64,000 bases of DNA. Source: Chloroflexota bacterium (GTDB lineage: Bacteria > Chloroflexota > Anaerolineae > Aggregatilineales > Ch27). This document shows, one piece after another, positions 1 through 64,000 of this stretch. A program made the translations under genes and the position numbers. The notes beneath the pieces were generated by a model that worked only from the letters and a program-made list of their open reading frames with translations, made no database searches and had not been told where the DNA came from. Positions within the stretch are counted from its first letter, which is position 1; each line of letters opens with the position of its first letter. Location of the stretch: NCBI GenBank assembly GCA_019873685.1, contig JAIOAT010000001.1:19405-83404 (forward strand), read 5' to 3'.

Positions 1-410
1 GACACTTTGACATTGGCTGGCTTGATGTCCCGGTGGATGATGTTCATGCGGTGGGCGTATTCCAGGGCGCTGCAAAGCTGGATGCCCAGGTTTGCGACGA
101 CTTCCGGCGGGGAAGGGATCAATTCGGTCAGCGGCCGGCCTTCCACATATTCCACCACCAGAAAGTGGTAGTCATCCTCCTCAGCCTCGTCGTAGATAGC
201 CATGATGTTCGGGTGGTTGAGGGCAGCGGCGCTGCGCGCTTCCCGGCTAAAACGCGCCTGGGCGATGGCGCGTACATAAGGCAGCAGGACTTTGATTGCC
301 ACGCGGCGCCCCAGCCGCTCATCTCTGGCCAGGTAGACTGTGGCAGTGGCGCCTTCACCAATGAGCTGTTCGATGACATAGCGGCCCAGGAGCTTATGCC
401 CGATTTTCAC
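1..410 (-). CDS. Hanks-type Ser/Thr protein kinase, N-terminal part (runs off window start)
   Basis: Manual minus-strand translation from GTG at 410: VKIGHKLLGRYVIEQLIGEGATATVYLARDERLGRRVAIKVL...LNHPNIMAIYD...EYVEG...ALEYAH...IIHRDIKPANV. Gly loop, VAIK and HRDIKPxN motifs are present. Absent from the ORF track because it is truncated. Confidence 0.93.
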   Translation of the reverse strand, partial: MKIGHKLLGRYVIEQLIGEGATATVYLARDERLGRRVAIKVLLPYVRAIAQARFSREARSAAALNHPNIMAIYDEAEEDDYHFLVVEYVEGRPLTELIPSPPEVVANLGIQLCSALEYAHRMNIIHRDIKPANVKV

Positions 411-642
411 TGGCGACCCCTTTTCGTGCGGACGCCCTGTGGCGTTCTTGGTTTGTAGACCTGCTGTGCTTGACTCTGATCTCGTTGGAAGCGCGGTGAC
501 GGATTTGACACAGGTGCCTATGAATATTGTATCTGTTTTCGCGATTGGCGCTCAAGCGGCGTGACGCCCCGGGCTAATCATCTTGCTGAAAGCTGCAGTT
601 CCACGGCCCCCAAACACTGGGGGGCAGGCGCAGAGCACATTG

Positions 643-651
643 TGCTATAGT
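643..651 (+). promoter_or_regulatory. extended -10 promoter element (TGcTATAGT)
   Basis: TGCTATAGT about 70 bp upstream of the 720 ORF; the same motif type recurs before several genes in this window. Confidence 0.5.
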
Positions 652-719
652 GATGGTTGGGCCTGGCATGAGCAACAGGCCCAACAGTAGCAGGTTGTAT
701 ACAGGGAAAGGTTGCACAA

Positions 720-1862
720 ATGCTTCGCAGATTGGTGTTCGTTCTGGTGGTCATTGTGGGGATAAGCCTGCCTCTGTCCGGCATCCAGGCGCAGGGCGGG
801 GGGCAGCCGGTCTTTTGCGGCACGTTGAGTGAAGCCGACTGCACGATTCTGGTACAGGCGCAGGCCGCCATGGCAGGGATGTCGGCAGCGGCATTTGAAG
901 CCCGGCTTGATCTGGCCATCAGCAGCAGCGACCCGGAGATCGGGCACATTGCTGTGACCATGGCGGGGAATGGCGCCATGGCTGGTGACATGGCGCTGAT
1001 GGCGGCTTTTCAACAGCCGGGTGCTGCCATGGCCGAATTGATGAGCCAGGCTCCGCAGAAACTGGTGGAGTTCCTGCGCACAGTGAACGGTCGGGTGAAC
1101 CTCCTGATCACGCTTCCGAAGGAACTGGCCACGGAAGCGGGCATCCCGCAGGAAGGCTTGCCGATTGAGCTGGTTGTAGTGGGCGGCGTTGTCTATCTCA
1201 ACACGGCGGCGCTGATGCCGGCTGGCGAGGCAGAAGGTCCGGCCTGGATGGGCCTGGACGTGCCGGCGATGTACGAGAGCATGCTGGCCATGGCCGAAGG
1301 CGAAGCCCAGGGCGAGATGGTGGCTATATTGGAGTCAGAGGCCTTCCAGGCGCTGGTCAACATCCAGAATTACGGAGATTTTGTGCGCGTCACTCGTCTG
1401 GCGGATGTTGAGGTGGGCGGCCAGCCGGCGGCGGTCTTCCAGACCGTGGTCGACTACGCGGGCCTGTTCTCCAGCGAAACCTTCCAGAAAGCTTTCCTGG
1501 ACTACATGGCTTCCATTATGGAGATGCAGGGCGAGTCGCTGGAGGAGATGCCTGAAGGGTTCATGGACGTGATGGCGGCAGTGATGGCGGGGATGAGTCT
1601 GCAGTCGACCCAGTGGGTTGACCTGAAGGACTACTATGTGCGCCACACCGAGATGACGTTCGGCTTCGAGTTGAACCGGGAAGCTATCCTGCAACTGGAG
1701 CCAGAAGCGGCAGAAGATATGCCGGAGGAGCTGTCGATCAGCCTGGTCATGAGCATTGACCTGAGTGATTTCAATGTCCCCGTGGAAGTCACCGCGCCGG
1801 AGGATGCCCAGGTATTCAACCCCATGATGTTCATGTCATCGATGGCGGAAGGCAACGACTGA
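720..1862 (+). CDS. secreted Met-rich protein, possibly LppX/LolA-like (DUF6612-like) fold
   Basis: Sec signal peptide (MLRRLVFVLVVIVGISLPLSGIQA), CGTLSEADC Cys pair, and C-terminal IDLSDFNVPVEVTAP resembling the tail of LppX/LprAFG-like proteins. Confidence 0.75.
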   Translation: MLRRLVFVLVVIVGISLPLSGIQAQGGGQPVFCGTLSEADCTILVQAQAAMAGMSAAAFEARLDLAISSSDPEIGHIAVTMAGNGAMAGDMALMAAFQQPGAAMAELMSQAPQKLVEFLRTVNGRVNLLITLPKELATEAGIPQEGLPIELVVVGGVVYLNTAALMPAGEAEGPAWMGLDVPAMYESMLAMAEGEAQGEMVAILESEAFQALVNIQNYGDFVRVTRLADVEVGGQPAAVFQTVVDYAGLFSSETFQKAFLDYMASIMEMQGESLEEMPEGFMDVMAAVMAGMSLQSTQWVDLKDYYVRHTEMTFGFELNREAILQLEPEAAEDMPEELSISLVMSIDLSDFNVPVEVTAPEDAQVFNPMMFMSSMAEGND

Positions 1863-1888
1863 CCGGCATCGTAGCGGTTGAACAGAAT

Positions 1889-1928
1889 CAGGCCCCGGCT
1901 CAGCAGGTTGAGGCGGGGCCTGTTTCGT
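1889..1928 (+). terminator. intrinsic terminator after 720..1862
   Basis: CAGGCCCC..CTCA-loop-TGAG..GGGGCCTG hairpin followed by TTTCGTT. Confidence 0.65.
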
Positions 1929-1959
1929 TATCCTGACAGTGGTTTTTGCCAGCGGGCGT

Positions 1960-1968
1960 TGCTATACT
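1960..1968 (+). promoter_or_regulatory. extended -10 promoter element (TGcTATACT)
   Basis: TGCTATACT about 46 bp upstream of ATG 2015. Confidence 0.5.
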
Positions 1969-2014
1969 CGTGGCACGGTCAGATTGTGATAGCTCACTCG
2001 GTAAGGTGCCAGCA

Positions 2015-2641
2015 ATGGGTATTCCGGCGGACCAGGCTCGAATCAATCAGTTGCTGTCCCCCTATAGCCCTGATCATCCTCCTCAACTGGCGCTGGATTT
2101 TGGCGATTTTCTGTCGTTGCTGTGGTGGATTGACGCATCCGCGGAAAAACCGTCTCGCGCCGCCTACTACCGGCAGTGCGCTGATGCCCTTGCCTGTGGG
2201 TTGGGCTTCAATCGTCGCAGTGTGTACCGCATGATCAAAGTACTGCCTGCCGGTCATATCTATGTGTCGCTGCCCAATCTGCCCTACCGTGGTACCATCC
2301 GGCTGGTGGATGCGCAGGATCGGCGTGAGGCAATGTTCCAGTTGCTGGATATTCGCTCACACATCCTGAGTATGGGGTCGTACCGCAGCCGGTGGAGTCT
2401 GGGGTGGCCGGGCAGCCGGGTTGCTGATGAGGAGTTACGCGCGCGGCTGTTTGCCGTCTTTTTCACCGCTTTTGAGGGGCAGTTCAACCAGTTCAGCCGT
2501 CTGCTCCTGGTGGTGGACATTATGCTGCAGGACTTGATGCTAGGGGATCGGACGCCTAACGAGATCGGTTTGAACCGTTTGATTCAGGAGTTTGGATACC
2601 CCGACCCCACCAGTATCAATACCCGGATGCAATACGGCTAA
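2015..2641 (+). CDS. hypothetical cytoplasmic protein
   Basis: Open frame from ATG 2015 (in frame with track ORF 1946) after an AAGG-type RBS; globular composition, no motif recognised. Confidence 0.7.
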   Translation: MGIPADQARINQLLSPYSPDHPPQLALDFGDFLSLLWWIDASAEKPSRAAYYRQCADALACGLGFNRRSVYRMIKVLPAGHIYVSLPNLPYRGTIRLVDAQDRREAMFQLLDIRSHILSMGSYRSRWSLGWPGSRVADEELRARLFAVFFTAFEGQFNQFSRLLLVVDIMLQDLMLGDRTPNEIGLNRLIQEFGYPDPTSINTRMQYG

Positions 2642-2784
2642 GGTTGAACGGTTAGCGGTATGTTAGGTGGTGGCAAGGAGTATGCTTCCGCTGGGACTGG
2701 CCAGCGACTCTGCCAGGTTGTGCCTGGCTCAGACTGTTCGGCCTTGTGAGTGGCCTTCTGGAGGCGGGAAAAGGACTGTGCCCG

Positions 2785-4011
2785 ATGAGCGAAGTCACTG
2801 TCGTCACAACTGCGCCAGTTAGAGCGGTGAATCTCTTTGGCCGCCTGCGCGCGTTGATTGTTCCACTGCTGGCTGTGTTCACGGCGGTACTGATCGGTTC
2901 TCTGTTCATCGTGTTGACCAGCGTGTTCACGGGCACCGGGGCAAGTGTTGGAGAGAACCTGGTCAAAGGCGTGCAAACCGCCGGAGCCGCATTCTCCGGC
3001 CTGCTCAATGGCGCTTTTGGCGATTCAAGCGGGCTAACCCGTACGCTGGTCAAGACCACACCCCTGATCTTTTCCGGGCTGGCGGTTGCCTTTGCCTTCA
3101 AAGGCGGGTTGTTCAACATTGGCGCCCAGGGGCAGCTAGCGATTGGATCGGTCACATCGGCGTGGGTGGGCTTTGCCATCCGGGTTGATCTGGGCAACCC
3201 GGTGCTCTCGGCGGTGGTGCATGTCACCCTGGCGCTACTGGCCGGGATGCTGGGAGGCGCGCTGTGGGGAGCCATTCCCGGTTTGCTCAAGGCCTATACC
3301 GGCGCACATGAAGTGATCACCACGATCATGTTCAACTTCATTGCCACCAACCTGATCGCCTGGTTGCTCTATGCCGGATCACCCGGTGAAGGCATCCCGC
3401 CCGGCCCGCTGAACGACGGCAACGGCGTAATCACACGGACGCCGACTATCTATCCTACAGCGCAGTTGCCCGTCATCTACGATCCACCCGGACCGCAGGC
3501 GCTACACCTGGGCCTGTTCCTGGCCCTGATCGCGGCGATTGTTATTCTCCTGGTGCTTACCCGGACGACGTTCGGGTTTGAACTGCGTATGGTCGGGCTT
3601 AACCCGACTGCGGCGCGGTACAGCGGGATCAGCGTCAAGCGGATCACGGTGCTAACCATGATCATTGCTGGCGCGCTGGCCGGCGCAGCCGGGGCAATGC
3701 AGACGCTGGGGGTGAATTACCGCTACGAGCCAAACCAGAGCCTTGGCCTGGGCTTTGACGCGATCACGGTAGCGCTGCTGGGGGCTAACAACCCGATCGG
3801 CGTCATTCTCTCGGCATTTCTGTTTGGCGCTATGGACGCTGGCGCTACCCGGATGCAGTTCAATAGCGGGGTGCAATCGGAGATTATCGTGGTGATTCAG
3901 GCGCTGATCCTGATGTTTGTGGCCGCCGAGGAAATCATCCGCACGATGTATCGCATCCGTGGCGCGGGTGGGCCGGCGCAGAAGCTCAGCACAGGCTGGG
4001 GGCAGCGCTAG
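2785..4011 (+). CDS. ABC transporter permease, nucleoside/simple-sugar (CUT2, NupB/YufP-like)
   Basis: GLFNIGAQGQ, GAHEVITTIMFNFIA, GFELRMVGLNPTAARYSGI and GFDAITVALLG motifs. Start 2785 chosen; track gives 2746. Confidence 0.93.
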   Translation: MSEVTVVTTAPVRAVNLFGRLRALIVPLLAVFTAVLIGSLFIVLTSVFTGTGASVGENLVKGVQTAGAAFSGLLNGAFGDSSGLTRTLVKTTPLIFSGLAVAFAFKGGLFNIGAQGQLAIGSVTSAWVGFAIRVDLGNPVLSAVVHVTLALLAGMLGGALWGAIPGLLKAYTGAHEVITTIMFNFIATNLIAWLLYAGSPGEGIPPGPLNDGNGVITRTPTIYPTAQLPVIYDPPGPQALHLGLFLALIAAIVILLVLTRTTFGFELRMVGLNPTAARYSGISVKRITVLTMIIAGALAGAAGAMQTLGVNYRYEPNQSLGLGFDAITVALLGANNPIGVILSAFLFGAMDAGATRMQFNSGVQSEIIVVIQALILMFVAAEEIIRTMYRIRGAGGPAQKLSTGWGQR

Positions 4012-4041
4012 GCGCGGGCGCCTGGGAGGAGCGATCAAACC

Positions 4042-5103
4042 ATGTCCGGCGATGTAGTCTCTGCAGTGAAGACCAATAGAACCACCATGTCTGCGATGGC
4101 GCTGATCGCGGTTATTCTGGTGGTGGCGTTTCTGGCTGCCGGCGCTGTCGGCCCGGCGATTGTGGTGGCGGTGATCAACGCCAGCATTCGCGGCACTGTG
4201 CCGATTGCCCTCGGCGCAATGAGCGGCATCCTCAGCGAACGCAGCGGGATTGTGAACATCGGCATTGAGGGCATGATGTTGCTTGCGGCGTATGTGGGCT
4301 TCATGATTAACGTCGGTTTGAGCAGCGGCGGAGCGCCCACAGCCCTGCAGGCCGAGCCAGTGCGGCTGATCCTATCCATTCTGGGAGGGGTGCTGATTGG
4401 CGGGCTGACTGGCCTGCTGCATGCCCTGCTTTCCATCCGCTACAAGGTTGACCAGATCATCAGCGGCACCGTGATCAACACCCTGGCGCTGGGTCTGACT
4501 GGATACTTCTACCTGGCCGGGGCGACGACGCAGGGGCGGCTTCCGCCGGTAATCTCCAACCCGTTCAAGCAGGATGCGGGACTGCTCTTCTGGATCGGGG
4601 AGATTGTTTTCAACAAAGGGTTGGTCACCTACCTGATGGTGCTTGTGGTGATCACGGTCACCATTGCGCTGTTCCGCACGCCGTGGGGCCTGCGTACCAG
4701 AGCCATTGGGGAGCATCCACGCGCCGCCGACACCCTGGGCATCAATGTGCACCGTCTGCAGTACACCAACCTGTTCTTCAGTGGTTGTGCGGCGGGGCTG
4801 GCCGGTGTCTTCCTGACACTGGAGGCGGTCGGTATTTTTGAGCGCGGTATGACTAATGGCCGGGGATTCATTGCCCTGGCGGTGATGATCTTCGGCAAGT
4901 GGCATCCGCTGGGCGCAGCGGCAGGGGCGCTGCTGTTCGGGTTTGCTACGGCGCTACAGGGGCAGCTCCAGTTCTTCAACATCCAGATTCCGCATCAGTT
5001 CGTGGGTATGCTGCCATACCTGCTGACGGTGATTGTGCTGGCAGGCTTTGTCGGGCGCGCTCGGCCGCCGGCGCATGTTGGTAAGCCGTATGAAGTGGAA
5101 TGA
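4042..5103 (+). CDS. ABC transporter permease (NupC/YufQ-like)
   Basis: SERSGIVNIGIEGMML, TPWGLRTRAIGEHPRAADTLGINV, GRGFIALAVMIFGKW and PYLLTVIVL motifs. Confidence 0.94.
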   Translation: MSGDVVSAVKTNRTTMSAMALIAVILVVAFLAAGAVGPAIVVAVINASIRGTVPIALGAMSGILSERSGIVNIGIEGMMLLAAYVGFMINVGLSSGGAPTALQAEPVRLILSILGGVLIGGLTGLLHALLSIRYKVDQIISGTVINTLALGLTGYFYLAGATTQGRLPPVISNPFKQDAGLLFWIGEIVFNKGLVTYLMVLVVITVTIALFRTPWGLRTRAIGEHPRAADTLGINVHRLQYTNLFFSGCAAGLAGVFLTLEAVGIFERGMTNGRGFIALAVMIFGKWHPLGAAAGALLFGFATALQGQLQFFNIQIPHQFVGMLPYLLTVIVLAGFVGRARPPAHVGKPYEVE

Positions 5104-5139
5104 TCCAGCCTGCGCACGCTAATGACTGCAGGAGAGACT

Positions 5140-7020
5140 ATGCCTTCCAACGAGGTTGTCCTTGAAGTTATCGGTGTAACCAAGCGATTTCCGGGAGTCC
5201 TGGCCAACCACGATGTCAATCTGACCCTGCACAAGGGGGAAATCCTGGCCCTGCTGGGTGAGAATGGCGCTGGCAAGTCCACGCTGATGAACATCATTTA
5301 TGGCCTGTACCATGCCGACAGCGGCACGATCAAGCTGAAGGGCAAGGAGGTCCATTTTGCCAGCCCGCGGGAGGCCATCCACAGTGGCATCGGGATGGTG
5401 CATCAACACTTCCAGCTCATCCCGGTGATGACCGTGGCGGAGAACGTCGTGCTTGGCGAAGAGGTGACTGATGGCGCGTTCCTCGATCGCCAGGAAGCCG
5501 CCCGCCGGGTCCGTGCCTTGAGCGAGCAATATCGCCTTGAGGTGGATCCCAATGCGGTGATCGAGGAGTTGCCCGTCGGCGTCCAGCAGCGTGTGGAGAT
5601 TATCAAGGCGCTGTACCGCGACGCCGAAATCCTGATCCTGGATGAGCCTACCGCCGTGCTCACGCCGCAGGAAGTGCAGGAGTTGTTCAAGATCATGCGC
5701 GATCTGGCGGCGCGGGGGGTCAGCATCATTTTCATCACCCACAAGCTCAAGGAAGTGCTGGCGGTGGCGCATCGCATCGTGGTTATGCGCGATGGTGAGG
5801 TGGTGGGGACTGTCCTGCCGGAAGAGTCTACCCAGGAGTCGCTGGCCGCTTTGATGGTCGGGCGCGAGGTGCTGCTGCGGGTGAACAAACCCCCGGCCAG
5901 GCCCAAAGAAGTCGTGCTGGAGGTCGAAAACCTCAGCGCCTATGACGACCGGGGACACCATGCTGTCAACAATGTCAGCTTTGTCGTCCGCTCCGGCGAA
6001 GTAGTTGGCGTCGCCGGGGTGCAGGGCAACGGGCAGACGGAACTGGTTGAAGTGCTGACCGGTCTACGTCCGGCAGCAGGCGGGCATGTCAGGATCAACG
6101 GTAAAGACCTGACCAACGCTTCGCCGCGTGCTGTAACCGCCAGCGGGACGGGGCACGTGCCGGAAGACCGGCATCGTTTTGGCATGGTCTCCAGCTATAC
6201 GGTGGCTGAGAACCTGGTGCTCAACGTGTACTATGCGCCGCCCTACAGTACCGCGCCGTCGCTGCGGCAACTACCGTTTGTAACAGTACTGTATGCGGCC
6301 CTTGCGCTTGGTGTATTCGCGATTCTGGCAGTGATCTGGAACGCGCTGTGGAAGGCGGCGCTCTGGCCGCTGGTGCTCGGCCTGCACGGTATCGCCGATG
6401 TGGAAGCAGCGAGTCGCCAGGAGATGGCCGGGCCGGAGTTGTTCGGGATGCTGGCTCTGCTGGTGATGGCGCTGCTCTTCGCTTATGTGGCTCACCGGGT
6501 GGCAACCCTGATTATGGGACGCCTACAACCAGTTATTGCGCCGTTCCTGAAGCGGGGCGGCGAAAACGGCGGCGTGGTGCTCGATCATGATCGGGTGGAT
6601 CACAACGCTGTTACGCTGGTCAAGCAATTCGATATCCGCACTCCGAGCGTCACGACAACTGGCGGCAGCCTTTCCGGCGGCAACCAGCAAAAGATGGTTG
6701 TGGCCCGCGAATTTGGCCGCCGTCCGCGCCTGTTGATCGCGGCCCAGCCGACGCGTGGTATTGACGTGGGCAGCATTGAGTTCATTCACCAGCAGCTTGT
6801 GTCTCAGCGTGATGCCGGGGCAGCGGTGCTACTGGTCAGCGCCGAACTGGACGAGATCATGGCACTTTCCGACCGCATTGTGGTGATGTACAAAGGGAGC
6901 GTGGTCGCCACGGTCAATGCCGATTCGGTTACCCGCGAGCAGGTCGGCCTGCTCATGGCTGGCGCCAGCGCGGAGGACGTGCTGGGGCAGGTTCCGGCGG
7001 CAGTGCCCGCCTTAGCGTAG
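5140..7020 (+). CDS. ABC transporter ATP-binding protein, double NBD (NupA/YufO-like), with hydrophobic insertion
   Basis: Walker A GENGAGKS, LILDEPT, ITHKL, second NBD with PEDR, LSGGNQQK and QPTRGID. ATG 5140 follows a GGAG RBS; track start is 5122. Confidence 0.95.
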   Translation: MPSNEVVLEVIGVTKRFPGVLANHDVNLTLHKGEILALLGENGAGKSTLMNIIYGLYHADSGTIKLKGKEVHFASPREAIHSGIGMVHQHFQLIPVMTVAENVVLGEEVTDGAFLDRQEAARRVRALSEQYRLEVDPNAVIEELPVGVQQRVEIIKALYRDAEILILDEPTAVLTPQEVQELFKIMRDLAARGVSIIFITHKLKEVLAVAHRIVVMRDGEVVGTVLPEESTQESLAALMVGREVLLRVNKPPARPKEVVLEVENLSAYDDRGHHAVNNVSFVVRSGEVVGVAGVQGNGQTELVEVLTGLRPAAGGHVRINGKDLTNASPRAVTASGTGHVPEDRHRFGMVSSYTVAENLVLNVYYAPPYSTAPSLRQLPFVTVLYAALALGVFAILAVIWNALWKAALWPLVLGLHGIADVEAASRQEMAGPELFGMLALLVMALLFAYVAHRVATLIMGRLQPVIAPFLKRGGENGGVVLDHDRVDHNAVTLVKQFDIRTPSVTTTGGSLSGGNQQKMVVAREFGRRPRLLIAAQPTRGIDVGSIEFIHQQLVSQRDAGAAVLLVSAELDEIMALSDRIVVMYKGSVVATVNADSVTREQVGLLMAGASAEDVLGQVPAAVPALA

Positions 7021-7079
7021 GGTGGTCGCTGGTTGCGAGCATGCGATCGCGCCGTTACACTGAAGATGCTGGGAACCGG

Positions 7080-7115
7080 GGGGCGTCGCCGGCTTTGCCG
7101 GGGCGCCTTCGTTTT
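7080..7115 (+). terminator. probable terminator of ABC operon
   Basis: GC-rich imperfect hairpin GGCG..CCGGC-TTT-GCCGG..CGCC followed by TTCGTTTT. Confidence 0.5.
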
Positions 7116-7123
7116 ACTGTGAT

Positions 7124-9604
7124 GTGTGGGGCATGGAACAACGATCTCAGGCAACGGTGACCTCATTTCCGCGCTGGATGGTGCGCATCTGGAGTGCGTT
7201 GACGCGGCTATGGAGCAGGGTATTCCTGCGGGGGGATTTCACTGCTCTGCTGCTGGTTGCCGGGATGCTGCTGACTGCCGCGCTGGCTATGGAGGCGACT
7301 GGCTGGACGGAAGGGCTGGGCCAGCTTGTGCCCGTCGCGTTGCTGAGCGTGATCTTTGGATTCCTGCTGGCGCGGAGCCATTATGGCGAACTGCTGGCGC
7401 TGCTGATTTCCAGCGTGTACAGCTTGGGTTTTATCGGCCTGGTCACCGCGTTGAACCTGGAAGAAGGCTCGCTGTTTGCCCGGCTGGGCGGTATCTTCGC
7501 CCGTTCAGTGGCCTGGCTGCAGGTACTGGGCGGTGAGGGAATCGCCCAGGATAACCTGATCTTCGTGTTGTTCCTCTCGGTCCTGTTCTGGTTCCTGGGG
7601 CACAATACCGCCTGGCATGTCTTCCGGGTTGATCGCGTCTGGCGGGCGGTGATTCCGCCCGGCCTGGTCATCCTGGTCAATGAGTTCTACGATCCCGGCG
7701 AGACACAGGTCGGGCCATATCTGGCGATCTACGCGGTCTTCGCCCTGCTGCTGGTGGTGCGCAGCGCAATTGACAACCAGGAATGGGAATGGTACCTCAG
7801 GCGTATCGCGTTCCCGCCGGAGCTGCGAAGCCAGTTCATGCGCTGGGGGGCGGTGCTGGCGGTTGTGCTGGTCGGGGTGGCCTGGGCCTTGCCCAGCGGC
7901 GCCAACAGCGACGGCCTCAACCGCATTCAGGAATTCCTCAACAGCGATCCGCTGAGCAAGGTGAACCAGTTGCTCAACCGCCTGTTTGCCTCGCTGGATA
8001 CGGAAGGCCTGGTGACGGCGGACTATTACGGCGGGAATTCGCTGCAGCTCAGCGGGGCGATTCAGCTGGGAGACCGGCCGGTGATGCTGGTGCGCGCGCC
8101 GTCGCTGGCGGAACAGGGTACACGTTACTACTGGCGTTCGCGCACGTTCAGCTACTATGAGGGCGGGCGCTGGACGCCAACGGCATCCGTGCGGTTGACC
8201 GTACCCGAAGCCGGTTTTACTATCCAGGATCGGCAGGCGGCGCAGGCCATGCGCCGGATGGTCGAGCAGCAGGTGACGGTGGTCATTGAGGCGTCGCGCC
8301 TGGTCTATAGCGCCCCGCAGCCCAGTGTGCTCAACCTGCCGGTAGCCATTGACATGTCCTATGTGGACGATGCACGGCAGATCATGGATGTGTCGGTTAT
8401 CCGCCCGCTTGAGGTGCTGCGCAATGGTGACACTTATACGGTTGTGAGTAGCGTCTCGGTGGCTGATGCGCCGTCCCTGCGGAACGCCGGCACGGTTTAC
8501 CCGGCCTGGGTGCTGGACACTTACCTGCAGCTTGGCGCCAGTGTCACCACACGCACGCGCGAACTGGCCTTCAGCATCGTCACAGAGGCCAACGCCCTGA
8601 CCCCATACGATCAGGCCAAGGCGATCGAACGCTGGTTGCGGGCCAATATCGTATACGATGAGACTATCACGGCGCCGCCTCCCGGCGTCGACCCGGTGGA
8701 CTGGGTGCTGTTTGACGGCCAACGCGGTTACTGTAACTACTACGCCAGCGCCATGGTGGTATTGCTGCGCGCGATCGGAATCCCGGCGCGGGTGGCGGCG
8801 GGGTTCTCCCAGGGCGAATGGAGCGCCGCCACGCAGCAGTTTCTGGTGCGAGAACGGGATGCGCACACCTGGGTAGAAGTCTATTTCCCCGGTTATGGCT
8901 GGGTGGAATTCGAGCCGACAGCGGCCCAGGCGCCACTTGACCGTCCTGATGTGCTGCCGCTGGTACCCGGCCCCCTGCAGCCGACCAGCACCCCCATCGC
9001 GACGAATACCCCCTGGCCGACGGCAACACCGAGCATGACGCCATCGCCTCAGCCGACGGCCACACCACAGGGTGATGAGGCTGCGCCGTATGTCCCGCCC
9101 ACGATCACCCCGCCGCCCACGCCGACGCCTGCTGTGCCGCCCGCTACAGTTCCGCCACCGGAGCAGGAAAGCCAGGCGCCTGACACCCTGAAAGCGATTC
9201 TCTCGGTGGTGGTGACCATCCTGATTGTTCTGGCGCTGATCATCCTGCTGGTGGTGCTGATTCTCTTCCTGGTGTGGTGGCTGGAATGGCGGGGCCTGGG
9301 CGGTCTGACGCCGGTGCAGCGCGCTTATGCGCTGCTGGAGCGCTACGCCGGTTACCTGGGCGTGCGCCTGTCGCCCAGCTACACGCCTCACGAACGTCGG
9401 CGCGTGATCAGCCACCATGTGCCGGAAAGCAAACGCGCGGTTGACGTCATCACGGATATGTACGTTGAAGAAACCTACGGCCCGGAGCAGCCGCGCCGCG
9501 CTCGGTGGAACATCGTGGCCCGGAACGCACTGGATGAAGCGCGGAAAGCCTTTGTTCGTGCTCGCCTGGTGCGTTTGCTGCCCCGGCGCTGGCGTGGCGA
9601 TTAA
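7124..9604 (+). CDS. membrane-anchored transglutaminase-like protein (TgpA-like; TM region, TGase domain, Pro/Thr linker, DUF4129-like tail)
   Basis: Multiple N-terminal TM helices; YWR, GYCNYYASAM (Cys), GIPARVAAGF and AHTWVEVYFPGYGWVEFEPT (His, acidic). The exact start is uncertain. Confidence 0.9.
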   Translation: MWGMEQRSQATVTSFPRWMVRIWSALTRLWSRVFLRGDFTALLLVAGMLLTAALAMEATGWTEGLGQLVPVALLSVIFGFLLARSHYGELLALLISSVYSLGFIGLVTALNLEEGSLFARLGGIFARSVAWLQVLGGEGIAQDNLIFVLFLSVLFWFLGHNTAWHVFRVDRVWRAVIPPGLVILVNEFYDPGETQVGPYLAIYAVFALLLVVRSAIDNQEWEWYLRRIAFPPELRSQFMRWGAVLAVVLVGVAWALPSGANSDGLNRIQEFLNSDPLSKVNQLLNRLFASLDTEGLVTADYYGGNSLQLSGAIQLGDRPVMLVRAPSLAEQGTRYYWRSRTFSYYEGGRWTPTASVRLTVPEAGFTIQDRQAAQAMRRMVEQQVTVVIEASRLVYSAPQPSVLNLPVAIDMSYVDDARQIMDVSVIRPLEVLRNGDTYTVVSSVSVADAPSLRNAGTVYPAWVLDTYLQLGASVTTRTRELAFSIVTEANALTPYDQAKAIERWLRANIVYDETITAPPPGVDPVDWVLFDGQRGYCNYYASAMVVLLRAIGIPARVAAGFSQGEWSAATQQFLVRERDAHTWVEVYFPGYGWVEFEPTAAQAPLDRPDVLPLVPGPLQPTSTPIATNTPWPTATPSMTPSPQPTATPQGDEAAPYVPPTITPPPTPTPAVPPATVPPPEQESQAPDTLKAILSVVVTILIVLALIILLVVLILFLVWWLEWRGLGGLTPVQRAYALLERYAGYLGVRLSPSYTPHERRRVISHHVPESKRAVDVITDMYVEETYGPEQPRRARWNIVARNALDEARKAFVRARLVRLLPRRWRGD

Positions 9605-9650
9605 GGCCTGGAGCAGCATTCGCCAGGTCGAATGGCTACTGCAGATCCGT

Positions 9651-9687
9651 AAAAAGACCGCGTGCATAGAGGCACGCGGTTTGTGTT
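9651..9687. terminator. bidirectional intrinsic terminator between convergent genes
   Basis: AAAAAG-ACCGCGTGC-ATAGAG-GCACGCGGT-TTGTGTT; perfect 9-bp stem. Confidence 0.75.
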
Positions 9688-9705
9688 CTTGGAGACGACA
9701 GCAGG

Positions 9706-10683
9706 TCAGTGATCGCGGTAAACGGCCATGTAGGTGAGCTGTATGAGTTGCTGGCGGGCCGCCGAGTCGGGCAGCGCTGCCAGGCTCTGCCGGGCCTGCC
9801 TGGCGAAGTCGCGCGCGATCTCCAGCGATTCGTCGATGACTCCGCTGGCTGTGATGGCCGCAACAGTCGCGCTGATCTGCTCCTCGGTGGCCGTGCCAGC
9901 GACAACGCGCCGGAACGTGCCATTGAGGTTCCCTTCTCTGGCGCTGTACAGCAACACCGGCAGGGTGATGACGCCTTCGCGGAGGTCATGGCCGCTGGGC
10001 TTGCCCATGCGTTCCGCGTTGCTGGTGAAGTCCAGCGCATCATCGACGATCTGGAAGGCCATGCCCAGTAGCCGCCCGTACTCTCCCATGGCCTTGACCT
10101 CATCCGGCTCCGCTTCCCCCAGCATGGCGCCGGCTTCCGCGGCGGCGCGGAACAGCGAGCCGGTCTTGCCGTAGATACGGGTGTAATACTCATCGATGGG
10201 GACCAGCACGTGTTTGGTCTGCGCCTGCAGCAATTCGCCGCGGCAAATCTCGTTCAGTGTGCGGGCGAAGGCACGCACGACACCGACGTGATCGGCTTCG
10301 GCCACGAGTTGCGCTGCCTGGGCGAAGAGCATATCGCCGCTGAGAATGACCAGGCCGGGCGGGAAAAAGGCATTGAGGGTGGGGACGCCGCGTCTTTCGC
10401 GGGCGTTGTCGACCAGATCGTCGTGGACGAGGGTGGCCGTATGCAACATTTCCAGCCCGGCGGCTACCGCGATGGTGCGTTCCAGATCGGCATTGAAGAT
10501 GCGTCCCGTGTAAAAGGTCAGGCTGGGGCGAAGTCTTTTGCCCCCGGCGCGGACGATATCCTGGATGCGCTCCCCAACCGTGCCGTTATCCAGGGGGACC
10601 GCTGCCAGCAGGCGTTCTTCAAGGCGGCTCAGTTCGTATTCAATGCCGGCGGTGAAGGAGACGAAAGCTGTGTTCATACCCAT
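9706..10683 (-). CDS. long-chain polyprenyl diphosphate synthase (HepT/IspB-like)
   Basis: GGKRLRP, first DDxxD (HDDLVD), RRG, GDMLF, KTG and second DDxxD (VDDALD). A small residue (Ala) five positions before the first motif suggests a long-chain product. Confidence 0.95.
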   Translation of the reverse strand: MGMNTAFVSFTAGIEYELSRLEERLLAAVPLDNGTVGERIQDIVRAGGKRLRPSLTFYTGRIFNADLERTIAVAAGLEMLHTATLVHDDLVDNARERRGVPTLNAFFPPGLVILSGDMLFAQAAQLVAEADHVGVVRAFARTLNEICRGELLQAQTKHVLVPIDEYYTRIYGKTGSLFRAAAEAGAMLGEAEPDEVKAMGEYGRLLGMAFQIVDDALDFTSNAERMGKPSGHDLREGVITLPVLLYSAREGNLNGTFRRVVAGTATEEQISATVAAITASGVIDESLEIARDFARQARQSLAALPDSAARQQLIQLTYMAVYRDH

Positions 10684-10710
10684 CTTCTTGTCGGCTAGCC
10701 CCGGACGGTG

Positions 10711-11229
10711 TTAGTGATGCGACTCGTCAACGGCGAGGCGCGTGTTCATCTCGTGCCAGGCGTTCGCGCGCTGGATACGCAGATAGTTGGCGGCCTGCAA
10801 CAAACCCAGGTAGATTGCTTTGAGCTGAACCAGGCGCTGCCGGTAGGCGGCGGAATGGTTGGGGTGGTCTGAATCGAACAATTCCTGCTGCCGGCCCGCC
10901 ACGTTATCCAGGCGCTGGGCGATCAGGACGGCGAAGGCTTCCGCCGGGTTGTCGACGACGCGGTAGTATTTGCGCCGATCATGGGGCCGGTTGACGCTCT
11001 CGACCAACCCCATTTGCTCCAGATTCTTGAGGATGACGCTGTTTGAGCTTTTGGCGATGCCGGTGCTGGCAGTGATATCGTCCAGCGACAACGGCTGATC
11101 GGCTGCGAACAACAGGGCCAGCGCCAGGGAAGCCGACTTGTTCAGCCCGAGGAGCTTGCCTACTTTCACCACGGCTTCAAAGAGAGCAGGTTCGATATCG
11201 AGCGCGGGCTTGATCGGTGGCATGGCCAT
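10711..11229 (-). CDS. GbsR/MarR-family winged-helix transcriptional regulator
   Basis: GLNKSASLALALL...PLSLDDI...TGIAKSSNS..LKNLEQMGLV..V....DRRKYY pattern typical of GbsR-type regulators. Confidence 0.85.
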   Translation of the reverse strand: MAMPPIKPALDIEPALFEAVVKVGKLLGLNKSASLALALLFAADQPLSLDDITASTGIAKSSNSVILKNLEQMGLVESVNRPHDRRKYYRVVDNPAEAFAVLIAQRLDNVAGRQQELFDSDHPNHSAAYRQRLVQLKAIYLGLLQAANYLRIQRANAWHEMNTRLAVDESHH

Positions 11230-11282
11230 CTACCAATCGGGCTATTCAGACACAACCCATCGTTATTGCTTTCACAAAGGGG

Positions 11283-11312
11283 ATTATAGTGAATCCGGTT
11301 CTAAATTGTCAA
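11283..11312 (-). promoter_or_regulatory. consensus sigma70 promoter TTGACA-N18-TATAAT for regulator and prenyl synthase
   Basis: Plus strand TGTCAA at 11307-11312 and ATTATA at 11283-11288 are perfect hexamers on the minus strand. Confidence 0.85.
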
Positions 11313-11314
11313 TC

Positions 11315-11344
11315 AAAAATTTGAAATTTTTAGAATCTTCTAAA
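11315..11344. promoter_or_regulatory. two overlapping AT-rich palindromes (candidate operator or UP element)
   Basis: AAAAATTT-G-AAATTTTT (11315-11331) and TTTAGAA-TC-TTCTAAA (11329-11344), immediately upstream of the -35. Confidence 0.55.
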
Positions 11345-11423
11345 CGTTGACGGGGGAATTCAGAACGTCGGATGTGCAGGGACGGCATCCACCGCCTGTC
11401 GCCAGCGGTGAAGGCCGGGGAAC

Positions 11424-11834
11424 CTAGCCCCAGTCCGAGGAGGCCCTGGCCTGCTGCTCGGCGATGACGCCATACAGCTTGGCAACCAGTTCCTGTTTGG
11501 AAACAGGTTTGGTCATCAGGTCGGTCGCGCCGGCCTGGATGGCCTTGCGGCGGGTGGCGTAATCATCCAGCGCGGTCAGCATGACGATTGGCACATGGCG
11601 GAGCTGCTGGATTGCCCGCAGCCGCCCGCAAACCGTCACACCGGAAATGTCCGGCATCATGATGTCGAGCAGCACAATGTCAATATTGGGTGTGCTCTGG
11701 GCGATGTTCAGCGCTTCCTGGCCGCTGCTGGCGGTAATGATGCGAAAAGGCGTGTTCTGGAGCATCAGCCTGATCAGCGTCAGCGCTTCTTCTTCGTCAT
11801 CCACCGCCAGCACGGTGAAGGATTTGCTCGCCAT
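11424..11834 (-). CDS. single-domain response regulator (CheY-like receiver)
   Basis: VLAVDDE, LLDIMMPDISG, IVMLTA and TKP motifs. Confidence 0.93.
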   Translation of the reverse strand: MASKSFTVLAVDDEEEALTLIRLMLQNTPFRIITASSGQEALNIAQSTPNIDIVLLDIMMPDISGVTVCGRLRAIQQLRHVPIVMLTALDDYATRRKAIQAGATDLMTKPVSKQELVAKLYGVIAEQQARASSDWG

Positions 11835-11898
11835 GGGCGACCTCCAGGATCGCGGCTCCTTCCCTTCGAAACACTGTGCTGCTCACTATCCTGAATGC

Positions 11899-11943
11899 GA
11901 TTTTATTGATTTTAGCATGATTTGGAATGATTTTGTAATCATT
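11899..11943. promoter_or_regulatory. divergent promoter region with phased GATTT(T/G) repeats and a palindrome
   Basis: GATTT(T/G) at 11899, 11908, 11919 and 11929; AATGATT-TTGT-AATCATT at 11926-11943; minus-strand TGCTAAAAT at 11909-11917. Confidence 0.5.
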
Positions 11944-12039
11944 GGTACTGCTCACTGCTATTCAACCCTTGCTTTCGCCCTGGCTTCCTGGCAATATCTG
12001 CGCGACCTGAACGGCATGCTGCGGGCGGAGGAGAGTCCG

Positions 12040-12663
12040 GTGATCACTGTACTGGTGGCAACGCTGAATCCGGGCAAGCAGCGCGAGTACCGCGACCTGC
12101 TGGCCGATCTCCCGGCGGTCTGGGTAGGGCCAGCGGACATTGGCCTGGCGCATTTGGAGGTGGCGGAAGACGGCCTGACCTTCGAGGCGAATGCGCGGCT
12201 TAAGGCGCTGGCCTTTGCCCGCGCTTCCGGCCTGCCGACACTGGCAGATGATTCCGGGCTGCAGGTTGACGCGCTGAATGGCCAGCCGGGTGTGTATTCC
12301 GCCAGGTATGCCGGCCCGGCAGCGACGGATGAAGATCGTTACCGCAAGCTCCTGGACGCGATGGCGACTGTCCCGGATGATCAGCGGTCGGCGCGGTTCG
12401 TCTGCGTGGTGGCGCTGGCACTGCCGGATGGCGAGGTGCATGTCGCGCATGGGACGCTGGAGGGATCGATCGGGCGTTGTCCGCGGGGGAGCGAAGGCTT
12501 TGGCTACGATCCAGTCTTTGTTCTGGCGGATGGTCGCCATCTGGCCGAACTACCGGCGGCGGAGAAAAACGCTATCAGTCACCGGGCACGGGCGCTGGAA
12601 GCGCTCAGACCGACCTTGCTGGCCGTGCTGGAGCGCCTGGGGAAGGCCGGGGCAGGGTGGTAA
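12040..12663 (+). CDS. rdgB: non-canonical purine NTP pyrophosphatase (RdgB/HAM1)
   Basis: ATLNPGK, EDGLTFEANARLKA, ADDSGL, GFGYDP and SHR motifs. GTG at 12040 follows GGAGGAG; the track ORF's upstream extension is spurious. Confidence 0.95.
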   Translation: MITVLVATLNPGKQREYRDLLADLPAVWVGPADIGLAHLEVAEDGLTFEANARLKALAFARASGLPTLADDSGLQVDALNGQPGVYSARYAGPAATDEDRYRKLLDAMATVPDDQRSARFVCVVALALPDGEVHVAHGTLEGSIGRCPRGSEGFGYDPVFVLADGRHLAELPAAEKNAISHRARALEALRPTLLAVLERLGKAGAGW

Positions 12664-12792
12664 CGCGACGCCCGCTGACTTTGTTGTGCAGCATCCCTTT
12701 GCCCGGATACCTGAAAGTCGTCTATTGTGCGCCTGTTCCAGCGTCTGGGGCGGGCATTGTATCGGCAATCACGTCAGGAAGGATGAATACTC

Positions 12793-13209
12793 ATGGGGCA
12801 GGCTGAAGTGATCTGGCTTCAGAATCAGCAGTTTGTGGGCATTGACAGTACCAGGCACTCCGTGGTGCTCTCCGGCACCGGCCCGGAGGATGGCGTGGGC
12901 ATGAAACCCTCGGAGTTGCTGCTGGTGGCCCTGGGCGGTTGCACGGCGTATGACGTGGTCAATATCCTGAGCAAGAAGCGGCAGAAGCTGACCGATCTAC
13001 GCATCCTGGTCAGCGGTGAGCAGGACAGCGATCCGCCCTGGGCGTTCCGCAAGATCCACGTTCACTACCGGCTTGTTGGGCACGGCCTTGACCCGGAGGC
13101 AGTACGGCAGGCCATTGATCTTTCCAAGCACAAGTATTGCTCGGTGTCGGCGACAGTATCAGGCTCCGCGGAGATCACGACTGACTTCGAGATAGTCGAA
13201 GCGGATTGA
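12793..13209 (+). CDS. OsmC-like family protein (YhfA-type)
   Basis: KPSELLLVALGGCT and KYCSV, the two conserved Cys motifs. Confidence 0.9.
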   Translation: MGQAEVIWLQNQQFVGIDSTRHSVVLSGTGPEDGVGMKPSELLLVALGGCTAYDVVNILSKKRQKLTDLRILVSGEQDSDPPWAFRKIHVHYRLVGHGLDPEAVRQAIDLSKHKYCSVSATVSGSAEITTDFEIVEAD

Positions 13210-13249
13210 AACGAAACAGTCCCGACTGGCGCCCTGACAGAGCTGTGCG

Positions 13250-14329
13250 CTACTGCCCGATCAACTGGCTGGCCGCTGCCGCCAAGGCAAGCAGGCTGAA
13301 GTTGTAGAGGAAATGGGTGGCGATGGCCGCTGCTGTCCCATAGTGTTGGCGCGTCCAGCCGAGGACAACGCCTACCGCCAGGATGATCAGCAGGGCGGGG
13401 GTGAACTGGTACTGTACATGGGTCAGGGCAAATAGCGCCGCCGTCGGCCAGAGACCGGCAACCGGTTGCAGCGCGCCGCGGAAAGCGATTTCCTCGCCAA
13501 CGGATGAGAAGAGCGCCACCAGAAAGGCCGCCAAGAGGCTGGTAACACTCCCGGCAATCGCCTGGCTGAGCTGGGTCTGCTGATCGAACACGTCCTGCGG
13601 GGCCAGCATCATCCACACACTGCCGGCGCAGAACTGGAACGCTAGCAACACGACAGCCATACCTGTCCCGGCGACGAGCTCATTGGTGGTGGGCGGGCGC
13701 AGGCCGAGGCGGATGAGCACCTGCCGCCAGTCGCGATCCTGTCTCAATCCCACACCGGCCAGTGTTCCGCTGAGCAAGAGAATCGCCGTGAAGGCCGAGG
13801 ACAGCACCACCTCAGTCTGATCCAGACCAGCGGCGGCCAGACCGGCCTGCCCGCCAGCGATGACGAAGTCTGTCAGGGTCTGGAAGAACAGCAGCTGGAC
13901 GGCCCCCAACCCGAATGCATGGGCTATCGAGTCAGGGTCGAAGCCGCGAATCTGCTCGCGCCAGGGTGTGGTCTGATCCCAGCGTTCTGCCTGGGGAGCA
14001 GGCAGCAGCCGCGCTATAGCCCGGCGCAGACCTTTCCCCCGGACGAACAGCCACAGATAGACCGCGCTGCCTGCTGCCAGCAGGCAGCCCGCCATCCCAC
14101 GCAGGGCGATATTTCCACCCAGGCCCATCTCCTGCGCTGTGGCGGCATCAACACCCAGCAGACTCAAATAGGTGAGCAAGGCGTAGCTTACAAAGCCAGA
14201 GAGCAGAGCCGACCAGGCCAGCAGAAAAGCCGGTCTGGCTGCCGGGTCCCGATCGCTGCGACGGGCAAGGTAACCAGCAGTCACGGTGAGAACAGTGGCG
14301 ATGATCAGGATAGCGGCCTGTACAACCAT
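13250..14329 (-). CDS. CPBP (CAAX/Abi) intramembrane glutamic endopeptidase
   Basis: GEEIAFRG, LFALTH and IATHFLYN motifs; multiple TM helices. Confidence 0.9.
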   Translation of the reverse strand: MVVQAAILIIATVLTVTAGYLARRSDRDPAARPAFLLAWSALLSGFVSYALLTYLSLLGVDAATAQEMGLGGNIALRGMAGCLLAAGSAVYLWLFVRGKGLRRAIARLLPAPQAERWDQTTPWREQIRGFDPDSIAHAFGLGAVQLLFFQTLTDFVIAGGQAGLAAAGLDQTEVVLSSAFTAILLLSGTLAGVGLRQDRDWRQVLIRLGLRPPTTNELVAGTGMAVVLLAFQFCAGSVWMMLAPQDVFDQQTQLSQAIAGSVTSLLAAFLVALFSSVGEEIAFRGALQPVAGLWPTAALFALTHVQYQFTPALLIILAVGVVLGWTRQHYGTAAAIATHFLYNFSLLALAAAASQLIGQ

Positions 14330-14473
14330 GCATGCTGCCTTTCAGTGTCAACAGGTGTCCGGAGACGCTGACGTTTTTCCGGTACCAACCGGGAAGCGCG
14401 TTTCCGATTGGTGACGCTCCATAGCTTTTCAGCTCGCGCTACCTGGTATGCAGAAGCCACCGGATACCCCAAC

Positions 14474-14509
14474 AAAAAAGCCACCTGCCAGCCGGAGCCA
14501 GCGGGTGGC
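14474..14509 (-). terminator. intrinsic terminator after dnaN
   Basis: Minus strand GCCACCCGCTGGC-TCCG-GCTGGCAGGTGGC-TTTTTT. Confidence 0.75.
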
Positions 14510-14534
14510 GCCACGGCTCACCATCCGGGAGGTG

Positions 14535-15671
14535 CTAGCGGCCGATGCTCATGGGCATGATGACATGGATGAAGTCATCACGGCCAACCGGCTTGATCAC
14601 GCCAGGGGCGGTGGGGCCGTTGCTCTGCAGCACGACCTGTTCCTCGCGGATCACATTGAGCACATCGATCAGGTAACGAACGTTGAAACTGATCTCCTGC
14701 TTGTCGCCTTCAACGGTAGCATCGACGATCGCGTCGGCGCTGCCGCGTTCGGTTGATGTGGCGCTCAGGCGGACGAGACCTGGCGAGGAAGGGGTCTCCG
14801 CCGGGATGACGCTCACCTTGGCGTTGTTATTGACATCACGGGCAAAGATGTCAGCCCGTTTGCAGGCGCGTAGCAGGTCGGCAGTGTAGGCGATGGTGCT
14901 GGTCGTGAAGCTGCGCGGGATGATGGCGTTGTAGTCCGGGAATTTACCATCCAGCAGGGTGGAGGCGACATCCACATTCTTGAGGTGGAAGATGACCTGA
15001 TTGCGGCCCTGCGGGATGCTCATCAGGACTTCCTCGTCGTCATCGGTGATGATCCGGCCCAGTTCAGCCAGAGTGCGCGCCGGGATGATCAGTTCGGTAG
15101 TACGAGGCGTGCCAATCTCCAGCGGTGCAGTGCGCACTGATAGTCGATAGCCATCCGCCGCGGCCATGACGATGTCGTCGGAGGTCAGGCGGGTGTATAC
15201 GCCGGTCAGGATGGGGCGGTTGTCATCGGTGGCCGCAGCGAACACGGTCTGGGAGATCATCTCGCGCAGCACAGCACCGGGGATGGCAATGCCGGGCGCT
15301 TCGCCAGCCTGTGGGATCAGCGGGAATTCGTTGGAATCGATGCCCTTGATGTTGCTATTGGTGGCGCCACAGTGCACCTTGAGGGTCTGGTTGCGCACGT
15401 CCAGATCGAGGTCCACCCGCTCCGGTGAGAGCTGGTTGATCAGGTCGATGAATGTACGGGCCGGCACGGTGATTGCACCGTCTTCTTCCACCCGCGCCCC
15501 GATCCAGGCGGTGATACCCAGTTCCAGGTTGGTTGCGGCGAGCTTCAGGCGGCCTTCCTCGGTTTCCAGTAGCACATTGCCCAGGACCTGCATGGTCGGG
15601 CGGGTGGGTACGGCGCGTCCCACAATGCTCAAGCCTTTGGCCAGGTTTTCTTGAAGAACCGAAACCTTCAT
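14535..15671 (-). CDS. dnaN: DNA polymerase III beta sliding clamp
   Basis: MKVSVLQENL start, ATNLELGI, VFAAATDDNRPILTGV, AADGYRLS, GKFPDY, FNVRYLID and C-terminal VIMPM. True ATG is at 15671. Confidence 0.97.
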   Translation of the reverse strand: MKVSVLQENLAKGLSIVGRAVPTRPTMQVLGNVLLETEEGRLKLAATNLELGITAWIGARVEEDGAITVPARTFIDLINQLSPERVDLDLDVRNQTLKVHCGATNSNIKGIDSNEFPLIPQAGEAPGIAIPGAVLREMISQTVFAAATDDNRPILTGVYTRLTSDDIVMAAADGYRLSVRTAPLEIGTPRTTELIIPARTLAELGRIITDDDEEVLMSIPQGRNQVIFHLKNVDVASTLLDGKFPDYNAIIPRSFTTSTIAYTADLLRACKRADIFARDVNNNAKVSVIPAETPSSPGLVRLSATSTERGSADAIVDATVEGDKQEISFNVRYLIDVLNVIREEQVVLQSNGPTAPGVIKPVGRDDFIHVIMPMSIGR

Positions 15672-16094
15672 GATTCGGGGTCTCCCTTGAAAGAGTGTGC
15701 TCAGAACCGCGCTTCCCCGGGCCAGTTGAGCGAACCGCTGCGCCTTACAGGCGAAACTGTGGCAGCACACCGGGGCAGCCGGGTCACTTTTTCATGTGCT
15801 GGTCGCTGTGGGGTAGAGTATACATCAACTCGCCTTAACCTACACCCTGCAATCTGCCATGACGCGGGCAATCCATGCCGCGATTCGGGCGCAGCGCAAG
15901 CGAGAGACAGGGGACAAGTGACAGGAGACCGGACGGCCTGGAGGGCAGGAGGCCGGGTGGTCAGGCGGGAAAGCATGCCTGGTATGCCTCGCCAGCGCAT
16001 CGTTACGCTGCCCGGCAACCCAATCGTCGCAGCCACTATGTGTACGCGATTGTGCGTTGCCTGATGAACTGCCAGCCTGTCGGCGGGTCGCATA

Positions 16095-16103
16095 TGCTAT
16101 AAT
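16095..16103 (+). promoter_or_regulatory. extended -10 promoter TGcTATAAT
   Basis: Perfect extended -10 about 88 bp upstream of the 16191 gene. Confidence 0.65.
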
Positions 16104-16190
16104 TCGCCATTGTGCGTCCCCTGTGGAGCCTCTTCTTCAAGACGATTCCGGGGCAGGCACACAGGCGTCTGGGTGTAGCGAAGGAACGGG

Positions 16191-16664
16191 GTGAAGAACG
16201 TGCTGGGCAAAATCCACGACGTGGTCATCAAACCACTGGTCACCTTCTCCGACGATCGTGGTTTCTTCCGCGAGGTGTTGCGCGATGATGATGGGTTGTT
16301 GCGCCGGTTCGGCCAGACGAGCTTTACCAAGAGCTATCCCGGCGTGATCAAAGCCTTTCACTGGCATCAGAAGCAGGACGACCTGTGGTATGTAGCGCTG
16401 GGTATGGCTCGTGTTGTGCTGTACGACCGGCGGCCAGACTCGCCTACTTACAGGGTGACCCAGCAGATCTTTGCCGGTGAGGATAACCCCATGTTGATTC
16501 TGATCCCGGCAGGGATCGCTCATGGCTATCAGGTGCTGGGGGATCGGCCTGTGTATCTCTTCTACCATACGACCGAGAGCTACAATCGAGCGGAGCCGGA
16601 CGAGCAGCGCATCCCTTATGACGACCCGGAGATTGGCTTTGACTGGTCGCTCCATTTCCGGTGA
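16191..16664 (+). CDS. dTDP-4-dehydrorhamnose 3,5-epimerase-family cupin (RmlC/SpsL-like)
   Basis: FSDDRGFFRE, GVIKAFHWH, LYDRRPDSPT, IPAGIAHGY and IPYDDPEIGFDW motifs. Confidence 0.9.
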   Translation: MKNVLGKIHDVVIKPLVTFSDDRGFFREVLRDDDGLLRRFGQTSFTKSYPGVIKAFHWHQKQDDLWYVALGMARVVLYDRRPDSPTYRVTQQIFAGEDNPMLILIPAGIAHGYQVLGDRPVYLFYHTTESYNRAEPDEQRIPYDDPEIGFDWSLHFR

Positions 16665-16689
16665 CGGTGCGGCAGGCCGTTTGTCTCAC

Positions 16690-16718
16690 TTGCCACAGTG
16701 TTCCCATGCCAGCATAAT
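16690..16718 (+). promoter_or_regulatory. sigma70-like promoter TTGCCA-N17-CATAAT
   Basis: Near-consensus hexamers with a 17-bp spacer upstream of ATG 16795. Confidence 0.5.
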
Positions 16719-16794
16719 AATGTGCGGCTCTCACTGTTGCCTGTCTGCGCCGGTTCCGATTCTGTGCCTGTAACGCGCCAATCAAGGAAGCTCT

Positions 16795-17718
16795 GTGTTC
16801 CAGACGACTTCACGACGGTTGTTGCTTGTCATACTCATGATGGTGATCAGCGGTTGCTCCACTGCGGCGCCTGCGGCGGATGTGCCTGTCGCGCCCGCTG
16901 ATGCAGCAGCCGCCCAGGTTACCACCGCCACGCCGGAGCCAACGGAAGCCCTGGCGGCCCTGGTCAACGGCCAGCCGATCACCCTGGCGGCTTTCCAGCA
17001 GCGTGTGCGGGAGGAGGAGCAACGCCTGGCCGAAGCGGGCGTCGTCCCGGCGGATCGGGCAGCGTTTGAGCAGTCGGTGCTGAATAGCCTGATCGATCAG
17101 GTGCTGATTGAACAGGCGGCAATCGTCCAGGGCCTACAGGTCACGCCGGAAGAACTGGAAGCGGAAGTGGCCGTGAGTATCGAGGTGGCGGGCGGCGAGG
17201 CAGCCTGGCAGTCGTGGCTGGCTGAGAATGGCCTGACGCCGGAGACCTTTCGCCAATCGCTGTATGAGGCGCTGCTCACGGCCAAGATTCGGGATCAGGT
17301 GATCGCCAGTGTGCCGGATCAGGTGGAACAGGTGCACGCCCGCCACATTCTGGTGAGCACCGAAGGCGAGGCGCGGCAGATTTACGAGCAGCTGCAAAGC
17401 GGAGCGGACTTTGCAGCGCTGGCCCTGCAGCATTCGCGCGATGTGAGCACGCGCGATCTTGGCGGTGACCTGGGCTGGTTCACGCGGGAGCAGCTGACTG
17501 AGCCGATTGTGGCCGACGTGGCGTTTACCCAGCCGATCGGCCAGATCAGCGAACCGGTGGCCAGCCGCCTGGGGTATCACATCATCCAGACACTGGAGCG
17601 GGTGGCTGATCGCCCGCTGGATGAGGCGGCGCGGGCGGCGCTGTTTGAGGTGACTTTTGAGCGGTGGCGGCAATCGCTGTGGGACCGGGCCACCGTGGAG
17701 CGTTTCGTTGGCGGGTAA
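16795..17718 (+). CDS. SurA/PrsA-type parvulin peptidylprolyl isomerase lipoprotein
   Basis: Lipobox ISGC, AALVNGQPI SurA N-domain, VHARHILV, GADFAALA, GGDLGWF and GYHII. Confidence 0.92.
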   Translation: MFQTTSRRLLLVILMMVISGCSTAAPAADVPVAPADAAAAQVTTATPEPTEALAALVNGQPITLAAFQQRVREEEQRLAEAGVVPADRAAFEQSVLNSLIDQVLIEQAAIVQGLQVTPEELEAEVAVSIEVAGGEAAWQSWLAENGLTPETFRQSLYEALLTAKIRDQVIASVPDQVEQVHARHILVSTEGEARQIYEQLQSGADFAALALQHSRDVSTRDLGGDLGWFTREQLTEPIVADVAFTQPIGQISEPVASRLGYHIIQTLERVADRPLDEAARAALFEVTFERWRQSLWDRATVERFVGG

Positions 17719-17737
17719 AGAGGACGAGGGGGCGCTT

Positions 17738-18538
17738 ATGTCCGGGCAGGGGGCTGATCGCGTCTATAACGTCATCACCGTGTTCTTTGTGTTACTGACC
17801 CTGGTTTGCCTGGCGCTGACCGGGGTATTTGCCGCCGGGATCATGCCGGTGCCGTTCCTGGCGCCAGCGACGCCAATCATCCCAAAGGTAGCGCAACTGC
17901 CGACGCCTACCGCCACGCCGACCATGCTGCCGCCAACCTGGACATTCACCCCGACCAAAACGCCAACGCCCAGCAACACGCCGACGATCACACCCTCGGT
18001 AACGCCATCCCTGACCATTACACCGACTCCCGGCCCGACGGATACCCCGTCAATCACGCCAACAGCGAGCAATACGTTCACCGCGACGCCTTCGATGACG
18101 TTCACGCCGAGCGTTACCCCGACCGGCCCGACGCCAACGTTCACGTACACGGCCTCACCGTTTCCCTTCGGGCTGCGCGGCAATGTCGTGTTTACGGCTA
18201 ACTTTGCCAATACTGCTGGCTGCGCCTGGCAGGGTATTGGCGGGCAGGTGTTTGGCCTCAACGGTCAGGGGTTGACGGGTTACAACATCCGTGTGACCGG
18301 CCCTGGACTGGGGGAGGGCGGCGCGGGGATTGTTGTAGCGTCTGGCTCCAATACCCTGTATGGATCGCCATCCGGCTGGGAAGCTTTTGTCTCCGGCCAG
18401 ACCAACAACAACACCTATTTTGTTGAGTTGTTGACGCCCAGCGGGACGGTAGTCTCGCCTGCCGTTCAGGTGACCTTCCCGAATAACTGCGCGCAGAATC
18501 TGGCCCTGGTCAACTTCGTGCAGTTGCGGCCTTTCTAG
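17738..18538 (+). CDS. membrane-anchored Pro/Thr-linker protein with Cys-bracketed C-terminal beta domain
   Basis: N-terminal TM, long (T/P)n linker, C-terminal domain CAWQGIGGQV...YFVELL...C.QNLALVNF; ATG 17738 follows a GAGGGGG RBS. Confidence 0.8.
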   Translation: MSGQGADRVYNVITVFFVLLTLVCLALTGVFAAGIMPVPFLAPATPIIPKVAQLPTPTATPTMLPPTWTFTPTKTPTPSNTPTITPSVTPSLTITPTPGPTDTPSITPTASNTFTATPSMTFTPSVTPTGPTPTFTYTASPFPFGLRGNVVFTANFANTAGCAWQGIGGQVFGLNGQGLTGYNIRVTGPGLGEGGAGIVVASGSNTLYGSPSGWEAFVSGQTNNNTYFVELLTPSGTVVSPAVQVTFPNNCAQNLALVNFVQLRPF

Positions 18539-18553
18539 CGGTTCAGGTAGCCG

Positions 18554-19423
18554 ATGAACCACGATCCATACCTGCCCGATGATGTAGACGCCAGAACGCT
18601 GGACAAAGAACGCCAGCCTGCCGGGGCAGGGCGGGCTGGCTGCCTGAATCCCAATGTCATCACGGTGGTTTTCCTGCTGCTGACGGTGGCGTACCTGGTC
18701 TATTTCGGGGTATTGCTGGCTAATCCGTATCTGCCGATCAACCCTTTCCCGCCGCGCACCCCGTTGCCGGTCTATGTGGTTGCTACTGCCGACCCGCGTG
18801 GGCTGGCGGCCTCTCCCTCGCCAACGAAGATTCCTGAGGTAGCCCGGCTGACAACACTGGTGCCTACCGTTACACCCACGGTAACGCCGTCTCTGACCCC
18901 ATCTCCTACACCGACGCAGATCGTGATCACGCCACCCCGGCTGGCAACACGGACGCTCCAGGCGCCGACGGCGACGTTGATTGGCGGAGCGCCGCCGGAA
19001 CAGGCGGCAGGCATGGTGATCACTCCGCCGCCGGCCATCAACCCGGCGGAGGTGACGCGCTCACCGTATCCGTTTACGGTTTATGGCGAGGCGGCAACGT
19101 ATACCGCTAATGCCAACGGTCAGGGGTGCCGCTGGGCCAGTATCGCGGGAACGGTTGTTGGTCTGAATGGAGAGGCACTGGTTGGCCTGGCGGTGCGCGT
19201 GGTGGGCGAAGGAATCGATGAGATTCGTTTCACCGGCACAGCCCCGGCCTTTGGCCCCGCCGGTTACGAGGTTTTCCTCAACAGCGCCCCGCTGGAGGCG
19301 CAGTATGTGGTACAGTTGCTGAGCCAGACCGGAGCGCCCGTTTCTGAGGAGTTCACTGTTGTGACTTCTCCGGAATGCGAGGCGAACGTGGCCATTGTCA
19401 CCTTCATTCAAAATCACAGCTAA
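18554..19423 (+). CDS. paralog of 17738..18538 (TM, Pro/Thr linker, Cys-bracketed domain)
   Basis: CRWASIAGTVVGLNG...YEVFL...YVVQLLSQTG..VS...CEANVAIVTF aligns by eye with the upstream gene. Confidence 0.8.
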   Translation: MNHDPYLPDDVDARTLDKERQPAGAGRAGCLNPNVITVVFLLLTVAYLVYFGVLLANPYLPINPFPPRTPLPVYVVATADPRGLAASPSPTKIPEVARLTTLVPTVTPTVTPSLTPSPTPTQIVITPPRLATRTLQAPTATLIGGAPPEQAAGMVITPPPAINPAEVTRSPYPFTVYGEAATYTANANGQGCRWASIAGTVVGLNGEALVGLAVRVVGEGIDEIRFTGTAPAFGPAGYEVFLNSAPLEAQYVVQLLSQTGAPVSEEFTVVTSPECEANVAIVTFIQNHS

Positions 19424-19435
19424 AAAGGCTCTCTG

Positions 19436-20251
19436 ATGCCGCTCTACATCGTCCCAACGCCGATTGGCAATCTGGAAGATATCACCCTGCGTGCGCTGCG
19501 GGTCCTGCGGGAAGCAGCGCTGATCGCCGCCGAGGATACGCGCGTGTCGCGGGTGCTCCTGGAGCACTACGATATCATCAAGCCGATGATCAGCTACCAC
19601 GAGCACAACAAGCTTGCCCGCGTCGATGAAATCCTGGATGTGCTGGAATCCGGGCGCGATGTGGCCCTGATCTCCGATGCCGGGACGCCGGGCCTTTCCG
19701 ATCCCGGTTACGAGCTGATCAACGCCTGTCTGCGAGCGAAGGTACAGGTTATCTCGTTGCCCGGTCCTAACGCTGCGATCACGGCACTGGTGGCTTCCGG
19801 TCTGCCGACCGATCGTTTCACGTTTCTGGGCTTCTTGCCGCGCAAGAAGCATGCTCTGGTTGCTGAACTCATGGCGCTGAGCGATGCTCCGGAGACGCTG
19901 ATTGCCTACGAAAGCCCGTACCGGCTTGTCGAAACGCTGCAGACTATCTGCGAGATCATGGGCGAATCACGGCCAGTCTGTGTGGCCCGCGAGATCACCA
20001 AGATGTTTGAGGAGTACTTTCGCGGTACGGCACGCCAGGCGCTGGACTACTTCACCGAAGAACCCGTGCGCGGCGAAGTTACCCTGCTCATTGGCGGCCA
20101 GCCGCGTAGCGGCGACGTCTGGAGCGAGGCGCAGGTACGCGCCGAAATGCAGCGGCGGCTGCAGGCCGGGGAATCGCGCAATGCAGCGGCCAAAGCTGTT
20201 GCCGCCGAATCTGGCTGGAACAAGCGCGATATTTATGCGCTGCGGCTTTGA
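19436..20251 (+). CDS. rsmI: 16S rRNA (cytidine1402-2'-O)-methyltransferase
   Basis: LYIVPTPIGNLEDITLRAL, AEDTR, SYHEHN, SDAGTPGLSDPG, YESPYR and REITK motifs. Confidence 0.97.
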   Translation: MPLYIVPTPIGNLEDITLRALRVLREAALIAAEDTRVSRVLLEHYDIIKPMISYHEHNKLARVDEILDVLESGRDVALISDAGTPGLSDPGYELINACLRAKVQVISLPGPNAAITALVASGLPTDRFTFLGFLPRKKHALVAELMALSDAPETLIAYESPYRLVETLQTICEIMGESRPVCVAREITKMFEEYFRGTARQALDYFTEEPVRGEVTLLIGGQPRSGDVWSEAQVRAEMQRRLQAGESRNAAAKAVAAESGWNKRDIYALRL

Positions 20252-20260
20252 GCATCCCGG

Positions 20261-21526
20261 ATGTTGATGATGACCGTGCTGACCCATTTGCTGGCCCGCC
20301 AGCGCTGGCTGGCTGAGTGGCTGCAACCCCTCCTGACCCTGCCGGTCGCCTCGCGGAAGATGGCGCTGGCCCTGTTCCTGTGGGGGCTAGGCGAAGGGCT
20401 GTGGCTGTATATCCGCCCGCTGTATGTGACCTTTCTCGGTGGCAATCCGGTGCAGGTCGGGCAGGTGCTGGCGATGGCTGGCCTTGCACCGGTGCTGCTG
20501 ATGCTGCCGGCTGGCCGGCTGATCGATCGCACGGGGCCGCGCTGGTTGATGCTGTTGACCTGGTGGCTGGGCACGGCAGCAGCGGTGGTGCTGGCCCTGG
20601 CCCCTGGCTGGCAATGGCTGCTGCCCGGTTTCTTCCTGTACGCGATGTCAGCCTCGTCATTGCCAGCGATTAATGCCTACATCGCCCGTGATGCGCAGCT
20701 CAGCGATTTGCCCGGCAGGAATGTTCAGACGGCGATCTCAACGGTTTACGCAGCTTACTTCGCCGGGACGATCTTCTCGCCGATGATCGGCGGCTGGCTG
20801 GGCCAGACCTTCGACTTGCGGACGGTGTTCTGGGTGTCGGCGATCTGGTTCTTTTTTTCCACGCTGACCGTGATGCGCACGCCGGAACTGCCCTGGGATC
20901 ACGTGCACGACAGCACCCATGCCGGGCAGGTTTCCGGTAGCGCTTGGTGGCGGATGAGCGCCGCGCAGGTGCGCATCTACGCGGTGCTGCTGGTGCTGTT
21001 TCTGGCCATGTCGCTGGGGTATCTGCTGACCCCGAGCTACCTGGAGCAGGTGCGTGGCCTGCCGGTCGGCTTGATCGGCAGTCTGGGAGCAGCGACGGCT
21101 ACCGGGGGCGTGGTATGGGCTTTTGTCCTGGGCAGGCGGCATTCGCGTCAGGCGCTGGCGGTGGGCGCGGGTTTGATGGCGGTAGCCTTTACTGTGTTGC
21201 TCTTCGCTCCGGGCGGTGTCTGGCAACTTCCGGCGATGATCGGCGCTTATTTTCTGATGGGCATCTACCTGACCGCGCGAGCGCTATCGCTGGGCGTGGT
21301 CAGCGAGCACACACCGCCGCACCAGCGTGGGACAGCGTTTGGCCTGGTGGAGATGGTCTTTGGCGTCGGGGCGTTTGTCGGCCCCTGGGCAGCCGGCCAT
21401 CTGTATGCCGTCAGACCGTGGCTGCCCTTCGCGCTGGCGCTGGCGGTGCTTGTGCCCATGATCGGTGTGATCTGGATGGCGTTGCGGCCAGCCGGACAGC
21501 CTGTGTCTCCTGAAACCGGGCAATGA
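20261..21526 (+). CDS. MFS transporter
   Basis: About 12 TM helices; motif A GRLIDRTGPR; RGTAFG in the C-terminal half. Confidence 0.9.
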   Translation: MLMMTVLTHLLARQRWLAEWLQPLLTLPVASRKMALALFLWGLGEGLWLYIRPLYVTFLGGNPVQVGQVLAMAGLAPVLLMLPAGRLIDRTGPRWLMLLTWWLGTAAAVVLALAPGWQWLLPGFFLYAMSASSLPAINAYIARDAQLSDLPGRNVQTAISTVYAAYFAGTIFSPMIGGWLGQTFDLRTVFWVSAIWFFFSTLTVMRTPELPWDHVHDSTHAGQVSGSAWWRMSAAQVRIYAVLLVLFLAMSLGYLLTPSYLEQVRGLPVGLIGSLGAATATGGVVWAFVLGRRHSRQALAVGAGLMAVAFTVLLFAPGGVWQLPAMIGAYFLMGIYLTARALSLGVVSEHTPPHQRGTAFGLVEMVFGVGAFVGPWAAGHLYAVRPWLPFALALAVLVPMIGVIWMALRPAGQPVSPETGQ

Positions 21527-21535
21527 GCAAATGAA

Positions 21536-21559
21536 AGGGGGCAGTACACACTGCCCCCT
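21536..21559. terminator. hairpin terminator between convergent MFS and giant gene
   Basis: AGGGGGCAGT-ACAC-ACTGCCCCCT perfect 10-bp stem; followed by TTCATTT on the minus strand. Confidence 0.75.
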
Positions 21560-21581
21560 GATGTGTGCTGTTCCGCCGTGC

Positions 21582-24500
21582 TCAGTACGTCATTGTCCGT
21601 ACCGGCTGCGCCCGGACGACCAGCCGTTCCGCGAAGACACCCCGGAAGGCATTCCAGGTGGTGCAGGTGATCAGCGTCAGCATTTGCTGCGCAGTCGGGT
21701 AGGTCACCTCGACATCATTGGCCGCAACAACATCGATGGCGCTGACCTGAAATTCGTAGATCGTGTTGCGATCGACCAGGAAGATCGAGTCGCCTACTTC
21801 CAGCAGGTCGAGGTCGCGGAACGGCCCCGGTACACCCTGCGTGATCTGGATGTGCCCGGCTAATACGGTGTTGCCACCGAATTCGCCAGCCGCTTCGTCA
21901 ACCCAGGTCGTGCCCTGAAGGAAGCCGATGTTCTGGCCCAGATCGCGTACGTCCCAGGTGCGATTGCGCAGCGGGATGTTCACGATAGGCACGGGGCTGC
22001 TCAACCCCAGCTTGGGGATGAACAACTCACGCTCCGTCTGCGGGCGGAAGGGCGGGGCAGTCGTTGGCTCCGGCGGGGAAGGCAGGGTGCTCTGCGCTGC
22101 CGGGATCGGGATAGCCGTTGGCGGCAGAGTCGTTACCGTGGGCGGCGGGGTGAACGCAGGCGGCAGGGTGGGATGTTGCGGGACGCCTTCGACCATTTCG
22201 GCTGGCGTGGCGGAAGCCTCCGCCTGAAGACCCTCGCCGCCGGATCCCCCGACCAGGGCGATGACGATGACGATCACCGCCAGCACAATCGCGCCGATGG
22301 CGACCAGAGTCAGCAGTTGAACCCGGTGCGCCGGTGCGCCCAGGGTCATGCCGAGCAACCCCAGCGTCAGCAGGGTGATGACACCGGCAATGGCGGCAAC
22401 GATGGCCGTGTCGCCATCGCCAGAGGCTGCAGCCTGGCCAGTGGCAGGCAGCAGCGCGGCATCCGGGGCGATGCGCACCGCAGCAGTATCGCAGATCGAG
22501 GCGCTGCCACCTACAGAGGTTGCACAGCCCACATTCTGCAGGATAGCCCCAGCGATCACCCCTTCATTGACACGGGCGACAATAGTCAGTGTGGCCGCGT
22601 CGTTGAAGTTCAGGGTGTTGGTGACCGCGACAACGGTGTTGCCCTCGCGCTCAATCGTACCATTGCTGATTGTCACGCTCTCCACCTGCATCTTGATGTC
22701 GAGCGTATCGGTGAGGATCACCCCGGCCAGTGGTTCTGTGCCCGGATTGCGCACGGTGAGCGTCCAGGTGACCAGTCCGCCCGGAGCGGCGAAAGGCTGC
22801 AGGACCTCTTTGTTCACCTGTGGATCAGCCACACCGGGGACTGGCGTCCCGATGATGTAGGGATTGCCGGACGGATCAGTGGTGATCAGAGCAATGGTGA
22901 CCGTTGTCTCCGCGCTGACTGGCAACGTGGCAGTACCGACGAAGCCTTCGCCGGATACGATGACGCGGATAGTCAGCGGGTTAGGATCGCCGGTGGTGGG
23001 GATGTAGCTGAAGATGCCGGAGGTGGCGACTCCTGGCGGGAGCGTTGTCGTGCCCAGGACGATCGCGCCGCCCTGGGTTGCCGGGCGAGGCAGCCCGCCC
23101 GCGGCGAATGACCTGTCCACGACAAACGAACCGCGCAGATTATTGATCGGGCCGTCGCCGACGTTCAGGACGCTCACGGTGTAGTCCACACGCTCGCCGA
23201 GCGTGGCCACCGTCTTGTTGGCCACAGCCCGGATATAGAGCTGCGGGCGTAGCACATTGAGCACATAGGTGTCATTGTCGGCGACTGAACGGTTGAACGA
23301 AGTCAGGCCGCTGGCCGTTACCGTGCTCACCAGCGGGTCGGGCGTGTTAGTGCCGACCGTGTAGGTGTAAGAGACCGATGTGCGCTGACCGGGCGCCAGT
23401 GAACGCACCGGCAGGCGGCTGGTCAATGCGCCGGCGAGGCTATCGACCAGCGCCAGGTCCGTCAGCGGCTCATTGCCGGAATTGCGGATTTCCGCGGTGT
23501 AGGTAACGATCTCGCCGGGAGCCGCGCCTTCCCTGTTCGCGCTCAGACTCACGTCGATCCGCGGGGCAGCGGTGTCCAGCAGATACGTGTAGCTCCGACT
23601 GATCGTCGTGCCGATCGGGTCGATGCCCTGGGCCTGCAGGGTCAGGTTCACCGGGTCCGGAGCGTTCAGCGGCACGATGTAAACGAACTCGATCGTGACG
23701 CGCTGGCCCGGCGTCAGAATCAGGCCGCTAATGGGATCGGTGGTCTGGATCGGGACGTTAGCCGACAGAGATACGTTGGTCAGGGTAGTCGCCCCATCGT
23801 TGCGGAGGTTGGCAGCGAACATGATGGAGTCCCCGGCGACCCCGATGCAAGGCGTTGGGCAGTTGAGCGGCGTGGCGCTGAGACTCATCGACGAGAGGGT
23901 GATGGTGACGGCGACAGAGCCGGTATCGGATACTGTGCCGACCGTCGGGCCGGTGCCCTGGGCGATGACCGAAGCCACCAGAGGCGAAGAATCGGAGAGC
24001 AGGACGTTGTAGCTGAACATTGCGACGACACTGCCACCGGGGGGCAGGGTCGTTGTGGTGAACTGACCAGTGAGATCGAGGGCACTGCCGTCAGGCAGCG
24101 TGGCCAGCGCTGAGACGCTGGAAAGCGCCTCCCCGCCGATGTTGGTCACAGTGGCCAGGTAGTTCACACTCTGACCGGCCAGGACAGTTGTCCGATCAGC
24201 GCTGACCGTGACGCGGATAGCCGCGTTGTTCAGGATGGCAACCGTGGCCGAGGAGGTGTCGCTCACTGTGATGCCGAAGCCGTCCCGCCCGACTACCTGA
24301 ACCGTATTGACCAGCGGGTCGGGGTCGAGAGCGGCATTCACCCGGCGTGTGTAGGTCGTGGTGATGTGTTCGCCGATTGCCAGGGTGTATTTGGGCAGGG
24401 TGATGGAGGGCACCAGGGTGTCGGTCACCGTCAGGCCGGTGACCGGGGTGGTGCTGGTATTGGTGATGTCGAGGGTGTAGGTCACCAGGTCGCCGTCAAA

Positions 24501-27500
24501 GGCGGCAGCGCGATCCGCCGACTTGACCACATTGAGGCCGCTGCCAGCGACGATCACCTGAGCCCGGGCGGTATCGGCGACCATGATCGGGTTAGATGGG
24601 TCTGGCGGGTTGAAGACCGCAGCCGTCACGGCAGCTGTGTTGGTGGCCGGATCGCCGTCTCCAGAGGTCAGGATACGGCGAATGGTCGCGCTGGCGCTGG
24701 CGCCCGGCGCGAGCGGCAGCGGGGATGCGCCGGGCGGCGTGCAGATCGGCGCCGGGTTTGGCAGGGCAACGCCTGGATCGAAGCAGCCAGTGATATCGCC
24801 GCCGAGGAGCGGATCGATAACCGCAAAGGCGGTGATGTTTTCCGCGCCGGTATTGGTCACGGTCAGCGTATAGGCGATCTCAGTGCCGACACTGGCTACC
24901 GCCGGGGTGGCGGACTTGGTCAGGCGAATTCCCGGTGACACGATGTCCACACTCGCCGAAGCGGTATCCGTCAGCGTGAGCGGGCCAGGCGCGATCGCTG
25001 TGACCGTGACCGTGCTCACAAAGGGATCGCTGTCCAGGCCGGTGACCATGTGCGTGTAGGAGCCGGTGGTGCTCTGGCCAGGGTTCAGCGTATCAGTGCC
25101 CAGGGCGATCGCGCCGCCGGCGTCGGGACTGGTCGCACGGACGTTGTTGAGCGTGCGCAGGCCGGTATTGCGTACCGTGACCGTGTAAGTGATTGTCTCG
25201 CCGATGGCGGCGCTGGGCCGATCGGCGACGTTGGTGACGAACAGATCGCCGCTGGCGATAGGGATGCTGGCGGAAGCCGTGTCGGTCAGGAAGCTGACGC
25301 CGCCCAGCAGGCCGGTAGCTACGACGGTATTGACCAGTGGATCGGGCGTGGTTGCCGTGACCGGGATTTCGATGCAGGTTTCAGCGGAGCCAAACCCGCC
25401 CAGTGTCGGGGTGAGTGGCGGTATGACGCCGGGCAGCAGACGAGCGGTGATGTCCTGACCGCTGGTGGTATCGACCACGCTGATGTTGGTGATGGGGGTA
25501 GCGCCCAGATTCTCGATCCGCACCCGGTAGGCGACGACATCGCCAATCCGGGCGAACGGCCTGACAACCGGCGCGGCGCAGCCGCCAATCCCGGCGATGG
25601 TCTTGCTCACCACCAGGTCGGAGGAGGCAATCTGGACGGAGACGCTGTCTGTATCCTGGATCGTTGTGCCATTGGCTGTCCGCGCTGTGGCCAGGGCGGT
25701 GTTGATCAAGGGGTCGGGATCGCTGGCCCGGACTGTGCGGGTCAGGATGCCAGTCGCTTCCTGGCCTGGTTCGAGGACACCCGGATCGCCGGGGAAAGTC
25801 AGGTCAACGTTGCCGCCGGTGCAGCCGCTATCAGCCGTGCCGCACAGTGGATCGCTGAGCACGACATTGGTCAGGGTCGAGGTGCCTTCGTTGCGGATCA
25901 GGAAGCCATAGGTGACAGCCTCCCCGATCAGGGCGATACCGGTGGAGGCGGTCTTGGTCAGGCTCAGGTCAGCTTCGCGGATATCGACCAGGGCCAGACC
26001 GCTGGACGAGATCGTGACGCCAGAACTGGCGCGCCCGGTGGCAGTGACGCGGTTGACCAGCGGATCCGGTGCGCCCGGCGGGATAGTGTAGTCAAAGGCG
26101 CCAACAGCCCTGCCGTCTGGCGCAAGCGTGTCGATGATGGCTCCAGTGACTGGATCACGGAGCGGGATCGGCAACCCAGAGAGGTGATCGATGACGGAGA
26201 TGGCGGTCAGCGGTTGACCACTGGTATTGGTCACCTCGATATCGTAGGTCACCGTGTCGCCGATCACGACGGACGTTGTGCGCGGCGTCTTGGTGACAGT
26301 GATTCCCAGGTCGCGGATGTCGATTGTCGCTGCCGCGCCGTCGGTGATGCCCTGGTCATTCGTCACGGTGACGGTGTTGACAAACGGGTTGGGGGTGCTG
26401 GCGGTGACGGTGTAGGCGATGACGCCGATGGCCCGCTGATTGGGGGCCAGGGCGGGAATAGTGGTCGTGAGCGGCCCGCCTTCCACACTCATCTGAATAG
26501 GGGTCCCCAGTTCGTTGTCGATAACCCGCACATTGGTCAGGTCAGAATCGCCAAGGTTGACCAGTTCCACCGTATAGAGCACGGTATCGCCAATAGCTGC
26601 CCCGGCGCGGTCGGCGGTCTTGGTGAGCTGAATACCGGGCGTCAGGATGTTCACCGCGATGGTATCGGCGCCCTCGATGGGGTTGCCCTGTCCATCGACG
26701 CCGGTTGCGATGGCCTCGTTGACGAACGGATCGGGGAGATCAGCTGTGACTTCAACTTCGTAAGTCAGGAAAGCGACCTCGAAGGGGTCAAGGGCGTCGA
26801 TCGGGGCAATGGTCAGCGGCGTTCTGACCGTGCAGTTAACCGTGTAGGATCGACCGCCGTAGGTGACTGACCCACCGCAGACGTTCGGGTTGGCGGCGGT
26901 GTTCAGCCCGATGGCAGCGTCGACGACCTGGATGTTGCGGATGGGAATCTGGCCGATGTTGGTGATGGCGATGTTATAGGTGATGCGCTCGCCTACCTGC
27001 ACTGTGGCCGGTGAAGCCTGTTTCTGTACGAGAAGCTGCGACGCGGTGATCAACACGGTGGTGTAGGTGCTGTCCGTCAGTAAGTTGTTCCCGGCGACGG
27101 TGGTGCCGCTGGCGGTAACCATGTTGATCAGCGGGCTGGGATCAGCCTGGGAGAGGGTGTAGGAGATGGTGGCCGTGGTTGATTCATTGTTGTTCAGCAC
27201 ACCGGGAATACCACCGGGGAACTGCAGCGGAACAGGGCCGGTCAGCGAGTCGTAGGCGGTCACGCCGGTCATGGTGGAGTCGCTGGCGTTGGTTACCGTG
27301 ATGGTGTAGCGAATGGTATCGCCCACGAAGGCCACATTCGGCACAGCTACCTTGCTGACGCGGAAGCGCGGGTCGATCACGTCGACGATGAACTCCGCCT
27401 CCGCTGCCACCTCAGTGCCGCCCAGCGTTTCGCCTTCCACACGCAGCGTGTTGACGAAGGGGTCAGGGTCAAGATCAGTGATGATGTCCTGCCAGGTGCA

Positions 27501-30500
27501 GACAATGTCGACCGCACCGACTGGCAGCGTAGTCGGGCAATCTGAGTCAGTGGCGAAATTGATGCCGGTGGCATCGCTGTAGGTCAGGTTGGTCAGGTCG
27601 CTCGTACCGTTGTTGGAAAGCCGGGCGCTCCAGGTGACCAGGGTGTTGCGCTCTGCTGTGTCGGTGCTGCCCAGCAGAACAACCTCGAGGATGGGATCGT
27701 CCAGGTCAATTGACGCGGTACCCAGCGTGCTGAGGTTGTAGCGGTTAGTGTCGATGATCAGCTCACCGGTGGCATTGACCGTGTTAACGAACGGGTCCGA
27801 GGCTGTCTGAGGAACGGTCAGGGTGACCGTGCCTGCCGCCGATTCGCCAGGGTTAAGCGTCCGCGGACGGTTGACCGGGTCAGGGAAGGTCATGGCAACT
27901 TCGCCCGTTTGTGCATCGATCACGCTGATGTTGGTGATCACGTTGGACGATGCCAGCGGACTGGTGTTGGTCACCGTGATCGCATACGTGACCGAATCGC
28001 CGCGGCTGGCCTGGGGCGGGCCGATCTTGACGACCTGCAAGGGGTTGCGGATCTGTACCTCTGCCGACTGTGTGGAGAGGATGGTCACACCCGGTTCACG
28101 GGAGTCGGTCGTGGTTGTCCCGCGCACGGTGACGGTGTTAACCAGTTTGTTCGAGGTCAAGTCAGCGGGGCGGACGGTGTAGTTGTTCGCCGTCGGGTTG
28201 CTTTCCAGGTAGGAAGCGTCGCAGATCGGGAACAGGCAGGGGTAATCCCGCGCGGCGGGCAACGTCTTGGGTGTGGTGTCATACGGTGTGCCGGGATTGA
28301 CCGCCGGGTTGTCGATGCGGCGGTTGGCGATCGGGCCAAGACGATCATCGACAACCGTGACCTGGTTCATGGCTATCTGGCTGACGTTGTACACCAGGTA
28401 GTCATAGTGGATGGTTTCGCCGACCACAGCGAAGGAGCGATTGGGAATCTTGAGAATCAGAAACGGGCTGTAGATCTCCACGCTGTGGGTATCGGAGAAT
28501 GTCAGAGTGTCGACGCCGTTGGTCATCACCACCTGGAAGGTGTTGATCAGTTCGTCCGGGTCGCGTGGCCCCACTTCGTAGGTGTACTCAATTGAGGTGC
28601 TCTCGCCAGGAGTCAACGCCGGGTTGGTGGGATCGGCGCTGTTGGCGATCAGCGTTGCAGTGCTGAGCGTGCGCTCGGTCTCATAGGCGCTGTTGGAAAC
28701 ATCTCTGGCGCTGATGAACGAATAGGACACGTCGGAGACATTGGTTAGCGTGACCCGGTAGCGGATGACATCGCCAACTACCGCAAAGCCGAAGAACGGT
28801 TCGATATTGGTCTTTTGAACCAGGATCGGCGAGGTTACTTCTACCCGCCAGGTATCCTGGGCGGTCACAATCTGGCCGTTGACGACACCGCGGGCGGTGG
28901 CCGTATTGGTGATCGCGGGGAGGTCGTCAGCGGTAACCCGGTGCTGGGTGGCCCCGGTGCAGGCTGGTGCGGTCTGGCTGAGTGTCGCCACGTTGCCGGG
29001 AGGCAGGGAGAATGCCGGGAAGGCGGCGCTCAGATCGCCCAGCGCCGTGTCGCTGACGGTAATATCTGTGATGGTGCTCAGGTTGCTGATGTTGCTGACG
29101 GTGAAGGTGTAGGTGACGCATTGCCCATCAGTGGCGATGATGCGATCGGCCACCTTATCGATGACCAGCGGGTTGACCAGCTGGATGTTCCACTCGTCGG
29201 CATCGCCGACAGGCTGTAGCGTCGGCTGCAGCGTGCCGGAAACCGTGACCCGGTTCTTGAGGATACGATCCTGCCGGCTCAGATCAGCGGTGAGGACGGT
29301 ATAGTTGAAGGTGCCGTAGGCCATCCCACCGGGTTGCAGGCTGGGGATCACCGACACAAAGGGGCCGGTGGTGGTCTCTGTGACGGGATCGTAGGGCGCC
29401 AGCAGGACCGTGCTGCCGCTGCAGCCACTCAGACCCGTAGCGCACAGGGTATCGACAGCGCTGACGTTGGTGATCTCATTTTCCTGGATGTTGGTCACGA
29501 AGAATTCGTAGGTGACCGTATCTCCCACTGCGGCGCGGGTGACGTTGGCTTCTTTTTGGATGCGCAGCTGCGCTGGCAGCACATCGATCGTCCTGGTGGC
29601 GAAGAAGCTGCGCCGCGTACCCTTGTCATCGGTACCCTGAATGCGCACCAGCACGGTTAGCGGGTCGGGGTCGTCGCTCTGGACAGGCCGGTTGAAGCTA
29701 CCGGTGGCCAGCTCAAACGGGGCCAGGTCGCCAGGAGCCAGGGAAGGCGCGCTCTGGCCCGGGAACTGCAGCGGGAACTGCTGTTCCGGCTGGGCCAGCC
29801 CCACAACCTGGTAGAAGCCGGTGATGTCCGTCAGGGTGATGCGTCCGTTGTTGGAGACGAAGACGTTATAAGTGACCGGAAGCCCTGGTAGTTGCTCACT
29901 GGGTGGGTTGGAAGTCACCGTGATGAACAACTGCGCATTGCTGATTTCGACGACTTCAGAGGTGGAATCGGTGATGCCGCCTTCAGCCGTGACCGTGGCG
30001 ACGTTGATCAGCGGGCTGGGGTCGCTGCCGCTGATGGTGTACTGCTCGGTGAAAGTGTATGGTGTTGCCGGGTCGAGCAGCAAGCCTCCAGCGGGGATGT
30101 TGCCGATTGCGCCGAGTAGCGTGTCGGTGATGGAAAGCACTCGCAGGGGGGCGCTGGTCAGGTTGCTGACGGTAAAGGTGTAGGTGATTGTGTCGCCGCG
30201 CAGGGCGGTTTCGCGGTCGGCGCTGGCTTCGATCCGGATCTGGTTGTCCAGAATGTCAACCAGCACCGAAGCAGTGTCGGCAATGGTCGAGCCGCTGTTG
30301 GTGATGGCGGATGCTCTGGCTGTGGTGAGCGGAGTGAAGCCAAACGGGTCAGGTTCGGTGCCCTGAATGGTGTAGGTAAACGTGCCGCTGACCGTCGCTC
30401 CCGGTAGCAGGCTGGTGCTGGGCGCGGGAGGGGTGCCGAGTAGAACCCGCGTGCCGGAACACCCCGTGCCTGCCCCAGGTTCCGCGCAGAGGGGGAACTC

Positions 30501-31934
30501 CACCCGGACGTTCACCAGCCCTTCCGTGCTGGTGTTGGTGACCTGGAAGGTGTAAGTCAGCACCTCGCCGACGGCGACTGCCGCCGGTGCGGCGCTAATC
30601 GTGAGTTGCAGGGCCGGGTTGCGCTTGTCGACGCTTTCCGTCCAGTTGCTACTCACAGTCGCGCCCTGCGGGGAGATGCCGATTCCGGTCAGGATATTGA
30701 CCAGCGGATCGGGGTCGCCCTCCTGAACGATGTAGGCCACATTTTCCTGGTAGGATGCGCCGGGGGCCAGCGTCTTGGGTACGTTGACCAGCAGGCCGGT
30801 CAGCGAATCGACGACTGTCACGCTGTTGAGGGGGGTATCGCCGTCATTTTCCACCCGCACCGTGTAGGTAATGGTATCGCCAATGGCTGCCTGATCGACA
30901 TCGGCCAGTTTGCTGACCCGGATGGAAGGCACCGCGCGGGCTACGGACGTGCCGGTCACGGTAAAGGGGAGCTGGATGCCTGCTGCTGTAGCCAGGACGG
31001 TGACCTCATTGACCACCGGATCCGGGTAGGCAGGCAACATGTTGCAGGAAAAGGTCATGCTGAGCGAAGACCCGGCAGAGGCTGGCAGGGTACTGGTACC
31101 CGCCTGCGCCTGAAGAATCTGCTCCAGGGTAGGCGGGCTGGGCGCCGGCGTACATGTCCCGTAGGCGCTGCCCTCCAGGAACAGATCGCTGATTGAGTCG
31201 ATAGTTGTTGTCAGGGGCCGGTTGTTGCGCAGGGTCAGCGTCCAGGTCACCGGCGCCCCGACTTCGATTGCCGCTGGAGCCGTCAGACTGAGGGTGATGC
31301 TGGGACCTTCCACGCGGAACTCGGTATTGATGCCAGGATCGGAGGCCCGATCAATGTCGCAGCGGCCTACCGCCCCCATGTATCCCCAGCCGAAGAATGT
31401 GTAGTTGACCAGCGTCGGGTCGGTTGGCTGAGCCACATAATCAATGTGGCCGGTGATACGCTCTCCGGGGGATAACACGCCGTCAAAGGGTTCCACATCC
31501 CAGACGGGCTGCAGGCGTGGACCGTGAGTCATGACAATCTCACCCCAGACCCCCGTCAGATCGCCGCTGGCGCGATCGTTGCTGATGACCAGATTGAAGC
31601 GGATGGTCTCGCCTGGAATCAGGCGCAATAGCTCGCCATCTGGGTTGCCGTTGCTGCTACCGGGTGCGACAGTGCTCTCGCCGAAGATGGCGGAGTAGGT
31701 AGTGACGGTGGTCAGGCCGACGCCAATGCTGCCATCCGGGTCAAAACCGTCGGTTCCGCAGAAGCCCGGCGTTGTTGTCTGCCCGTCGGGACGGCTGGCA
31801 GGGACAGGCGCGGGTGGCAGTTCCGCGGCAGCTTCGACAGCGGGCAGAGGAGGCAGTAACAGGCTGGATGAATTGAGGATGATGGCCAGGACATAAACGA
31901 TCGTCAGGACGCGCAACAGCCGCTTTGAACCCAT
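21582..31934 (-). CDS. 3450-aa surface protein: signal peptide, about 25 DUF11/Ig-like repeats, LPATG, 2 TM helices, Pro/Thr linker, C-terminal sortase domain
   Basis: ATG 31934 follows an AGGGGG RBS; signal peptide MGSKRLLRVLTIVYVLAIIL; repeated K.A....A.vGd.itY...v.N units; LPATG at 22437-22451; sortase motifs L.IPKLG, NTVLAGH (His 21852-54), LTLITC (Cys 21663-65) and ERLVVRA (Arg). Confidence 0.93.
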   Translation of the reverse strand: MGSKRLLRVLTIVYVLAIILNSSSLLLPPLPAVEAAAELPPAPVPASRPDGQTTTPGFCGTDGFDPDGSIGVGLTTVTTYSAIFGESTVAPGSSNGNPDGELLRLIPGETIRFNLVISNDRASGDLTGVWGEIVMTHGPRLQPVWDVEPFDGVLSPGERITGHIDYVAQPTDPTLVNYTFFGWGYMGAVGRCDIDRASDPGINTEFRVEGPSITLSLTAPAAIEVGAPVTWTLTLRNNRPLTTTIDSISDLFLEGSAYGTCTPAPSPPTLEQILQAQAGTSTLPASAGSSLSMTFSCNMLPAYPDPVVNEVTVLATAAGIQLPFTVTGTSVARAVPSIRVSKLADVDQAAIGDTITYTVRVENDGDTPLNSVTVVDSLTGLLVNVPKTLAPGASYQENVAYIVQEGDPDPLVNILTGIGISPQGATVSSNWTESVDKRNPALQLTISAAPAAVAVGEVLTYTFQVTNTSTEGLVNVRVEFPLCAEPGAGTGCSGTRVLLGTPPAPSTSLLPGATVSGTFTYTIQGTEPDPFGFTPLTTARASAITNSGSTIADTASVLVDILDNQIRIEASADRETALRGDTITYTFTVSNLTSAPLRVLSITDTLLGAIGNIPAGGLLLDPATPYTFTEQYTISGSDPSPLINVATVTAEGGITDSTSEVVEISNAQLFITVTSNPPSEQLPGLPVTYNVFVSNNGRITLTDITGFYQVVGLAQPEQQFPLQFPGQSAPSLAPGDLAPFELATGSFNRPVQSDDPDPLTVLVRIQGTDDKGTRRSFFATRTIDVLPAQLRIQKEANVTRAAVGDTVTYEFFVTNIQENEITNVSAVDTLCATGLSGCSGSTVLLAPYDPVTETTTGPFVSVIPSLQPGGMAYGTFNYTVLTADLSRQDRILKNRVTVSGTLQPTLQPVGDADEWNIQLVNPLVIDKVADRIIATDGQCVTYTFTVSNISNLSTITDITVSDTALGDLSAAFPAFSLPPGNVATLSQTAPACTGATQHRVTADDLPAITNTATARGVVNGQIVTAQDTWRVEVTSPILVQKTNIEPFFGFAVVGDVIRYRVTLTNVSDVSYSFISARDVSNSAYETERTLSTATLIANSADPTNPALTPGESTSIEYTYEVGPRDPDELINTFQVVMTNGVDTLTFSDTHSVEIYSPFLILKIPNRSFAVVGETIHYDYLVYNVSQIAMNQVTVVDDRLGPIANRRIDNPAVNPGTPYDTTPKTLPAARDYPCLFPICDASYLESNPTANNYTVRPADLTSNKLVNTVTVRGTTTTDSREPGVTILSTQSAEVQIRNPLQVVKIGPPQASRGDSVTYAITVTNTSPLASSNVITNISVIDAQTGEVAMTFPDPVNRPRTLNPGESAAGTVTLTVPQTASDPFVNTVNATGELIIDTNRYNLSTLGTASIDLDDPILEVVLLGSTDTAERNTLVTWSARLSNNGTSDLTNLTYSDATGINFATDSDCPTTLPVGAVDIVCTWQDIITDLDPDPFVNTLRVEGETLGGTEVAAEAEFIVDVIDPRFRVSKVAVPNVAFVGDTIRYTITVTNASDSTMTGVTAYDSLTGPVPLQFPGGIPGVLNNNESTTATISYTLSQADPSPLINMVTASGTTVAGNNLLTDSTYTTVLITASQLLVQKQASPATVQVGERITYNIAITNIGQIPIRNIQVVDAAIGLNTAANPNVCGGSVTYGGRSYTVNCTVRTPLTIAPIDALDPFEVAFLTYEVEVTADLPDPFVNEAIATGVDGQGNPIEGADTIAVNILTPGIQLTKTADRAGAAIGDTVLYTVELVNLGDSDLTNVRVIDNELGTPIQMSVEGGPLTTTIPALAPNQRAIGVIAYTVTASTPNPFVNTVTVTNDQGITDGAAATIDIRDLGITVTKTPRTTSVVIGDTVTYDIEVTNTSGQPLTAISVIDHLSGLPIPLRDPVTGAIIDTLAPDGRAVGAFDYTIPPGAPDPLVNRVTATGRASSGVTISSSGLALVDIREADLSLTKTASTGIALIGEAVTYGFLIRNEGTSTLTNVVLSDPLCGTADSGCTGGNVDLTFPGDPGVLEPGQEATGILTRTVRASDPDPLINTALATARTANGTTIQDTDSVSVQIASSDLVVSKTIAGIGGCAAPVVRPFARIGDVVAYRVRIENLGATPITNISVVDTTSGQDITARLLPGVIPPLTPTLGGFGSAETCIEIPVTATTPDPLVNTVVATGLLGGVSFLTDTASASIPIASGDLFVTNVADRPSAAIGETITYTVTVRNTGLRTLNNVRATSPDAGGAIALGTDTLNPGQSTTGSYTHMVTGLDSDPFVSTVTVTAIAPGPLTLTDTASASVDIVSPGIRLTKSATPAVASVGTEIAYTLTVTNTGAENITAFAVIDPLLGGDITGCFDPGVALPNPAPICTPPGASPLPLAPGASASATIRRILTSGDGDPATNTAAVTAAVFNPPDPSNPIMVADTARAQVIVAGSGLNVVKSADRAAAFDGDLVTYTLDITNTSTTPVTGLTVTDTLVPSITLPKYTLAIGEHITTTYTRRVNAALDPDPLVNTVQVVGRDGFGITVSDTSSATVAILNNAAIRVTVSADRTTVLAGQSVNYLATVTNIGGEALSSVSALATLPDGSALDLTGQFTTTTLPPGGSVVAMFSYNVLLSDSSPLVASVIAQGTGPTVGTVSDTGSVAVTITLSSMSLSATPLNCPTPCIGVAGDSIMFAANLRNDGATTLTNVSLSANVPIQTTDPISGLILTPGQRVTIEFVYIVPLNAPDPVNLTLQAQGIDPIGTTISRSYTYLLDTAAPRIDVSLSANREGAAPGEIVTYTAEIRNSGNEPLTDLALVDSLAGALTSRLPVRSLAPGQRTSVSYTYTVGTNTPDPLVSTVTASGLTSFNRSVADNDTYVLNVLRPQLYIRAVANKTVATLGERVDYTVSVLNVGDGPINNLRGSFVVDRSFAAGGLPRPATQGGAIVLGTTTLPPGVATSGIFSYIPTTGDPNPLTIRVIVSGEGFVGTATLPVSAETTVTIALITTDPSGNPYIIGTPVPGVADPQVNKEVLQPFAAPGGLVTWTLTVRNPGTEPLAGVILTDTLDIKMQVESVTISNGTIEREGNTVVAVTNTLNFNDAATLTIVARVNEGVIAGAILQNVGCATSVGGSASICDTAAVRIAPDAALLPATGQAAASGDGDTAIVAAIAGVITLLTLGLLGMTLGAPAHRVQLLTLVAIGAIVLAVIVIVIALVGGSGGEGLQAEASATPAEMVEGVPQHPTLPPAFTPPPTVTTLPPTAIPIPAAQSTLPSPPEPTTAPPFRPQTERELFIPKLGLSSPVPIVNIPLRNRTWDVRDLGQNIGFLQGTTWVDEAAGEFGGNTVLAGHIQITQGVPGPFRDLDLLEVGDSIFLVDRNTIYEFQVSAIDVVAANDVEVTYPTAQQMLTLITCTTWNAFRGVFAERLVVRAQPVRTMTY
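22480..31320 (-). repeat. tandem DUF11 (conserved repeat domain) / pilin-D2-like protein repeats, about 25 units
   Basis: I counted 25 units by eye from ITLSLTAP..VTWTLTLRN to VNKEV..VTWTLTVRN, plus a divergent N-terminal unit. The repeats are diverged at DNA level; boundaries are approximate. Confidence 0.85.
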
Positions 31935-32199
31935 GATAATCCCCCTGCAGGCAGGTGCGTCCGGCTCTATGGCATAACGCCGAGGCCGGATCCTGGCTGA
32001 CACCGTTCGGGTACCAGAGGATGAACACTGCCTATCATTATGGGGCGTCTTGAGCGCTCAGGGCAAGTGCCAGAATGTACTACCTGACGTAGCTTCGACT
32101 GAGCAGACGGGCGGCATGGCATCCTCGCCTGGCCTGGTCTGATCCGGTATACTCTGCGCCGAGATAATGAACAGCTTAACTGGACAGGATGGCTGGGCA

Positions 32200-32748
32200 G
32201 TGAAGATCTACACACGTACAGGTGACAGCGGAGACACGGGGTTGTTCGGTGGCGGACGTGTGCGCAAGCATCACGTGCGCGTGGAAGCGTACGGCACGGT
32301 GGACGAACTGAACTCCTGGTTGGGGATGGTGCAGGCCGGGCCGTTGCCGGAACAGGCCCAACGCTGGCTGGAGGCTATCCAGAACGATCTGTTTCGGCTG
32401 GGATCCGATCTGGCGACGCCGCTGGATACCCGCTCGGCGTGGGTGGTGCGCATCGAGCAGGCGGCGGTGGAGGCGTTGGAGCAGGCTATCGACAGGATGG
32501 ACGAAGATCTGCCGCCGTTGACCAGCTTCATCCTGCCGGGGGGAACGCCGGCTGCGGCGGCGCTGCATGTGGCGCGGACGGTGTGCCGCCGGGCCGAGCG
32601 GGTGGCTGTGGCACTGGCTGATGTCGAGGCTGTCAATCCGGCAGCAATCGCGTACCTGAACCGCCTCTCCGATTTTTTGTTCACGCTGGCTCGCTGGGTC
32701 AACCTGCAAGCAGGCCAGGATGAAGTGCCCTGGTCAGTCCGGACATAA
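32200..32748 (+). CDS. PduO-type ATP:cob(I)alamin adenosyltransferase
   Basis: KIYTRTGDSGDT, AYGTVDELNS, FILPGG, ARTVCRRAER and YLNRLSDFLF motifs; GTG start at 32200. Confidence 0.95.
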   Translation: MKIYTRTGDSGDTGLFGGGRVRKHHVRVEAYGTVDELNSWLGMVQAGPLPEQAQRWLEAIQNDLFRLGSDLATPLDTRSAWVVRIEQAAVEALEQAIDRMDEDLPPLTSFILPGGTPAAAALHVARTVCRRAERVAVALADVEAVNPAAIAYLNRLSDFLFTLARWVNLQAGQDEVPWSVRT

Positions 32749-32772
32749 GGGTCGGGTGATCAAGATGTCGCG

Positions 32773-33219
32773 TCAGTCCAGAAGCCCCAGGTAGCCCAGG
32801 AGAGCGTCAAGGCCAAGCGTGTAGCTCCGCCAGCCGAAGCCGCTGATCTGACCCAGACAGGCCGGCGCTGTCAGCGAATGCTGGCGGAATGGCTCGCGGG
32901 CGTAGATGTTGCTCAGGTGGACTTCCACTACCGGCAAATCGATAGCGCTGATCGCGTCACGCAGGGCGATGGAGGTATGCGTATACGCGCCGGGGTTGAA
33001 GATCACGCCTGCCGCCCAGTTGCGGGCGATGTGCAGCGCGTCAATGAGCACACCTTCGTGGTTAGACTGCTGAATGCGCACCTGGACGCTGCGTTCGCGG
33101 GCATGATCCTGGATACGTTCATTGATGTCGTCGAGTGTGAGCGAACCGTAGACCTCCGGTTCGCGCTGCCCCAGCAGATTCAAGTTCGGGCCGTGCAGAA
33201 TCAGAATTTCGGGACTCAT
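32773..33219 (-). CDS. aroQ: type II 3-dehydroquinate dehydratase
   Basis: [32 protein letters not shown] and [14 protein letters not shown] motifs. Confidence 0.97.
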
Positions 33220-34277
33220 GGTTGATCAGCAAGCTCCTTCAAGACGGCCATCACCTCTTCAGGCGGTACGTTGTCTCTAACTACCGGCGCTCCGATGCCC
33301 TGTAACAGTACGAAACGGTTGCGGCCATCCTGCCATTTCTTATCCACCGCCATAGCCTGCCACAGATTGGCGGGGTCGTAGGGGCCAAAGCGCACCGGAA
33401 GGCCGACCTTGCCCAACAGACGTTCAACCTGCGCGGGTAGATCAGGCGAACACAGACCCAGGCGCGCCGAGAGCCGGGCAGCCGCGACCAGCCCGACGGC
33501 CACAGCCTCACCATGCTTCCAGGTGTAGCCGCTGACCTGCTCCAGGGCGTGGGCGAAAGTATGACCCAGGTTCAGGTGGGCGCGGATGTTCTGTTCGAAG
33601 GGGTCTTGCTGGACGACCTCGACTTTGACCCGCACCGCGCGCGGGATGAACTCCGCTGCCCGTTCGCGCTGTAACAGGGCGGAGTCGAGCAGGGCAGGGT
33701 CAGCCAGCAGACCGTGCTTGATCACTTCCGCCAGGCCGCAACGCCATTCGATGTCTGGCAGGGTTTGCAGCACGTCCGGATCGATCACCACCAGTTCGGG
33801 CTGTTTGAATGCGCCCACCAGATTCTTGCCTTCGGGCAGGTCAACGCCGGTTTTGCCGCCTACACTGGAATCGACCATGGCCAGCAGACTGGTAGGAACC
33901 TGCACCAGACGCACGCCACGCATATAGGTGGCGGCCACAAAACCCAGCAAATCGCCGATGACGCCGCCGCCCAGCGCGATGATCAACCCATGTCGATCCA
34001 GGCCAAGCTGCGCCAGACCGCTATAGACCACCCGGCACGTCTCCAGCGTCTTGTGCTGCTCACCATCCGGCAACGTGACGGTAACAGCGTTCGGGAGTTG
34101 CCCGGCCAGGGCGCGGCCATACAGCGGAGCCAGGGTCGTGTTGGTCCCGACGATGGTGCGCCCGGTCAGGCCGCGGGCAGCCAGAATCTGATCCAGATGC
34201 TGCAACCCTCCCGGCGCGAAGAGAATGTCATAACCGCCGACCGGCGTGCTTACGTGGATGCAGTCAGTTTCTGCCAT
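33216..34277 (-). CDS. aroB: 3-dehydroquinate synthase
   Basis: [41 protein letters not shown] and [12 protein letters not shown]. True ATG is at 34277; the track ORF is over-extended. Confidence 0.96.
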
Positions 34278-34777
34278 AAAGCCAGGATTTCCTCCATGGT
34301 TTGCCGGGGAGTCAGGGCGCTGGTATCCAGATGGTAGGGCAGGGCGGCATACGCTGCCCGGCGGGTTTTCAGCAGGGCATGGATTCGCTCCGGCAGGGCT
34401 GAGCCATCGAGCAGGGGGCGATCCTGCTGCATCTGGAGGCGCGCCAGCAGTACGTCCGGAGATGCTTCCAGGCAGATGACCACGCCGCTGCCGATCATCA
34501 ACGCCCGGTTGACCGGGTCGATCAACGCCCCGCCGCCAGTGGCGATGACCAGCCCATCCCGCGCAGCCAGTTCGTGACATAACTCGCGCTCCATGCGGCG
34601 GAAGGCGGCTTCGCCCCGCGTGGCGAAGATAGCCGGGATGTTCAGCCCGGCGCGCTGTTCGATCAGCGCGTCCATGTCCACAAATGGCCGGCCCAGCTGT
34701 TCGGCCACCAGCCGGCCAACAGTGGTCTTGCCCGTGCCCATGAAGCCAGTCAGGACGAGATTCATCGCCCGGCTCAC
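34250..34777 (-). CDS. aroK: shikimate kinase
   Basis: LTGFMGTGKTTVG, DMD, GEAAFRRME, ATGGG and RPLL motifs. Confidence 0.96.
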   Translation of the reverse strand: MSRAMNLVLTGFMGTGKTTVGRLVAEQLGRPFVDMDALIEQRAGLNIPAIFATRGEAAFRRMERELCHELAARDGLVIATGGGALIDPVNRALMIGSGVVICLEASPDVLLARLQMQQDRPLLDGSALPERIHALLKTRRAAYAALPYHLDTSALTPRQTMEEILALWQKLTAST

Positions 34778-35184
34778 TCTCCGTTCTGTCGGTCGTAATG
34801 GCGAATGGCCATGCCGGTGACGGGGCGCATGCCCAGGCGCTCGTAAAAAGGCTGCAGGGCGGCGTCACAGACCAGGTCCAGCGCATATAGATGGCGGCAG
34901 GTAGCGATCATCCGCTGCATCAGACCGGTGCCGATCCCGCGCCGCTGGTATTCCGGCAGCACTTCCAGGTTGGGGATGAAGGCGGCGTGCAGCCCGTCGC
35001 TGATGGCGTTGACGAAGCCGACGACGCGCCCGCTGGTTTCATCAATCGCCAGCCAGACGACCGCGCTCCCCTGCAGAATTCTGAGGTGTGTCTCCGGAGT
35101 GGGCGGGTTCGGCCAGCCGACGAAGAAGCCGCGCAATTGATCAGGAGTGATCCCGCTCAGGGAATCGGTGTAGCGGATGGTCAT
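34774..35184 (-). CDS. GNAT-family N-acetyltransferase embedded in aro operon
   Basis: VVGFVNAISDG, LEVLPEYQRRGIGTGL and FYERLG motifs; ATG at 35184 directly after the aroC stop. Confidence 0.9.
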   Translation of the reverse strand: MTIRYTDSLSGITPDQLRGFFVGWPNPPTPETHLRILQGSAVVWLAIDETSGRVVGFVNAISDGLHAAFIPNLEVLPEYQRRGIGTGLMQRMIATCRHLYALDLVCDAALQPFYERLGMRPVTGMAIRHYDRQNGE

Positions 35185-35185
35185 G

Positions 35186-36391
35186 CTAGAACTCCAGGTC
35201 GGGCGGCCAGTTGTAGCCAAACTGCCAGGGTTCATTTCGCATAGTCAATTCACCTAATGAACCCCGACGCAGGTCGGCAAAGCGAGCACGCAATTCATCC
35301 AGATGATCACCGCCAAGCTTCTCGAGCAGCGCGTCAGCCAGCACAAAGGCGACCATCGCCTCGCCGATGACTACAGCGCGCGGCACGGCGCAGAAGTCTG
35401 AGCGCTCATACACCGTCTGGCTTGCCTCGCCGGTTGCCAGGTCGACCGTCCCTAGCGGCGTAAGGGTGGTGCTGATCGGCTTCATGGCGGCACGCAGGAT
35501 CAGCGGCTCGCCGGTGGTGATGCCTCCTTCCAGACCCCCGGCGCGGTTAGACTTGCGACGCACCAGGCCATCTTCTGCCACGATCTCATCGTGAACCTGC
35601 GTGCCGGGCAGGGCGGTGTTGGCGAACGCGTGCCCGATCTCGGCCCCTTTGATGGAGGGGATGCTACCCAGCGCGGCCAGTAGCCGACCGGTCAGCCGGC
35701 GATCCCAGTGTACGTGGCTGCCCAGACCGGGCGGCAGGCCCAGCGCCACGATCTCAAAGATGCCGCCGAGCGTGTCTCTGGCGATCTTGGCCTGACGGAT
35801 CGCTTCCCGCATGGCGGCATCGGCGGCTTCGTCCGGGCAGCGAACCTCGCTGGCTTCGGCCCTGGCGAAGCGGGCAGGATAGTCCATGTCCGCTGGAAGA
35901 TCAGCTTCTACAGGGCCGATGCGGGTCACATAGCCGCCGACTACAATGCCGAAAGTGGACAGCAGCTTCCTGCAGATAGCCCCGACCGCCACCCGCGCTG
36001 CCGTCTCGCGGGCGCTGGCCCGTTCCAGCGCCAGGCGCAGGTCGCGGTAGCCGTACTTGATAGCCCCGGTCAGGTCAGCGTGGCCGGGGCGCGGGGTCGT
36101 CAGGGGGGCGATGTCGCGCCCGGCCCAGTGTTTCCAGTCCCGGTTGCCGATGAGCAGGGCGATTGGCGCGCCGGTAGTTTGCCCGGCCATTACGCCAGCA
36201 GTCAGCCGCACCTGATCGCGCTCGATCTGCATCCGTCCGCCGCTGCCATAGCCCTGTTGACGGCGGGCCAGATCGCGGTTGATCTCCTCCGGGTCAAGCG
36301 GTAGCCCGGCGGGCATCCCTTCCAGAATGGCAGTAAGCAGCGGGCCGTGCGATTCGCCGGCGGTAAGAAAACGCAATCGTGAAGGGGTCAT
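35186..36391 (-). CDS. aroC: chorismate synthase
   Basis: LRFLTAGESHG, RPGHAD, ERASARETAARVA, SNRAGGLEGG, MKPIST and ERSD motifs. Confidence 0.98.
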   Translation of the reverse strand: MTPSRLRFLTAGESHGPLLTAILEGMPAGLPLDPEEINRDLARRQQGYGSGGRMQIERDQVRLTAGVMAGQTTGAPIALLIGNRDWKHWAGRDIAPLTTPRPGHADLTGAIKYGYRDLRLALERASARETAARVAVGAICRKLLSTFGIVVGGYVTRIGPVEADLPADMDYPARFARAEASEVRCPDEAADAAMREAIRQAKIARDTLGGIFEIVALGLPPGLGSHVHWDRRLTGRLLAALGSIPSIKGAEIGHAFANTALPGTQVHDEIVAEDGLVRRKSNRAGGLEGGITTGEPLILRAAMKPISTTLTPLGTVDLATGEASQTVYERSDFCAVPRAVVIGEAMVAFVLADALLEKLGGDHLDELRARFADLRRGSLGELTMRNEPWQFGYNWPPDLEF

Positions 36392-37257
36392 GTGAGGGCC
36401 TGCCTTGCTGCGTCCAGCATGATGTCGATCGGAGCCTCGCGCCCTGTCCAGAGGGTGAACGCCGCCGCTCCCTGGCGGACGAGCATCCCGAGGCCGTTGT
36501 ACGCTGCGGCACCGGAATCCAGTGCCTGCCGCATCAGCCGCGTTTGCGCCGGGCGGTAGACCATATCATACACTACCGCTGCCGATGGAATCGCCAGGTC
36601 AGAAGGCCAGGGCGTTTCATCGTCATGGGGCCACATGCCGACCGGCGTGCAGTGAACGATCAAGCGGATCTGGCTCAGGTCGATGCGCCTGAGCGCCTCC
36701 CAGGGTATGGCATGGATCTCCGTTTGCGCTGGCAGGTTGCGCCTGGCTTCGTTAACCAGCTGTTCGCCGCGTTCCGGCCTGCGGGACGCGATCGTGATCG
36801 TATATCCCTGACGGGCCAGCACGACCGCTGCCGCACGGGCAGCGCCGCCCGCCCCCAGGATCAGGGCGCTGGCTCCCGGCTCAGGCAGGCCGACCAGGGC
36901 GCGGAGGTCATGGTGGAGGCCAGCGGCATCGGTGTTTGTCCCTTCCCAGCGGATGACGCCACCTTCCTCGACAGCAGCGATAGTGTTGACCGCGCCGATC
37001 AGACGCGCCTCCGGCCGGATGCTATCCAGCAGATCGATCACTGCGCGTTTGTGGGGCACGGTGACGTTCAGACCGCGGAGGCCGTCCGCCTGCAGCGCCC
37101 GAAGTCCAGAAGCAAGGTTGTCAGGGGAGATGGGGTAGGCGTCATAGCGCCAGTTGAGGCCCAGCGCGGTGAAGGCTGCATTGAACATAGCCGGGCTGAC
37201 GCTGTGCGCGACCGGCCACCCGATCAAGCCAACCCGTTGGATGGCGCTGACGGTCAT
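36388..37257 (-). CDS. aroE: shikimate dehydrogenase
   Basis: GWPVAHSVSP, GLNVTVPHK, GAVNT, NTD, GAGGAARA and DMVYRP motifs. Confidence 0.96.
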   Translation of the reverse strand: MTVSAIQRVGLIGWPVAHSVSPAMFNAAFTALGLNWRYDAYPISPDNLASGLRALQADGLRGLNVTVPHKRAVIDLLDSIRPEARLIGAVNTIAAVEEGGVIRWEGTNTDAAGLHHDLRALVGLPEPGASALILGAGGAARAAAVVLARQGYTITIASRRPERGEQLVNEARRNLPAQTEIHAIPWEALRRIDLSQIRLIVHCTPVGMWPHDDETPWPSDLAIPSAAVVYDMVYRPAQTRLMRQALDSGAAAYNGLGMLVRQGAAAFTLWTGREAPIDIMLDAARQALT

Positions 37258-38549
37258 AGCACCTGCGCTCCCAGCTGCGCCAGGGTGGCGGCAAAGCCCG
37301 GAAACGAGTCCGCGGCGCAGGCGGCGTCATTCACGACGGTTGTCGCGGTAGCGATCAGCCCCGCTACGGCCAGACTCATGGCAATCCGGTGATCATCGTG
37401 GCCGTCCACCACAGCTCCATGCAATTGCTGTGGGCCGCGGATGGTGAAACCGTCTTCGTGCTCGGCGATCACCGCGCCCATCTTGCGCAGCTCGGCGGCC
37501 ATGACAGCGATGCGGTCGGTCTCTTTGACTCGCAACTCGCGCGCGTCCCGCACAGTGGTTTCGCCTTCGGCGCACAGGGCGGCGATCATCAGGATTGGAA
37601 ATTCGTCGATCATCCGGACGACCGTCTCTCCCGCGACCTCGCAGGCTCTGAGCGGCGTCGCTGCAACGCTGAGCGTACCGACCGGGTCCCCGCCAGCCGT
37701 CCCGGTCTCCGTCACCGCGATGCGCGCTCCCATTGCCATGAGGACATCCAGCAGGCCGGTGCGGGTTGGATTGAGATCGACGTTTTCCAGGATAACCTGA
37801 CTGCCCGGCACAATGGTTGCTGCCACCAGCAGGAACGCTGCTGACGAAAAGTCCCCCGGCACGGTCAGATCGAGGGGGCGCAGCGGGTTTCCGGGCCGCA
37901 GGGTGACGGTATTGCCGTTCAGCGTCAGGTCTGCCCCCATTGACAGAAGCAGGCGCTCCGTATGATCGCGGGCCGGGCCGGGCTGGATGACGGTTGTGGG
38001 GCCGTCAGCGAACAGGCCGGCCAGCAGCAGAGCGCTTTTGACCTGGCCGCTGGCAATGGGCATGGCATAGTGGATACCGCGCAGGTGGGCTGGCTCGAAG
38101 TGCAACGGTGGCAGGCCATCCGTGTCGGTCACTCGCGCGCCCATCAGTCGGAGTGGCTCCGTCAGGCGGCGCATCGGTCGGCGCCGGAGTTGTGCGGAAC
38201 CATCCAGCGTGCTGGGGAACGGTTGGCCGGCCAGGATACCGGCCAGCAGGCGCAACCCCGTGCCGGCATTGTCCAGATGCAGGGGTTCACGCGGTGGGCG
38301 GAGCGTGCCGCCCTGCACAAGCAAAGTCGTTGGATCGGGGCGCTCTACCGGCACTCCCAGGGCGCGGATTGCGCCCAGGGTAGCCAGCGTATCGCCCGCC
38401 GGGAGCCAGCCGCGGATCGTGCTGGCGCCATGCGCCAGGGCGGCGAACATGACGGCCCGGTGGCTGATGCTTTTGTCGCCGGGGACAGTGATCTGGCCCC
38501 GCAGTGCTGTAGCGGGACGGATGGTCAGGGTGGCGGGATCGGTCATCAT
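37254..38549 (-). CDS. aroA: EPSP synthase
   Basis: PGDKSISHRA, LRRRPM, SGQVKSA, RDHTE, DEFP, KETDR and DHRIAM motifs. Confidence 0.98.
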   Translation of the reverse strand: MMTDPATLTIRPATALRGQITVPGDKSISHRAVMFAALAHGASTIRGWLPAGDTLATLGAIRALGVPVERPDPTTLLVQGGTLRPPREPLHLDNAGTGLRLLAGILAGQPFPSTLDGSAQLRRRPMRRLTEPLRLMGARVTDTDGLPPLHFEPAHLRGIHYAMPIASGQVKSALLLAGLFADGPTTVIQPGPARDHTERLLLSMGADLTLNGNTVTLRPGNPLRPLDLTVPGDFSSAAFLLVAATIVPGSQVILENVDLNPTRTGLLDVLMAMGARIAVTETGTAGGDPVGTLSVAATPLRACEVAGETVVRMIDEFPILMIAALCAEGETTVRDARELRVKETDRIAVMAAELRKMGAVIAEHEDGFTIRGPQQLHGAVVDGHDDHRIAMSLAVAGLIATATTVVNDAACAADSFPGFAATLAQLGAQVL

Positions 38550-39454
38550 TGTTTTTGCCTGTTCGGCAGGAGTTGCTCCAAGCCGTATTCAGCGGCCCAG
38601 CGTACACGCGCATCATGGGCGCTCTGCAGCAGGGCAGCAAGTTCCTCGCTATCGTGGGAAATCAGGGCAACTTCCAGCATGGCCAGCTGGACACGGAACA
38701 GCGCCAGCAGGCGGGCGATGGCGGTTGTGTTGGTGCTGATGATATCACTCATCATACGGATGTCGCTGGCGGCCAGGCGGGAAGTGTCGCGGAAGCCGCT
38801 GGCGGCCAGTTGCCAGATCATCGGATCGACCCGGGCCTCTCCGTCAACAGTGCGCACCAGCGCTGTACTCAGCAGGTAGGGCAGGTGGCTGATCCCGGCA
38901 ACCAGATGGTCATGGCGGTCAGGGTCCATCTCAACCGGCACCGCCGCCAGCGCGTCGACCAGTTCCAGGGCGCGTAGACGCGCGGCAGGAGTGACGCGCC
39001 GCGGCGCACACAGGACAAACGGGCGCCCCCGGTACAGCGTTGCGTCAGCTTCCTGGATGCCGCTGCGCTCTTTGCCGCACATCGGATGACCGCCCATCGC
39101 CAGGACGCTGATCGGCAGGTTGCTCATCGCCTCACAGATGCGGGCCTTGGTGCTGCCCAGATCGATCAGCAGAGTGTTGGCCCGCAGGTAGCTGCCAATG
39201 CGGTTTTGAAGCATATCCAGGATGACCCGCACCGGGGCAGCCAGGATGACGGTTTGCGCCTCACTGACGCCTTCCCGGAGATCAGGTGTTGCAGCGTCGA
39301 CGATGCCGCGCTGGAGAGCGTAGTCCAGCGTTGCGGCGTCCGGATCGACGCCCACCAGGCGCTGGACTTTGTTCCGTAGCGCCAGCGCTGTTGACCCGCC
39401 CATCAGCCCAAGCCCGACAATCGCCACAGTCTGGTCTTGCAGAGTCATGCTCAT
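38546..39454 (-). CDS. tyrA: prephenate dehydrogenase
   Basis: [32 protein letters not shown] and GFRDTSRLA motifs. Confidence 0.94.
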
Positions 39455-40470
39455 AGCGTCCGATCTACTGCTTCAGCCACCCGGCGCAATTCCTGCACCA
39501 TCTTAGCGAAGCGTTCCGGAGTCAGCGACTGCATACCATCGGAGACGGCTTCCTCCGGCCTGGGATGCACCTCGACAATGATTCCGTCCGCGCCAGCGGC
39601 AATCGCCGCGCGGGCCGCGGGGGCCACGTACTGCCAGTAACCAGTGGCGTGACTGGGATCAGCGATCACGGGCAGGTGGGTGCGTTCCTTGAGGACGGGG
39701 ATGGCATTAAGGTCAAAGGTATTGCGGGTGTACCGCTCAAACGTGCGGATGCCACGCTCGCACAACATCAGACGGGTGTTCCCGTGGCTGAGGATGTACT
39801 CGGCAGACATCAGCAGCTCCTCGATAGTATTGCTCATGCCGCGCTTGAGCAATACGGTGTGTTGCGCCTTGCCAACTGCGTGCAATAGCGAGTAGTTCTG
39901 CATGTTACGCGCACCGATCTGCAGGACATCGGCGTAGTCGCAGACCAGCGGGACACTCTCCGGATCCATGACTTCGGTCACGACGGGCAGGCCGGTTTCC
40001 TCTCGCGCCTCTGCCAGGTACTTCAACCCTTCTTCGCCCAGACCCTGAAAGGCGTAGGGCGATGTGCGCGGCTTGAATGCGCCGCCGCGTAGGGCGGTCG
40101 CGCCGGCTTCTTTGACAGCATGGGCTGTCTCCAGAATCTGCGCACGGCTTTCTACTGAGCAGGGGCCGGCGATCACCACGATTCGTGTGTCGCCCACCTG
40201 GTGGTCGTTGAGGGCGACCAGGGTGTTATCCGGATGGAACTCGCGGCTGGCCAGCTTGTAAGGATGGCTGACCGGCATCGTGCGCTCGACGCCGTCCATC
40301 AGTTCGAATTGTTCGCGGTATTGCCGGACGCTGCCATCCCCGACGATACCGATGATGGTACGCTCCTGACCGCTGCTGAGGTGAGCTTCATAGCCGAGTT
40401 TCTTGATCTTGGCGATTACCGCAGAAATCTCTTTGGTTGTGGCACCAGCCTTCATCACAACAATCATCAT
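39451..40470 (-). CDS. aroF: DAHP synthase, type I-beta with N-terminal regulatory domain
   Basis: [42 protein letters not shown] and DPSH motifs. Confidence 0.97.
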
Positions 40471-40904
40471 TCATTTCTCCTTGCCCCGGCGGGGCTATCA
40501 CTATCGTCAGGCACGGGCGGGATGTTCAGAGCGCGGTCTGGCCGCAGGACTTCCGCCCCACGCAGGTAGACATGCCGGATTTCATGCTGAGGAAGGTGGG
40601 TATTCCAGTGGATGAGGACGCGGATGCAACGGGGCAGGCTGCCCGGCGGCGCGATCTCGACGGCGCTGAGCAGGGCAGCATCCTGCCAGCCGATCTGCCG
40701 CGCAGCGGTGGCCGGGTAGGCGCTGGTCAGGTCCGGCGTCGCGGTGAAGATTGCGCTGGCGACATCGGCCTCTTCAATGGCGTTGGCGGCGATCAACGCC
40801 CTGAGCAGCTCCCGTGTGACGCGGTGGATGTCCTCCGGGGTATCAGCGTCGGCGACGGTAGCGCCGCGAACGCCCCGGCACACTCTGGGGGGAAGATCGA
40901 CCAT
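40467..40904 (-). CDS. aroH: chorismate mutase, AroH class
   Basis: [34 protein letters not shown] and HVYL motifs. Confidence 0.95.
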
Positions 40905-40939
40905 GAAGCCCCTCCTTCCTGCAGCAAGTTGCTGATAAC

Positions 40940-40970
40940 AAAAAAGCGCAGGGGCGTTAGCCCTGCGCTT
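40940..40970 (-). terminator. attenuator terminator of aro operon leader
   Basis: Transcript AAGCGCAGGG-CUAACGC-CCCUGCGCUU-UUUU; perfect 10-bp stem plus U-run, 35 nt before the aroH start. Confidence 0.9.
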
Positions 40971-41001
40971 CCCTTAACCCGGTGTGATGCGTCGTCAGCC
41001 G

Positions 41002-41112
41002 CTAACGCCTGCGTCCGTTATGTCGCTTCGCGTAAAAGTAGAAGCCAAAATAGCCGCAGGTACGGCGGCTATAGACATGGTTCTCAAGGGCGGAGCGAAC
41101 GGACTCAGGCAC
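41002..41112 (-). CDS. Phe/Tyr-rich leader peptide, 36 aa (MPESVRSALENHVYSRRTCGYFGFYFYAKRHNGRRR)
   Basis: GGAG RBS 8 nt before GTG; the YFGFYFY tract (41032-41052) has 6 of 7 Phe/Tyr codons; too short for the ORF track. Confidence 0.85.
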   Translation of the reverse strand: MPESVRSALENHVYSRRTCGYFGFYFYAKRHNGRRR

Positions 41113-41145
41113 GCTGGTAACTCCTGTGCAACCTGATTTGGCTAG

Positions 41146-41174
41146 AGCATAGCCGGATAACCCGGCGCTGTCAA
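41146..41174 (-). promoter_or_regulatory. sigma70 promoter TTGACA-N17-TATGCT for aro operon leader
   Basis: Plus strand TGTCAA at 41169-41174 and AGCATA at 41146-41151. Confidence 0.8.
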
Positions 41175-41217
41175 CAAACTCGCGGGCAGCTTTGTGCAGG
41201 TTAACCGGGCGCCTACG

Positions 41218-42204
41218 TTACCAGCGGTCATGCACGTGCTGGCGGATATAGCGATCGTAAACCTCGACCACCTTGTCCATATACGGTTTGGGCAGCGGAG
41301 CTAGCTCTGCTGCAGCGATGTTCTGGCGGGCCTGGTCGGGCCGCTTGATGCCGGGGATGGCACAGGTTACGGCATCGAACATCGTGATCCAGCGCAGCGC
41401 GGCCTGAATCATAGTGTAACCCGGCGGCAGAGCGGCTTTCAACTCCTCAACCGCCTGCAGGCCGATTTCGTAAGGTACGCCGGAGAAGGTCTCGCCTACG
41501 TCGAAGGCTTCCCCGTAGCGGTTATAGTTACGGTGATCATCCGCGCTGAACTGGGTTTGAGGTGTCATCTTGCCGGTCAGCAGGCCGCTGGCCAGCGGGA
41601 CACGGGCCAGGATGCCCACCTGTTTCTGCCTGGCTACGGGGAAGAACTCCTCGGCTGGCTTGAGGCGGAACATGTTGAAGATGATCTGAACGCTCTGAAT
41701 GTTCGGGTAGCGTTCGATGGCGGTGAGCGCCTCGCTGACCTTCTCCACACTGATACCGTAGTAACGGATCTTGCCTTCCTGCACCAGACGTTCCAGGGCT
41801 TCAAAGGTGGAGTCCTGGGTGTACACCGGTGTTGGCGGGCAGTGGAGCTGAACCAGATCGAGTGTTTCGGTGTCAAGATTCCTCAGGCTGCGCTCCACAA
41901 ACGCCGACAGATTGGCGTAGTTGTAACCTTCCGGGACATGGGGGTTGAGACGGCGGCCAGCTTTGGTAGCGACAAAGACGCGCTCCCGGCGGCCCTTCAA
42001 CACCCGGGCGATCAGGCGCTCGCTGCGTCCGTCGCCATAAACATCAGCGGTGTCGATGAAATTGACTCCCAGGTCGATCGCGGTGTTCAGCGCGCCCAGG
42101 GCGTCCTCTTCGCTGACGCGGCCCCAGTCGGCACCAATCGCCCAGGCGCCGAAACTGATGACCGATACACGCATGTCGGTGCGACCTAACTGCCGGTATT
42201 CCAT
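41218..42204 (-). CDS. aldo/keto reductase
   Basis: YRQLGRTDMRVSVISFGAW, IDTADVYG, ATKAG, DLVQLH, GKIRYYGIS and PLASGLLTGK motifs. Confidence 0.95.
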   Translation of the reverse strand: MEYRQLGRTDMRVSVISFGAWAIGADWGRVSEEDALGALNTAIDLGVNFIDTADVYGDGRSERLIARVLKGRRERVFVATKAGRRLNPHVPEGYNYANLSAFVERSLRNLDTETLDLVQLHCPPTPVYTQDSTFEALERLVQEGKIRYYGISVEKVSEALTAIERYPNIQSVQIIFNMFRLKPAEEFFPVARQKQVGILARVPLASGLLTGKMTPQTQFSADDHRNYNRYGEAFDVGETFSGVPYEIGLQAVEELKAALPPGYTMIQAALRWITMFDAVTCAIPGIKRPDQARQNIAAAELAPLPKPYMDKVVEVYDRYIRQHVHDRW

Positions 42205-42308
42205 GAACTACTCCTCCTTGATGGTTCGCACCGCGATCAGGCGCGGGCGCCATGGCTTACAGGCCAGCGACAAATGCAGAGCTGAACGGATCCTCTCCGC
42301 GGTGTACT

Positions 42309-43031
42309 TCATGAGCGGCGTCGCGGCGCGCGCTGAAAGGCTAGCGGCAGCAGCGCCAGTATCAGCACAACCAGCACCCACGACCAGGACTCACTGATAG
42401 CAGCCACGATGACCGAGGGGATGATGTCGTAGGTAATCAGCAGTCCGATCAGGCCGGCGATCAGCAGGATGATGCCGGGCGTCGCCAGGCGGGATTCGCG
42501 TTGCCGATCTCCAATGTAGGTGAGCAGGATGACCAGGCCGAGGATGGCAACATAGAGCGGCCACAGGCGGCCATCCAGCACGCCCTGAGCGTAGGCTACG
42601 ACGGTTGTCCCCACCCAGAGCAACAGCGTAAGCGCCACAAACAGCGCTCCACGCGCCTGGCGACCGCTATAGCGCCAGTAGGCCAGCAGACTGAGCGCCC
42701 AACCGATGATCGCAATCGCCGCGATCACGCCGGGCACGAGGATATAGCCGCCGGAGAAGACCGGCCATACCAGAATCACGCCAAGCGCGATCAGCAGAAT
42801 CCCGGCCAGTGTCGTGTGTAACCCGCGTGACGAACGCTCAACTGGCCGGTAGGCCGGCCGGCGCACCAGTTCAGGAATCTCGCGCCCGGTAAGCTGACTC
42901 TCCTCGGCTGCCGTCGTTGCTATCTCGGACGCTGCGCTATCATCTGGCGGCTGATCTGCTGGCGTTTCTGGCAGGGACGGAGTTGCCTCCGTGTCCTCGG
43001 GGATGGCCTTGTGATCATGCAGGTCGGACAT
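42309..43031 (-). CDS. membrane protein with acidic N-tail and about 6 TM helices (LiaF/DUF5668-like)
   Basis: Repeated GILLIALG / GIILLIAG helix pattern. Confidence 0.7.
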   Translation of the reverse strand: MSDLHDHKAIPEDTEATPSLPETPADQPPDDSAASEIATTAAEESQLTGREIPELVRRPAYRPVERSSRGLHTTLAGILLIALGVILVWPVFSGGYILVPGVIAAIAIIGWALSLLAYWRYSGRQARGALFVALTLLLWVGTTVVAYAQGVLDGRLWPLYVAILGLVILLTYIGDRQRESRLATPGIILLIAGLIGLLITYDIIPSVIVAAISESWSWVLVVLILALLPLAFQRAPRRRS

Positions 43032-43067
43032 GCTCTGCTCTCTCCAGTTACAGGAGCGTTGCCGCCT

Positions 43068-43076
43068 ATTCTAGCA
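43068..43076 (-). promoter_or_regulatory. extended -10 TGcTAGAAT
   Basis: Plus strand ATTCTAGCA, about 37 bp upstream of the 43031 start. Confidence 0.45.
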
Positions 43077-43205
43077 GACCTTGTGACTCCGCGCCCAGCA
43101 GCTTCTGCGGAGACGGTTGGGATGCCGGAGGTATACCACATTCAGGAAGGGTTGAGTACACTCATGCTGTGCGCGGCCACATTATTCCCGGAGGCAAGCC
43201 AGCTT

Positions 43206-44051
43206 ATGCGGGGCGACCACACCGATCTCGTCATTTCCACTGCTCTGCGCGAGTCGATGACAACCATCGCGGGGGCTATCTGTACCGTCTGGGAAACGGA
43301 ATTTGACACGCCGGCCGTCTACGCGGAACACTGCCGAGTCAACGCTGCCGACCTGGCTCATTCCGTGATGGCTTACCTGCCCGATGGCCAGTTTGTCGGA
43401 ATCGGGGTGCTATGCCGCCGGGGGAAACGAGGATTCGTACTCGATTTTGGCGTGGCGCCGCGTTTCCGCCACCGGGGGTACGGGCACAAACTGTTTGCCG
43501 CGCTGGTCGAACAGGCGCAGCTGGCAGGGCTGCAGGAGGTATCGCTGCTGGTGAACGTCACTAACGAGGCGGCGGTACGGATTTACCGGCAGGCTGGCTT
43601 TCAGCATGTGCGCGAGGTGGCGACTCTACGCGGACATATTGAGGCTGGCGGAACCGATGGGGCGCAGGAACGGTTGGGCGATATTGAAGCAGCGGTGGTG
43701 AACTGGTTCGGCGGTGGTAAATCTACACGGCCGACGTGGGAGCGCGATCTCGCTTCCCTGCTGGCGATGGCGGATGCCCGCGCATTTGAGAACCGGCGCG
43801 GGTTGCTGCTGGCCCGCCGCTCGGTTTACTTCCGGCAGACCGAAATCGTTCATCTCGGCCTGCGACCCGATGCTGAGCTTGAGGATGTGCACGCACTGTT
43901 GCAGGCTGCCTGTGTTGCGTTCGATCCTCATCTGCCGTTGGCGCTGCTGGAAGAGCCACTAACCAGCCGGACCTATGAGCGGTTGAGTGCGCTGGGTTTC
44001 CGTCCGGTGGAGCGCGCCTACGAAATGCGGCTCGACCTGACAAACCTTTAA
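43206..44051 (+). CDS. GNAT-family acetyltransferase (two-domain)
   Basis: FGVAPRFRHRGYGHKL and LLVNVTNEAAVRIYRQAGF motifs; ATG 43206 follows GGAGG. The track start 43011 overlaps the divergent gene. Confidence 0.85.
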   Translation: MRGDHTDLVISTALRESMTTIAGAICTVWETEFDTPAVYAEHCRVNAADLAHSVMAYLPDGQFVGIGVLCRRGKRGFVLDFGVAPRFRHRGYGHKLFAALVEQAQLAGLQEVSLLVNVTNEAAVRIYRQAGFQHVREVATLRGHIEAGGTDGAQERLGDIEAAVVNWFGGGKSTRPTWERDLASLLAMADARAFENRRGLLLARRSVYFRQTEIVHLGLRPDAELEDVHALLQAACVAFDPHLPLALLEEPLTSRTYERLSALGFRPVERAYEMRLDLTNL

Positions 44052-44060
44052 GATTGGGGA

Positions 44061-44795
44061 TTACTCAGGCGGCCAGACACGCTGCGGGATCATGTTCACG
44101 TAGTCTGCAGCTACCAGGTGATAACGGGTGCCCTCCCGTTCGCCGGTAATGGCGGTTGCCCATTCGCCGGGGAGATGCAGGTGACCATAAACACAGGCAT
44201 CAGGCTGGAAATGGCGGATCACCTCGGTAAAGCCGCTGGCCTGGCCGCTGGAAGTGTACGGCGGGTAATGCAACATTAGGATCACTGGCTCACCATTGGT
44301 TCGTTGTTCCTGCGCCGTTTGCAGTGCCTGGCGTAGCCAGTGTAGTTCCCGGCGGTAGCTCTTGAGTTTATGCGGCTGATAGTAGGGATCATTGGGCGCG
44401 ATGTGGCCCATCGTGCCGCAGACGAGTACGCCATCCAGCCGCACACAGGAACCCTGAACAGCCAGTATGTCCGCTGGCAATACCTGACGGCGAACCTGTT
44501 CCAGCTTCTTCCACCAGAAATCATGATTGCCGCGAACAAGGACCTTTCGCCCCGGCAGGGAGGCAAGCCACTGGACATCTGGGAGCACCTGTAGCGGCGA
44601 ATGCGCCCAGCTCAGGTCGCCGGGCAGCAGCACCACATCGCCTGGAGCGACGCGTTCCTCCCAGGCGGCGCGGAGTCGCGCCACGTGATCCTTCCAGACA
44701 GATCCGTAGCGAGTCTGGTCGCGCGGTCTGGCCAGGCTCAGATGCAGGTCAGAGATGGCCCAGATGCAGGTGCGGGCAGGAACTTGAACGGCGAT
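44061..44795 (-). CDS. calcineurin-like metallophosphoesterase, start codon non-canonical or uncertain
   Basis: Upstream of the track start the frame reads IWAISDLHLSL; then PGDLSWA, RGNHDFWW, MLHYPP and VYGHLH. There is no ATG/GTG/TTG between the in-frame TGA (44814-16) and the DLH motif; an ATC at 44795 follows GGAG by 8 nt. Confidence 0.85.
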   Translation of the reverse strand: MAVQVPARTCIWAISDLHLSLARPRDQTRYGSVWKDHVARLRAAWEERVAPGDVVLLPGDLSWAHSPLQVLPDVQWLASLPGRKVLVRGNHDFWWKKLEQVRRQVLPADILAVQGSCVRLDGVLVCGTMGHIAPNDPYYQPHKLKSYRRELHWLRQALQTAQEQRTNGEPVILMLHYPPYTSSGQASGFTEVIRHFQPDACVYGHLHLPGEWATAITGEREGTRYHLVAADYVNMIPQRVWPPE

Positions 44796-44813
44796 GGGTC
44801 TATCTCCAGGTTG

Positions 44814-45143
44814 TCAGATACTGCTGAAGATGTTCTGCAGGAAGAGAGCCGCATCCAGGACGTGTCTTTCAAAATCATCCAGGCTACTGTACTGGCGCCC
44901 GACCAGGGCGAGACTGTGTTTCTGGATGGCGTCAATGATCCGGGAAAGATCGTATTCCGCCCAGATATCCAGCACGCCATTGGTGTAATGAGCAAGACTG
45001 GCAACGGCCTGCCACAGCCGTTGCCAGTGCAGCTCATCAAAGAAGCGCCTAGACTCCAGGCTGTCCAGGAATCCCCCTCGCCCTTCAGCCTCAAAGAAGA
45101 GGATGTCGGCGGCTTCCTGTTGGTCCAGCTCCACCGAGTTCAT
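44814..45143 (-). CDS. hypothetical acidic helical protein (109 aa)
   Basis: ATG 15 bp after the tkt stop; protein-like composition; no motif recognised. Confidence 0.7.
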   Translation of the reverse strand: MNSVELDQQEAADILFFEAEGRGGFLDSLESRRFFDELHWQRLWQAVASLAHYTNGVLDIWAEYDLSRIIDAIQKHSLALVGRQYSSLDDFERHVLDAALFLQNIFSSI

Positions 45144-45158
45144 CCGGTCACCATGGCG

Positions 45159-47165
45159 CTAGCCCTGTAGCAGCCGCTTGGCCGCCTCCACCACAGCCTC
45201 AGTAGTCAGGCCGAAGTGCTGATAGATCACCTTCATAGGCGCCGAGGCCCCAAAGCGCTCCACGCTGATGATAACGCCTTCGTTGCCTACCCAGCGGTGC
45301 CAGCCCATCCCCACACCGGCTTCGATGCTTACCCGTTTGCGGACGTCAGGCGGCAGGACAGACTGGCGGTATTCCAGCGGCTGGCGGGCGAACAGTTCCT
45401 GGCTGGGCATACTGACCACGCGCACCGCAATCCCCTCCGCGGCAAGCTGCCGCCCGGCGGCCAGCGCAAGCTGCACTTCGCTGCCCGTACCGATCAGGAT
45501 GACCTCCGGTTTGGGCGCGCTGTCGAAGAGGATATAAGCGCCTTTACGTACATCGCCAACCATCGCCGGGTCGAGCACCGGCAAGTCCTGGCGGGTCAGT
45601 ACCAAGGCGACCGGGCCGCGGCTTTCCATAATGGCGCGGTAAGCGCCAACGGTCTCATTGGCATCTGCCGGGCGAATCACAGTCAGGTTCGGGATGGCCC
45701 GCAGAGCGGCCAGATGCTCGACGGGCTGATGAGTAGGGCCATCTTCGCCGACGCCCACGCTGTCGTGAGTGAAGATGTACAGGGTGGGCAGATCCATCAG
45801 GGCGCCCAGACGTACGGCAGGGCGCATGTAATCGCTGAAAACCATGAAGGTAGCGGAATACGGCCGGCAGATACCGCCGTGCAGCGCCATACCGTTGACC
45901 ATCGCGCCCATAGCATGCTCACGGACGCCAAAGCGCACATTGCGGGCGCTGTAGTCGTGCCGGCTGAAGTTGCCGCTGCCGCTGATCAGGGTATTGGTGC
46001 TGGGCGCCAGGTCAGCGTCGCCGCCAATCATGGTCTTCACTCGGCTGGCGATAGCGTTCAGAACCTTGCCGCCAGCCTTGCGAGTAGCCATGGCCCCGCT
46101 TTCCGGGGAAAAGGTGGGCAGGTCGGCATCCCAGTCTGCCGGTAGCTCGCCGGCCCAGGCCCGCGCCAGTTCCGCGTAGAGATCCGGATAGGCCGCTTCG
46201 TAAGCTGCCAGCAACTCACTCCATGCCTGCTGGCTTTCGCGGCCACGATCTTTAGCCTTGCGCATGTGGTCAAGGACTTCCGGGGGGACGTAGAAGGTCG
46301 GTTCAACCGGCCAGCCCAGATTCTCCTTGGTCAGGCGCACCTCATCCGCACCCAGCGGGGAGCCGTGGGCTTCGTGGGAATTGGCCTTGTTGGGGCTGCC
46401 ATAGCCGATGGTTGTGCGGACATCAATCAGGACTGGCCGATCGGTGACCTGACGGGCTGCGCGGAGGGCGTCTGCCAGCGCCTCAACGTCATTGCCGTCG
46501 TCAACGCGGAGCACATGCCAGCCGTAAGCCCTGAAGCGTGCCGGGATATCTTCGCTGAAGGTATCCCTGGTGGGACCGGCCAGGGTGATGTGGTTGTCGT
46601 CGTACAGGCAGATGAGCTTATGGAGGCCAAGGTGCCCAGCCAGTGAAGCCGCCTCATGGCTGATGCCTTCCATGAGGTCGCCATCCGAGGCCAGGACATA
46701 GGTGTAGTGATCAATGATGGGGTAACCGGGGCGGTTGAAAACGGCAGCAAGGTGCGCCTCCGCCACGGCCATGCCCACTGCCGTGGCAAAGCCCTGCCCA
46801 AGCGGGCCAGTTGTGGTTTCCACACCGGGCGTTTCACCGTATTCTGGGTGACCGGGGGTAGCGCTCCCCCACTGGCGGAACTGCTTGAGGTCTTCCAGGG
46901 AGACGCCATAGCCGGTCAGGTAGAGCAGACTGTAGAGCAACATGCTGCCATGACCGGCAGACAGGACAAACCGGTCACGATCAGGCCATTCCGGGTTGGT
47001 GGGGTTATGCTTCAGAAACTGAGTCCACAGCACATAGGCCATTGGCGCCGCGCCCATGGGCAGGCCGGGATGCCCGCTATTGGCCTTCTGGATAGCGTCA
47101 ACCGCGAGCATCCGAATGGTATTGATGCTGAGGCTGGCGATATCCGTCTGGGTCATGGTTGACAC
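45159..47165 (-). CDS. tkt: transketolase
   Basis: [51 protein letters not shown] and [16 protein letters not shown] motifs. Confidence 0.98.
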
Positions 47166-47366
47166 GGAAGTTCACTCCTTTGGCGACACGCGAGCCGCAC
47201 GCAAGTGCCCCCTATTATAGCGGATGGGCGATGGGCAACCATGCCCAATCGAGGGGACAGACGCGATCCACGACAGGAATCTGCCGGTACGTTACCTCGC
47301 CGACCAGTTCACCAATGCACCCTTTGCCGGGTTGTCAGCAGTTCTGACTGCTCCGGTGAGCCATAC

Positions 47367-47870
47367 TCAGGGCGTAGCCTCTTGCTGAAGCTGCTTGCGC
47401 CAGGCGCGGATGCTCTCCGCGTGCTCCTGCTCGTGCCAGATAGCCGTCTCCTGAATCAGGTAAGCCAGCGGCTCGCCTTCCATCCACTCGAAACGTAATG
47501 GGTCTTCCAGCGACCGTTCATCAAGTCCTTCAATAGCCAGCAGGAGGTGTTTATGCACGCCGTGAAAATCCGGCAGCAGGACCTCCAGCGGTCGGTTGGC
47601 ATGCTGGTGGTACTGCTCCATGTTCCACTCATCGATATCCTCGATCAGGACAATGGGTGGTGCATTGCGGTAAAGGGGGGAGAGTTTGCGATTCAGGGCG
47701 GTGACCAGTTCGGCTTCCCAGGCGATCAGGTGGGCGATGATATCCTTAACCGACCAGATGCCTTCTACGCCGGGTCGTAACATCTCGTCTTCTGATAACC
47801 CTTCAATGGCAGCGAGGAATTCGGCCCGCGCTGCGCGGAGATCGTCAAGCAGTGCTTTCTTGCTCACCAT
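47367..47870 (-). CDS. DinB-like four-helix bundle protein (DUF1706 / ClbS-DfsB-like)
   Basis: WSVKDIIAHLIAWE and WHEQEH His pattern. Confidence 0.85.
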   Translation of the reverse strand: MVSKKALLDDLRAARAEFLAAIEGLSEDEMLRPGVEGIWSVKDIIAHLIAWEAELVTALNRKLSPLYRNAPPIVLIEDIDEWNMEQYHQHANRPLEVLLPDFHGVHKHLLLAIEGLDERSLEDPLRFEWMEGEPLAYLIQETAIWHEQEHAESIRAWRKQLQQEATP

Positions 47871-47887
47871 ACCCTGCTTTCAGGTGC

Positions 47888-48487
47888 TCAGGCGAAAATC
47901 CCGGTGATCCACTCGATGGAGAGCGCCCCGGCCCAGGCCAGGACGGTTGACTGGATGATCTTACCCAGGGTGGCGGCCAGCAGGAACTGCCACCAGGGCA
48001 TGTGGGAGGCCCCGGCCAGCAGACCGGCCATATCGAAGAAAGGGTTAGGGATGATGGCCAGCACAAAGATCGCCAGCGGCCCAAAACGATCCATCCAGCG
48101 ATCAAAACGCTGGTAGAGTCTGGTATGCTCCAGAGGAGTCGCGCCGCCGTAGCCAGCCAGGTAACCCGTCAGCTCGCCAAGGGCAGCGCCCGGCCCGGCA
48201 GCCAGTCCCAGCAGCCAGGGGTTGAGTGTGCTGCTCATGGCGATAACATACACAAGCCCCGGCACGGGCAGGATCACCGTCGCGTTGCCGGCCAGCATGA
48301 TCAGAAACGCGCCCAGGTAGCCCAGCGCACGCAATTCCTCAATGTGGTTGGCCAGCAGGGCGATCACGACCGTGATTGCCAGCGCGAGTGCGACCGCTCC
48401 TACGCGCTTCCAGGGAATTGTGCTGACTGACCTGCTGATCGGCAGTCTCTGCGCCTGTTCAGGAACGTGGGAGTTTTCCAGCGACAT
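47888..48487 (-). CDS. DedA/VTT (SNARE-associated) membrane protein
   Basis: GAALGELTGYLAG, FVLAIIPNPFFDMAGLLAG and FLLAATLGK motifs. Confidence 0.88.
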   Translation of the reverse strand: MSLENSHVPEQAQRLPISRSVSTIPWKRVGAVALALAITVVIALLANHIEELRALGYLGAFLIMLAGNATVILPVPGLVYVIAMSSTLNPWLLGLAAGPGAALGELTGYLAGYGGATPLEHTRLYQRFDRWMDRFGPLAIFVLAIIPNPFFDMAGLLAGASHMPWWQFLLAATLGKIIQSTVLAWAGALSIEWITGIFA

Positions 48488-48755
48488 GGCGAAATCCTCA
48501 GGATCGGAGCCGTCTCTGCCTGTAATAACCCTTCCACCTGCCTGGCGTATTGGCCAGCCGCCCGAAGTTTACGTCCCGTTTGGCTTGCCGTCAACGTGCC
48601 CGGCAGACATTGGTCGTGATTGCTATGGACTCTGCCACCGGGAGGTTGACCCGCGCCGGGAGACAGTGGATTAGAACACTTGTGTGAGCGGCGATTCTCT
48701 ATTATTCTTGCGGTAGACAGCGGGTCAGCACCTACAGACCGGAGGGGAAGAACTC

Positions 48756-50048
48756 GTGCGGTTTCTCCATATCGCGGATGTTCACCTGGGCAACCAGCAA
48801 TACAACCTCAAGGAACGATTCAACGACTTTGGTCGCGCCTTTGGGGATATGGTGACGCTGGCGCTGGATAAGGGCGTAGATGCGCTGGTTATCGCCGGTG
48901 ACCTGTTCCACAAGGCGGCAGTGGAACCGCTGACCTTGCTGCAGGCCGAGGACGGCCTGCAGCGTTTGCACGATGCTGGCGTGCCGGTGATCGCTGTGCA
49001 TGGCAACCATGATAGCGCGCGCTACACCGCCCAGATGTCCTGGCTGGATTACCTGGGGGAGCGCGGTCTTATTCACCTGCTGACTCCGCAGTTCGAGCCT
49101 TCAGGCGCCGTGCTGCTGCCCTGGGATGACCGGGAAAAGCAGGGGGCGTACCTGGATATCGGCTATGTGCGGTTTGTAGGTGTGCCCTGGCTTGGCGCAT
49201 CAGCACCGCGGGCGCTAGGCGAGATCGCTCAGAAGTTGCCTGCGCTGCCGGCGGATGGGATCAGGTTTACCGTGCTGGTGACGCATGCTGGTGTGGAAGG
49301 CCAGATGCCGCACATGCCCGGCGGACTCAAATTCAGCCAGATCAGCCCGCTGAGAGACATGGTGCAGTATGTGGCGCTCGGTCACCTGCACAAGCCGTAT
49401 GCCGTGGACGACTGGATATACAACCCCGGTTCACTGGAAACATGTAGCTTTGACGAAGCGGAGTACAGGCGCGGCGCTTACCTGGTTGAGGTTGCGGAGG
49501 GGGGCAGTCACCACGCCGAACATCTCGTCAACGTGCAGCGATTGTTCCTGTCAGTTACGGTTGACGTTGATCTCTGTGCGACGCCGGAAGCACTATACAG
49601 CCTGGTTCGGGCGTTAGTTCAAGAGGCCAGACGCAAGCATGAGGCCGATCTGGAGGCGATCCCGGATCCTGAGCGCCGTAAGCCGGTCGTCCGCCTGATC
49701 CTGCGCGGGAACCTGGCCTTCGACCGTTCCCAGCTTGACCTGGAGAAAGCCCGGCACATTTTGCTGGAGGAGTTCGAACCCCTGCATGGGCGGGTCGACG
49801 ACCGCACGACACTGCTTGGCCTGGCAGTGGAGAAAGGCGCCGACCTGACGCGGGAGGAACTGGAGCGGCTGGTGTTCGCGGAACTGATCCGGCGCGACCC
49901 GCGTTTCAGAGGGCATGAGGATGAGATGACAACCCTGTTGCTGGAAGTGAAGGACAAGGCTCTCAAGAAGACGGAACCGGCGGCCATCTACGATACGCTG
50001 GACTCTCATCTGCGCTGGATGGAAGAAGGCAGCGATGTGGATCACTAA
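48756..50048 (+). CDS. sbcD: Mre11/SbcD-family nuclease
   Basis: HIADVHLG, AGDLFH, HGNHD, VTHAG, ALGHLH and YNPGSLE motifs. Confidence 0.93.
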   Translation: MRFLHIADVHLGNQQYNLKERFNDFGRAFGDMVTLALDKGVDALVIAGDLFHKAAVEPLTLLQAEDGLQRLHDAGVPVIAVHGNHDSARYTAQMSWLDYLGERGLIHLLTPQFEPSGAVLLPWDDREKQGAYLDIGYVRFVGVPWLGASAPRALGEIAQKLPALPADGIRFTVLVTHAGVEGQMPHMPGGLKFSQISPLRDMVQYVALGHLHKPYAVDDWIYNPGSLETCSFDEAEYRRGAYLVEVAEGGSHHAEHLVNVQRLFLSVTVDVDLCATPEALYSLVRALVQEARRKHEADLEAIPDPERRKPVVRLILRGNLAFDRSQLDLEKARHILLEEFEPLHGRVDDRTTLLGLAVEKGADLTREELERLVFAELIRRDPRFRGHEDEMTTLLLEVKDKALKKTEPAAIYDTLDSHLRWMEEGSDVDH

Positions 50049-53013
50049 CGTCCAACTGACCAACATCAAGAGCTATGGGCCGGATGGCCAGGAGATCTTT
50101 TTCAAAGAAGGGGTTAACCTGATCCAGGGGGAAAATGGGGCAGGCAAGTCCACGATCCTGGAGGCGATTGGCCTGGCGCTCTTTGACCGCAAACCCTATA
50201 ACCTGGGGAGTTTCGTCCGGGAGGGGGCACGCACCGGGAGGATTGAAGTCGGCTTCATCAGCAGCTTTGACGAGCGTGAGTATGTGGTGGTACGCGCGGT
50301 AGGCGGGAGTAGCCAGACGTATATCTACGATCCACAGATCAAGGCGAAAGTCTGTGAAGGCCGGGACGATACGCTGAAGTTCATCCGCAATCATTTGCAG
50401 GCCGAAGAGGGCGACGATCTAGCTACCTTCTTTGTGGATGCTGTTGGCGTACCGCAGGGGACGATGACGGCTATCTTTCGCGAAACGGCGGCTCTGCGGA
50501 AGGAGAAGTTCAACCGGCTGCTACGAACGGACGCCTATGAAACCGCCTATGAGAACCTGCGCGAGACAGTGCGCTTTATTCGCGACAAGATCAGCAATAG
50601 TCAATCCCAGCAGGCGCATCTGCAGGGCAAACTGGCTGACCTGCCGAATGTGACCGCCGCGATCGACGGGATTACCCGGGACCTGGCGACAGCTGAAGGC
50701 CAATATGTAGAACTCTGCCAGCAACTGGCAGCCGTCAGTGAGCAACGGCAGGCAGCCGACCGGCAGCGGGATCGCCTGGACGAACTGACGCGACGGGTCG
50801 AAGCCGCCGCGGCTGAACTCAGGGTTGTGGAAGAAAAGCTGGCCTCAGCAGGCAACGCTGTCCGGGAGGCCGAGGCAGCCCAGGATATCATCAGCAGGAC
50901 CAGGGCAGCCTATGACGGGTATGAGGCTGCTGAACGGGAGTTGGCTGCCCTGCAGGCCAGACAGCAGGAGTACCGCCGCGTTCAGGAACGCCAGCACGAA
51001 CTGGACAAGCAGCATGACCTGCTGGTCACTGCGCTGAATCGGCTACGCGGTGAGCTAGAAGAGGTCATCCGGGCTGAGAAGGAAATGGCCGAGCTTGAGC
51101 CACGGGTCCGCGAGCAGGAGGCGCTGGAGGCGGTTCTGGCACAGGTACGGGCTGACCAGGCCACACTTCAGCAAAGCAGGGCGCAGCTGGACCGTCTGCA
51201 GGCAGTTCTGGCTGACCTGCGCAGGCGTATTGACAGCAGCGAGGACTCTCTGGTGGCCGCCGGGTTGAGCCTGCCGGAACCGACCGCTGGGGCTGTCGAG
51301 ACCGGGGCGGAGAGCGCGGAGGTCGCCGCTGAGCAGGCTCGCGCTGTGGTGGCGCAACTGGAGCGCGCTGCAGATCGCCTGGCCGCGGCGCAAGCTGCTC
51401 TGGATCGGGAGATGCGGGAGCAGCAAGCTATGGCCGAACAGGTGGCGCGTAGCCGGGCAGTGCAGGAGCAACTCGATGCTGCGCGGCGGGCGCTGGACGA
51501 TCTGGGTGGCCAGCGGCGTACGCTGGAGGTACGGCTGGAGCGTCTGCGTAGCGATCAGGCCCGGCTGCAGGAATATGCGGCCCTGCTGGCCGAGGCCGGG
51601 GCTACTTGCCCGGTGTGCCGGCGACCAATGGATACGCACGCCCAGGCGCAGGCGGCAGATCACTACCGGCAGGAACAGGATCAGCTAGCTGTGGAGCTTG
51701 CCAGCCTGGAAGCTGAGCTTGACCGGATGAGCGGTCAACTTGCAGGAATCGAGATGGAGCGCACGGGTTTGCAGGCTGAACTGGATCGGCTGCCCGGCGC
51801 AGCCAGCCTGACTCTGGTAGAGCAAAGGGTTCGGCAGGCCCGGAGTGACTATGACAGTGCTGCAGCCGAGGCTGCCGACTCCTACGGTCGTTGCCAGGCG
51901 CACCTGCACACGTTTGAGCGGATGTTGGAGGCAGAAGCAACGGCAGTGGATGACCTGCAGCAGAGCGCAGCGCGGCTTCCGGAACTGGAAGCGCAGTGGC
52001 AGGCTCTCGGCGATCCGCGCCGCCGCTATGAGCGCGCTCAGGAAGTCGCCTCTAACCACATGGAAATCGAGGAAGCTCTGGGCGCGCAGACAGCGGAACT
52101 GGCGCGCCTTGAAGCGGGTTTGGCGGAGGTTACGGCGCAACTGCGTGAGTTTGCTGATCTGGACGTCCGGCTGGCGGCGGCGGCTGAGGAGAAAGCGTGC
52201 CACGAAGCTGGCTACCGGGAGTACCTGGCGCACATTGCTGTTGCCGGGCAACTGGAGATCCGCCGGGCGCAATTGCGGGACCTGGAGGGGCAACGCGCTG
52301 CCTGCCAGGCAGCCCATGAGGTAGTCGTGCAGGAGCGCGATGCTGTTGCAGTTGCCTATGACGCTCAAGCTCATGAGGGTTTGCGTCAGCAAGAACAGGA
52401 ATTGCAGAGCGCACGGGTGGCGGTGGAAACCCGCCTGGAGGAATGGAAGCGTACCCTGCAGGCTTATCAGGAGCGGCTCGTCGCTCTGCAGGAAGTTCAG
52501 GCGCAGCTGCTGGCGCTGGAAGCGGAGGAGCAACGACTGAATACACGGCTTGATATCCTGGAATTTCTACGGGAAAGCATCCGCAAGGCAGGCCCCGAGG
52601 TCGTCCGGCAACTGGTGCGCCTGATCAGCGAACAGGCCAACCAGATTTTCGGCGACATCCTGGGCGATCACAGCATGGTGTTGAACTGGGATGAGGCGTT
52701 CGGAATCACGGTCAACCAGCGGGGGCAACAGCGTGACTTTGAATTGCTTTCCGGGGGTGAGCAGATGGTAGCGGCGATGGCTGTGCGGCTGGCGCTGCTG
52801 ATGCATCTGGCCAATGTGAGATTTGCCTTTTTTGATGAACCGACGACCAACCTGGACGACATTCGGCGCGAGCAACTGGCCGAGCGCCTGGCCAGCCTGA
52901 GGGTGTTACAGCAACTCTTTGTGATCAGCCATGACGATACGTTTGAGCAGGCCGGTTACCACGTGATTCAGGTGACCAAGGAAGATGGGCTTAGCCAGGT
53001 GAGGCCGCTATGA
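50035..53013 (+). CDS. sbcC: Rad50/SbcC-family SMC ATPase
   Basis: NIKSY, GENGAGKS, VPQG, long coiled coil, CPVC zinc hook, LSGGE, FDEPTTNLD and ISHD motifs. Confidence 0.95.
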   Translation: MWITNVQLTNIKSYGPDGQEIFFKEGVNLIQGENGAGKSTILEAIGLALFDRKPYNLGSFVREGARTGRIEVGFISSFDEREYVVVRAVGGSSQTYIYDPQIKAKVCEGRDDTLKFIRNHLQAEEGDDLATFFVDAVGVPQGTMTAIFRETAALRKEKFNRLLRTDAYETAYENLRETVRFIRDKISNSQSQQAHLQGKLADLPNVTAAIDGITRDLATAEGQYVELCQQLAAVSEQRQAADRQRDRLDELTRRVEAAAAELRVVEEKLASAGNAVREAEAAQDIISRTRAAYDGYEAAERELAALQARQQEYRRVQERQHELDKQHDLLVTALNRLRGELEEVIRAEKEMAELEPRVREQEALEAVLAQVRADQATLQQSRAQLDRLQAVLADLRRRIDSSEDSLVAAGLSLPEPTAGAVETGAESAEVAAEQARAVVAQLERAADRLAAAQAALDREMREQQAMAEQVARSRAVQEQLDAARRALDDLGGQRRTLEVRLERLRSDQARLQEYAALLAEAGATCPVCRRPMDTHAQAQAADHYRQEQDQLAVELASLEAELDRMSGQLAGIEMERTGLQAELDRLPGAASLTLVEQRVRQARSDYDSAAAEAADSYGRCQAHLHTFERMLEAEATAVDDLQQSAARLPELEAQWQALGDPRRRYERAQEVASNHMEIEEALGAQTAELARLEAGLAEVTAQLREFADLDVRLAAAAEEKACHEAGYREYLAHIAVAGQLEIRRAQLRDLEGQRAACQAAHEVVVQERDAVAVAYDAQAHEGLRQQEQELQSARVAVETRLEEWKRTLQAYQERLVALQEVQAQLLALEAEEQRLNTRLDILEFLRESIRKAGPEVVRQLVRLISEQANQIFGDILGDHSMVLNWDEAFGITVNQRGQQRDFELLSGGEQMVAAMAVRLALLMHLANVRFAFFDEPTTNLDDIRREQLAERLASLRVLQQLFVISHDDTFEQAGYHVIQVTKEDGLSQVRPL

Positions 53014-54170
53014 CACCGTTGTATGCCAGCCGGGTAGCCGAGGCCCTGGCCCGCAAGGGAGGGGCATTCGAGGCCTCTGAACGCGATATGCGTGAAGATC
53101 TGGCCATGCTTCAGGAAGCGCTGTTGGTGATGGGCCGCCTGTCGCGCCAGGAGGTCGACGCGCGTATCGCCGGGATTGACCGGCCCGGCGCGCGCCCGAC
53201 TGAGGAGCAGGATACCCGGCCGTTGATCATCCCCTTTGAGACTCGCTGGCCGGATCACCGCCAGGCGCGTGAGTGGGCCTTGAACACGCTAGCCGGGATC
53301 ACAACATTCGCGGTTGATGGCTCGCAAATCTTCCCAAACCGGGATATGTCCATGCCGGTCGGTCTGGTTCAGGTAGGCTGGTTTGAGAATCCGCATGATG
53401 TCGCCGGTACTTATACCAAGGATGTGCAGGTGGAGGTGCTGACGCCAGCCGAGTTGTTGCAGGCGGTTGAGGCCGGATACGCCGAGCACGAGGTCGAGTG
53501 GCGGCGCTTTGTCGGCGAGGTTCAGCGCCTGAAGGAGTTCATGGAAGCGCGTAAAGGCAGCCCGGCGCTGGCGTTTCTGGATGGTTCGCTGATTCTGTCA
53601 TTTGTGCATACCATGCGCGAGTCGCGGCAGCGCGAGTACATCGCGCAGGTAGTTGACCTGCTGCAGTGTTCTGAAAGGACCGGCGTGCCGGTGATCGGCT
53701 ACATCGACTCCAGCTTGGCCGCTGACCTGACCACGCTGCTACACCATGCTGCCGGTTACCGCGGCGGGCGGGTAGGAGACGCCACTGCGCTCCGGCGGCG
53801 GATGCAATGGGGCGACCGCACGCGGTGGTATGTTTGCAGCCGGGATGATGAGGTCGTTGACAGCGGGTATTACGAGCGCGTGCTGTTCACGTATCTCAAG
53901 ACGACGCGGGATTACCCCCCGGCGCGGGTGGAGATACCAGCCTGGGTCTTTGAGCAGGGACGGCATGAATGGGTGCTGGATGTCGTGCGCGCCGAATGCA
54001 TTGTGGGGGTGGGATACCCGTATCCGCTGGAGACGGCGGACGCGGTGGCTGTCCTGAGCATGCAGGATCGCGAGCGCTTTTACCGGTTGTTCCAGGCGTT
54101 TGCCAGTGAGCGCGGGATCAGCGTGCGCTTTAGCCGCAAGCTGGTCAGCAAGCGCGGACGCCGGGTGTGA
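53010..54170 (+). CDS. nurA: NurA-domain nuclease
   Basis: FAVDGSQI, FLDGSL, IGYIDSS, ARVEIP and GYPYPLETAD motifs; ATGA overlap with sbcC. Confidence 0.85.
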   Translation: MTPLYASRVAEALARKGGAFEASERDMREDLAMLQEALLVMGRLSRQEVDARIAGIDRPGARPTEEQDTRPLIIPFETRWPDHRQAREWALNTLAGITTFAVDGSQIFPNRDMSMPVGLVQVGWFENPHDVAGTYTKDVQVEVLTPAELLQAVEAGYAEHEVEWRRFVGEVQRLKEFMEARKGSPALAFLDGSLILSFVHTMRESRQREYIAQVVDLLQCSERTGVPVIGYIDSSLAADLTTLLHHAAGYRGGRVGDATALRRRMQWGDRTRWYVCSRDDEVVDSGYYERVLFTYLKTTRDYPPARVEIPAWVFEQGRHEWVLDVVRAECIVGVGYPYPLETADAVAVLSMQDRERFYRLFQAFASERGISVRFSRKLVSKRGRRV

Positions 54171-54176
54171 GGGAGG

Positions 54177-54788
54177 GTGATCGTGGGCGTATCGTTGGGG
54201 AAGATCGTCAAGTCGAATTCGCATACGGACTACATCTGCCAGGTCTACGGGCGCAACGAGTTTGACCCTGCGCCGGGTGTAGAGAATTACGCGCTGGGCA
54301 CCTTTGTCCGGATCGAGCTGGAAGGCGGGAAGGCTGGCGCACTGGTGGGCCTGATCTACGACACCGTGCTGCTCAACCCTGACTTTGGTCGCCTGGGGCC
54401 GCGGCTGTCGCCGGAGACCGAGCTGGCTATGTTCACGCCGGATTACCTGAATGAGCGGGCGGTGCTGGTGGGCATCACCGCTATCGGACGGGTCAAAGCG
54501 GATGGAGATGTGTTTCAGGGCGTGCCACTGCTGGCGGCCAACAGCGATGCCCAGGTTATCCAGATGACGGACGACGAAATCCGCGCTTTCCATGCCTATG
54601 ATGGCGCGCTGCATCTGGACTACCTGCCGCTGCTGGCGCACATGGATCATCCGCTGGCTCTGCACCTTAGCCTGATTGTGCTGAGGAAGCTGGGGCGCCT
54701 GTTGCCAGAGTGTGCAACCGAACTGGCGGTGTTGAGCGATGACCTGTTATGGCGGACGCAGATCGGGCCGCTGGGAGGGATGCAATGA
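54177..54788 (+). CDS. stand-alone HAS-barrel-like protein
   Basis: LGKIVKSNS..YICQV, LGTFVRIE, VGLIYDT and FQGVP beta-barrel pattern; located between nurA and herA. Confidence 0.7.
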   Translation: MIVGVSLGKIVKSNSHTDYICQVYGRNEFDPAPGVENYALGTFVRIELEGGKAGALVGLIYDTVLLNPDFGRLGPRLSPETELAMFTPDYLNERAVLVGITAIGRVKADGDVFQGVPLLAANSDAQVIQMTDDEIRAFHAYDGALHLDYLPLLAHMDHPLALHLSLIVLRKLGRLLPECATELAVLSDDLLWRTQIGPLGGMQ

Positions 54789-56452
54789 GCCAGCCACTGG
54801 GTCGGGCCAAAGGGCCGGGGCCGACGCCCCATAGCTTCCTGTTTGTCTCGCCGGATGACGAGCAGAAACTCAAAGTTGGCGAATTCATCACCTATCCGGT
54901 GTCTCTGGGCGGTGGCCAGGAAGAACCGGTGCTTTCCCGGATTACCGAGCGCCGACCGGTGCGCCTGTACCCCAATGCTTTTTCCGGCGATCCACAGGTA
55001 GACCCCAACCGGATCGCCGCGATGGTGGGCTACCAGGGCCGGAGCAGCGAACTCTTCGAGATCACGGCTGAAGTCATTGGCTACTATGACCGCCAGTTAA
55101 AAGATTTCGTCAATCCGCGTGTGCCGCCCCGCGTGGGGACGCCAATCACGCTGGCTGAGAACACTTACCTGTCGGATGTGCTCAGCCGCTGCAAACCGGA
55201 TGACACTGGCGCGGCGACGATCGGCTGGCTGCTCAGCCGTCCGCAGGGTGAGGTGCCGGTGGCGATCGATGTTGGCGCTGTGGTCAGTACGCACCTGGCG
55301 ATCATCGCTAGCACCGGGGCGGGCAAGAGCTACACGGCCAGCGTCCTGATCGAGGAGATGATGCGGGCCAACAACCGGGCGGCGATTCTCGTCATTGACC
55401 CGCATGGCGAGTACAACACGCTGGCCGAACTGCCTAATGCCAAACAGCTGTGCCGGGATGGTTACCGCCCGGAAGCGCGGATTTACGCGCCGGGCGATGT
55501 GAAGATCCGGGTGGGGACGCTGGAGCGGGGCGATCTGCGTTATCTACTGCCCAGCGTTACCGACCGCATGGACTACATGCTGGGCCGCGCCTACCGGCAG
55601 GCGCAGAACCTGAGCCGGCAACGCTTCAACTCGGAAGACCGCTGGACGCGCGCTGAGTTGCTGGGCGTGCTGGATCGCATCGACGAGGATGCGGAAGACA
55701 ACTTCGACAAAGGGACCATCCAGGCGCTCCGGTGGCGGCTGGAAAGCACGATCAAGACGGGCAAGGGTCAGATCTTTGACGACCAGGAGCAAACCTCGCT
55801 GGAAGATCTGTTCCGACCGGGGCGCTGCTCGGTGATGCAACTCAACCAGATCGACAGCCGTGAGCAACAGGTGATTGTCGCTGCGCTGCTGCGGCGTGTT
55901 TTCACGGCGCGGATGCGCACCAAGAACGGCGAGGTGGGGCCGGACAGCGACTACTACCTGCCGTACCCAGTCTTCATCCTGATTGAAGAGGCGCACAATT
56001 ACGCTCCTGCCGGCGTTGATATCGTCACGACCGGCATCCTGAAGAAGATTCTGGCGGAGGGCCGTAAGTTCGGCGTCGGTGTGGGGCTGATCAGCCAGCG
56101 GCCCGGTAAGCTGGATTCGGACGTGCTTTCCCAGTGCAACACGCAAATCCTGCTGCGGATCGTTAACCCGATCGACCAGGCCCGTGTGCGGGAGAGCGTG
56201 GAGAGCGTCGGGCGGGACTTGCTGGCCGAACTGCCGTCGCTGACCAAAGGACAGGCGATCATCTCCGGCGCGGCGGTGAACACCCCGATGCTCTGCCAGA
56301 TCCGGCCTCGGTACACCCGTCATGGCGGTGCTGAAGAGGATGCGCCGCGGGCGTGGGTGACTTACGCGGATAGCGCACTGGCTCGCCAGCGGGAACAGGA
56401 TAGTGCGCTGTTACAGCCGACAGGACGGCGCAACCGTCTCTATAAGTCGTAA
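54785..56452 (+). CDS. herA: HerA/FtsK-superfamily ATPase (HAS barrel plus DUF87 ATPase)
   Basis: THLAIIASTGAGKS, IDPHGEY, LIEEAH, EGRKFG, SQRP and SQCNT motifs; ATG 54785 overlaps the previous stop. Confidence 0.9.
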   Translation: MSQPLGRAKGPGPTPHSFLFVSPDDEQKLKVGEFITYPVSLGGGQEEPVLSRITERRPVRLYPNAFSGDPQVDPNRIAAMVGYQGRSSELFEITAEVIGYYDRQLKDFVNPRVPPRVGTPITLAENTYLSDVLSRCKPDDTGAATIGWLLSRPQGEVPVAIDVGAVVSTHLAIIASTGAGKSYTASVLIEEMMRANNRAAILVIDPHGEYNTLAELPNAKQLCRDGYRPEARIYAPGDVKIRVGTLERGDLRYLLPSVTDRMDYMLGRAYRQAQNLSRQRFNSEDRWTRAELLGVLDRIDEDAEDNFDKGTIQALRWRLESTIKTGKGQIFDDQEQTSLEDLFRPGRCSVMQLNQIDSREQQVIVAALLRRVFTARMRTKNGEVGPDSDYYLPYPVFILIEEAHNYAPAGVDIVTTGILKKILAEGRKFGVGVGLISQRPGKLDSDVLSQCNTQILLRIVNPIDQARVRESVESVGRDLLAELPSLTKGQAIISGAAVNTPMLCQIRPRYTRHGGAEEDAPRAWVTYADSALARQREQDSALLQPTGRRNRLYKS

Positions 56453-56507
56453 CGGCGCTTTTTCTGCTGGCGCGAGCGGAACTAACGGACGGTTTTGCTG
56501 GCATTGC

Positions 56508-56563
56508 GGCAGGGCTGCCGACCGGTCATTGACGTCACCGGACGGCTGCCCTGCCTGTTGTTT
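56508..56563 (+). terminator. long imperfect hairpin after herA (probable operon terminator)
   Basis: GGCAGGG..GCCG.CCGG---CCGG.CGGC..CCCTGCC followed by TGTTGTTT. Confidence 0.55.
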
Positions 56564-56598
56564 CGCTACGCTGCCTGTCGATTTGTTTGCGGCAGACG

Positions 56599-56628
56599 TT
56601 TACAGATTATGTAGGAACGTGGTACAGT
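56599..56628 (+). promoter_or_regulatory. sigma70-like promoter TTTACA-N18-TACAGT
   Basis: Near-consensus hexamers upstream of ATG 56694. Confidence 0.4.
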
Positions 56629-56693
56629 AAAGATGAAAGTGGGGTTCGTGTTTACTGTCAGGCCGATAGAGAGTTTCTTTGGGGAAGATAGCG

Positions 56694-57998
56694 ATGCCTT
56701 ATGCAAAGCGTTTGTTGCTGCTCCTGATCTGGCTGGTTCCTCTGCTGCAACCTGTGCCGGCGTATTCACAGTCGCCGGAGTCTTCCTGCCCCCAGATCGT
56801 CCAGATCGCGCTTTCCATGGCGGACATACTGTGCCAGGCGATGGGCACCAACCGGGCCTGCTACGGGCACATGCTGGTGGACGCTACGCCGCGACCGGAT
56901 GTCACCGCGCTGGATTTCAACCAGGAAGGCGATATCGCTGATGTCCATGCGCTGCAGGCCATCCGGCTCAGTCCGATGGATCTGGAGATCGGTACATGGG
57001 GAGTTGCTCTGCTGAACCTGCAGGCATACCTGCAGTATGCGGCTCCGCAGGAAGTCACCTACGTTCTGTTTGGCGATGTTGAAGTCACCAACGCGGTCGA
57101 AGCCTTGCCAACGTTGTCGGCTACGGTCGCAACCCGCCAGTACGTCAACGTGCGGCTGGGACCGACGACCAATGCCGGGGTGATTGCCACATTGGCCCCC
57201 GGTGCCGTGGTCGAGGCCAAAGGACGGCTGGCTGACAATTCGTGGCTGCGGGTGCTGATCCCGGATACAGGGCGGGTTGGCTGGGTCTATGCTCCGGTTC
57301 TGTCGCTGGATGGCGACATTGAGGCGCTGCAGGTCATGGAAGCCTGGTCGCCATACTACGGGCCGATGCAGGCATTCTACTTCCGCAGCGGGGTCAATGA
57401 CTCAGTGTGCCAGGAAAGCCCACAGAGCGGATTGCTGATCCAGACGCCGGAAGGTGTGGCCGAAGTCACCCTGCTGGTCAATGAGGTCAGCATCCAGATG
57501 AACGCGACGGCCTACTTCCAAGCCCAGCCTGGCGGGCAAATGACGGTTGGGGTGCTGGATGGCTGGGCGGTTGTGGAGGCCAACGGGCAACGCCAACCGG
57601 TCTTTGCTGGTACACAGGTCAGGGTTCCGCTGGCCAGCAATCTGACGGCCAGCAGTGTCCCGACTGAACCGGAGCCGTATGTGGAGGAAAATCTGGCCGC
57701 GCTGCCGATCAGTTTGTTACGTCGTGAGGTGGAGATCAGTCCGGCGCTGACCAATGGTGAGATCACCGCTTTGCTGGCACTCTGGCGGAATCTGGTCAGG
57801 AGCGGGCAGCCGTTGACGTTTACCAGTCTGTACACAGAGCAAAGCTTGGCAGAAGAAGTCACTGTGGCAGGGGATAGTACCAGCAGTGGCAGCGCACCGG
57901 ACGCGCCACCCGGTTTGGACGGCGTGCTGCCACCAGGTTGGGGGTCAACGCCGCCGGGGCAGGGGGGTGTGCCGCCTGGACAGGGCAAGAAGAACTGA
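56694..57998 (+). CDS. secreted SH3b-domain protein with PPGQ-type tail
   Basis: Signal peptide; Cys-rich N-domain; YVNVRLGPTTNAGVIATL...GRLADNSWLRV...GWVYA (SH3b); tail PPGWGSTPPGQGGVPPGQGKKN. Confidence 0.82.
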   Translation: MPYAKRLLLLLIWLVPLLQPVPAYSQSPESSCPQIVQIALSMADILCQAMGTNRACYGHMLVDATPRPDVTALDFNQEGDIADVHALQAIRLSPMDLEIGTWGVALLNLQAYLQYAAPQEVTYVLFGDVEVTNAVEALPTLSATVATRQYVNVRLGPTTNAGVIATLAPGAVVEAKGRLADNSWLRVLIPDTGRVGWVYAPVLSLDGDIEALQVMEAWSPYYGPMQAFYFRSGVNDSVCQESPQSGLLIQTPEGVAEVTLLVNEVSIQMNATAYFQAQPGGQMTVGVLDGWAVVEANGQRQPVFAGTQVRVPLASNLTASSVPTEPEPYVEENLAALPISLLRREVEISPALTNGEITALLALWRNLVRSGQPLTFTSLYTEQSLAEEVTVAGDSTSSGSAPDAPPGLDGVLPPGWGSTPPGQGGVPPGQGKKN

Positions 57999-58004
57999 TG
58001 CAGC

Positions 58005-58037
58005 AAGACCGGCATCCGCGCAGGATGCCGGTCTTTT
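58005..58037. terminator. intrinsic terminator between convergent genes
   Basis: AAGACCGGCATCC-GCGCA-GGATGCCGGTCTT-TT; perfect 13-bp stem. Confidence 0.85.
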
Positions 58038-58086
58038 GCTTTAGCCCGCCTGACATGCTTTCCAGGGCAGCGAGTGCACCTGGCGT

Positions 58087-58977
58087 CTAGTCGTTCTCAT
58101 TGTCGTTATCATTTACGTTGTCGTTATCGCTGTCATTGTCGTTGTCAGAATCATCGTCGTTATCATTGCTGCTCGTTCCACTGCCTGCGTTGTTGCCTGC
58201 GGGCTGGCTGGCAGGCCCGATCTGCGTGGGGGCAGGGGCGATCGTCGTTGTGGTTAGTACCTGTGCTGGAAGGAAGATCGTCTGTCCGCTGATGATCAGG
58301 CGGGCATCAGACAGGCAGTTGACCTCCATCAGACGTTCTAGGGTTGTGCGGCTGCGGGTCGCCAACCCTGACAGGGTATCGCCGGGCTGGATCGTGTAGC
58401 CGATCCAGCCATCGGGCGGCAGTGGCGCACACACCGTAGTTGTAGCGCGGGCCGTGATGGTTGGGCCGGGTGTGACCGTGATGGTCGGCGTTGCAGACGG
58501 CGTGGGGCTGGATGAGGCCGTTACTGTTGGCGAGGGCGTGATCGTGGGTGTGTGGATTGGATTGGGCGTTCTGGTAGCTGTCGGAGGCAGCAGGGTGCTG
58601 GATGGCACAGCTGTGAGCGTTGTCTCCTGAGTACGTGGCTGGAGAGTGGCAATCCTGCTGGAAAGGACGACTCCGAAGATCAGCAGCAGACTGGCGACCA
58701 TGGCCAGGGCGGGATAGCGCCGCCACGCCGGGCGTTTCCGGTCTGGCTGGCGCAGCGCCCGCTCGATCTGCGGGCGTACGCGCTCACGCGCGGCCAGAGT
58801 CTCCTGTGCGGAGGCGCGGCTCCGCCTGACCAGCAGGCCTGAAGCCAGCAATGGACGTAATTCTGCCGCATGCTGTGGGTGGCGGCGCAGGCATTCTTCC
58901 AGTGTGTAGCCCGCATTCAGCCGGGTGATGCAATCCTCCAGAGCATTGAGCAAGTCGACTTCGTTCACTCTAATCAC
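58087..58977 (-). CDS. putative anti-sigma factor: cytoplasmic N-domain, TM, Pro/Thr linker, LysM, Asp/Asn tail
   Basis: Overlaps the ECF stop; LEECLRRHPQHAAELRPLL N-domain; one TM; YTIQPGDTLSGLA...NCL....IISGQTIFLP is a LysM domain. Confidence 0.8.
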   Translation of the reverse strand: MIRVNEVDLLNALEDCITRLNAGYTLEECLRRHPQHAAELRPLLASGLLVRRSRASAQETLAARERVRPQIERALRQPDRKRPAWRRYPALAMVASLLLIFGVVLSSRIATLQPRTQETTLTAVPSSTLLPPTATRTPNPIHTPTITPSPTVTASSSPTPSATPTITVTPGPTITARATTTVCAPLPPDGWIGYTIQPGDTLSGLATRSRTTLERLMEVNCLSDARLIISGQTIFLPAQVLTTTTIAPAPTQIGPASQPAGNNAGSGTSSNDNDDDSDNDNDSDNDNVNDNDNEND

Positions 58978-59542
58978 CCCGTCCTGCGGCCGTCAGCGCG
59001 ACGCGTAGATTGCTGGCCGCGCGGAACTGCAGCGATTTGATGGCGCTGATGCTGCGGCCCATCACCGCGGCGGTGTCTTCCAGGCTGAGCATCTGGCCGA
59101 AGCGTAAGATCAGGACCTCCTGCTGGTCAGCGGGCAGCGCCCGCAATGCCTGGCGAACCTGCTGGCTGTCGGCGCTGGCGGCGAAGCTGGCTTCTGGATC
59201 GCTATCCGCCTGGGCCGGGATCCATTCGTCAAGAGCGGTGGTGGTCAGCTGCTTCTCACGCCCGTAGTGGTCATACAGCACATTGCGGGCAACCCTGAAC
59301 AGCCAACCGCGCAGGCTGTGCCAGGGGGCATTGCCGCCCCGTAACGCAGCAATGAGCTTCAGAAACACCTCACCGGCCAGGTCCTCGGCCAGGGCCTCAT
59401 CCTCAACACGCATCCGGATGAACTGGTAGATCGCTTCGAAGTAGCGGTCGTAGATTTCGGCGATAGCCTCCCGGTCACCGCGGCGTGCAAGCGCCAGGAG
59501 CCTGTCTTCAGTTGGAAGGTCGGGCAGCACCAGGATGATCAT
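58970..59542 (-). CDS. ECF-subfamily sigma-70 factor
   Basis: GDREAIAEIYDRY, AEDLAGEVF, WLFRVARN, LRALPADQQEVLILRF and MGRSISAIKSLQFRA motifs. Start about 59542; the track ORF is over-extended. Confidence 0.94.
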   Translation of the reverse strand: MIILVLPDLPTEDRLLALARRGDREAIAEIYDRYFEAIYQFIRMRVEDEALAEDLAGEVFLKLIAALRGGNAPWHSLRGWLFRVARNVLYDHYGREKQLTTTALDEWIPAQADSDPEASFAASADSQQVRQALRALPADQQEVLILRFGQMLSLEDTAAVMGRSISAIKSLQFRAASNLRVALTAAGRGD

Positions 59543-59654
59543 CGCGTTCTGGCCCAGAGCGGTCGTTGCCGTGAGAGACTCAGCGTTGCCCCAGTGTAAT
59601 CTGCCCGGGACACGGGCGCTACCGGGGTTCACTAGAGACTGCATGGCTCGAGGC

Positions 59655-61175
59655 TCATGGCTGCACGTTGCCGGCAAGCTCTGCCGGTAGAACTTCCCAG
59701 ACAACACTGTAGGTATCCCGGTAGACCAGCTTCAAACCCGGATCGGATTCCGCGCGGGCCGCGAATTCAGGATGCCGAGTGTCGCTGACGACATAGGCCG
59801 CGCCGAAATCCCGGTGGATTGTGGCTGATGGCTGCTCCACCTGGCCGCGGGTAATCGCCACCCAGGAGTCCCAGAGCTGTCGGCTGGCGCGCTCCAGGTA
59901 AGTCGGATCCAGGCCGACCAGGTAGGTGTTGTGGGTGTTGTGGTAGAAGAGGCGGGTGAAGTCGTCCCAGTCGGTCTGGAAGACCAGCGATCCGGGTGAG
60001 GAGTGTTCGGCCAGCCACGCCGCTGCGCCTGCATGAGTCGCCGGATCACTGACATCATCCAGTGACCGGTGCACGGCAGCCACAGTCAGGCCGATCGCCA
60101 GCGCTGCGCTGGTCAACGCTACGCCGCTTGCCAGGCGGCGAACCACCCCTGGGTCGGGCAGCCAGTCGCGAAGGGAGAGGTCGCCCCTTCCCCAGCTTGC
60201 TGCTGCAAAGAGCAGGGCAAACGCCGGATAGTACTCGATGAACCGCCGCGAGCGAAAGAGCATCGCCAGTGTCAGCAAAGTCACCAGCAGCAGGGTGGTT
60301 TCCACCCGGTCGCGCCGCCCGCCGAAGCTTGGTCGCAACAGCCCCAGCGCGAGCGCCAGCAAGGCTCCCCCTGAGTTTTCCAGCAACGTAGCGGTCTGGT
60401 AGGGATACCATTCGTTGCCCACCCGGATACCACTCTCAAAAGCCACTTTGGCGCCCAGATGTTCCGCAATGAAGACGATATTGCGCGGGAAGTACGGGTT
60501 GATTACCAGCCCCAACCCGACGCCGGTGATAGCGTAAACCACCGGCCGAACGTCCAGGCGGCGGTCAGCGATCCATTCGGCCAGCACAGCCAGCGCGGCA
60601 AAGGCCACGATCAGGATAAAGCCGTCGTACAGCCAGGTGTAAGCGAAGGCTATAACCAGCAGCCATCGGTGACGCCGCTGGAAAAGCGCGTGCAAACCCA
60701 GGATCAGCAGGAGTAGCGCGGTGGCCTGTGTGCGGATCATCAGCAGCCGGTGCAGGAAGGGCACTGACAGGCCGAACAGGGCGAACGCCCATAGCGCCGC
60801 GTGGCGCGTTCCGATGCTCCGCAGCAATGCCCAACCGGCTGTGAACGTCCCCGCCACGATCAGGGCCTGAGCGATTTCGGCGCCGATCATACCACCCAGG
60901 GCCACCCAGGGCGCCAGAAATAGGTGATACAGCAGGTGGTGATCCACGAATCGGTCAGGACTGAGGATGGTGTGCGGCAGCCAGATGAAGTCCAGGGCAA
61001 GACGGCGCTGGGCGATGATCTCCGCCGAAATGCGGGCGTGATAGTAGTCATCTGTGCCAGGGAAACCCGGCGTAGTCAGTAGCAGGACGGCAGACAGGGC
61101 AAAGCAGAGCAGAAAGAACAGGGCGCCCTGCATTGTCACGGGCAGGCGTTGGGGGAGCGATCGCGTCTGTAGCAT
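59655..61175 (-). CDS. GT-C-fold membrane glycosyltransferase with STT3/AglB-like features
   Basis: GTDDYYHAR in the first external loop, about 11-13 TM helices, and a C-terminal soluble domain VFQTDWDDF...LVGLDPTY...FGAAYVVSD. Confidence 0.7.
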   Translation of the reverse strand: MLQTRSLPQRLPVTMQGALFFLLCFALSAVLLLTTPGFPGTDDYYHARISAEIIAQRRLALDFIWLPHTILSPDRFVDHHLLYHLFLAPWVALGGMIGAEIAQALIVAGTFTAGWALLRSIGTRHAALWAFALFGLSVPFLHRLLMIRTQATALLLLILGLHALFQRRHRWLLVIAFAYTWLYDGFILIVAFAALAVLAEWIADRRLDVRPVVYAITGVGLGLVINPYFPRNIVFIAEHLGAKVAFESGIRVGNEWYPYQTATLLENSGGALLALALGLLRPSFGGRRDRVETTLLLVTLLTLAMLFRSRRFIEYYPAFALLFAAASWGRGDLSLRDWLPDPGVVRRLASGVALTSAALAIGLTVAAVHRSLDDVSDPATHAGAAAWLAEHSSPGSLVFQTDWDDFTRLFYHNTHNTYLVGLDPTYLERASRQLWDSWVAITRGQVEQPSATIHRDFGAAYVVSDTRHPEFAARAESDPGLKLVYRDTYSVVWEVLPAELAGNVQP

Positions 61176-61200
61176 GGTGTGTGTTCCAGGTCTCCGGCGG

Positions 61201-61256
61201 CAACCGGGTGGGGTGGGTGGAAGGAAACAGGCTCACCCTTCCACCCGCCGGTTGCG
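61201..61256. terminator. hairpin downstream of DUF5666-LysM gene
   Basis: CAACCGG..GGGTGGAAGG-loop-CCTTCCACCC.CCGGTTG. Confidence 0.5.
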
Positions 61257-61267
61257 ATCAACGACGA

Positions 61268-62470
61268 TTAGTCATCATCCTCGTTGTCCGAATGCTCGTC
61301 ATTGTCGTTGACATTCGCGTTGCGGTTGTCGTTGCGATCATCATCTCTGTTGTCGTTCGAATTCGCTTGGTTGTCATCGTTGTCATTCCAGTTATCGTCA
61401 TCCCGGTTGTCATTGTTGTTGTTCATGAGGTTCATAGCAGGCTGACGGGGGACGAAGATTTGCTGGCCAACCCGGATGAGCCGCGTGTTGGTAATGCAGT
61501 TGGCGGCGACCAGTTCGCTGATCGTGCTGCCCGCGCCCCTGGCAATCGCCGAGAGCGTATCGCCGCGGCGAATGGTGTAGGTTGTCCAGCCGGCAGGCCG
61601 AGTCACGACACAATTCACAGGGACGCCGGTATTGGAGTTGAGGTTGTCGTTGGCATTGCTGTTGTTGTCATTATCGTTGCTGTCGTCGTCCGAGTTGTCA
61701 TTTTCAGCAGTATTGTCGTTGAAGACACTACGCGCCCGCTCGACTTCGTGCGCTACCAGCTGACCGTCGCTCAGAGTGACCTCCAGCTTGACCAGTGCGC
61801 CAATCATGAGGTTGGCATCCACTTCGGCGTTGCGGACATCGATAATCTGACCGCCAACGACGACAAAGCCATCGCCGATTTCCTCGAGTGTGCCGACAAT
61901 CTTGAGCCGCTTGCCCTGCAGGAATTCAGGGCTGTCGTCCTGCCCGCTGTTATCATCAGCGCTGGAATCGCTCCGGGCAGGGACGTACAGCTCAAGTTCG
62001 CGGGCGACCCAGGTGTCGCCACCGCCCGGAATGGCATGTAGCTTGACCAGCCCACCAACGACCACCCCCGCCTTGATTTCAGCGCCAACAGTGCTAACGG
62101 ACAGACCCGCCACGACAGCCTGGTCGCCAGTCCAGGATTGCAACGTGCCGGTCAACTCAAGCTCGCCGGGTTGCAGCCCTGAGCGAGTTGCCCGCACCTG
62201 CCGCGCCTGAACAATGCCCTCAGGAAGAAGAACGCCTTCGACATACACTGTCTGTTCCAACGTCAAGGGCGTGGCGATCGCTGCCAGGCTGGTATCGATC
62301 AGTAACCCGTTCACGGTGATGGTGGATAGCGTCATCCCTTCGACGGTGCCCAGAATCTCAATGGCGTTGGCTCGATCGTCGCTCTGCGCAAAGGCCGCCT
62401 GAACGCCGAGAAAGGCGATCAGCAACACCCCCAGAACTGGAACCAAACGGCGAAAGAACGTGGAAACCAT
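61268..62470 (-). CDS. secreted protein: 3x DUF5666, Asp/Asn linker, LysM, Asp/Asn tail
   Basis: ATG 62470 follows AGGAGG; signal peptide; three (I/L).G.v....i.V.G..i.....a.i....G..V..e......A..i repeats; YTIRRGDTLSAIA...NCI....IRVGQQIFVP is a LysM domain. Confidence 0.85.
   Translation of the reverse strand: MVSTFFRRLVPVLGVLLIAFLGVQAAFAQSDDRANAIEILGTVEGMTLSTITVNGLLIDTSLAAIATPLTLEQTVYVEGVLLPEGIVQARQVRATRSGLQPGELELTGTLQSWTGDQAVVAGLSVSTVGAEIKAGVVVGGLVKLHAIPGGGDTWVARELELYVPARSDSSADDNSGQDDSPEFLQGKRLKIVGTLEEIGDGFVVVGGQIIDVRNAEVDANLMIGALVKLEVTLSDGQLVAHEVERARSVFNDNTAENDNSDDDSNDNDNNSNANDNLNSNTGVPVNCVVTRPAGWTTYTIRRGDTLSAIARGAGSTISELVAANCITNTRLIRVGQQIFVPRQPAMNLMNNNNDNRDDDNWNDNDDNQANSNDNRDDDRNDNRNANVNDNDEHSDNEDDD
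61271..61430 (-). repeat. Asp/Asn-rich low-complexity coding tail
   Basis: NNNNDNRDDDNWNDNDDNQANSNDNRDDDRNDN...EDDD; similar tracts at about 61630-61720 and 58090-58150. Confidence 0.85.
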
Positions 62471-62645
62471 GTTGACCTCCTGTAAGGCTCTCGAAAAGAA
62501 ATCCGGTGACACGGTCACCATTTACGACAATACCGACGTGAAAACTAGGAAAAAGTTGCGCATTAACCAGTGGGACTTTAGTCCTGCCAGTGCGGAGAAG
62601 GGTGATCGTCTGTGTAGTAAAAAGGGGGGAGAGAGGAAGAATCAC

Positions 62646-62677
62646 GAGGGCCGGCTGCTGTTGCAGCGCCGGCCCTC
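62646..62677. terminator. hairpin immediately 3' of tRNA-Phe
   Basis: GAGGGCCGGC...GCCGGCCCTC 10-bp stem. Confidence 0.55.
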
Positions 62678-62679
62678 TG

Positions 62680-62752
62680 TGCCGAGGCCCAGACTTGAAC
62701 TGGGGACCCCTTGATTTTCAGTCAAGTGCTCTACCAACTGAGCTACCTCGGC
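62680..62752 (-). tRNA. tRNA-Phe (GAA), CCA not encoded
   Basis: GCCGAGGTAGCTCAGTTGGTAGAGCACTTGACTGAAAATCAAGGGGTCCCCAGTTCAAGTCTGGGCCTCGGCA; acceptor, D, anticodon (CTTGA-CTGAAAA-TCAAG) and T arms all pair. Confidence 0.97.
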
Positions 62753-62765
62753 TTGAGATGCCTGT

Positions 62766-62793
62766 ATTTTAGCGTTTCCCTTCAGGATGTCAA
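62766..62793 (-). promoter_or_regulatory. tRNA promoter TTGACA-N16-TAAAAT
   Basis: Plus strand TGTCAA at 62788-62793 and ATTTTA at 62766-62771. Confidence 0.75.
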
Positions 62794-62862
62794 TCGTGAA
62801 TTGGCCAGTTTTCCGGCGGTAGCCCTGCCTGAAATCAGCCGGGCGGGAGGCCGTGGCCGGTA

Positions 62863-62871
62863 TGCTATAAT
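62863..62871 (+). promoter_or_regulatory. extended -10 TGcTATAAT
   Basis: Perfect motif upstream of the 62943 ORF. Confidence 0.6.
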
Positions 62872-62942
62872 AAGGCCGCGCCGGCTGCAATTGTCGCGCT
62901 GTTCCATTTCGATCCAGCCGGTGGTTAGGCTGTGAGGCAGCG

Positions 62943-63608
62943 GTGATGGCCCGGTCTATCCGAGGAAGCGGCGGCACATCCCATTCGGTACAGGGACAGT
63001 CCGCTATCAGTGCTGCAAAGGGCAGCTATTTCGCCGCCGAGTCGGATGACCGCAACGCGCCGGAAGAAAGTCCACAGCCATTGCCAGATGCCGAATCTCT
63101 GGATTGGGATCGGCGGTGCCGCACGGCGCTTGTTGTTGTCGATCAGCCCGACCTGGCGAAGGTGATCGTCGGGGCGCTGGCGCGGCTTGATGTACGGGCG
63201 TTGCTGGAATCACAGGCGGATCGGGCGCTGCAGGCGATCGCCGTGCAGCGCTTTGACCTTGTTCTGGTAGATGTCGATCTCCAACCAGATGGCTGGAAGG
63301 TAGTGCAGGCGATTCGCTCGCGCCTGCCTGTATTGCCCTGGCCGCTGATCTTGCTCGTTGCGCCTGACGCTGTGATTGATGACCGGCGACAAGGCCGCGC
63401 CGATCAGTCTGTCTGTTTGCGTAAGCCGATAGCCGCTGATGACCTGGAGCGCGCCGCTGCAGGTGTGCTGGGTGGCCGACCATTGCACCGGCAAACCGGC
63501 AGACCAGAGGGGCAGTTGGAGGGATGCTCAGATGCCCGGAGTGATCATGCCCGGATCGAGCCGGAAGGGACCGAGAACGCAGCCAGCAGCTTGAAGACCG
63601 GGTGCTAA
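62943..63608 (+). CDS. atypical receiver-domain protein
   Basis: ALVVVDQ...FDLVLVDVDL..DGW.VV..IR...LILL...RKP pattern; N- and C-terminal extensions look disordered; start uncertain. Confidence 0.6.
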   Translation: MMARSIRGSGGTSHSVQGQSAISAAKGSYFAAESDDRNAPEESPQPLPDAESLDWDRRCRTALVVVDQPDLAKVIVGALARLDVRALLESQADRALQAIAVQRFDLVLVDVDLQPDGWKVVQAIRSRLPVLPWPLILLVAPDAVIDDRRQGRADQSVCLRKPIAADDLERAAAGVLGGRPLHRQTGRPEGQLEGCSDARSDHARIEPEGTENAASSLKTGC

Positions 63609-63614
63609 CGCGAC

Positions 63615-64000
63615 ATGTCAGGAAAGCTCAGGTCAATAATCCGCCGGATGGTGTTGACGCTGCTGGTGGCTCTTGCGGCAACCGGGCTGACCGGAAGCGC
63701 GTTAATGCGTCAGTCAGCGCAGCCTGCTCCCCATGACAGCAACCCGGCTACCCTCATCTTTGATCTGACAGTTAGCCGATATGACAGTCCGGATGCCCGG
63801 CGACACGGGGCACTGGCTACGGCCTATGCTGCTGCTGGCAACGACGCTGCGGCGATCGCCCATTTGTACGTAGCCGCAGTGGAGAGCGACGATCCTGCAC
63901 TGTGGCGTCAGGTTGCTGATCGCGCCTGGCAGAGTCAGCGCTGGGCGCTGGCACGCCAGGCGCTGGAAGCGGTGATTCGCCAGTCACCAGAAGATGCCTC
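63615..64000 (+). CDS. exported/membrane-anchored TPR-like protein, N-terminal part (runs off window end)
   Basis: Manual translation MSGKLRSIIRRMVLTLLVALAATGLTGS...LATAYAAAGNDAAAIAHL...LWRQVAD.AW..QRWALARQALE..IRQSPED: signal or TM segment plus helical repeats. Confidence 0.7.
   Translation, partial: MSGKLRSIIRRMVLTLLVALAATGLTGSALMRQSAQPAPHDSNPATLIFDLTVSRYDSPDARRHGALATAYAAAGNDAAAIAHLYVAAVESDDPALWRQVADRAWQSQRWALARQALEAVIRQSPEDA

Follow-up and report, generated by a model that had tools for sequence, protein, structure and literature searches.

An LPATG sorting motif, a two-helix membrane hairpin and a sortase domain in one giant CLIPPER-repeat protein of an Anaerolineae bacterium

Textbook sortases act in trans on separate, weakly bound substrates. 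In canonical LPXTG sorting (S. aureus SrtA, classes A-F) the substrate ends in an LPXTG pentapeptide, a hydrophobic stop-transfer segment and a charged C-terminal tail, and the type-II enzyme is anchored through a helix and a flexible linker. Enzyme and site have been put together in engineered self-cleaving sortase-LPXTG purification tags, in which one chain undergoes intramolecular cleavage. Streptococcal IgA1/Zmp proteases have an internal LPXTG followed by two helices, and the second of these helices was proposed to be a second signal peptide (PMC3518915). The CLIPPER and CLIPPER_2 domains of fibrillar adhesins are CnaA-like, often isopeptide-bonded stalk domains, and the survey that describes them scanned only the last 50 residues of each protein for sortase motifs (PMC12617251). 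Full-text literature searches, outside which most subscription journals lay, returned no description of a natural substrate-sortase fusion.

Filamentous Anaerolineae, a little-studied group, abound in sludge, sediments and hot springs. In the window analyzed here (the whole stretch of 64,000 nucleotides, from a hot-spring Anaerolineae bacterium), we found an uninterrupted open reading frame on the minus strand at 21582..32003, with 3473 codons when counted from a GTG at 32003. In ten orthologues the end-to-end alignment begins at residue 24 of this numbering, and the ATG at 31934, where the orthologues also start, was therefore taken as the true start, so that the gene spans 21582..31934 (3450 codons plus stop) and agrees exactly with the 3450-aa length given in the preliminary description. 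Residue numbers below take the GTG as codon 1 and thus exceed those of the real protein by 23, and all features are on the minus strand. A sigma-70-like promoter match (32037..32066, a weak consensus match only) lies about 100 nt upstream of the ATG, and an intrinsic-terminator-like hairpin (21536..21559; 10 pairs, 7 of them G-C, with a T-rich tail) begins 23 nt past the stop codon. Among RNA runs, none was found to contain this stretch. The neighbors are housekeeping genes (MFS transporter, tetrapyrrole methylase, cobalamin adenosyltransferase, shikimate pathway), and thus the gene has no operon partner.

The protein begins with the predicted signal peptide MGSKRLLRVLTIVYVLAIILNSSSLLLPPLPAVEA (31830..31934), which has an A-x-A type end and bears out the earlier proposal of one at this place; an N-terminal hydrophobic segment was found in most full-length homologues. 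The passenger (22452..31829) consists of an N-terminal tip of about 280 residues, for which the Pfam search gave no significant family, and about 30 Ig-like repeats of the CLIPPER (DUF11), CLIPPER_2 (DUF7507), DUF7927 and CARDB types. The same search gave 18 DUF7507 and 12 DUF11 stretches in addition to DUF7927 and CARDB, so the Ig-like nature of the repeats proposed before stands, with their number nearer 30 than the 25 or so first counted. A signal peptide followed by DUF11 and DUF7507 domains in tandem is the arrangement of the CLIPPER fibrillar adhesins, and judged by its domain content the passenger is a fibrillar-adhesin-type stalk. In a crude pattern scan for the isopeptide triad Lys-Asp-Asn, an N-terminal Lys together with a C-terminal ...P(L/F)(V/I)N was present in about half of the split-out segments.

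Behind the passenger lies the motif LPATG (22437..22451, residues 3185-3189), which is the sole LPxTG in the protein (0.26 expected from composition) and is 289 residues from the C-terminus. The adhesin survey cited above would miss proteins of this type, because about 290 residues, the sortase among them, still follow their motif. TM1, AIVAAIAGVITLLTLGLLGMTLG (22338..22406), a predicted stop-transfer helix, begins 10 residues past LPATG; it is followed by the 5-residue loop APAHR (22323..22337), predicted to be cytoplasmic, by TM2, VQLLTLVAIGAIVLAVIVIVIALVG (22248..22322), which would bring the chain back outside and is the counterpart of the N-terminal anchor helix in free-standing sortases, and by a flexible Pro/Thr/Ala-rich linker of 72 residues (22032..22247; AF2 pLDDT mostly <55). 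Both helices are strongly hydrophobic (Kyte-Doolittle 2.4 for TM1 and 3.5 for TM2), and all of these elements agree with the preliminary description. The LPXTG pentapeptide and a hydrophobic segment soon after it are those of a classical sorting signal, but the short, positively charged terminal tail is missing and APAHR, TM2 and 221 further residues stand in its place; no Gram_pos_anchor or LPXTG-anchor model matched among the Pfam and NCBIfam profile results for the protein. The linker geometry is the same as in free sortases and does not separate cis from trans action.

The sortase catalytic domain (21585..22031) was recognized by PF04203 at residues 3329-3468 with 73 bits on the whole protein (cut-off 26.6) and 76.9 bits on the tail alone, and by TIGR01076 with 40.3 (cut-off 39.35). 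Its catalytic residues are His3384 in LAGH (21852-21854), Cys3447 in TLITC (21663-21665; Cys3424 in the real protein) and Arg3460 in AERL (21624-21626). The AF2 model has the sortase fold, an eight-stranded beta-barrel, at pLDDT of about 90, and Foldseek matched it to class A, E and C sortases (E about 1e-9, TM-score at most 0.80 on the target). Profile, triad and modelled fold together indicate that the tail domain belongs to the sortase family (PF04203, peptidase C60), in line with the intact enzyme first proposed. An assignment to one of the classes A-F was tried and rejected, as all NCBIfam class models scored far under their cut-offs (D 38 vs 165, E 37 vs 160, C 33.8 vs 160, GN 'marine' 34 vs 158).

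The window protein shares with canonical sorting the enzyme fold and the His-Cys-Arg triad, a hydrophobic stop-transfer segment behind the LPXTG, and an enzyme anchored in type-II fashion by a helix and a flexible linker. It differs in that enzyme and substrate are one polypeptide and are made one-to-one, that a 5-residue loop running into the anchor helix of the sortase replaces the charged tail, and that the sortase stays under every class threshold. Like the Zmp proteins, it combines an internal, non-C-terminal LPXTG with a two-helix hairpin and then an extracellular enzyme domain on a single chain. The Zmp motif, however, sits close to the N-terminus and precedes a metalloprotease, and cutting is left to a separate sortase. 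In the window protein the hairpin leads instead to the sortase itself, the large passenger precedes the motif, and the Pfam search found no metalloprotease domain. The engineered tags demonstrate that the chemistry is feasible with enzyme and site in one chain, although they are man-made, soluble and enzyme-first, and the window protein is natural, membrane-embedded and substrate-first. Autotransporters (type V secretion) offer a functional analogy only: passenger and surface-placing device are one polypeptide that is later cleaved apart, but their outer-membrane beta-barrel machinery and chemistry are unrelated.

The fused layout of LPATG, two-helix hairpin and sortase in one chain was confirmed among relatives. 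PF04203 is combined with DUF11 and DUF7507 in 28 of 28 giant homologues, and for ten proteins the alignment with the window protein covers the full length, at 47-94% identity. An orthologue is present in 8 of 9 other sampled genomes of the window's family, six with open frames of 3,413-3,498 aa, and in a different family the open frames reach 3,926-3,968 aa. LPxTG, helices and sortase stand in one frame at 47 of the best 80 species-genome loci, where the passengers range from about 250 to >4,000 aa. The layout is shared by many Chloroflexota, in which sortase-tailed large proteins had been suspected. The fused forms occupy several separate clades of the sortase tree, and therefore enzyme and motif were joined, or kept together, repeatedly. 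Loss of the motif in most homologues, which had been named as evidence against a self-sorting protein, is the opposite of what was found: across all 25 tails that were aligned, whose identity to that of the window protein ranges over 31-87%, neither the motif's L, P, T and G nor the catalytic His, Cys and Arg show any substitution, and the spacer, loop and linker vary freely. The LPxTG motif is thus under selection.

Among motif-bearing family members, motif and sortase are separated by 0, 2 or 4 helices; the fused proteins mostly have two (four in P0028, P0094 and P0158, none in P0029, P0068, P0151, P0162 and P0142), and stand-alone sortases have one helix in almost all cases by a crude count. 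An even number of helices would therefore place the sortase on the outer face of the membrane together with the motif. The same-face hairpin topology proposed at the outset is accordingly the predicted one, since the strength of TM1 and TM2, the helical hairpin they form in the AF2 model and the even helix counts agree. The loop is RRR, QRR or NRR in distant homologues, acidic in P0008 and only slightly basic in the subclade to which the window protein belongs. Because the positive-inside rule, strong in the distant homologues, is weak in this subclade, the topology rests on helix parity and on the already-exported passenger. In the AF2 model of the 301-residue tail the LPATG segment had pLDDT 50-56, with no confident docking into the active site, and in the model of the natural helix-free variant (P0029-type tails, 5 sequences) the LPVTG block reached about 64 against 35-55 in its flanks, a modest bump that is at most suggestive.

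The protein is a natural substrate-sortase fusion, and from these features we consider it probable that the sortase it carries cuts LPAT|G, either in cis or on a neighboring copy, and anchors the fibre to the wall. The Sec signal peptide would send the CLIPPER-repeat fibre of about 3,100 residues outside until transfer is halted by TM1, 10 residues past LPATG, leaving the 5-residue loop in the cytoplasm; TM2 would re-cross the membrane, and the proline-rich tether of 72 residues would keep the sortase on the outer face with LPATG. The sortase Cys may then attack the Thr-Gly bond of its own or a neighboring copy's LPATG and form a fibre-LPAT-thioester, and the amine of a wall precursor could resolve this thioester to give a fibre covalently anchored to the wall, or water could do so instead and release it. 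Eight penicillin-binding-protein genes were found in the genome, and thus the organism makes peptidoglycan. The remnant, from the G through TM1, loop, TM2 and linker to the sortase, would persist as a two-helix membrane sortase and could turn over on other copies or on a classical LPATG protein of the genome.

Sortases bind LPXTG weakly (the Km of S. aureus SrtA is millimolar), and tethering would therefore provide a high local concentration, with one enzyme for each giant fibre. We put forward only tentatively, as somewhat doubtful, the stricter form of this proposal, an obligate in-cis and essentially single-turnover self-anchoring device in which each fibre is cut and wall-linked solely by its own tail sortase, and which would be a distinct, hitherto undescribed sortase system, having arisen or been retained on several occasions with 0, 2 or 4 helices, and would serve many different secreted proteins in Chloroflexota. 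If self-sorting holds, bacteria would also use a tethered sortase chemistry with one enzyme per substrate, in a natural and widely conserved fusion. It would account for how filamentous Anaerolineae anchor fibres of >3,000 residues, extend sortase classification past classes A-F, and supply ready-made self-processing sortase modules for protein engineering.

The preliminary description saw no other sortase in the window, which holds for the window, and three free-standing sortases are present on other contigs of the same genome. One of them, the paralogue C39, has basic residues, one helix, a Pro-rich linker and the sortase, a layout equal to the part of the fusion downstream of the loop, and C39-type enzymes are retained in several relatives that also carry the fusion. 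The genome further contains at least one classical LPATG substrate, a protein of 687 aa on contig C42 that ends in LPATG, a helix and RRRWAGRRR and has a similar last CLIPPER domain. All this would suit an arrangement in trans, in which a free sortase such as C39 cuts the giant LPATG and the fused enzyme, only co-delivered, acts on other proteins, for example that of 687 aa. We regard it as unlikely, as it leaves unexplained why motif and matching enzyme share one chain across clades with 0, 2 or 4 helices, and the helix-free variants give a membrane sortase no membrane retention to exploit.

Quite improbable, in our view, is a class C-like polymerase role, in which the fused enzyme would join the LPAT end to a lysine of the next subunit and build very long covalent fibres, every subunit supplying a polymerase of its own. 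Each subunit is indeed composed of CnaA-like domains of the pilin or adhesin type, the NCBIfam isopeptide fimbrial model gave a summed score of 59.8 bits on the window protein, and class C structures are among the Foldseek matches. However, the class C sortase model stayed at 33.8 bits against a cut-off of 160, neither a pilin motif nor a conserved acceptor lysine was identified in a protein with 0.8% lysine, and a subunit of about 3,100 residues is already the size of a fibre.

The Zmp precedent of an LPXTG with two helices (PMC3518915) suggests another course, in which TM2 is a second signal peptide that signal peptidase cuts, giving a soluble sortase irrespective of sortase action. The A-x-A candidates AEA and ASA do occur about 11-14 residues past TM2, but they are distant from the hydrophobic core and homologues do not share them, and the free sortases of the family retain one uncleaved anchor helix, so we think this very improbable. 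We give just as little credence to the absence of any cleavage, with LPATG a relic and the protein staying integral to the membrane and displaying the fibre along with a sortase that acts only on other proteins; L, P, T and G are invariant inside an otherwise unconserved segment in tails down to 31% identity, and the motif is kept in almost every fused clade.

An artefact, by which a frameshift, a lost stop codon or a chimeric assembly merged two genes, has practically no likelihood despite the interruption between motif and sortase in the relatives L027 and L047, as the source-run contig (identical to the window across the junction) and an independent 44-kb sludge-metagenome contig of about 97% identity keep the passenger-sortase junction in frame and the fusion is common to dozens of independent assemblies. 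The sole length difference between the sludge contig and the window inside the gene is a 6-nt deletion, and together with the family orthologues and the end-to-end alignments this contig removes the concern, raised at the start, over a missed frameshift or assembly join. In L027 and L047 a stop or frame change (a frame change in L047) lies between motif and sortase; in each, LPTTG is still the end of the upstream frame, and no more than 100 bases separate it from the sortase. Both probably represent broken copies of the fused gene, and the frame change in L047 is consistent with an assembly error. Split ancestors, in which a free sortase would directly follow a substrate gene, were sought and none was found; the free sortases of Chloroflexales adjoin unrelated upstream genes.

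The giant surface protein is encoded on the minus strand by one uninterrupted ORF (21582..32003). Ten orthologues aligned end to end all began at ORF residue 24, and we therefore placed the true start at the ATG at 31934, which gives a product of 3450 residues, the length reported in the preliminary description. A weak promoter match was present ~100 nt upstream of this ATG and a terminator-like hairpin started 23 nt past the stop codon; since the adjoining genes are unrelated housekeeping genes, the giant gene stands alone. Pfam assigned 18 stretches to DUF7507 and 12 to DUF11, with DUF7927 and CARDB also present, and placed a Sortase domain (PF04203) at residues 3329-3468 (ORF numbering; 73 bits vs cut-off 26.6), matching both the sortase and the DUF11 domains expected from that description. 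The C-terminal tail has the order LPATG (22437-22451, minus strand), 10 residues, TM1, APAHR, TM2, a 72-residue Pro/Thr-rich linker and the sortase, whose catalytic residues lie in LAGH (His), TLITC (Cys) and AERL (Arg), so the elements first described were all read within one ORF. LPATG is the sole LPxTG of the protein (1 observed vs 0.26 predicted from composition). The passenger (22452-31829, minus strand) belongs to the CLIPPER (DUF11)/CLIPPER_2 (DUF7507) fibrillar adhesins. Lysine makes up 0.8% of the giant protein, and a repeat start with a nearby Lys and a C-terminal ...DP.P(L/F)(V/I)N was observed in about half of the segments split by a crude scan, a pattern that would fit the isopeptide triad (Lys-Asp-Asn) that CLIPPER domains carry.

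Profile, catalytic triad and fold all place the fused enzyme in the sortase family. It scored slightly over the cut-off of the generic sortase model TIGR01076 (NCBIfam), and the class models D, E, C and GN gave 34-38 bits vs cut-offs of ~160, none near threshold; it belongs to none of the curated NCBIfam sortase classes. Two of the three features of a classical sorting signal are present, whereas the third, the terminal charged tail, is absent. The nearest precedent for the layout is the streptococcal IgA1/Zmp proteases, which share an internal LPXTG, two helices and an extracellular enzyme with the giant protein, but their downstream enzyme is a metalloprotease and their sortase is separate (PMC3518915). 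A survey of CLIPPER/CLIPPER_2 fibrillar adhesins sought sortase motifs in the last 50 residues only (PMC12617251), and would therefore miss substrate-sortase fusions. Full-text literature searches, with most subscription journals outside their coverage, turned up no account of a sortase naturally fused to its substrate.

A missed frameshift or assembly join between passenger and sortase is contradicted by two metagenome contigs and by independent assemblies. One contig of a hot-spring run fully holding the window, probably the sample of origin, covers 21579-23000 with zero differences, and a 44-kb contig from an unrelated sludge metagenome (~97% identity) crosses the entire junction, its single length difference within the giant gene being 6 nt missing from the linker, which leaves the frame intact. 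This deletion lies at window position 22257, at the Gly-rich linker start right after TM2; the remaining indels of the sludge contig are all downstream of the stop codon. Moreover, a tail-seeded protein search returned 28 giants of 2,000-4,400 aa from independent assemblies, and PF04203, DUF11 and DUF7507 were present in 28/28. Among 61 sampled genomes of the same order, 9 besides the window's genome represent its own family; 8 of these 9 have an orthologue with a full-tail match, 6 of the 8 with open frames of 3,413-3,498 aa, and a second family had frames of 3,926-3,968 aa. That a frame of 10 kb has stayed unbroken in much of the family, at 47-61% identity, indicates strong purifying selection. 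Two genomes of the order (G176:C3 and G200:C1) had sortase-ending giant frames of 3,687 and 3,799 aa with one in-frame TAA each, which may be pseudogenes, errors or read-through.

A cytoplasmic sortase was not indicated by hydropathy, by the AF2 hairpin or by helix number. TM1 and TM2 are strongly hydrophobic (window-averaged Kyte-Doolittle 2.4 and 3.5), and AF2 gave two helices with a 5-residue turn between them (pLDDT 65-82 by block). Because the ~3,100 residues before TM1 are already exported, TM1 must be a stop-transfer segment, and TM2 must lead the chain outward again. Searching 1.84 billion representative proteins with a profile gave 17,325 matches at E <=0.001, and in the best 150 of these, with helices counted by hydropathy and by eye, motif-bearing sortase proteins mostly had 2 helices between motif and sortase. 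In a small clade (P0028, P0094, P0158), whose motif is LPETG or LAGTG, four helices separate motif and sortase, and a separate, well-supported fused clade (P0029, P0068, P0151, P0162, P0142) had zero membrane helices and a conserved (L)PxTGFxPxxxTxL ~25 residues before the sortase domain, while nearly all stand-alone sortases of 200-300 aa had one helix by a crude count. An even helix number keeps the enzyme on the motif's side, and this parity is the best support for the predicted topology. The loop reads RRR, QRR or NRR in distant homologues, obeying the positive-inside rule; it is only weakly basic in the window's own subclade and acidic in P0008, which is a small point against the topology. 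The P0028 passenger has quite different domains (PF17802, PF13620 and others). The helix-free fused sortases sit at the end of 1,000-2,000-aa secreted proteins, and P0068 (1048 aa) has two tandem sortase domains, LPRTGFAPG preceding the first and an LPKMGY segment the second, as though two units, each of motif plus enzyme, had been strung together.

Motif and enzyme are kept together. In 25 aligned tails, 31-87% identical to the window's, the unchanging columns include both the motif positions L, P, T and G and the catalytic triad of His, Cys and Arg, which contradicts a loss of LPxTG in most homologues, while spacer, loop and linker vary freely. Clades differ at the X position (A, V, E, D, S, T, G or L), and deviant motifs occur in a few homologues (NPATG, LPAAG or LPPAG). 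A one-genome-per-species scan gave 202 relatives, and in 47 of the best 80 loci LPxTG, helices and sortase were found in one open frame, with passengers of ~250 to >4,000 residues, in Anaerolineae, Aggregatilineales, Thermoflexus and other Chloroflexota MAGs. Two loci are interrupted between LPTTG and sortase, L027 by a stop and L047 by a frame change; both resemble fused genes that have been disrupted, although the L047 frame change may be an assembly error (L047 has an 'MFD...' isolate label). A tree built from 168 sortase domains put the window's enzyme in a well-supported clade (SH-aLRT 97) in which 51 of 60 rows are fused, and at least four additional fused clades were scattered among stand-alone ones; since fragments and miscalled starts inflate state changes, we claim only several origins or retentions of the fusion.

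That no other sortase occurs in the window was confirmed, but elsewhere the genome holds three free, that is stand-alone, sortases with one helix each (four sortase domains in total) and at least one classical LPATG substrate. The free sortase at C39:30735-31502 (minus strand) has PGPF, LTLITC and RLVVVAEPV motifs like the fused domain, and its layout of basic residues (QRRRPRRIP), one helix, Pro-rich linker and sortase equals the post-loop part of the fusion. In the tree it grouped with stand-alone sortases, in a clade of 27 (SH-aLRT 82) next to that of the window's enzyme, and C39-like free sortases also occur in several fusion-holding relatives. In the classical substrate at C42:24267-26328 (plus strand, 687 aa), a signal peptide is followed by a long stalk of Thr-Pro-Thr-Asn repeats, a single CLIPPER-like domain, the same LPATG as the giant protein, a helix and RRRWAGRRR. 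A second substrate, with LPDSG, is possible. Eight penicillin-binding-protein genes indicate that the cell makes peptidoglycan.

The self-sorting adhesin originally proposed is sustained in its architecture, its topology and the co-conservation of motif and enzyme; the AF2 model, with pLDDT 50-56 at the LPATG segment, does not separate cis from trans cleavage. Self-sorting is the best-supported reading of the giant protein and, judged from sequence, a fairly probable one. The chemistry we infer from known sortase behaviour: the sortase domain would cut LPAT|G either in its own chain or in that of a neighbour, carry the fibre as a thioester, and transfer it to an amine of the wall; transfer to water would instead release the fibre. 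The remnant would be a two-helix membrane sortase, which may next take further copies or the C42 protein as substrates. The sortase Km for LPXTG is millimolar, so tethering would raise the local concentration and provide each giant fibre with its own enzyme. Self-cleavage of engineered sortase-LPXTG fusions shows that such chemistry is workable within one chain. The linker geometry of the fusion does not differ from that of free sortases and does not discriminate between cis and trans. In the AF2 model of the helix-free variant, only a modest bump was observed at the motif (pLDDT ~64 vs 35-55 in the flanks).

Follow-up and report, generated by a model that had tools for sequence, protein, structure and literature searches.

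The stretch of Chloroflexota DNA analysed here (64,000 nt, hereafter the window) carries on its minus strand a shikimate operon of ten genes, aroH-DAHPS-tyrA-aroA-aroE-aroC-GNAT-aroK-aroB-aroQ (32773..40904, with the aroH ATG at 40904). By Pfam these encode, in order, an AroH-type chorismate mutase (CM_1), a DAHP synthase with a ferredoxin-like regulatory domain, a prephenate dehydrogenase, EPSP synthase, shikimate dehydrogenase, chorismate synthase, a GNAT acetyltransferase, shikimate kinase, dehydroquinate synthase and, at the operon end, a type II dehydroquinase, which bears out the ten-gene shikimate operon that a first-pass annotation had placed downstream of the leader described below. 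The genes abut or overlap, and a search for a strong internal promoter or terminator within the ten-gene operon found none. The frame of aroK, a separate ORF at 34250-34777 (minus strand), is hidden by the longest-ORF list; the GNAT gene (34774-35235, minus strand) lies between aroC and aroK, and its stop codon overlaps the aroK start. The same list gives aroB as a 556-aa frame (33216-34886, minus strand), whose real start lies near 34260; the first ~210 residues of that frame are without a family match and overlap aroK, which is read in another frame. Upstream of the leader, an aldo/keto reductase gene on the same strand ends 45 nt 5′ of the leader promoter.

Reading along the minus strand towards aroH, the leader begins with a sigma-70-type promoter (41146..41174), composed of a −35 element TTGACA (41174-41169), a 17-nt spacing and a −10 element TATGCT (41151-41146). 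It matched 10 of the 12 consensus positions in a promoter scan that found two promoter-like sites in 1.2 kb versus 0.5 expected, and a TTGAC-N17/18-TAnnnT promoter is present at the equivalent place 5′ of the leader in relatives. A Shine-Dalgarno sequence, AGGAG (41125-41121), precedes with the spacing AGGAG-N8-GTG a leader ORF of 36 codons, VPESVRSALENHVYSRRTCGYFGFYFYAKRHNGRRR, running from GTG at 41112-41110 to TAG at 41004-41002. Codons 21 to 27 of this ORF (41052-41032) read YFGFYFY (TAT TTT GGC TTC TAC TTT TAC), constituting the putative control codons, and the tract reaches six aromatic residues of nine. Directly 5′ of the control codons, and abutting them, lies a hairpin, ATAGCCGC-N7-GCGGCTAT (41072-41050), followed by a U-rich run; its predicted energy is −11.8 kcal/mol (z = −2.3). 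This pre-tract hairpin recurs in the window's family with different stem sequences and was significant in 18 of 61 leaders, showing that it is not general; it is possibly an RNA polymerase pause hairpin, a candidate function that we infer.

The 3′ half of the leader contains the elements of a putative switch. Segment 2, the antiterminator strand (40989..41031), includes the strand CGCAGGCGTTAGC (41013-41001), which is complementary, with a 2-nt bulge, to GCTAACGC-CC-CTGCG (40961-40947) in the terminator loop and 3′ arm, together with a spacer after the stop codon (CTG..CGC, 40998-40989) that pairs with the terminator 5′ arm. An intrinsic terminator, GCGCAGGGC-TAAC-GCCCCTGCGC plus T6 (40940..40970; stem-loop 40968-40946, T6 40945-40940), closes the leader, with a GC-rich stem of 9 bp and a predicted energy of −15.4 kcal/mol for the core and −19.6 kcal/mol with the A/U extension. 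Segment 1, the predicted anti-antiterminator, is the 5′ part of the leader ORF (41090..41110), which pairs with 41031-41007 in minimum-free-energy folds without a ribosome. The promoter, ribosome-binding site, 36-codon ORF with YFGFYFY, hairpin and U-tailed terminator that the first-pass annotation had marked ahead of aroH were thus all found where it had put them, and the complementarity that it had described between the last leader codons and the terminator loop and 3′ arm was seen as well. Nine-residue windows with at least six F/Y/W are rare in this genome, making up 1.3e-5 of six-frame windows and occurring at 47 places in 4.1 Mb, and the chance expectation of such a window in a 300-nt leader is ~0.004. 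Because of this low expectation, and because dozens of genomes carry such a tract at the orthologous position, the aromatic tract is not a chance occurrence.

This recurrence was established at relatives' loci found by an AroH search, which identified aroH in 51 of the 61 same-order relatives. Among the first 30 of these loci, all 30 carry a short ORF with six to nine aromatic residues of nine upstream of aroH, and the aromatic ORF ends 50-70 nt 5′ of a T-run; among the remaining 21 loci, 17-19 have the same arrangement. A leader was likewise present in 13/13 Anaerolineae-labelled genomes. A phylum-wide sample showed it in 17 of 18 genomes that belong to the same class but to different orders, and in several further families. 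The named public genomes with the leader include Aggregatilineales, Anaerolineales/Anaerolineaceae, Ardenticatenales, Promineifilaceae, Caldilineaceae, Roseiflexus and Roseiflexaceae. Across the sampled relatives, five to nine aromatic residues per nine-residue window, with a terminator after them, were observed in nearly all. The F/Y tract, whose conservation in aroH leaders across relatives had been put forward as a check on the first-pass annotation, is therefore conserved in the same order, in the class and in other Chloroflexota families. As a negative control, ~55 loci from Planctomycetota, Actinomycetota, Gemmatimonadota, Cyanobacteria, Eisenbacteria and Dehalococcoidia were inspected, and the leader was absent upstream of aroH. 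A DNA similarity search of the order with the leader returned only the ten genomes of the window's family, plus short terminator-like matches; one of these, at 4691-4712 of contig C4 in the window's own genome, was rejected as not being a terminator. At two Candidatus Eisenbacteria loci (L075 and L076), a short ORF upstream of aroH (..LNNSYYAAY.. and ..SSYYAAD.., respectively) is followed ~50 nt later by a T-run, and may represent a Tyr-type leader in another phylum.

Alternative folds were compared to see which structures the window leader can adopt. In the full-length fold without a ribosome, the terminator forms and the tract-to-stop stretch is sequestered by the 5′ portion of the ORF, with 17 of 22 antiterminator-strand bases paired upstream. 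To model a stalled ribosome, the free RNA was taken to begin 13-16 nt beyond the codon in the A site. At equilibrium the terminator was then still preferred, with −28.6 kcal/mol versus −27.6 kcal/mol for the antiterminator, corresponding to a terminator probability of 0.93. When the transcript was instead lengthened stepwise under the same stalled ribosome, the antiterminator (41013-41001 paired to the loop and 3′ arm, the post-stop spacer to the 5′ arm) remained the best structure throughout, giving way only once the final bases of the 3′ arm had been added. Since the terminator is still the lowest-energy state at equilibrium, antitermination rests on a kinetic, co-transcriptional argument, and the modelled series by transcript length supports such a switch. 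With a ribosome placed at the stop codon, the model has the strand covered, and only the terminator can form.

Covariation was evaluated in an alignment of the ten members of the window's family. The helix of 10 bp that joins the leader to the terminator loop was paired in 94.9% of cells, versus 37-58% in a control in which the 3′ partner columns were slid by 1-3 positions, and one of its positions is U-A in five and G-C in four sequences, a compensatory change that supports the pairing to the terminator loop, as had been looked for from the outset. The terminator stem was 92.2% paired in the ten sequences, also with one compensatory pair. The terminator-side base of the covarying position is itself unpaired in the terminator in 6 of 10 sequences, so its covariation is explained only by the antiterminator pairing. 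The covariation is thin, one compensatory pair per helix among ten related sequences, and is no weaker for this helix than for the terminator.

Further analysis was performed on 61 leaders from different families by calculating how far the best fold lacking the terminator lies above the terminator state in energy. On average this gap was 3.1 kcal/mol, against 10.3 kcal/mol with dinucleotide-shuffled upstream segments, and 60 of 61 leaders fell below their own shuffle mean. Swapping in non-cognate upstream segments raised the mean gap to 9.5 kcal/mol, and the cognate segment was better in 59/61, indicating that the upstream segment and the terminator co-evolve. In some subgroups (e.g. L011-L014, L033 and L040) the predicted antiterminator was no better than shuffled. 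Together with the window's antiterminator lying within 1 kcal/mol of the terminator state, the shuffle and swap tests favour the alternative fold that the first-pass annotation had suggested examining. In nearly all leaders, the antiterminator strand occupies the interval ~40 to 2 nt 5′ of the stop codon, a position downstream of a stalled ribosome and beneath a terminating one. Terminators of the 61 leaders range from −11.6 to −28.4 kcal/mol and are strong and U-tailed in most, and full-length folds form the terminator in 59/61, with a mean 53% of segment-2 bases paired upstream to partners lying upstream of or within the tract. This 1:2 pairing would complete the classical four-segment scheme, in which an anti-antiterminator is predicted by the folding model.

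Based on these structures, a mechanism can be proposed. Transcription would start ~30 nt upstream of the 36-codon leader ORF. If no ribosome translates the leader, segment 1 would pair with segment 2, the terminator (3:4) would form and transcription would stop before aroH. When charged Phe- and Tyr-tRNAs are plentiful, the ribosome would reach the TAG at 41004-41002 inside segment 2 and cover the strand, again permitting the terminator. When charging of Phe- or Tyr-tRNA is scarce, the ribosome would stall on YFGFYFY, segment 1 could not hold segment 2, and segment 2 would be expected to pair with the emerging terminator loop and 3′ arm, with the spacer on the 5′ arm, so that RNA polymerase reads through into the ten-gene operon. 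The proposal of the first-pass annotation, namely that stalling frees the antiterminator and a ribosome at the stop codon masks it, is in this way supported by the conserved tract, the position of the strand, the fold, shuffle and swap tests and the compensatory change. A translatable ORF, a cluster of pathway codons, an intrinsic terminator and a mutually exclusive antiterminator, by which an attenuator is recognized, were all found computationally, and the window leader is very probably a classical ribosome-mediated transcription attenuator of an aromatic amino-acid operon. That leader translation and tRNA charging would control read-through, and which amino acid would be limiting, we infer from the sequences.

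The leader resembles several described systems, and the proposed mechanism is the one known from trpL, pheL and hisL. Like E. coli pheL-pheA and pheM-pheST (Rfam Phe_leader, RF01859), it has an aromatic-codon ORF, predicted 1:2, 2:3 and 3:4 folds and an intrinsic terminator before the gene, but pheL has Phe codons only and precedes one gene of a terminal branch, whereas the window leader has Phe plus Tyr codons and precedes a ten-gene operon. It shares with E. coli trpL-trpEDCBA (the Yanofsky model) the four-segment logic and, as predicted from the folds, termination when the leader is untranslated; unlike in trpL, where the stop codon precedes the antiterminator strand, the Chloroflexota leaders have it within that strand or immediately behind it, and the pairing involves the loop and both the 3′ and the 5′ arm. 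The earlier view that an antiterminator pairing to the 3′ arm is an unusual variant was overstated, given that the spacer pairs with the 5′ arm here and that the antiterminator engages both terminator arms in relatives. Multivalent leaders are known from ilvGMEDA (Leu/Val/Ile codons) and thr (Thr/Ile codons), in which one leader reports several amino acids. The Chloroflexota leaders are like these in placing several amino acids of a shared pathway on one leader, and unlike them in the amino acids and phylum concerned and in a codon set that changes with which pathways the genome encodes.

This variation concerns Trp. Phe and Tyr codons are both present in all 48 relatives' leaders tallied, typically at least three of each, and Trp codons are present in about half of the relatives' leaders. 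In the window's genome (G000, 97% complete), no chorismate-binding enzyme of the TrpE/PabB/MenF family was found, and three other family members (G001, G003 and G004), from its three closest genera, are likewise without one; in all four, the IGPS (TrpC) family is represented by a weak paralogue only (123-133 bits). These four genomes therefore look like tryptophan auxotrophs with full shikimate, Phe and Tyr routes. They are also the only family members without TGG in the leader, and the six with trpE and trpC all have TGG. Within the trp-less members TGG was lost by different sequence changes; the AroH and DAHPS tree is compatible with the trp pathway having been lost only once in the family, so the four may count as one event. 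A divergent IGPS-like gene (e.g. 19297-20037 of contig C24 of the window's genome, minus strand; 123-148 bits) was observed in 9 of 10 family genomes, including all four trp-less ones.

The same contrast recurs elsewhere. In family f2, genus g49 is without trpE, trpC and a Trp codon, and nine of the ten trp-positive genomes tallied have a Trp codon; family f4 repeats the contrast in G024 versus G036; and in family f9, of another order, all five Trp-codon leaders are in genomes with a TrpE-type match and the seven genomes without such a match have no Trp codon. Overall, 34 of 36 Trp-codon leaders are in TrpE-positive genomes and 15 of 17 TrpE-less genomes have no Trp codon (Fisher p = 0.002, a test that ignores phylogeny). 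Exceptions, with a Trp codon and no detectable trpE, are G600 (family f10) and G092 (family f2; also without trpC; 89% complete). We regard the link between a Trp codon in the leader and the trp pathway as suggestive, and it fits the logic of the device, since in a cell without Trp synthesis a ribosome halted at Trp codons would turn on a pathway unable to relieve the shortage. Whether the control-codon set is tuned by evolution to biosynthetic capacity, with Trp codons purged after loss of the trp branch, we hold to be evenly balanced. If true, the codon content of the leader would be a readable auxotrophy marker in uncultured Chloroflexota and metagenome-assembled genomes, and would provide direct evolutionary evidence of separate selection on each codon type in a multivalent leader.

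The closest described system, aroR-aroF of Corynebacterium glutamicum, bears on how many amino acids are reported. There a Phe-Tyr-Phe leader precedes the DAHP synthase operon (Neshat et al. 2014, as described in PMC11802643 and PMC4046766), so that mixed Phe/Tyr control codons before a shikimate-entry operon are common to both, as control by ribosome stalling would be, a likeness that is functional and by description. The initial judgement that dual Phe/Tyr sensing would be unusual went too far in view of this known mixed leader (PMC11802643, PMC4046766). The two differ in that aroR, from Actinomycetota, has F-Y-F only, whereas the Chloroflexota leaders have six to nine aromatic codons, with Trp in about half, and here precede a ten-gene operon headed by aroH. 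In C. glutamicum, read-through rose with Phe limitation and was unaffected by Tyr limitation (PMC11802643), and dual sensing therefore cannot be assumed. It is accordingly conceivable, if unlikely, that the window leader is an attenuator reporting one amino acid only (Phe or Tyr), or one acting mainly via Rho-dependent polarity or translational coupling, the latter variant drawing on the equilibrium fold that favours the terminator. The co-occurrence of F and Y codons in every tallied leader speaks against a single reported amino acid, as does the tracking of the trp pathway by Trp codons, a pattern pointing to selection on each codon type; the strong U-tailed terminator in most leaders speaks against the Rho or coupling variant.

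Alternative terminator and antiterminator folds would equally serve a ligand- or protein-binding device, so a riboswitch, a T-box or a TRAP- or PyrR-like target, rather than the ribosome, might choose between them. An Rfam scan of the leader gave three chance-level matches only (13.6-14.1 bits, E 2-8), to unrelated sRNA models; the Rfam leader families (Phe_leader, Trp_leader, His_leader and others) did not match the window leader, and neither did the T-box (RF00230: stem I, specifier loop, T-box sequence) at E up to 10. Besides this lack of any Rfam family match, the in-frame run of aromatic codons is the only feature common to all lineages, the RNA sequences of the helices differing between families, and almost every leader has its antiterminator strand immediately ahead of the stop codon. 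A binding RNA is on these grounds very unlikely, and attenuation by a translating ribosome is the reading retained here.

A simpler explanation would take the hairpins only as terminators or insulators of the aldo/keto reductase gene and the aromatic 'ORF' as a by-product of the U-rich stretch after the first hairpin. The first hairpin (41072-41050) with TTTGGCTTCT does score terminator-like, and the reductase gene ends close by on the same strand; however, the conserved promoter separates that gene from the leader, the pre-tract hairpin is not general, and the in-frame tract with its start and stop codons is kept in lineages with a different upstream gene. Moreover, the codons of the tract interchange synonymously, TTT with TTC and TAT with TAC, and TGG, TAC and TTC do not make U-runs. 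We consider this explanation highly improbable.

The ORF itself retains signals for translation, with an in-frame start codon in all 61 related leaders and a strong Shine-Dalgarno core in 27 of them, over a length of 15-54 codons (median 37). Outside the aromatic tract, the peptide sequences of relatives are unrelated, and genera of the window's family read the sequence beyond the tract in different frames, with the nucleotides GCGACATA..GGGCGTTAGC kept. Judging from this lack of conservation beyond the tract and from the retained nucleotides beneath a shifting frame, selection is on the aromatic codons and the RNA, not on the peptide product. The conserved presence of the ORF and its start signals might otherwise suggest a functional aromatic-rich micropeptide upstream of a constitutive or leaky terminator, an idea that the unconserved non-tract peptide, the variable length and the frame shifts in close relatives make scarcely credible.

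The leader, interpreted as a ribosome-mediated attenuator, is a conserved Chloroflexota family that is uncatalogued. A 2005 survey of Actinobacteria found neither Phe nor Tyr leaders (PMC1262725), and no report of leader-peptide attenuation in Chloroflexota was found in the searchable full-text literature. The predicted role of the family is to control entry into the shikimate pathway in Anaerolineae, Caldilineae-type lineages and Roseiflexus. To our knowledge, regulation in Chloroflexota is almost unstudied. The broad distribution, and a leader ORF that is missed by gene callers, mean that the family deserves a covariance model and annotation; the carriers include cultured Roseiflexus, which makes the prediction testable.

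The leader of the Roseiflexus homologue (genome G661, L145/L272; leader at ~1618-1790 of L272), MQSRSAYYFWFWYFASSPRDWLLRVG, includes two Trp codons within its tract and matches that of a Roseiflexus sp. MAG. The homologue is present in hot-spring mat metatranscriptomes, in which contig depth is higher across the leader and the gene upstream of it than across the downstream genes; the breaks of the assembled contigs do not coincide with the T-run across runs.

Other leaders were also sought in the window's genome. The region upstream of pheA has no Phe leader, and candidate Trp, Thr, Leu and Ile/Val leaders from a noisy genome screen turned out to be ends of ordinary genes, only one leader with four His codons holding up. 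This candidate histidine attenuator, outside the window at ~236,560-236,780 of contig C1 (plus strand), comprises a TTGACA-N17-TAGACT promoter, the leader MYKAGNGLVVCIAGVNHHHHRIPNRSDPAVR with four consecutive His codons, and a GC hairpin with T5, followed by a 442-aa hisD-like ORF. As read from its sequence, this His leader with a terminator before hisD would be a candidate precedent for attenuation in the same genome.
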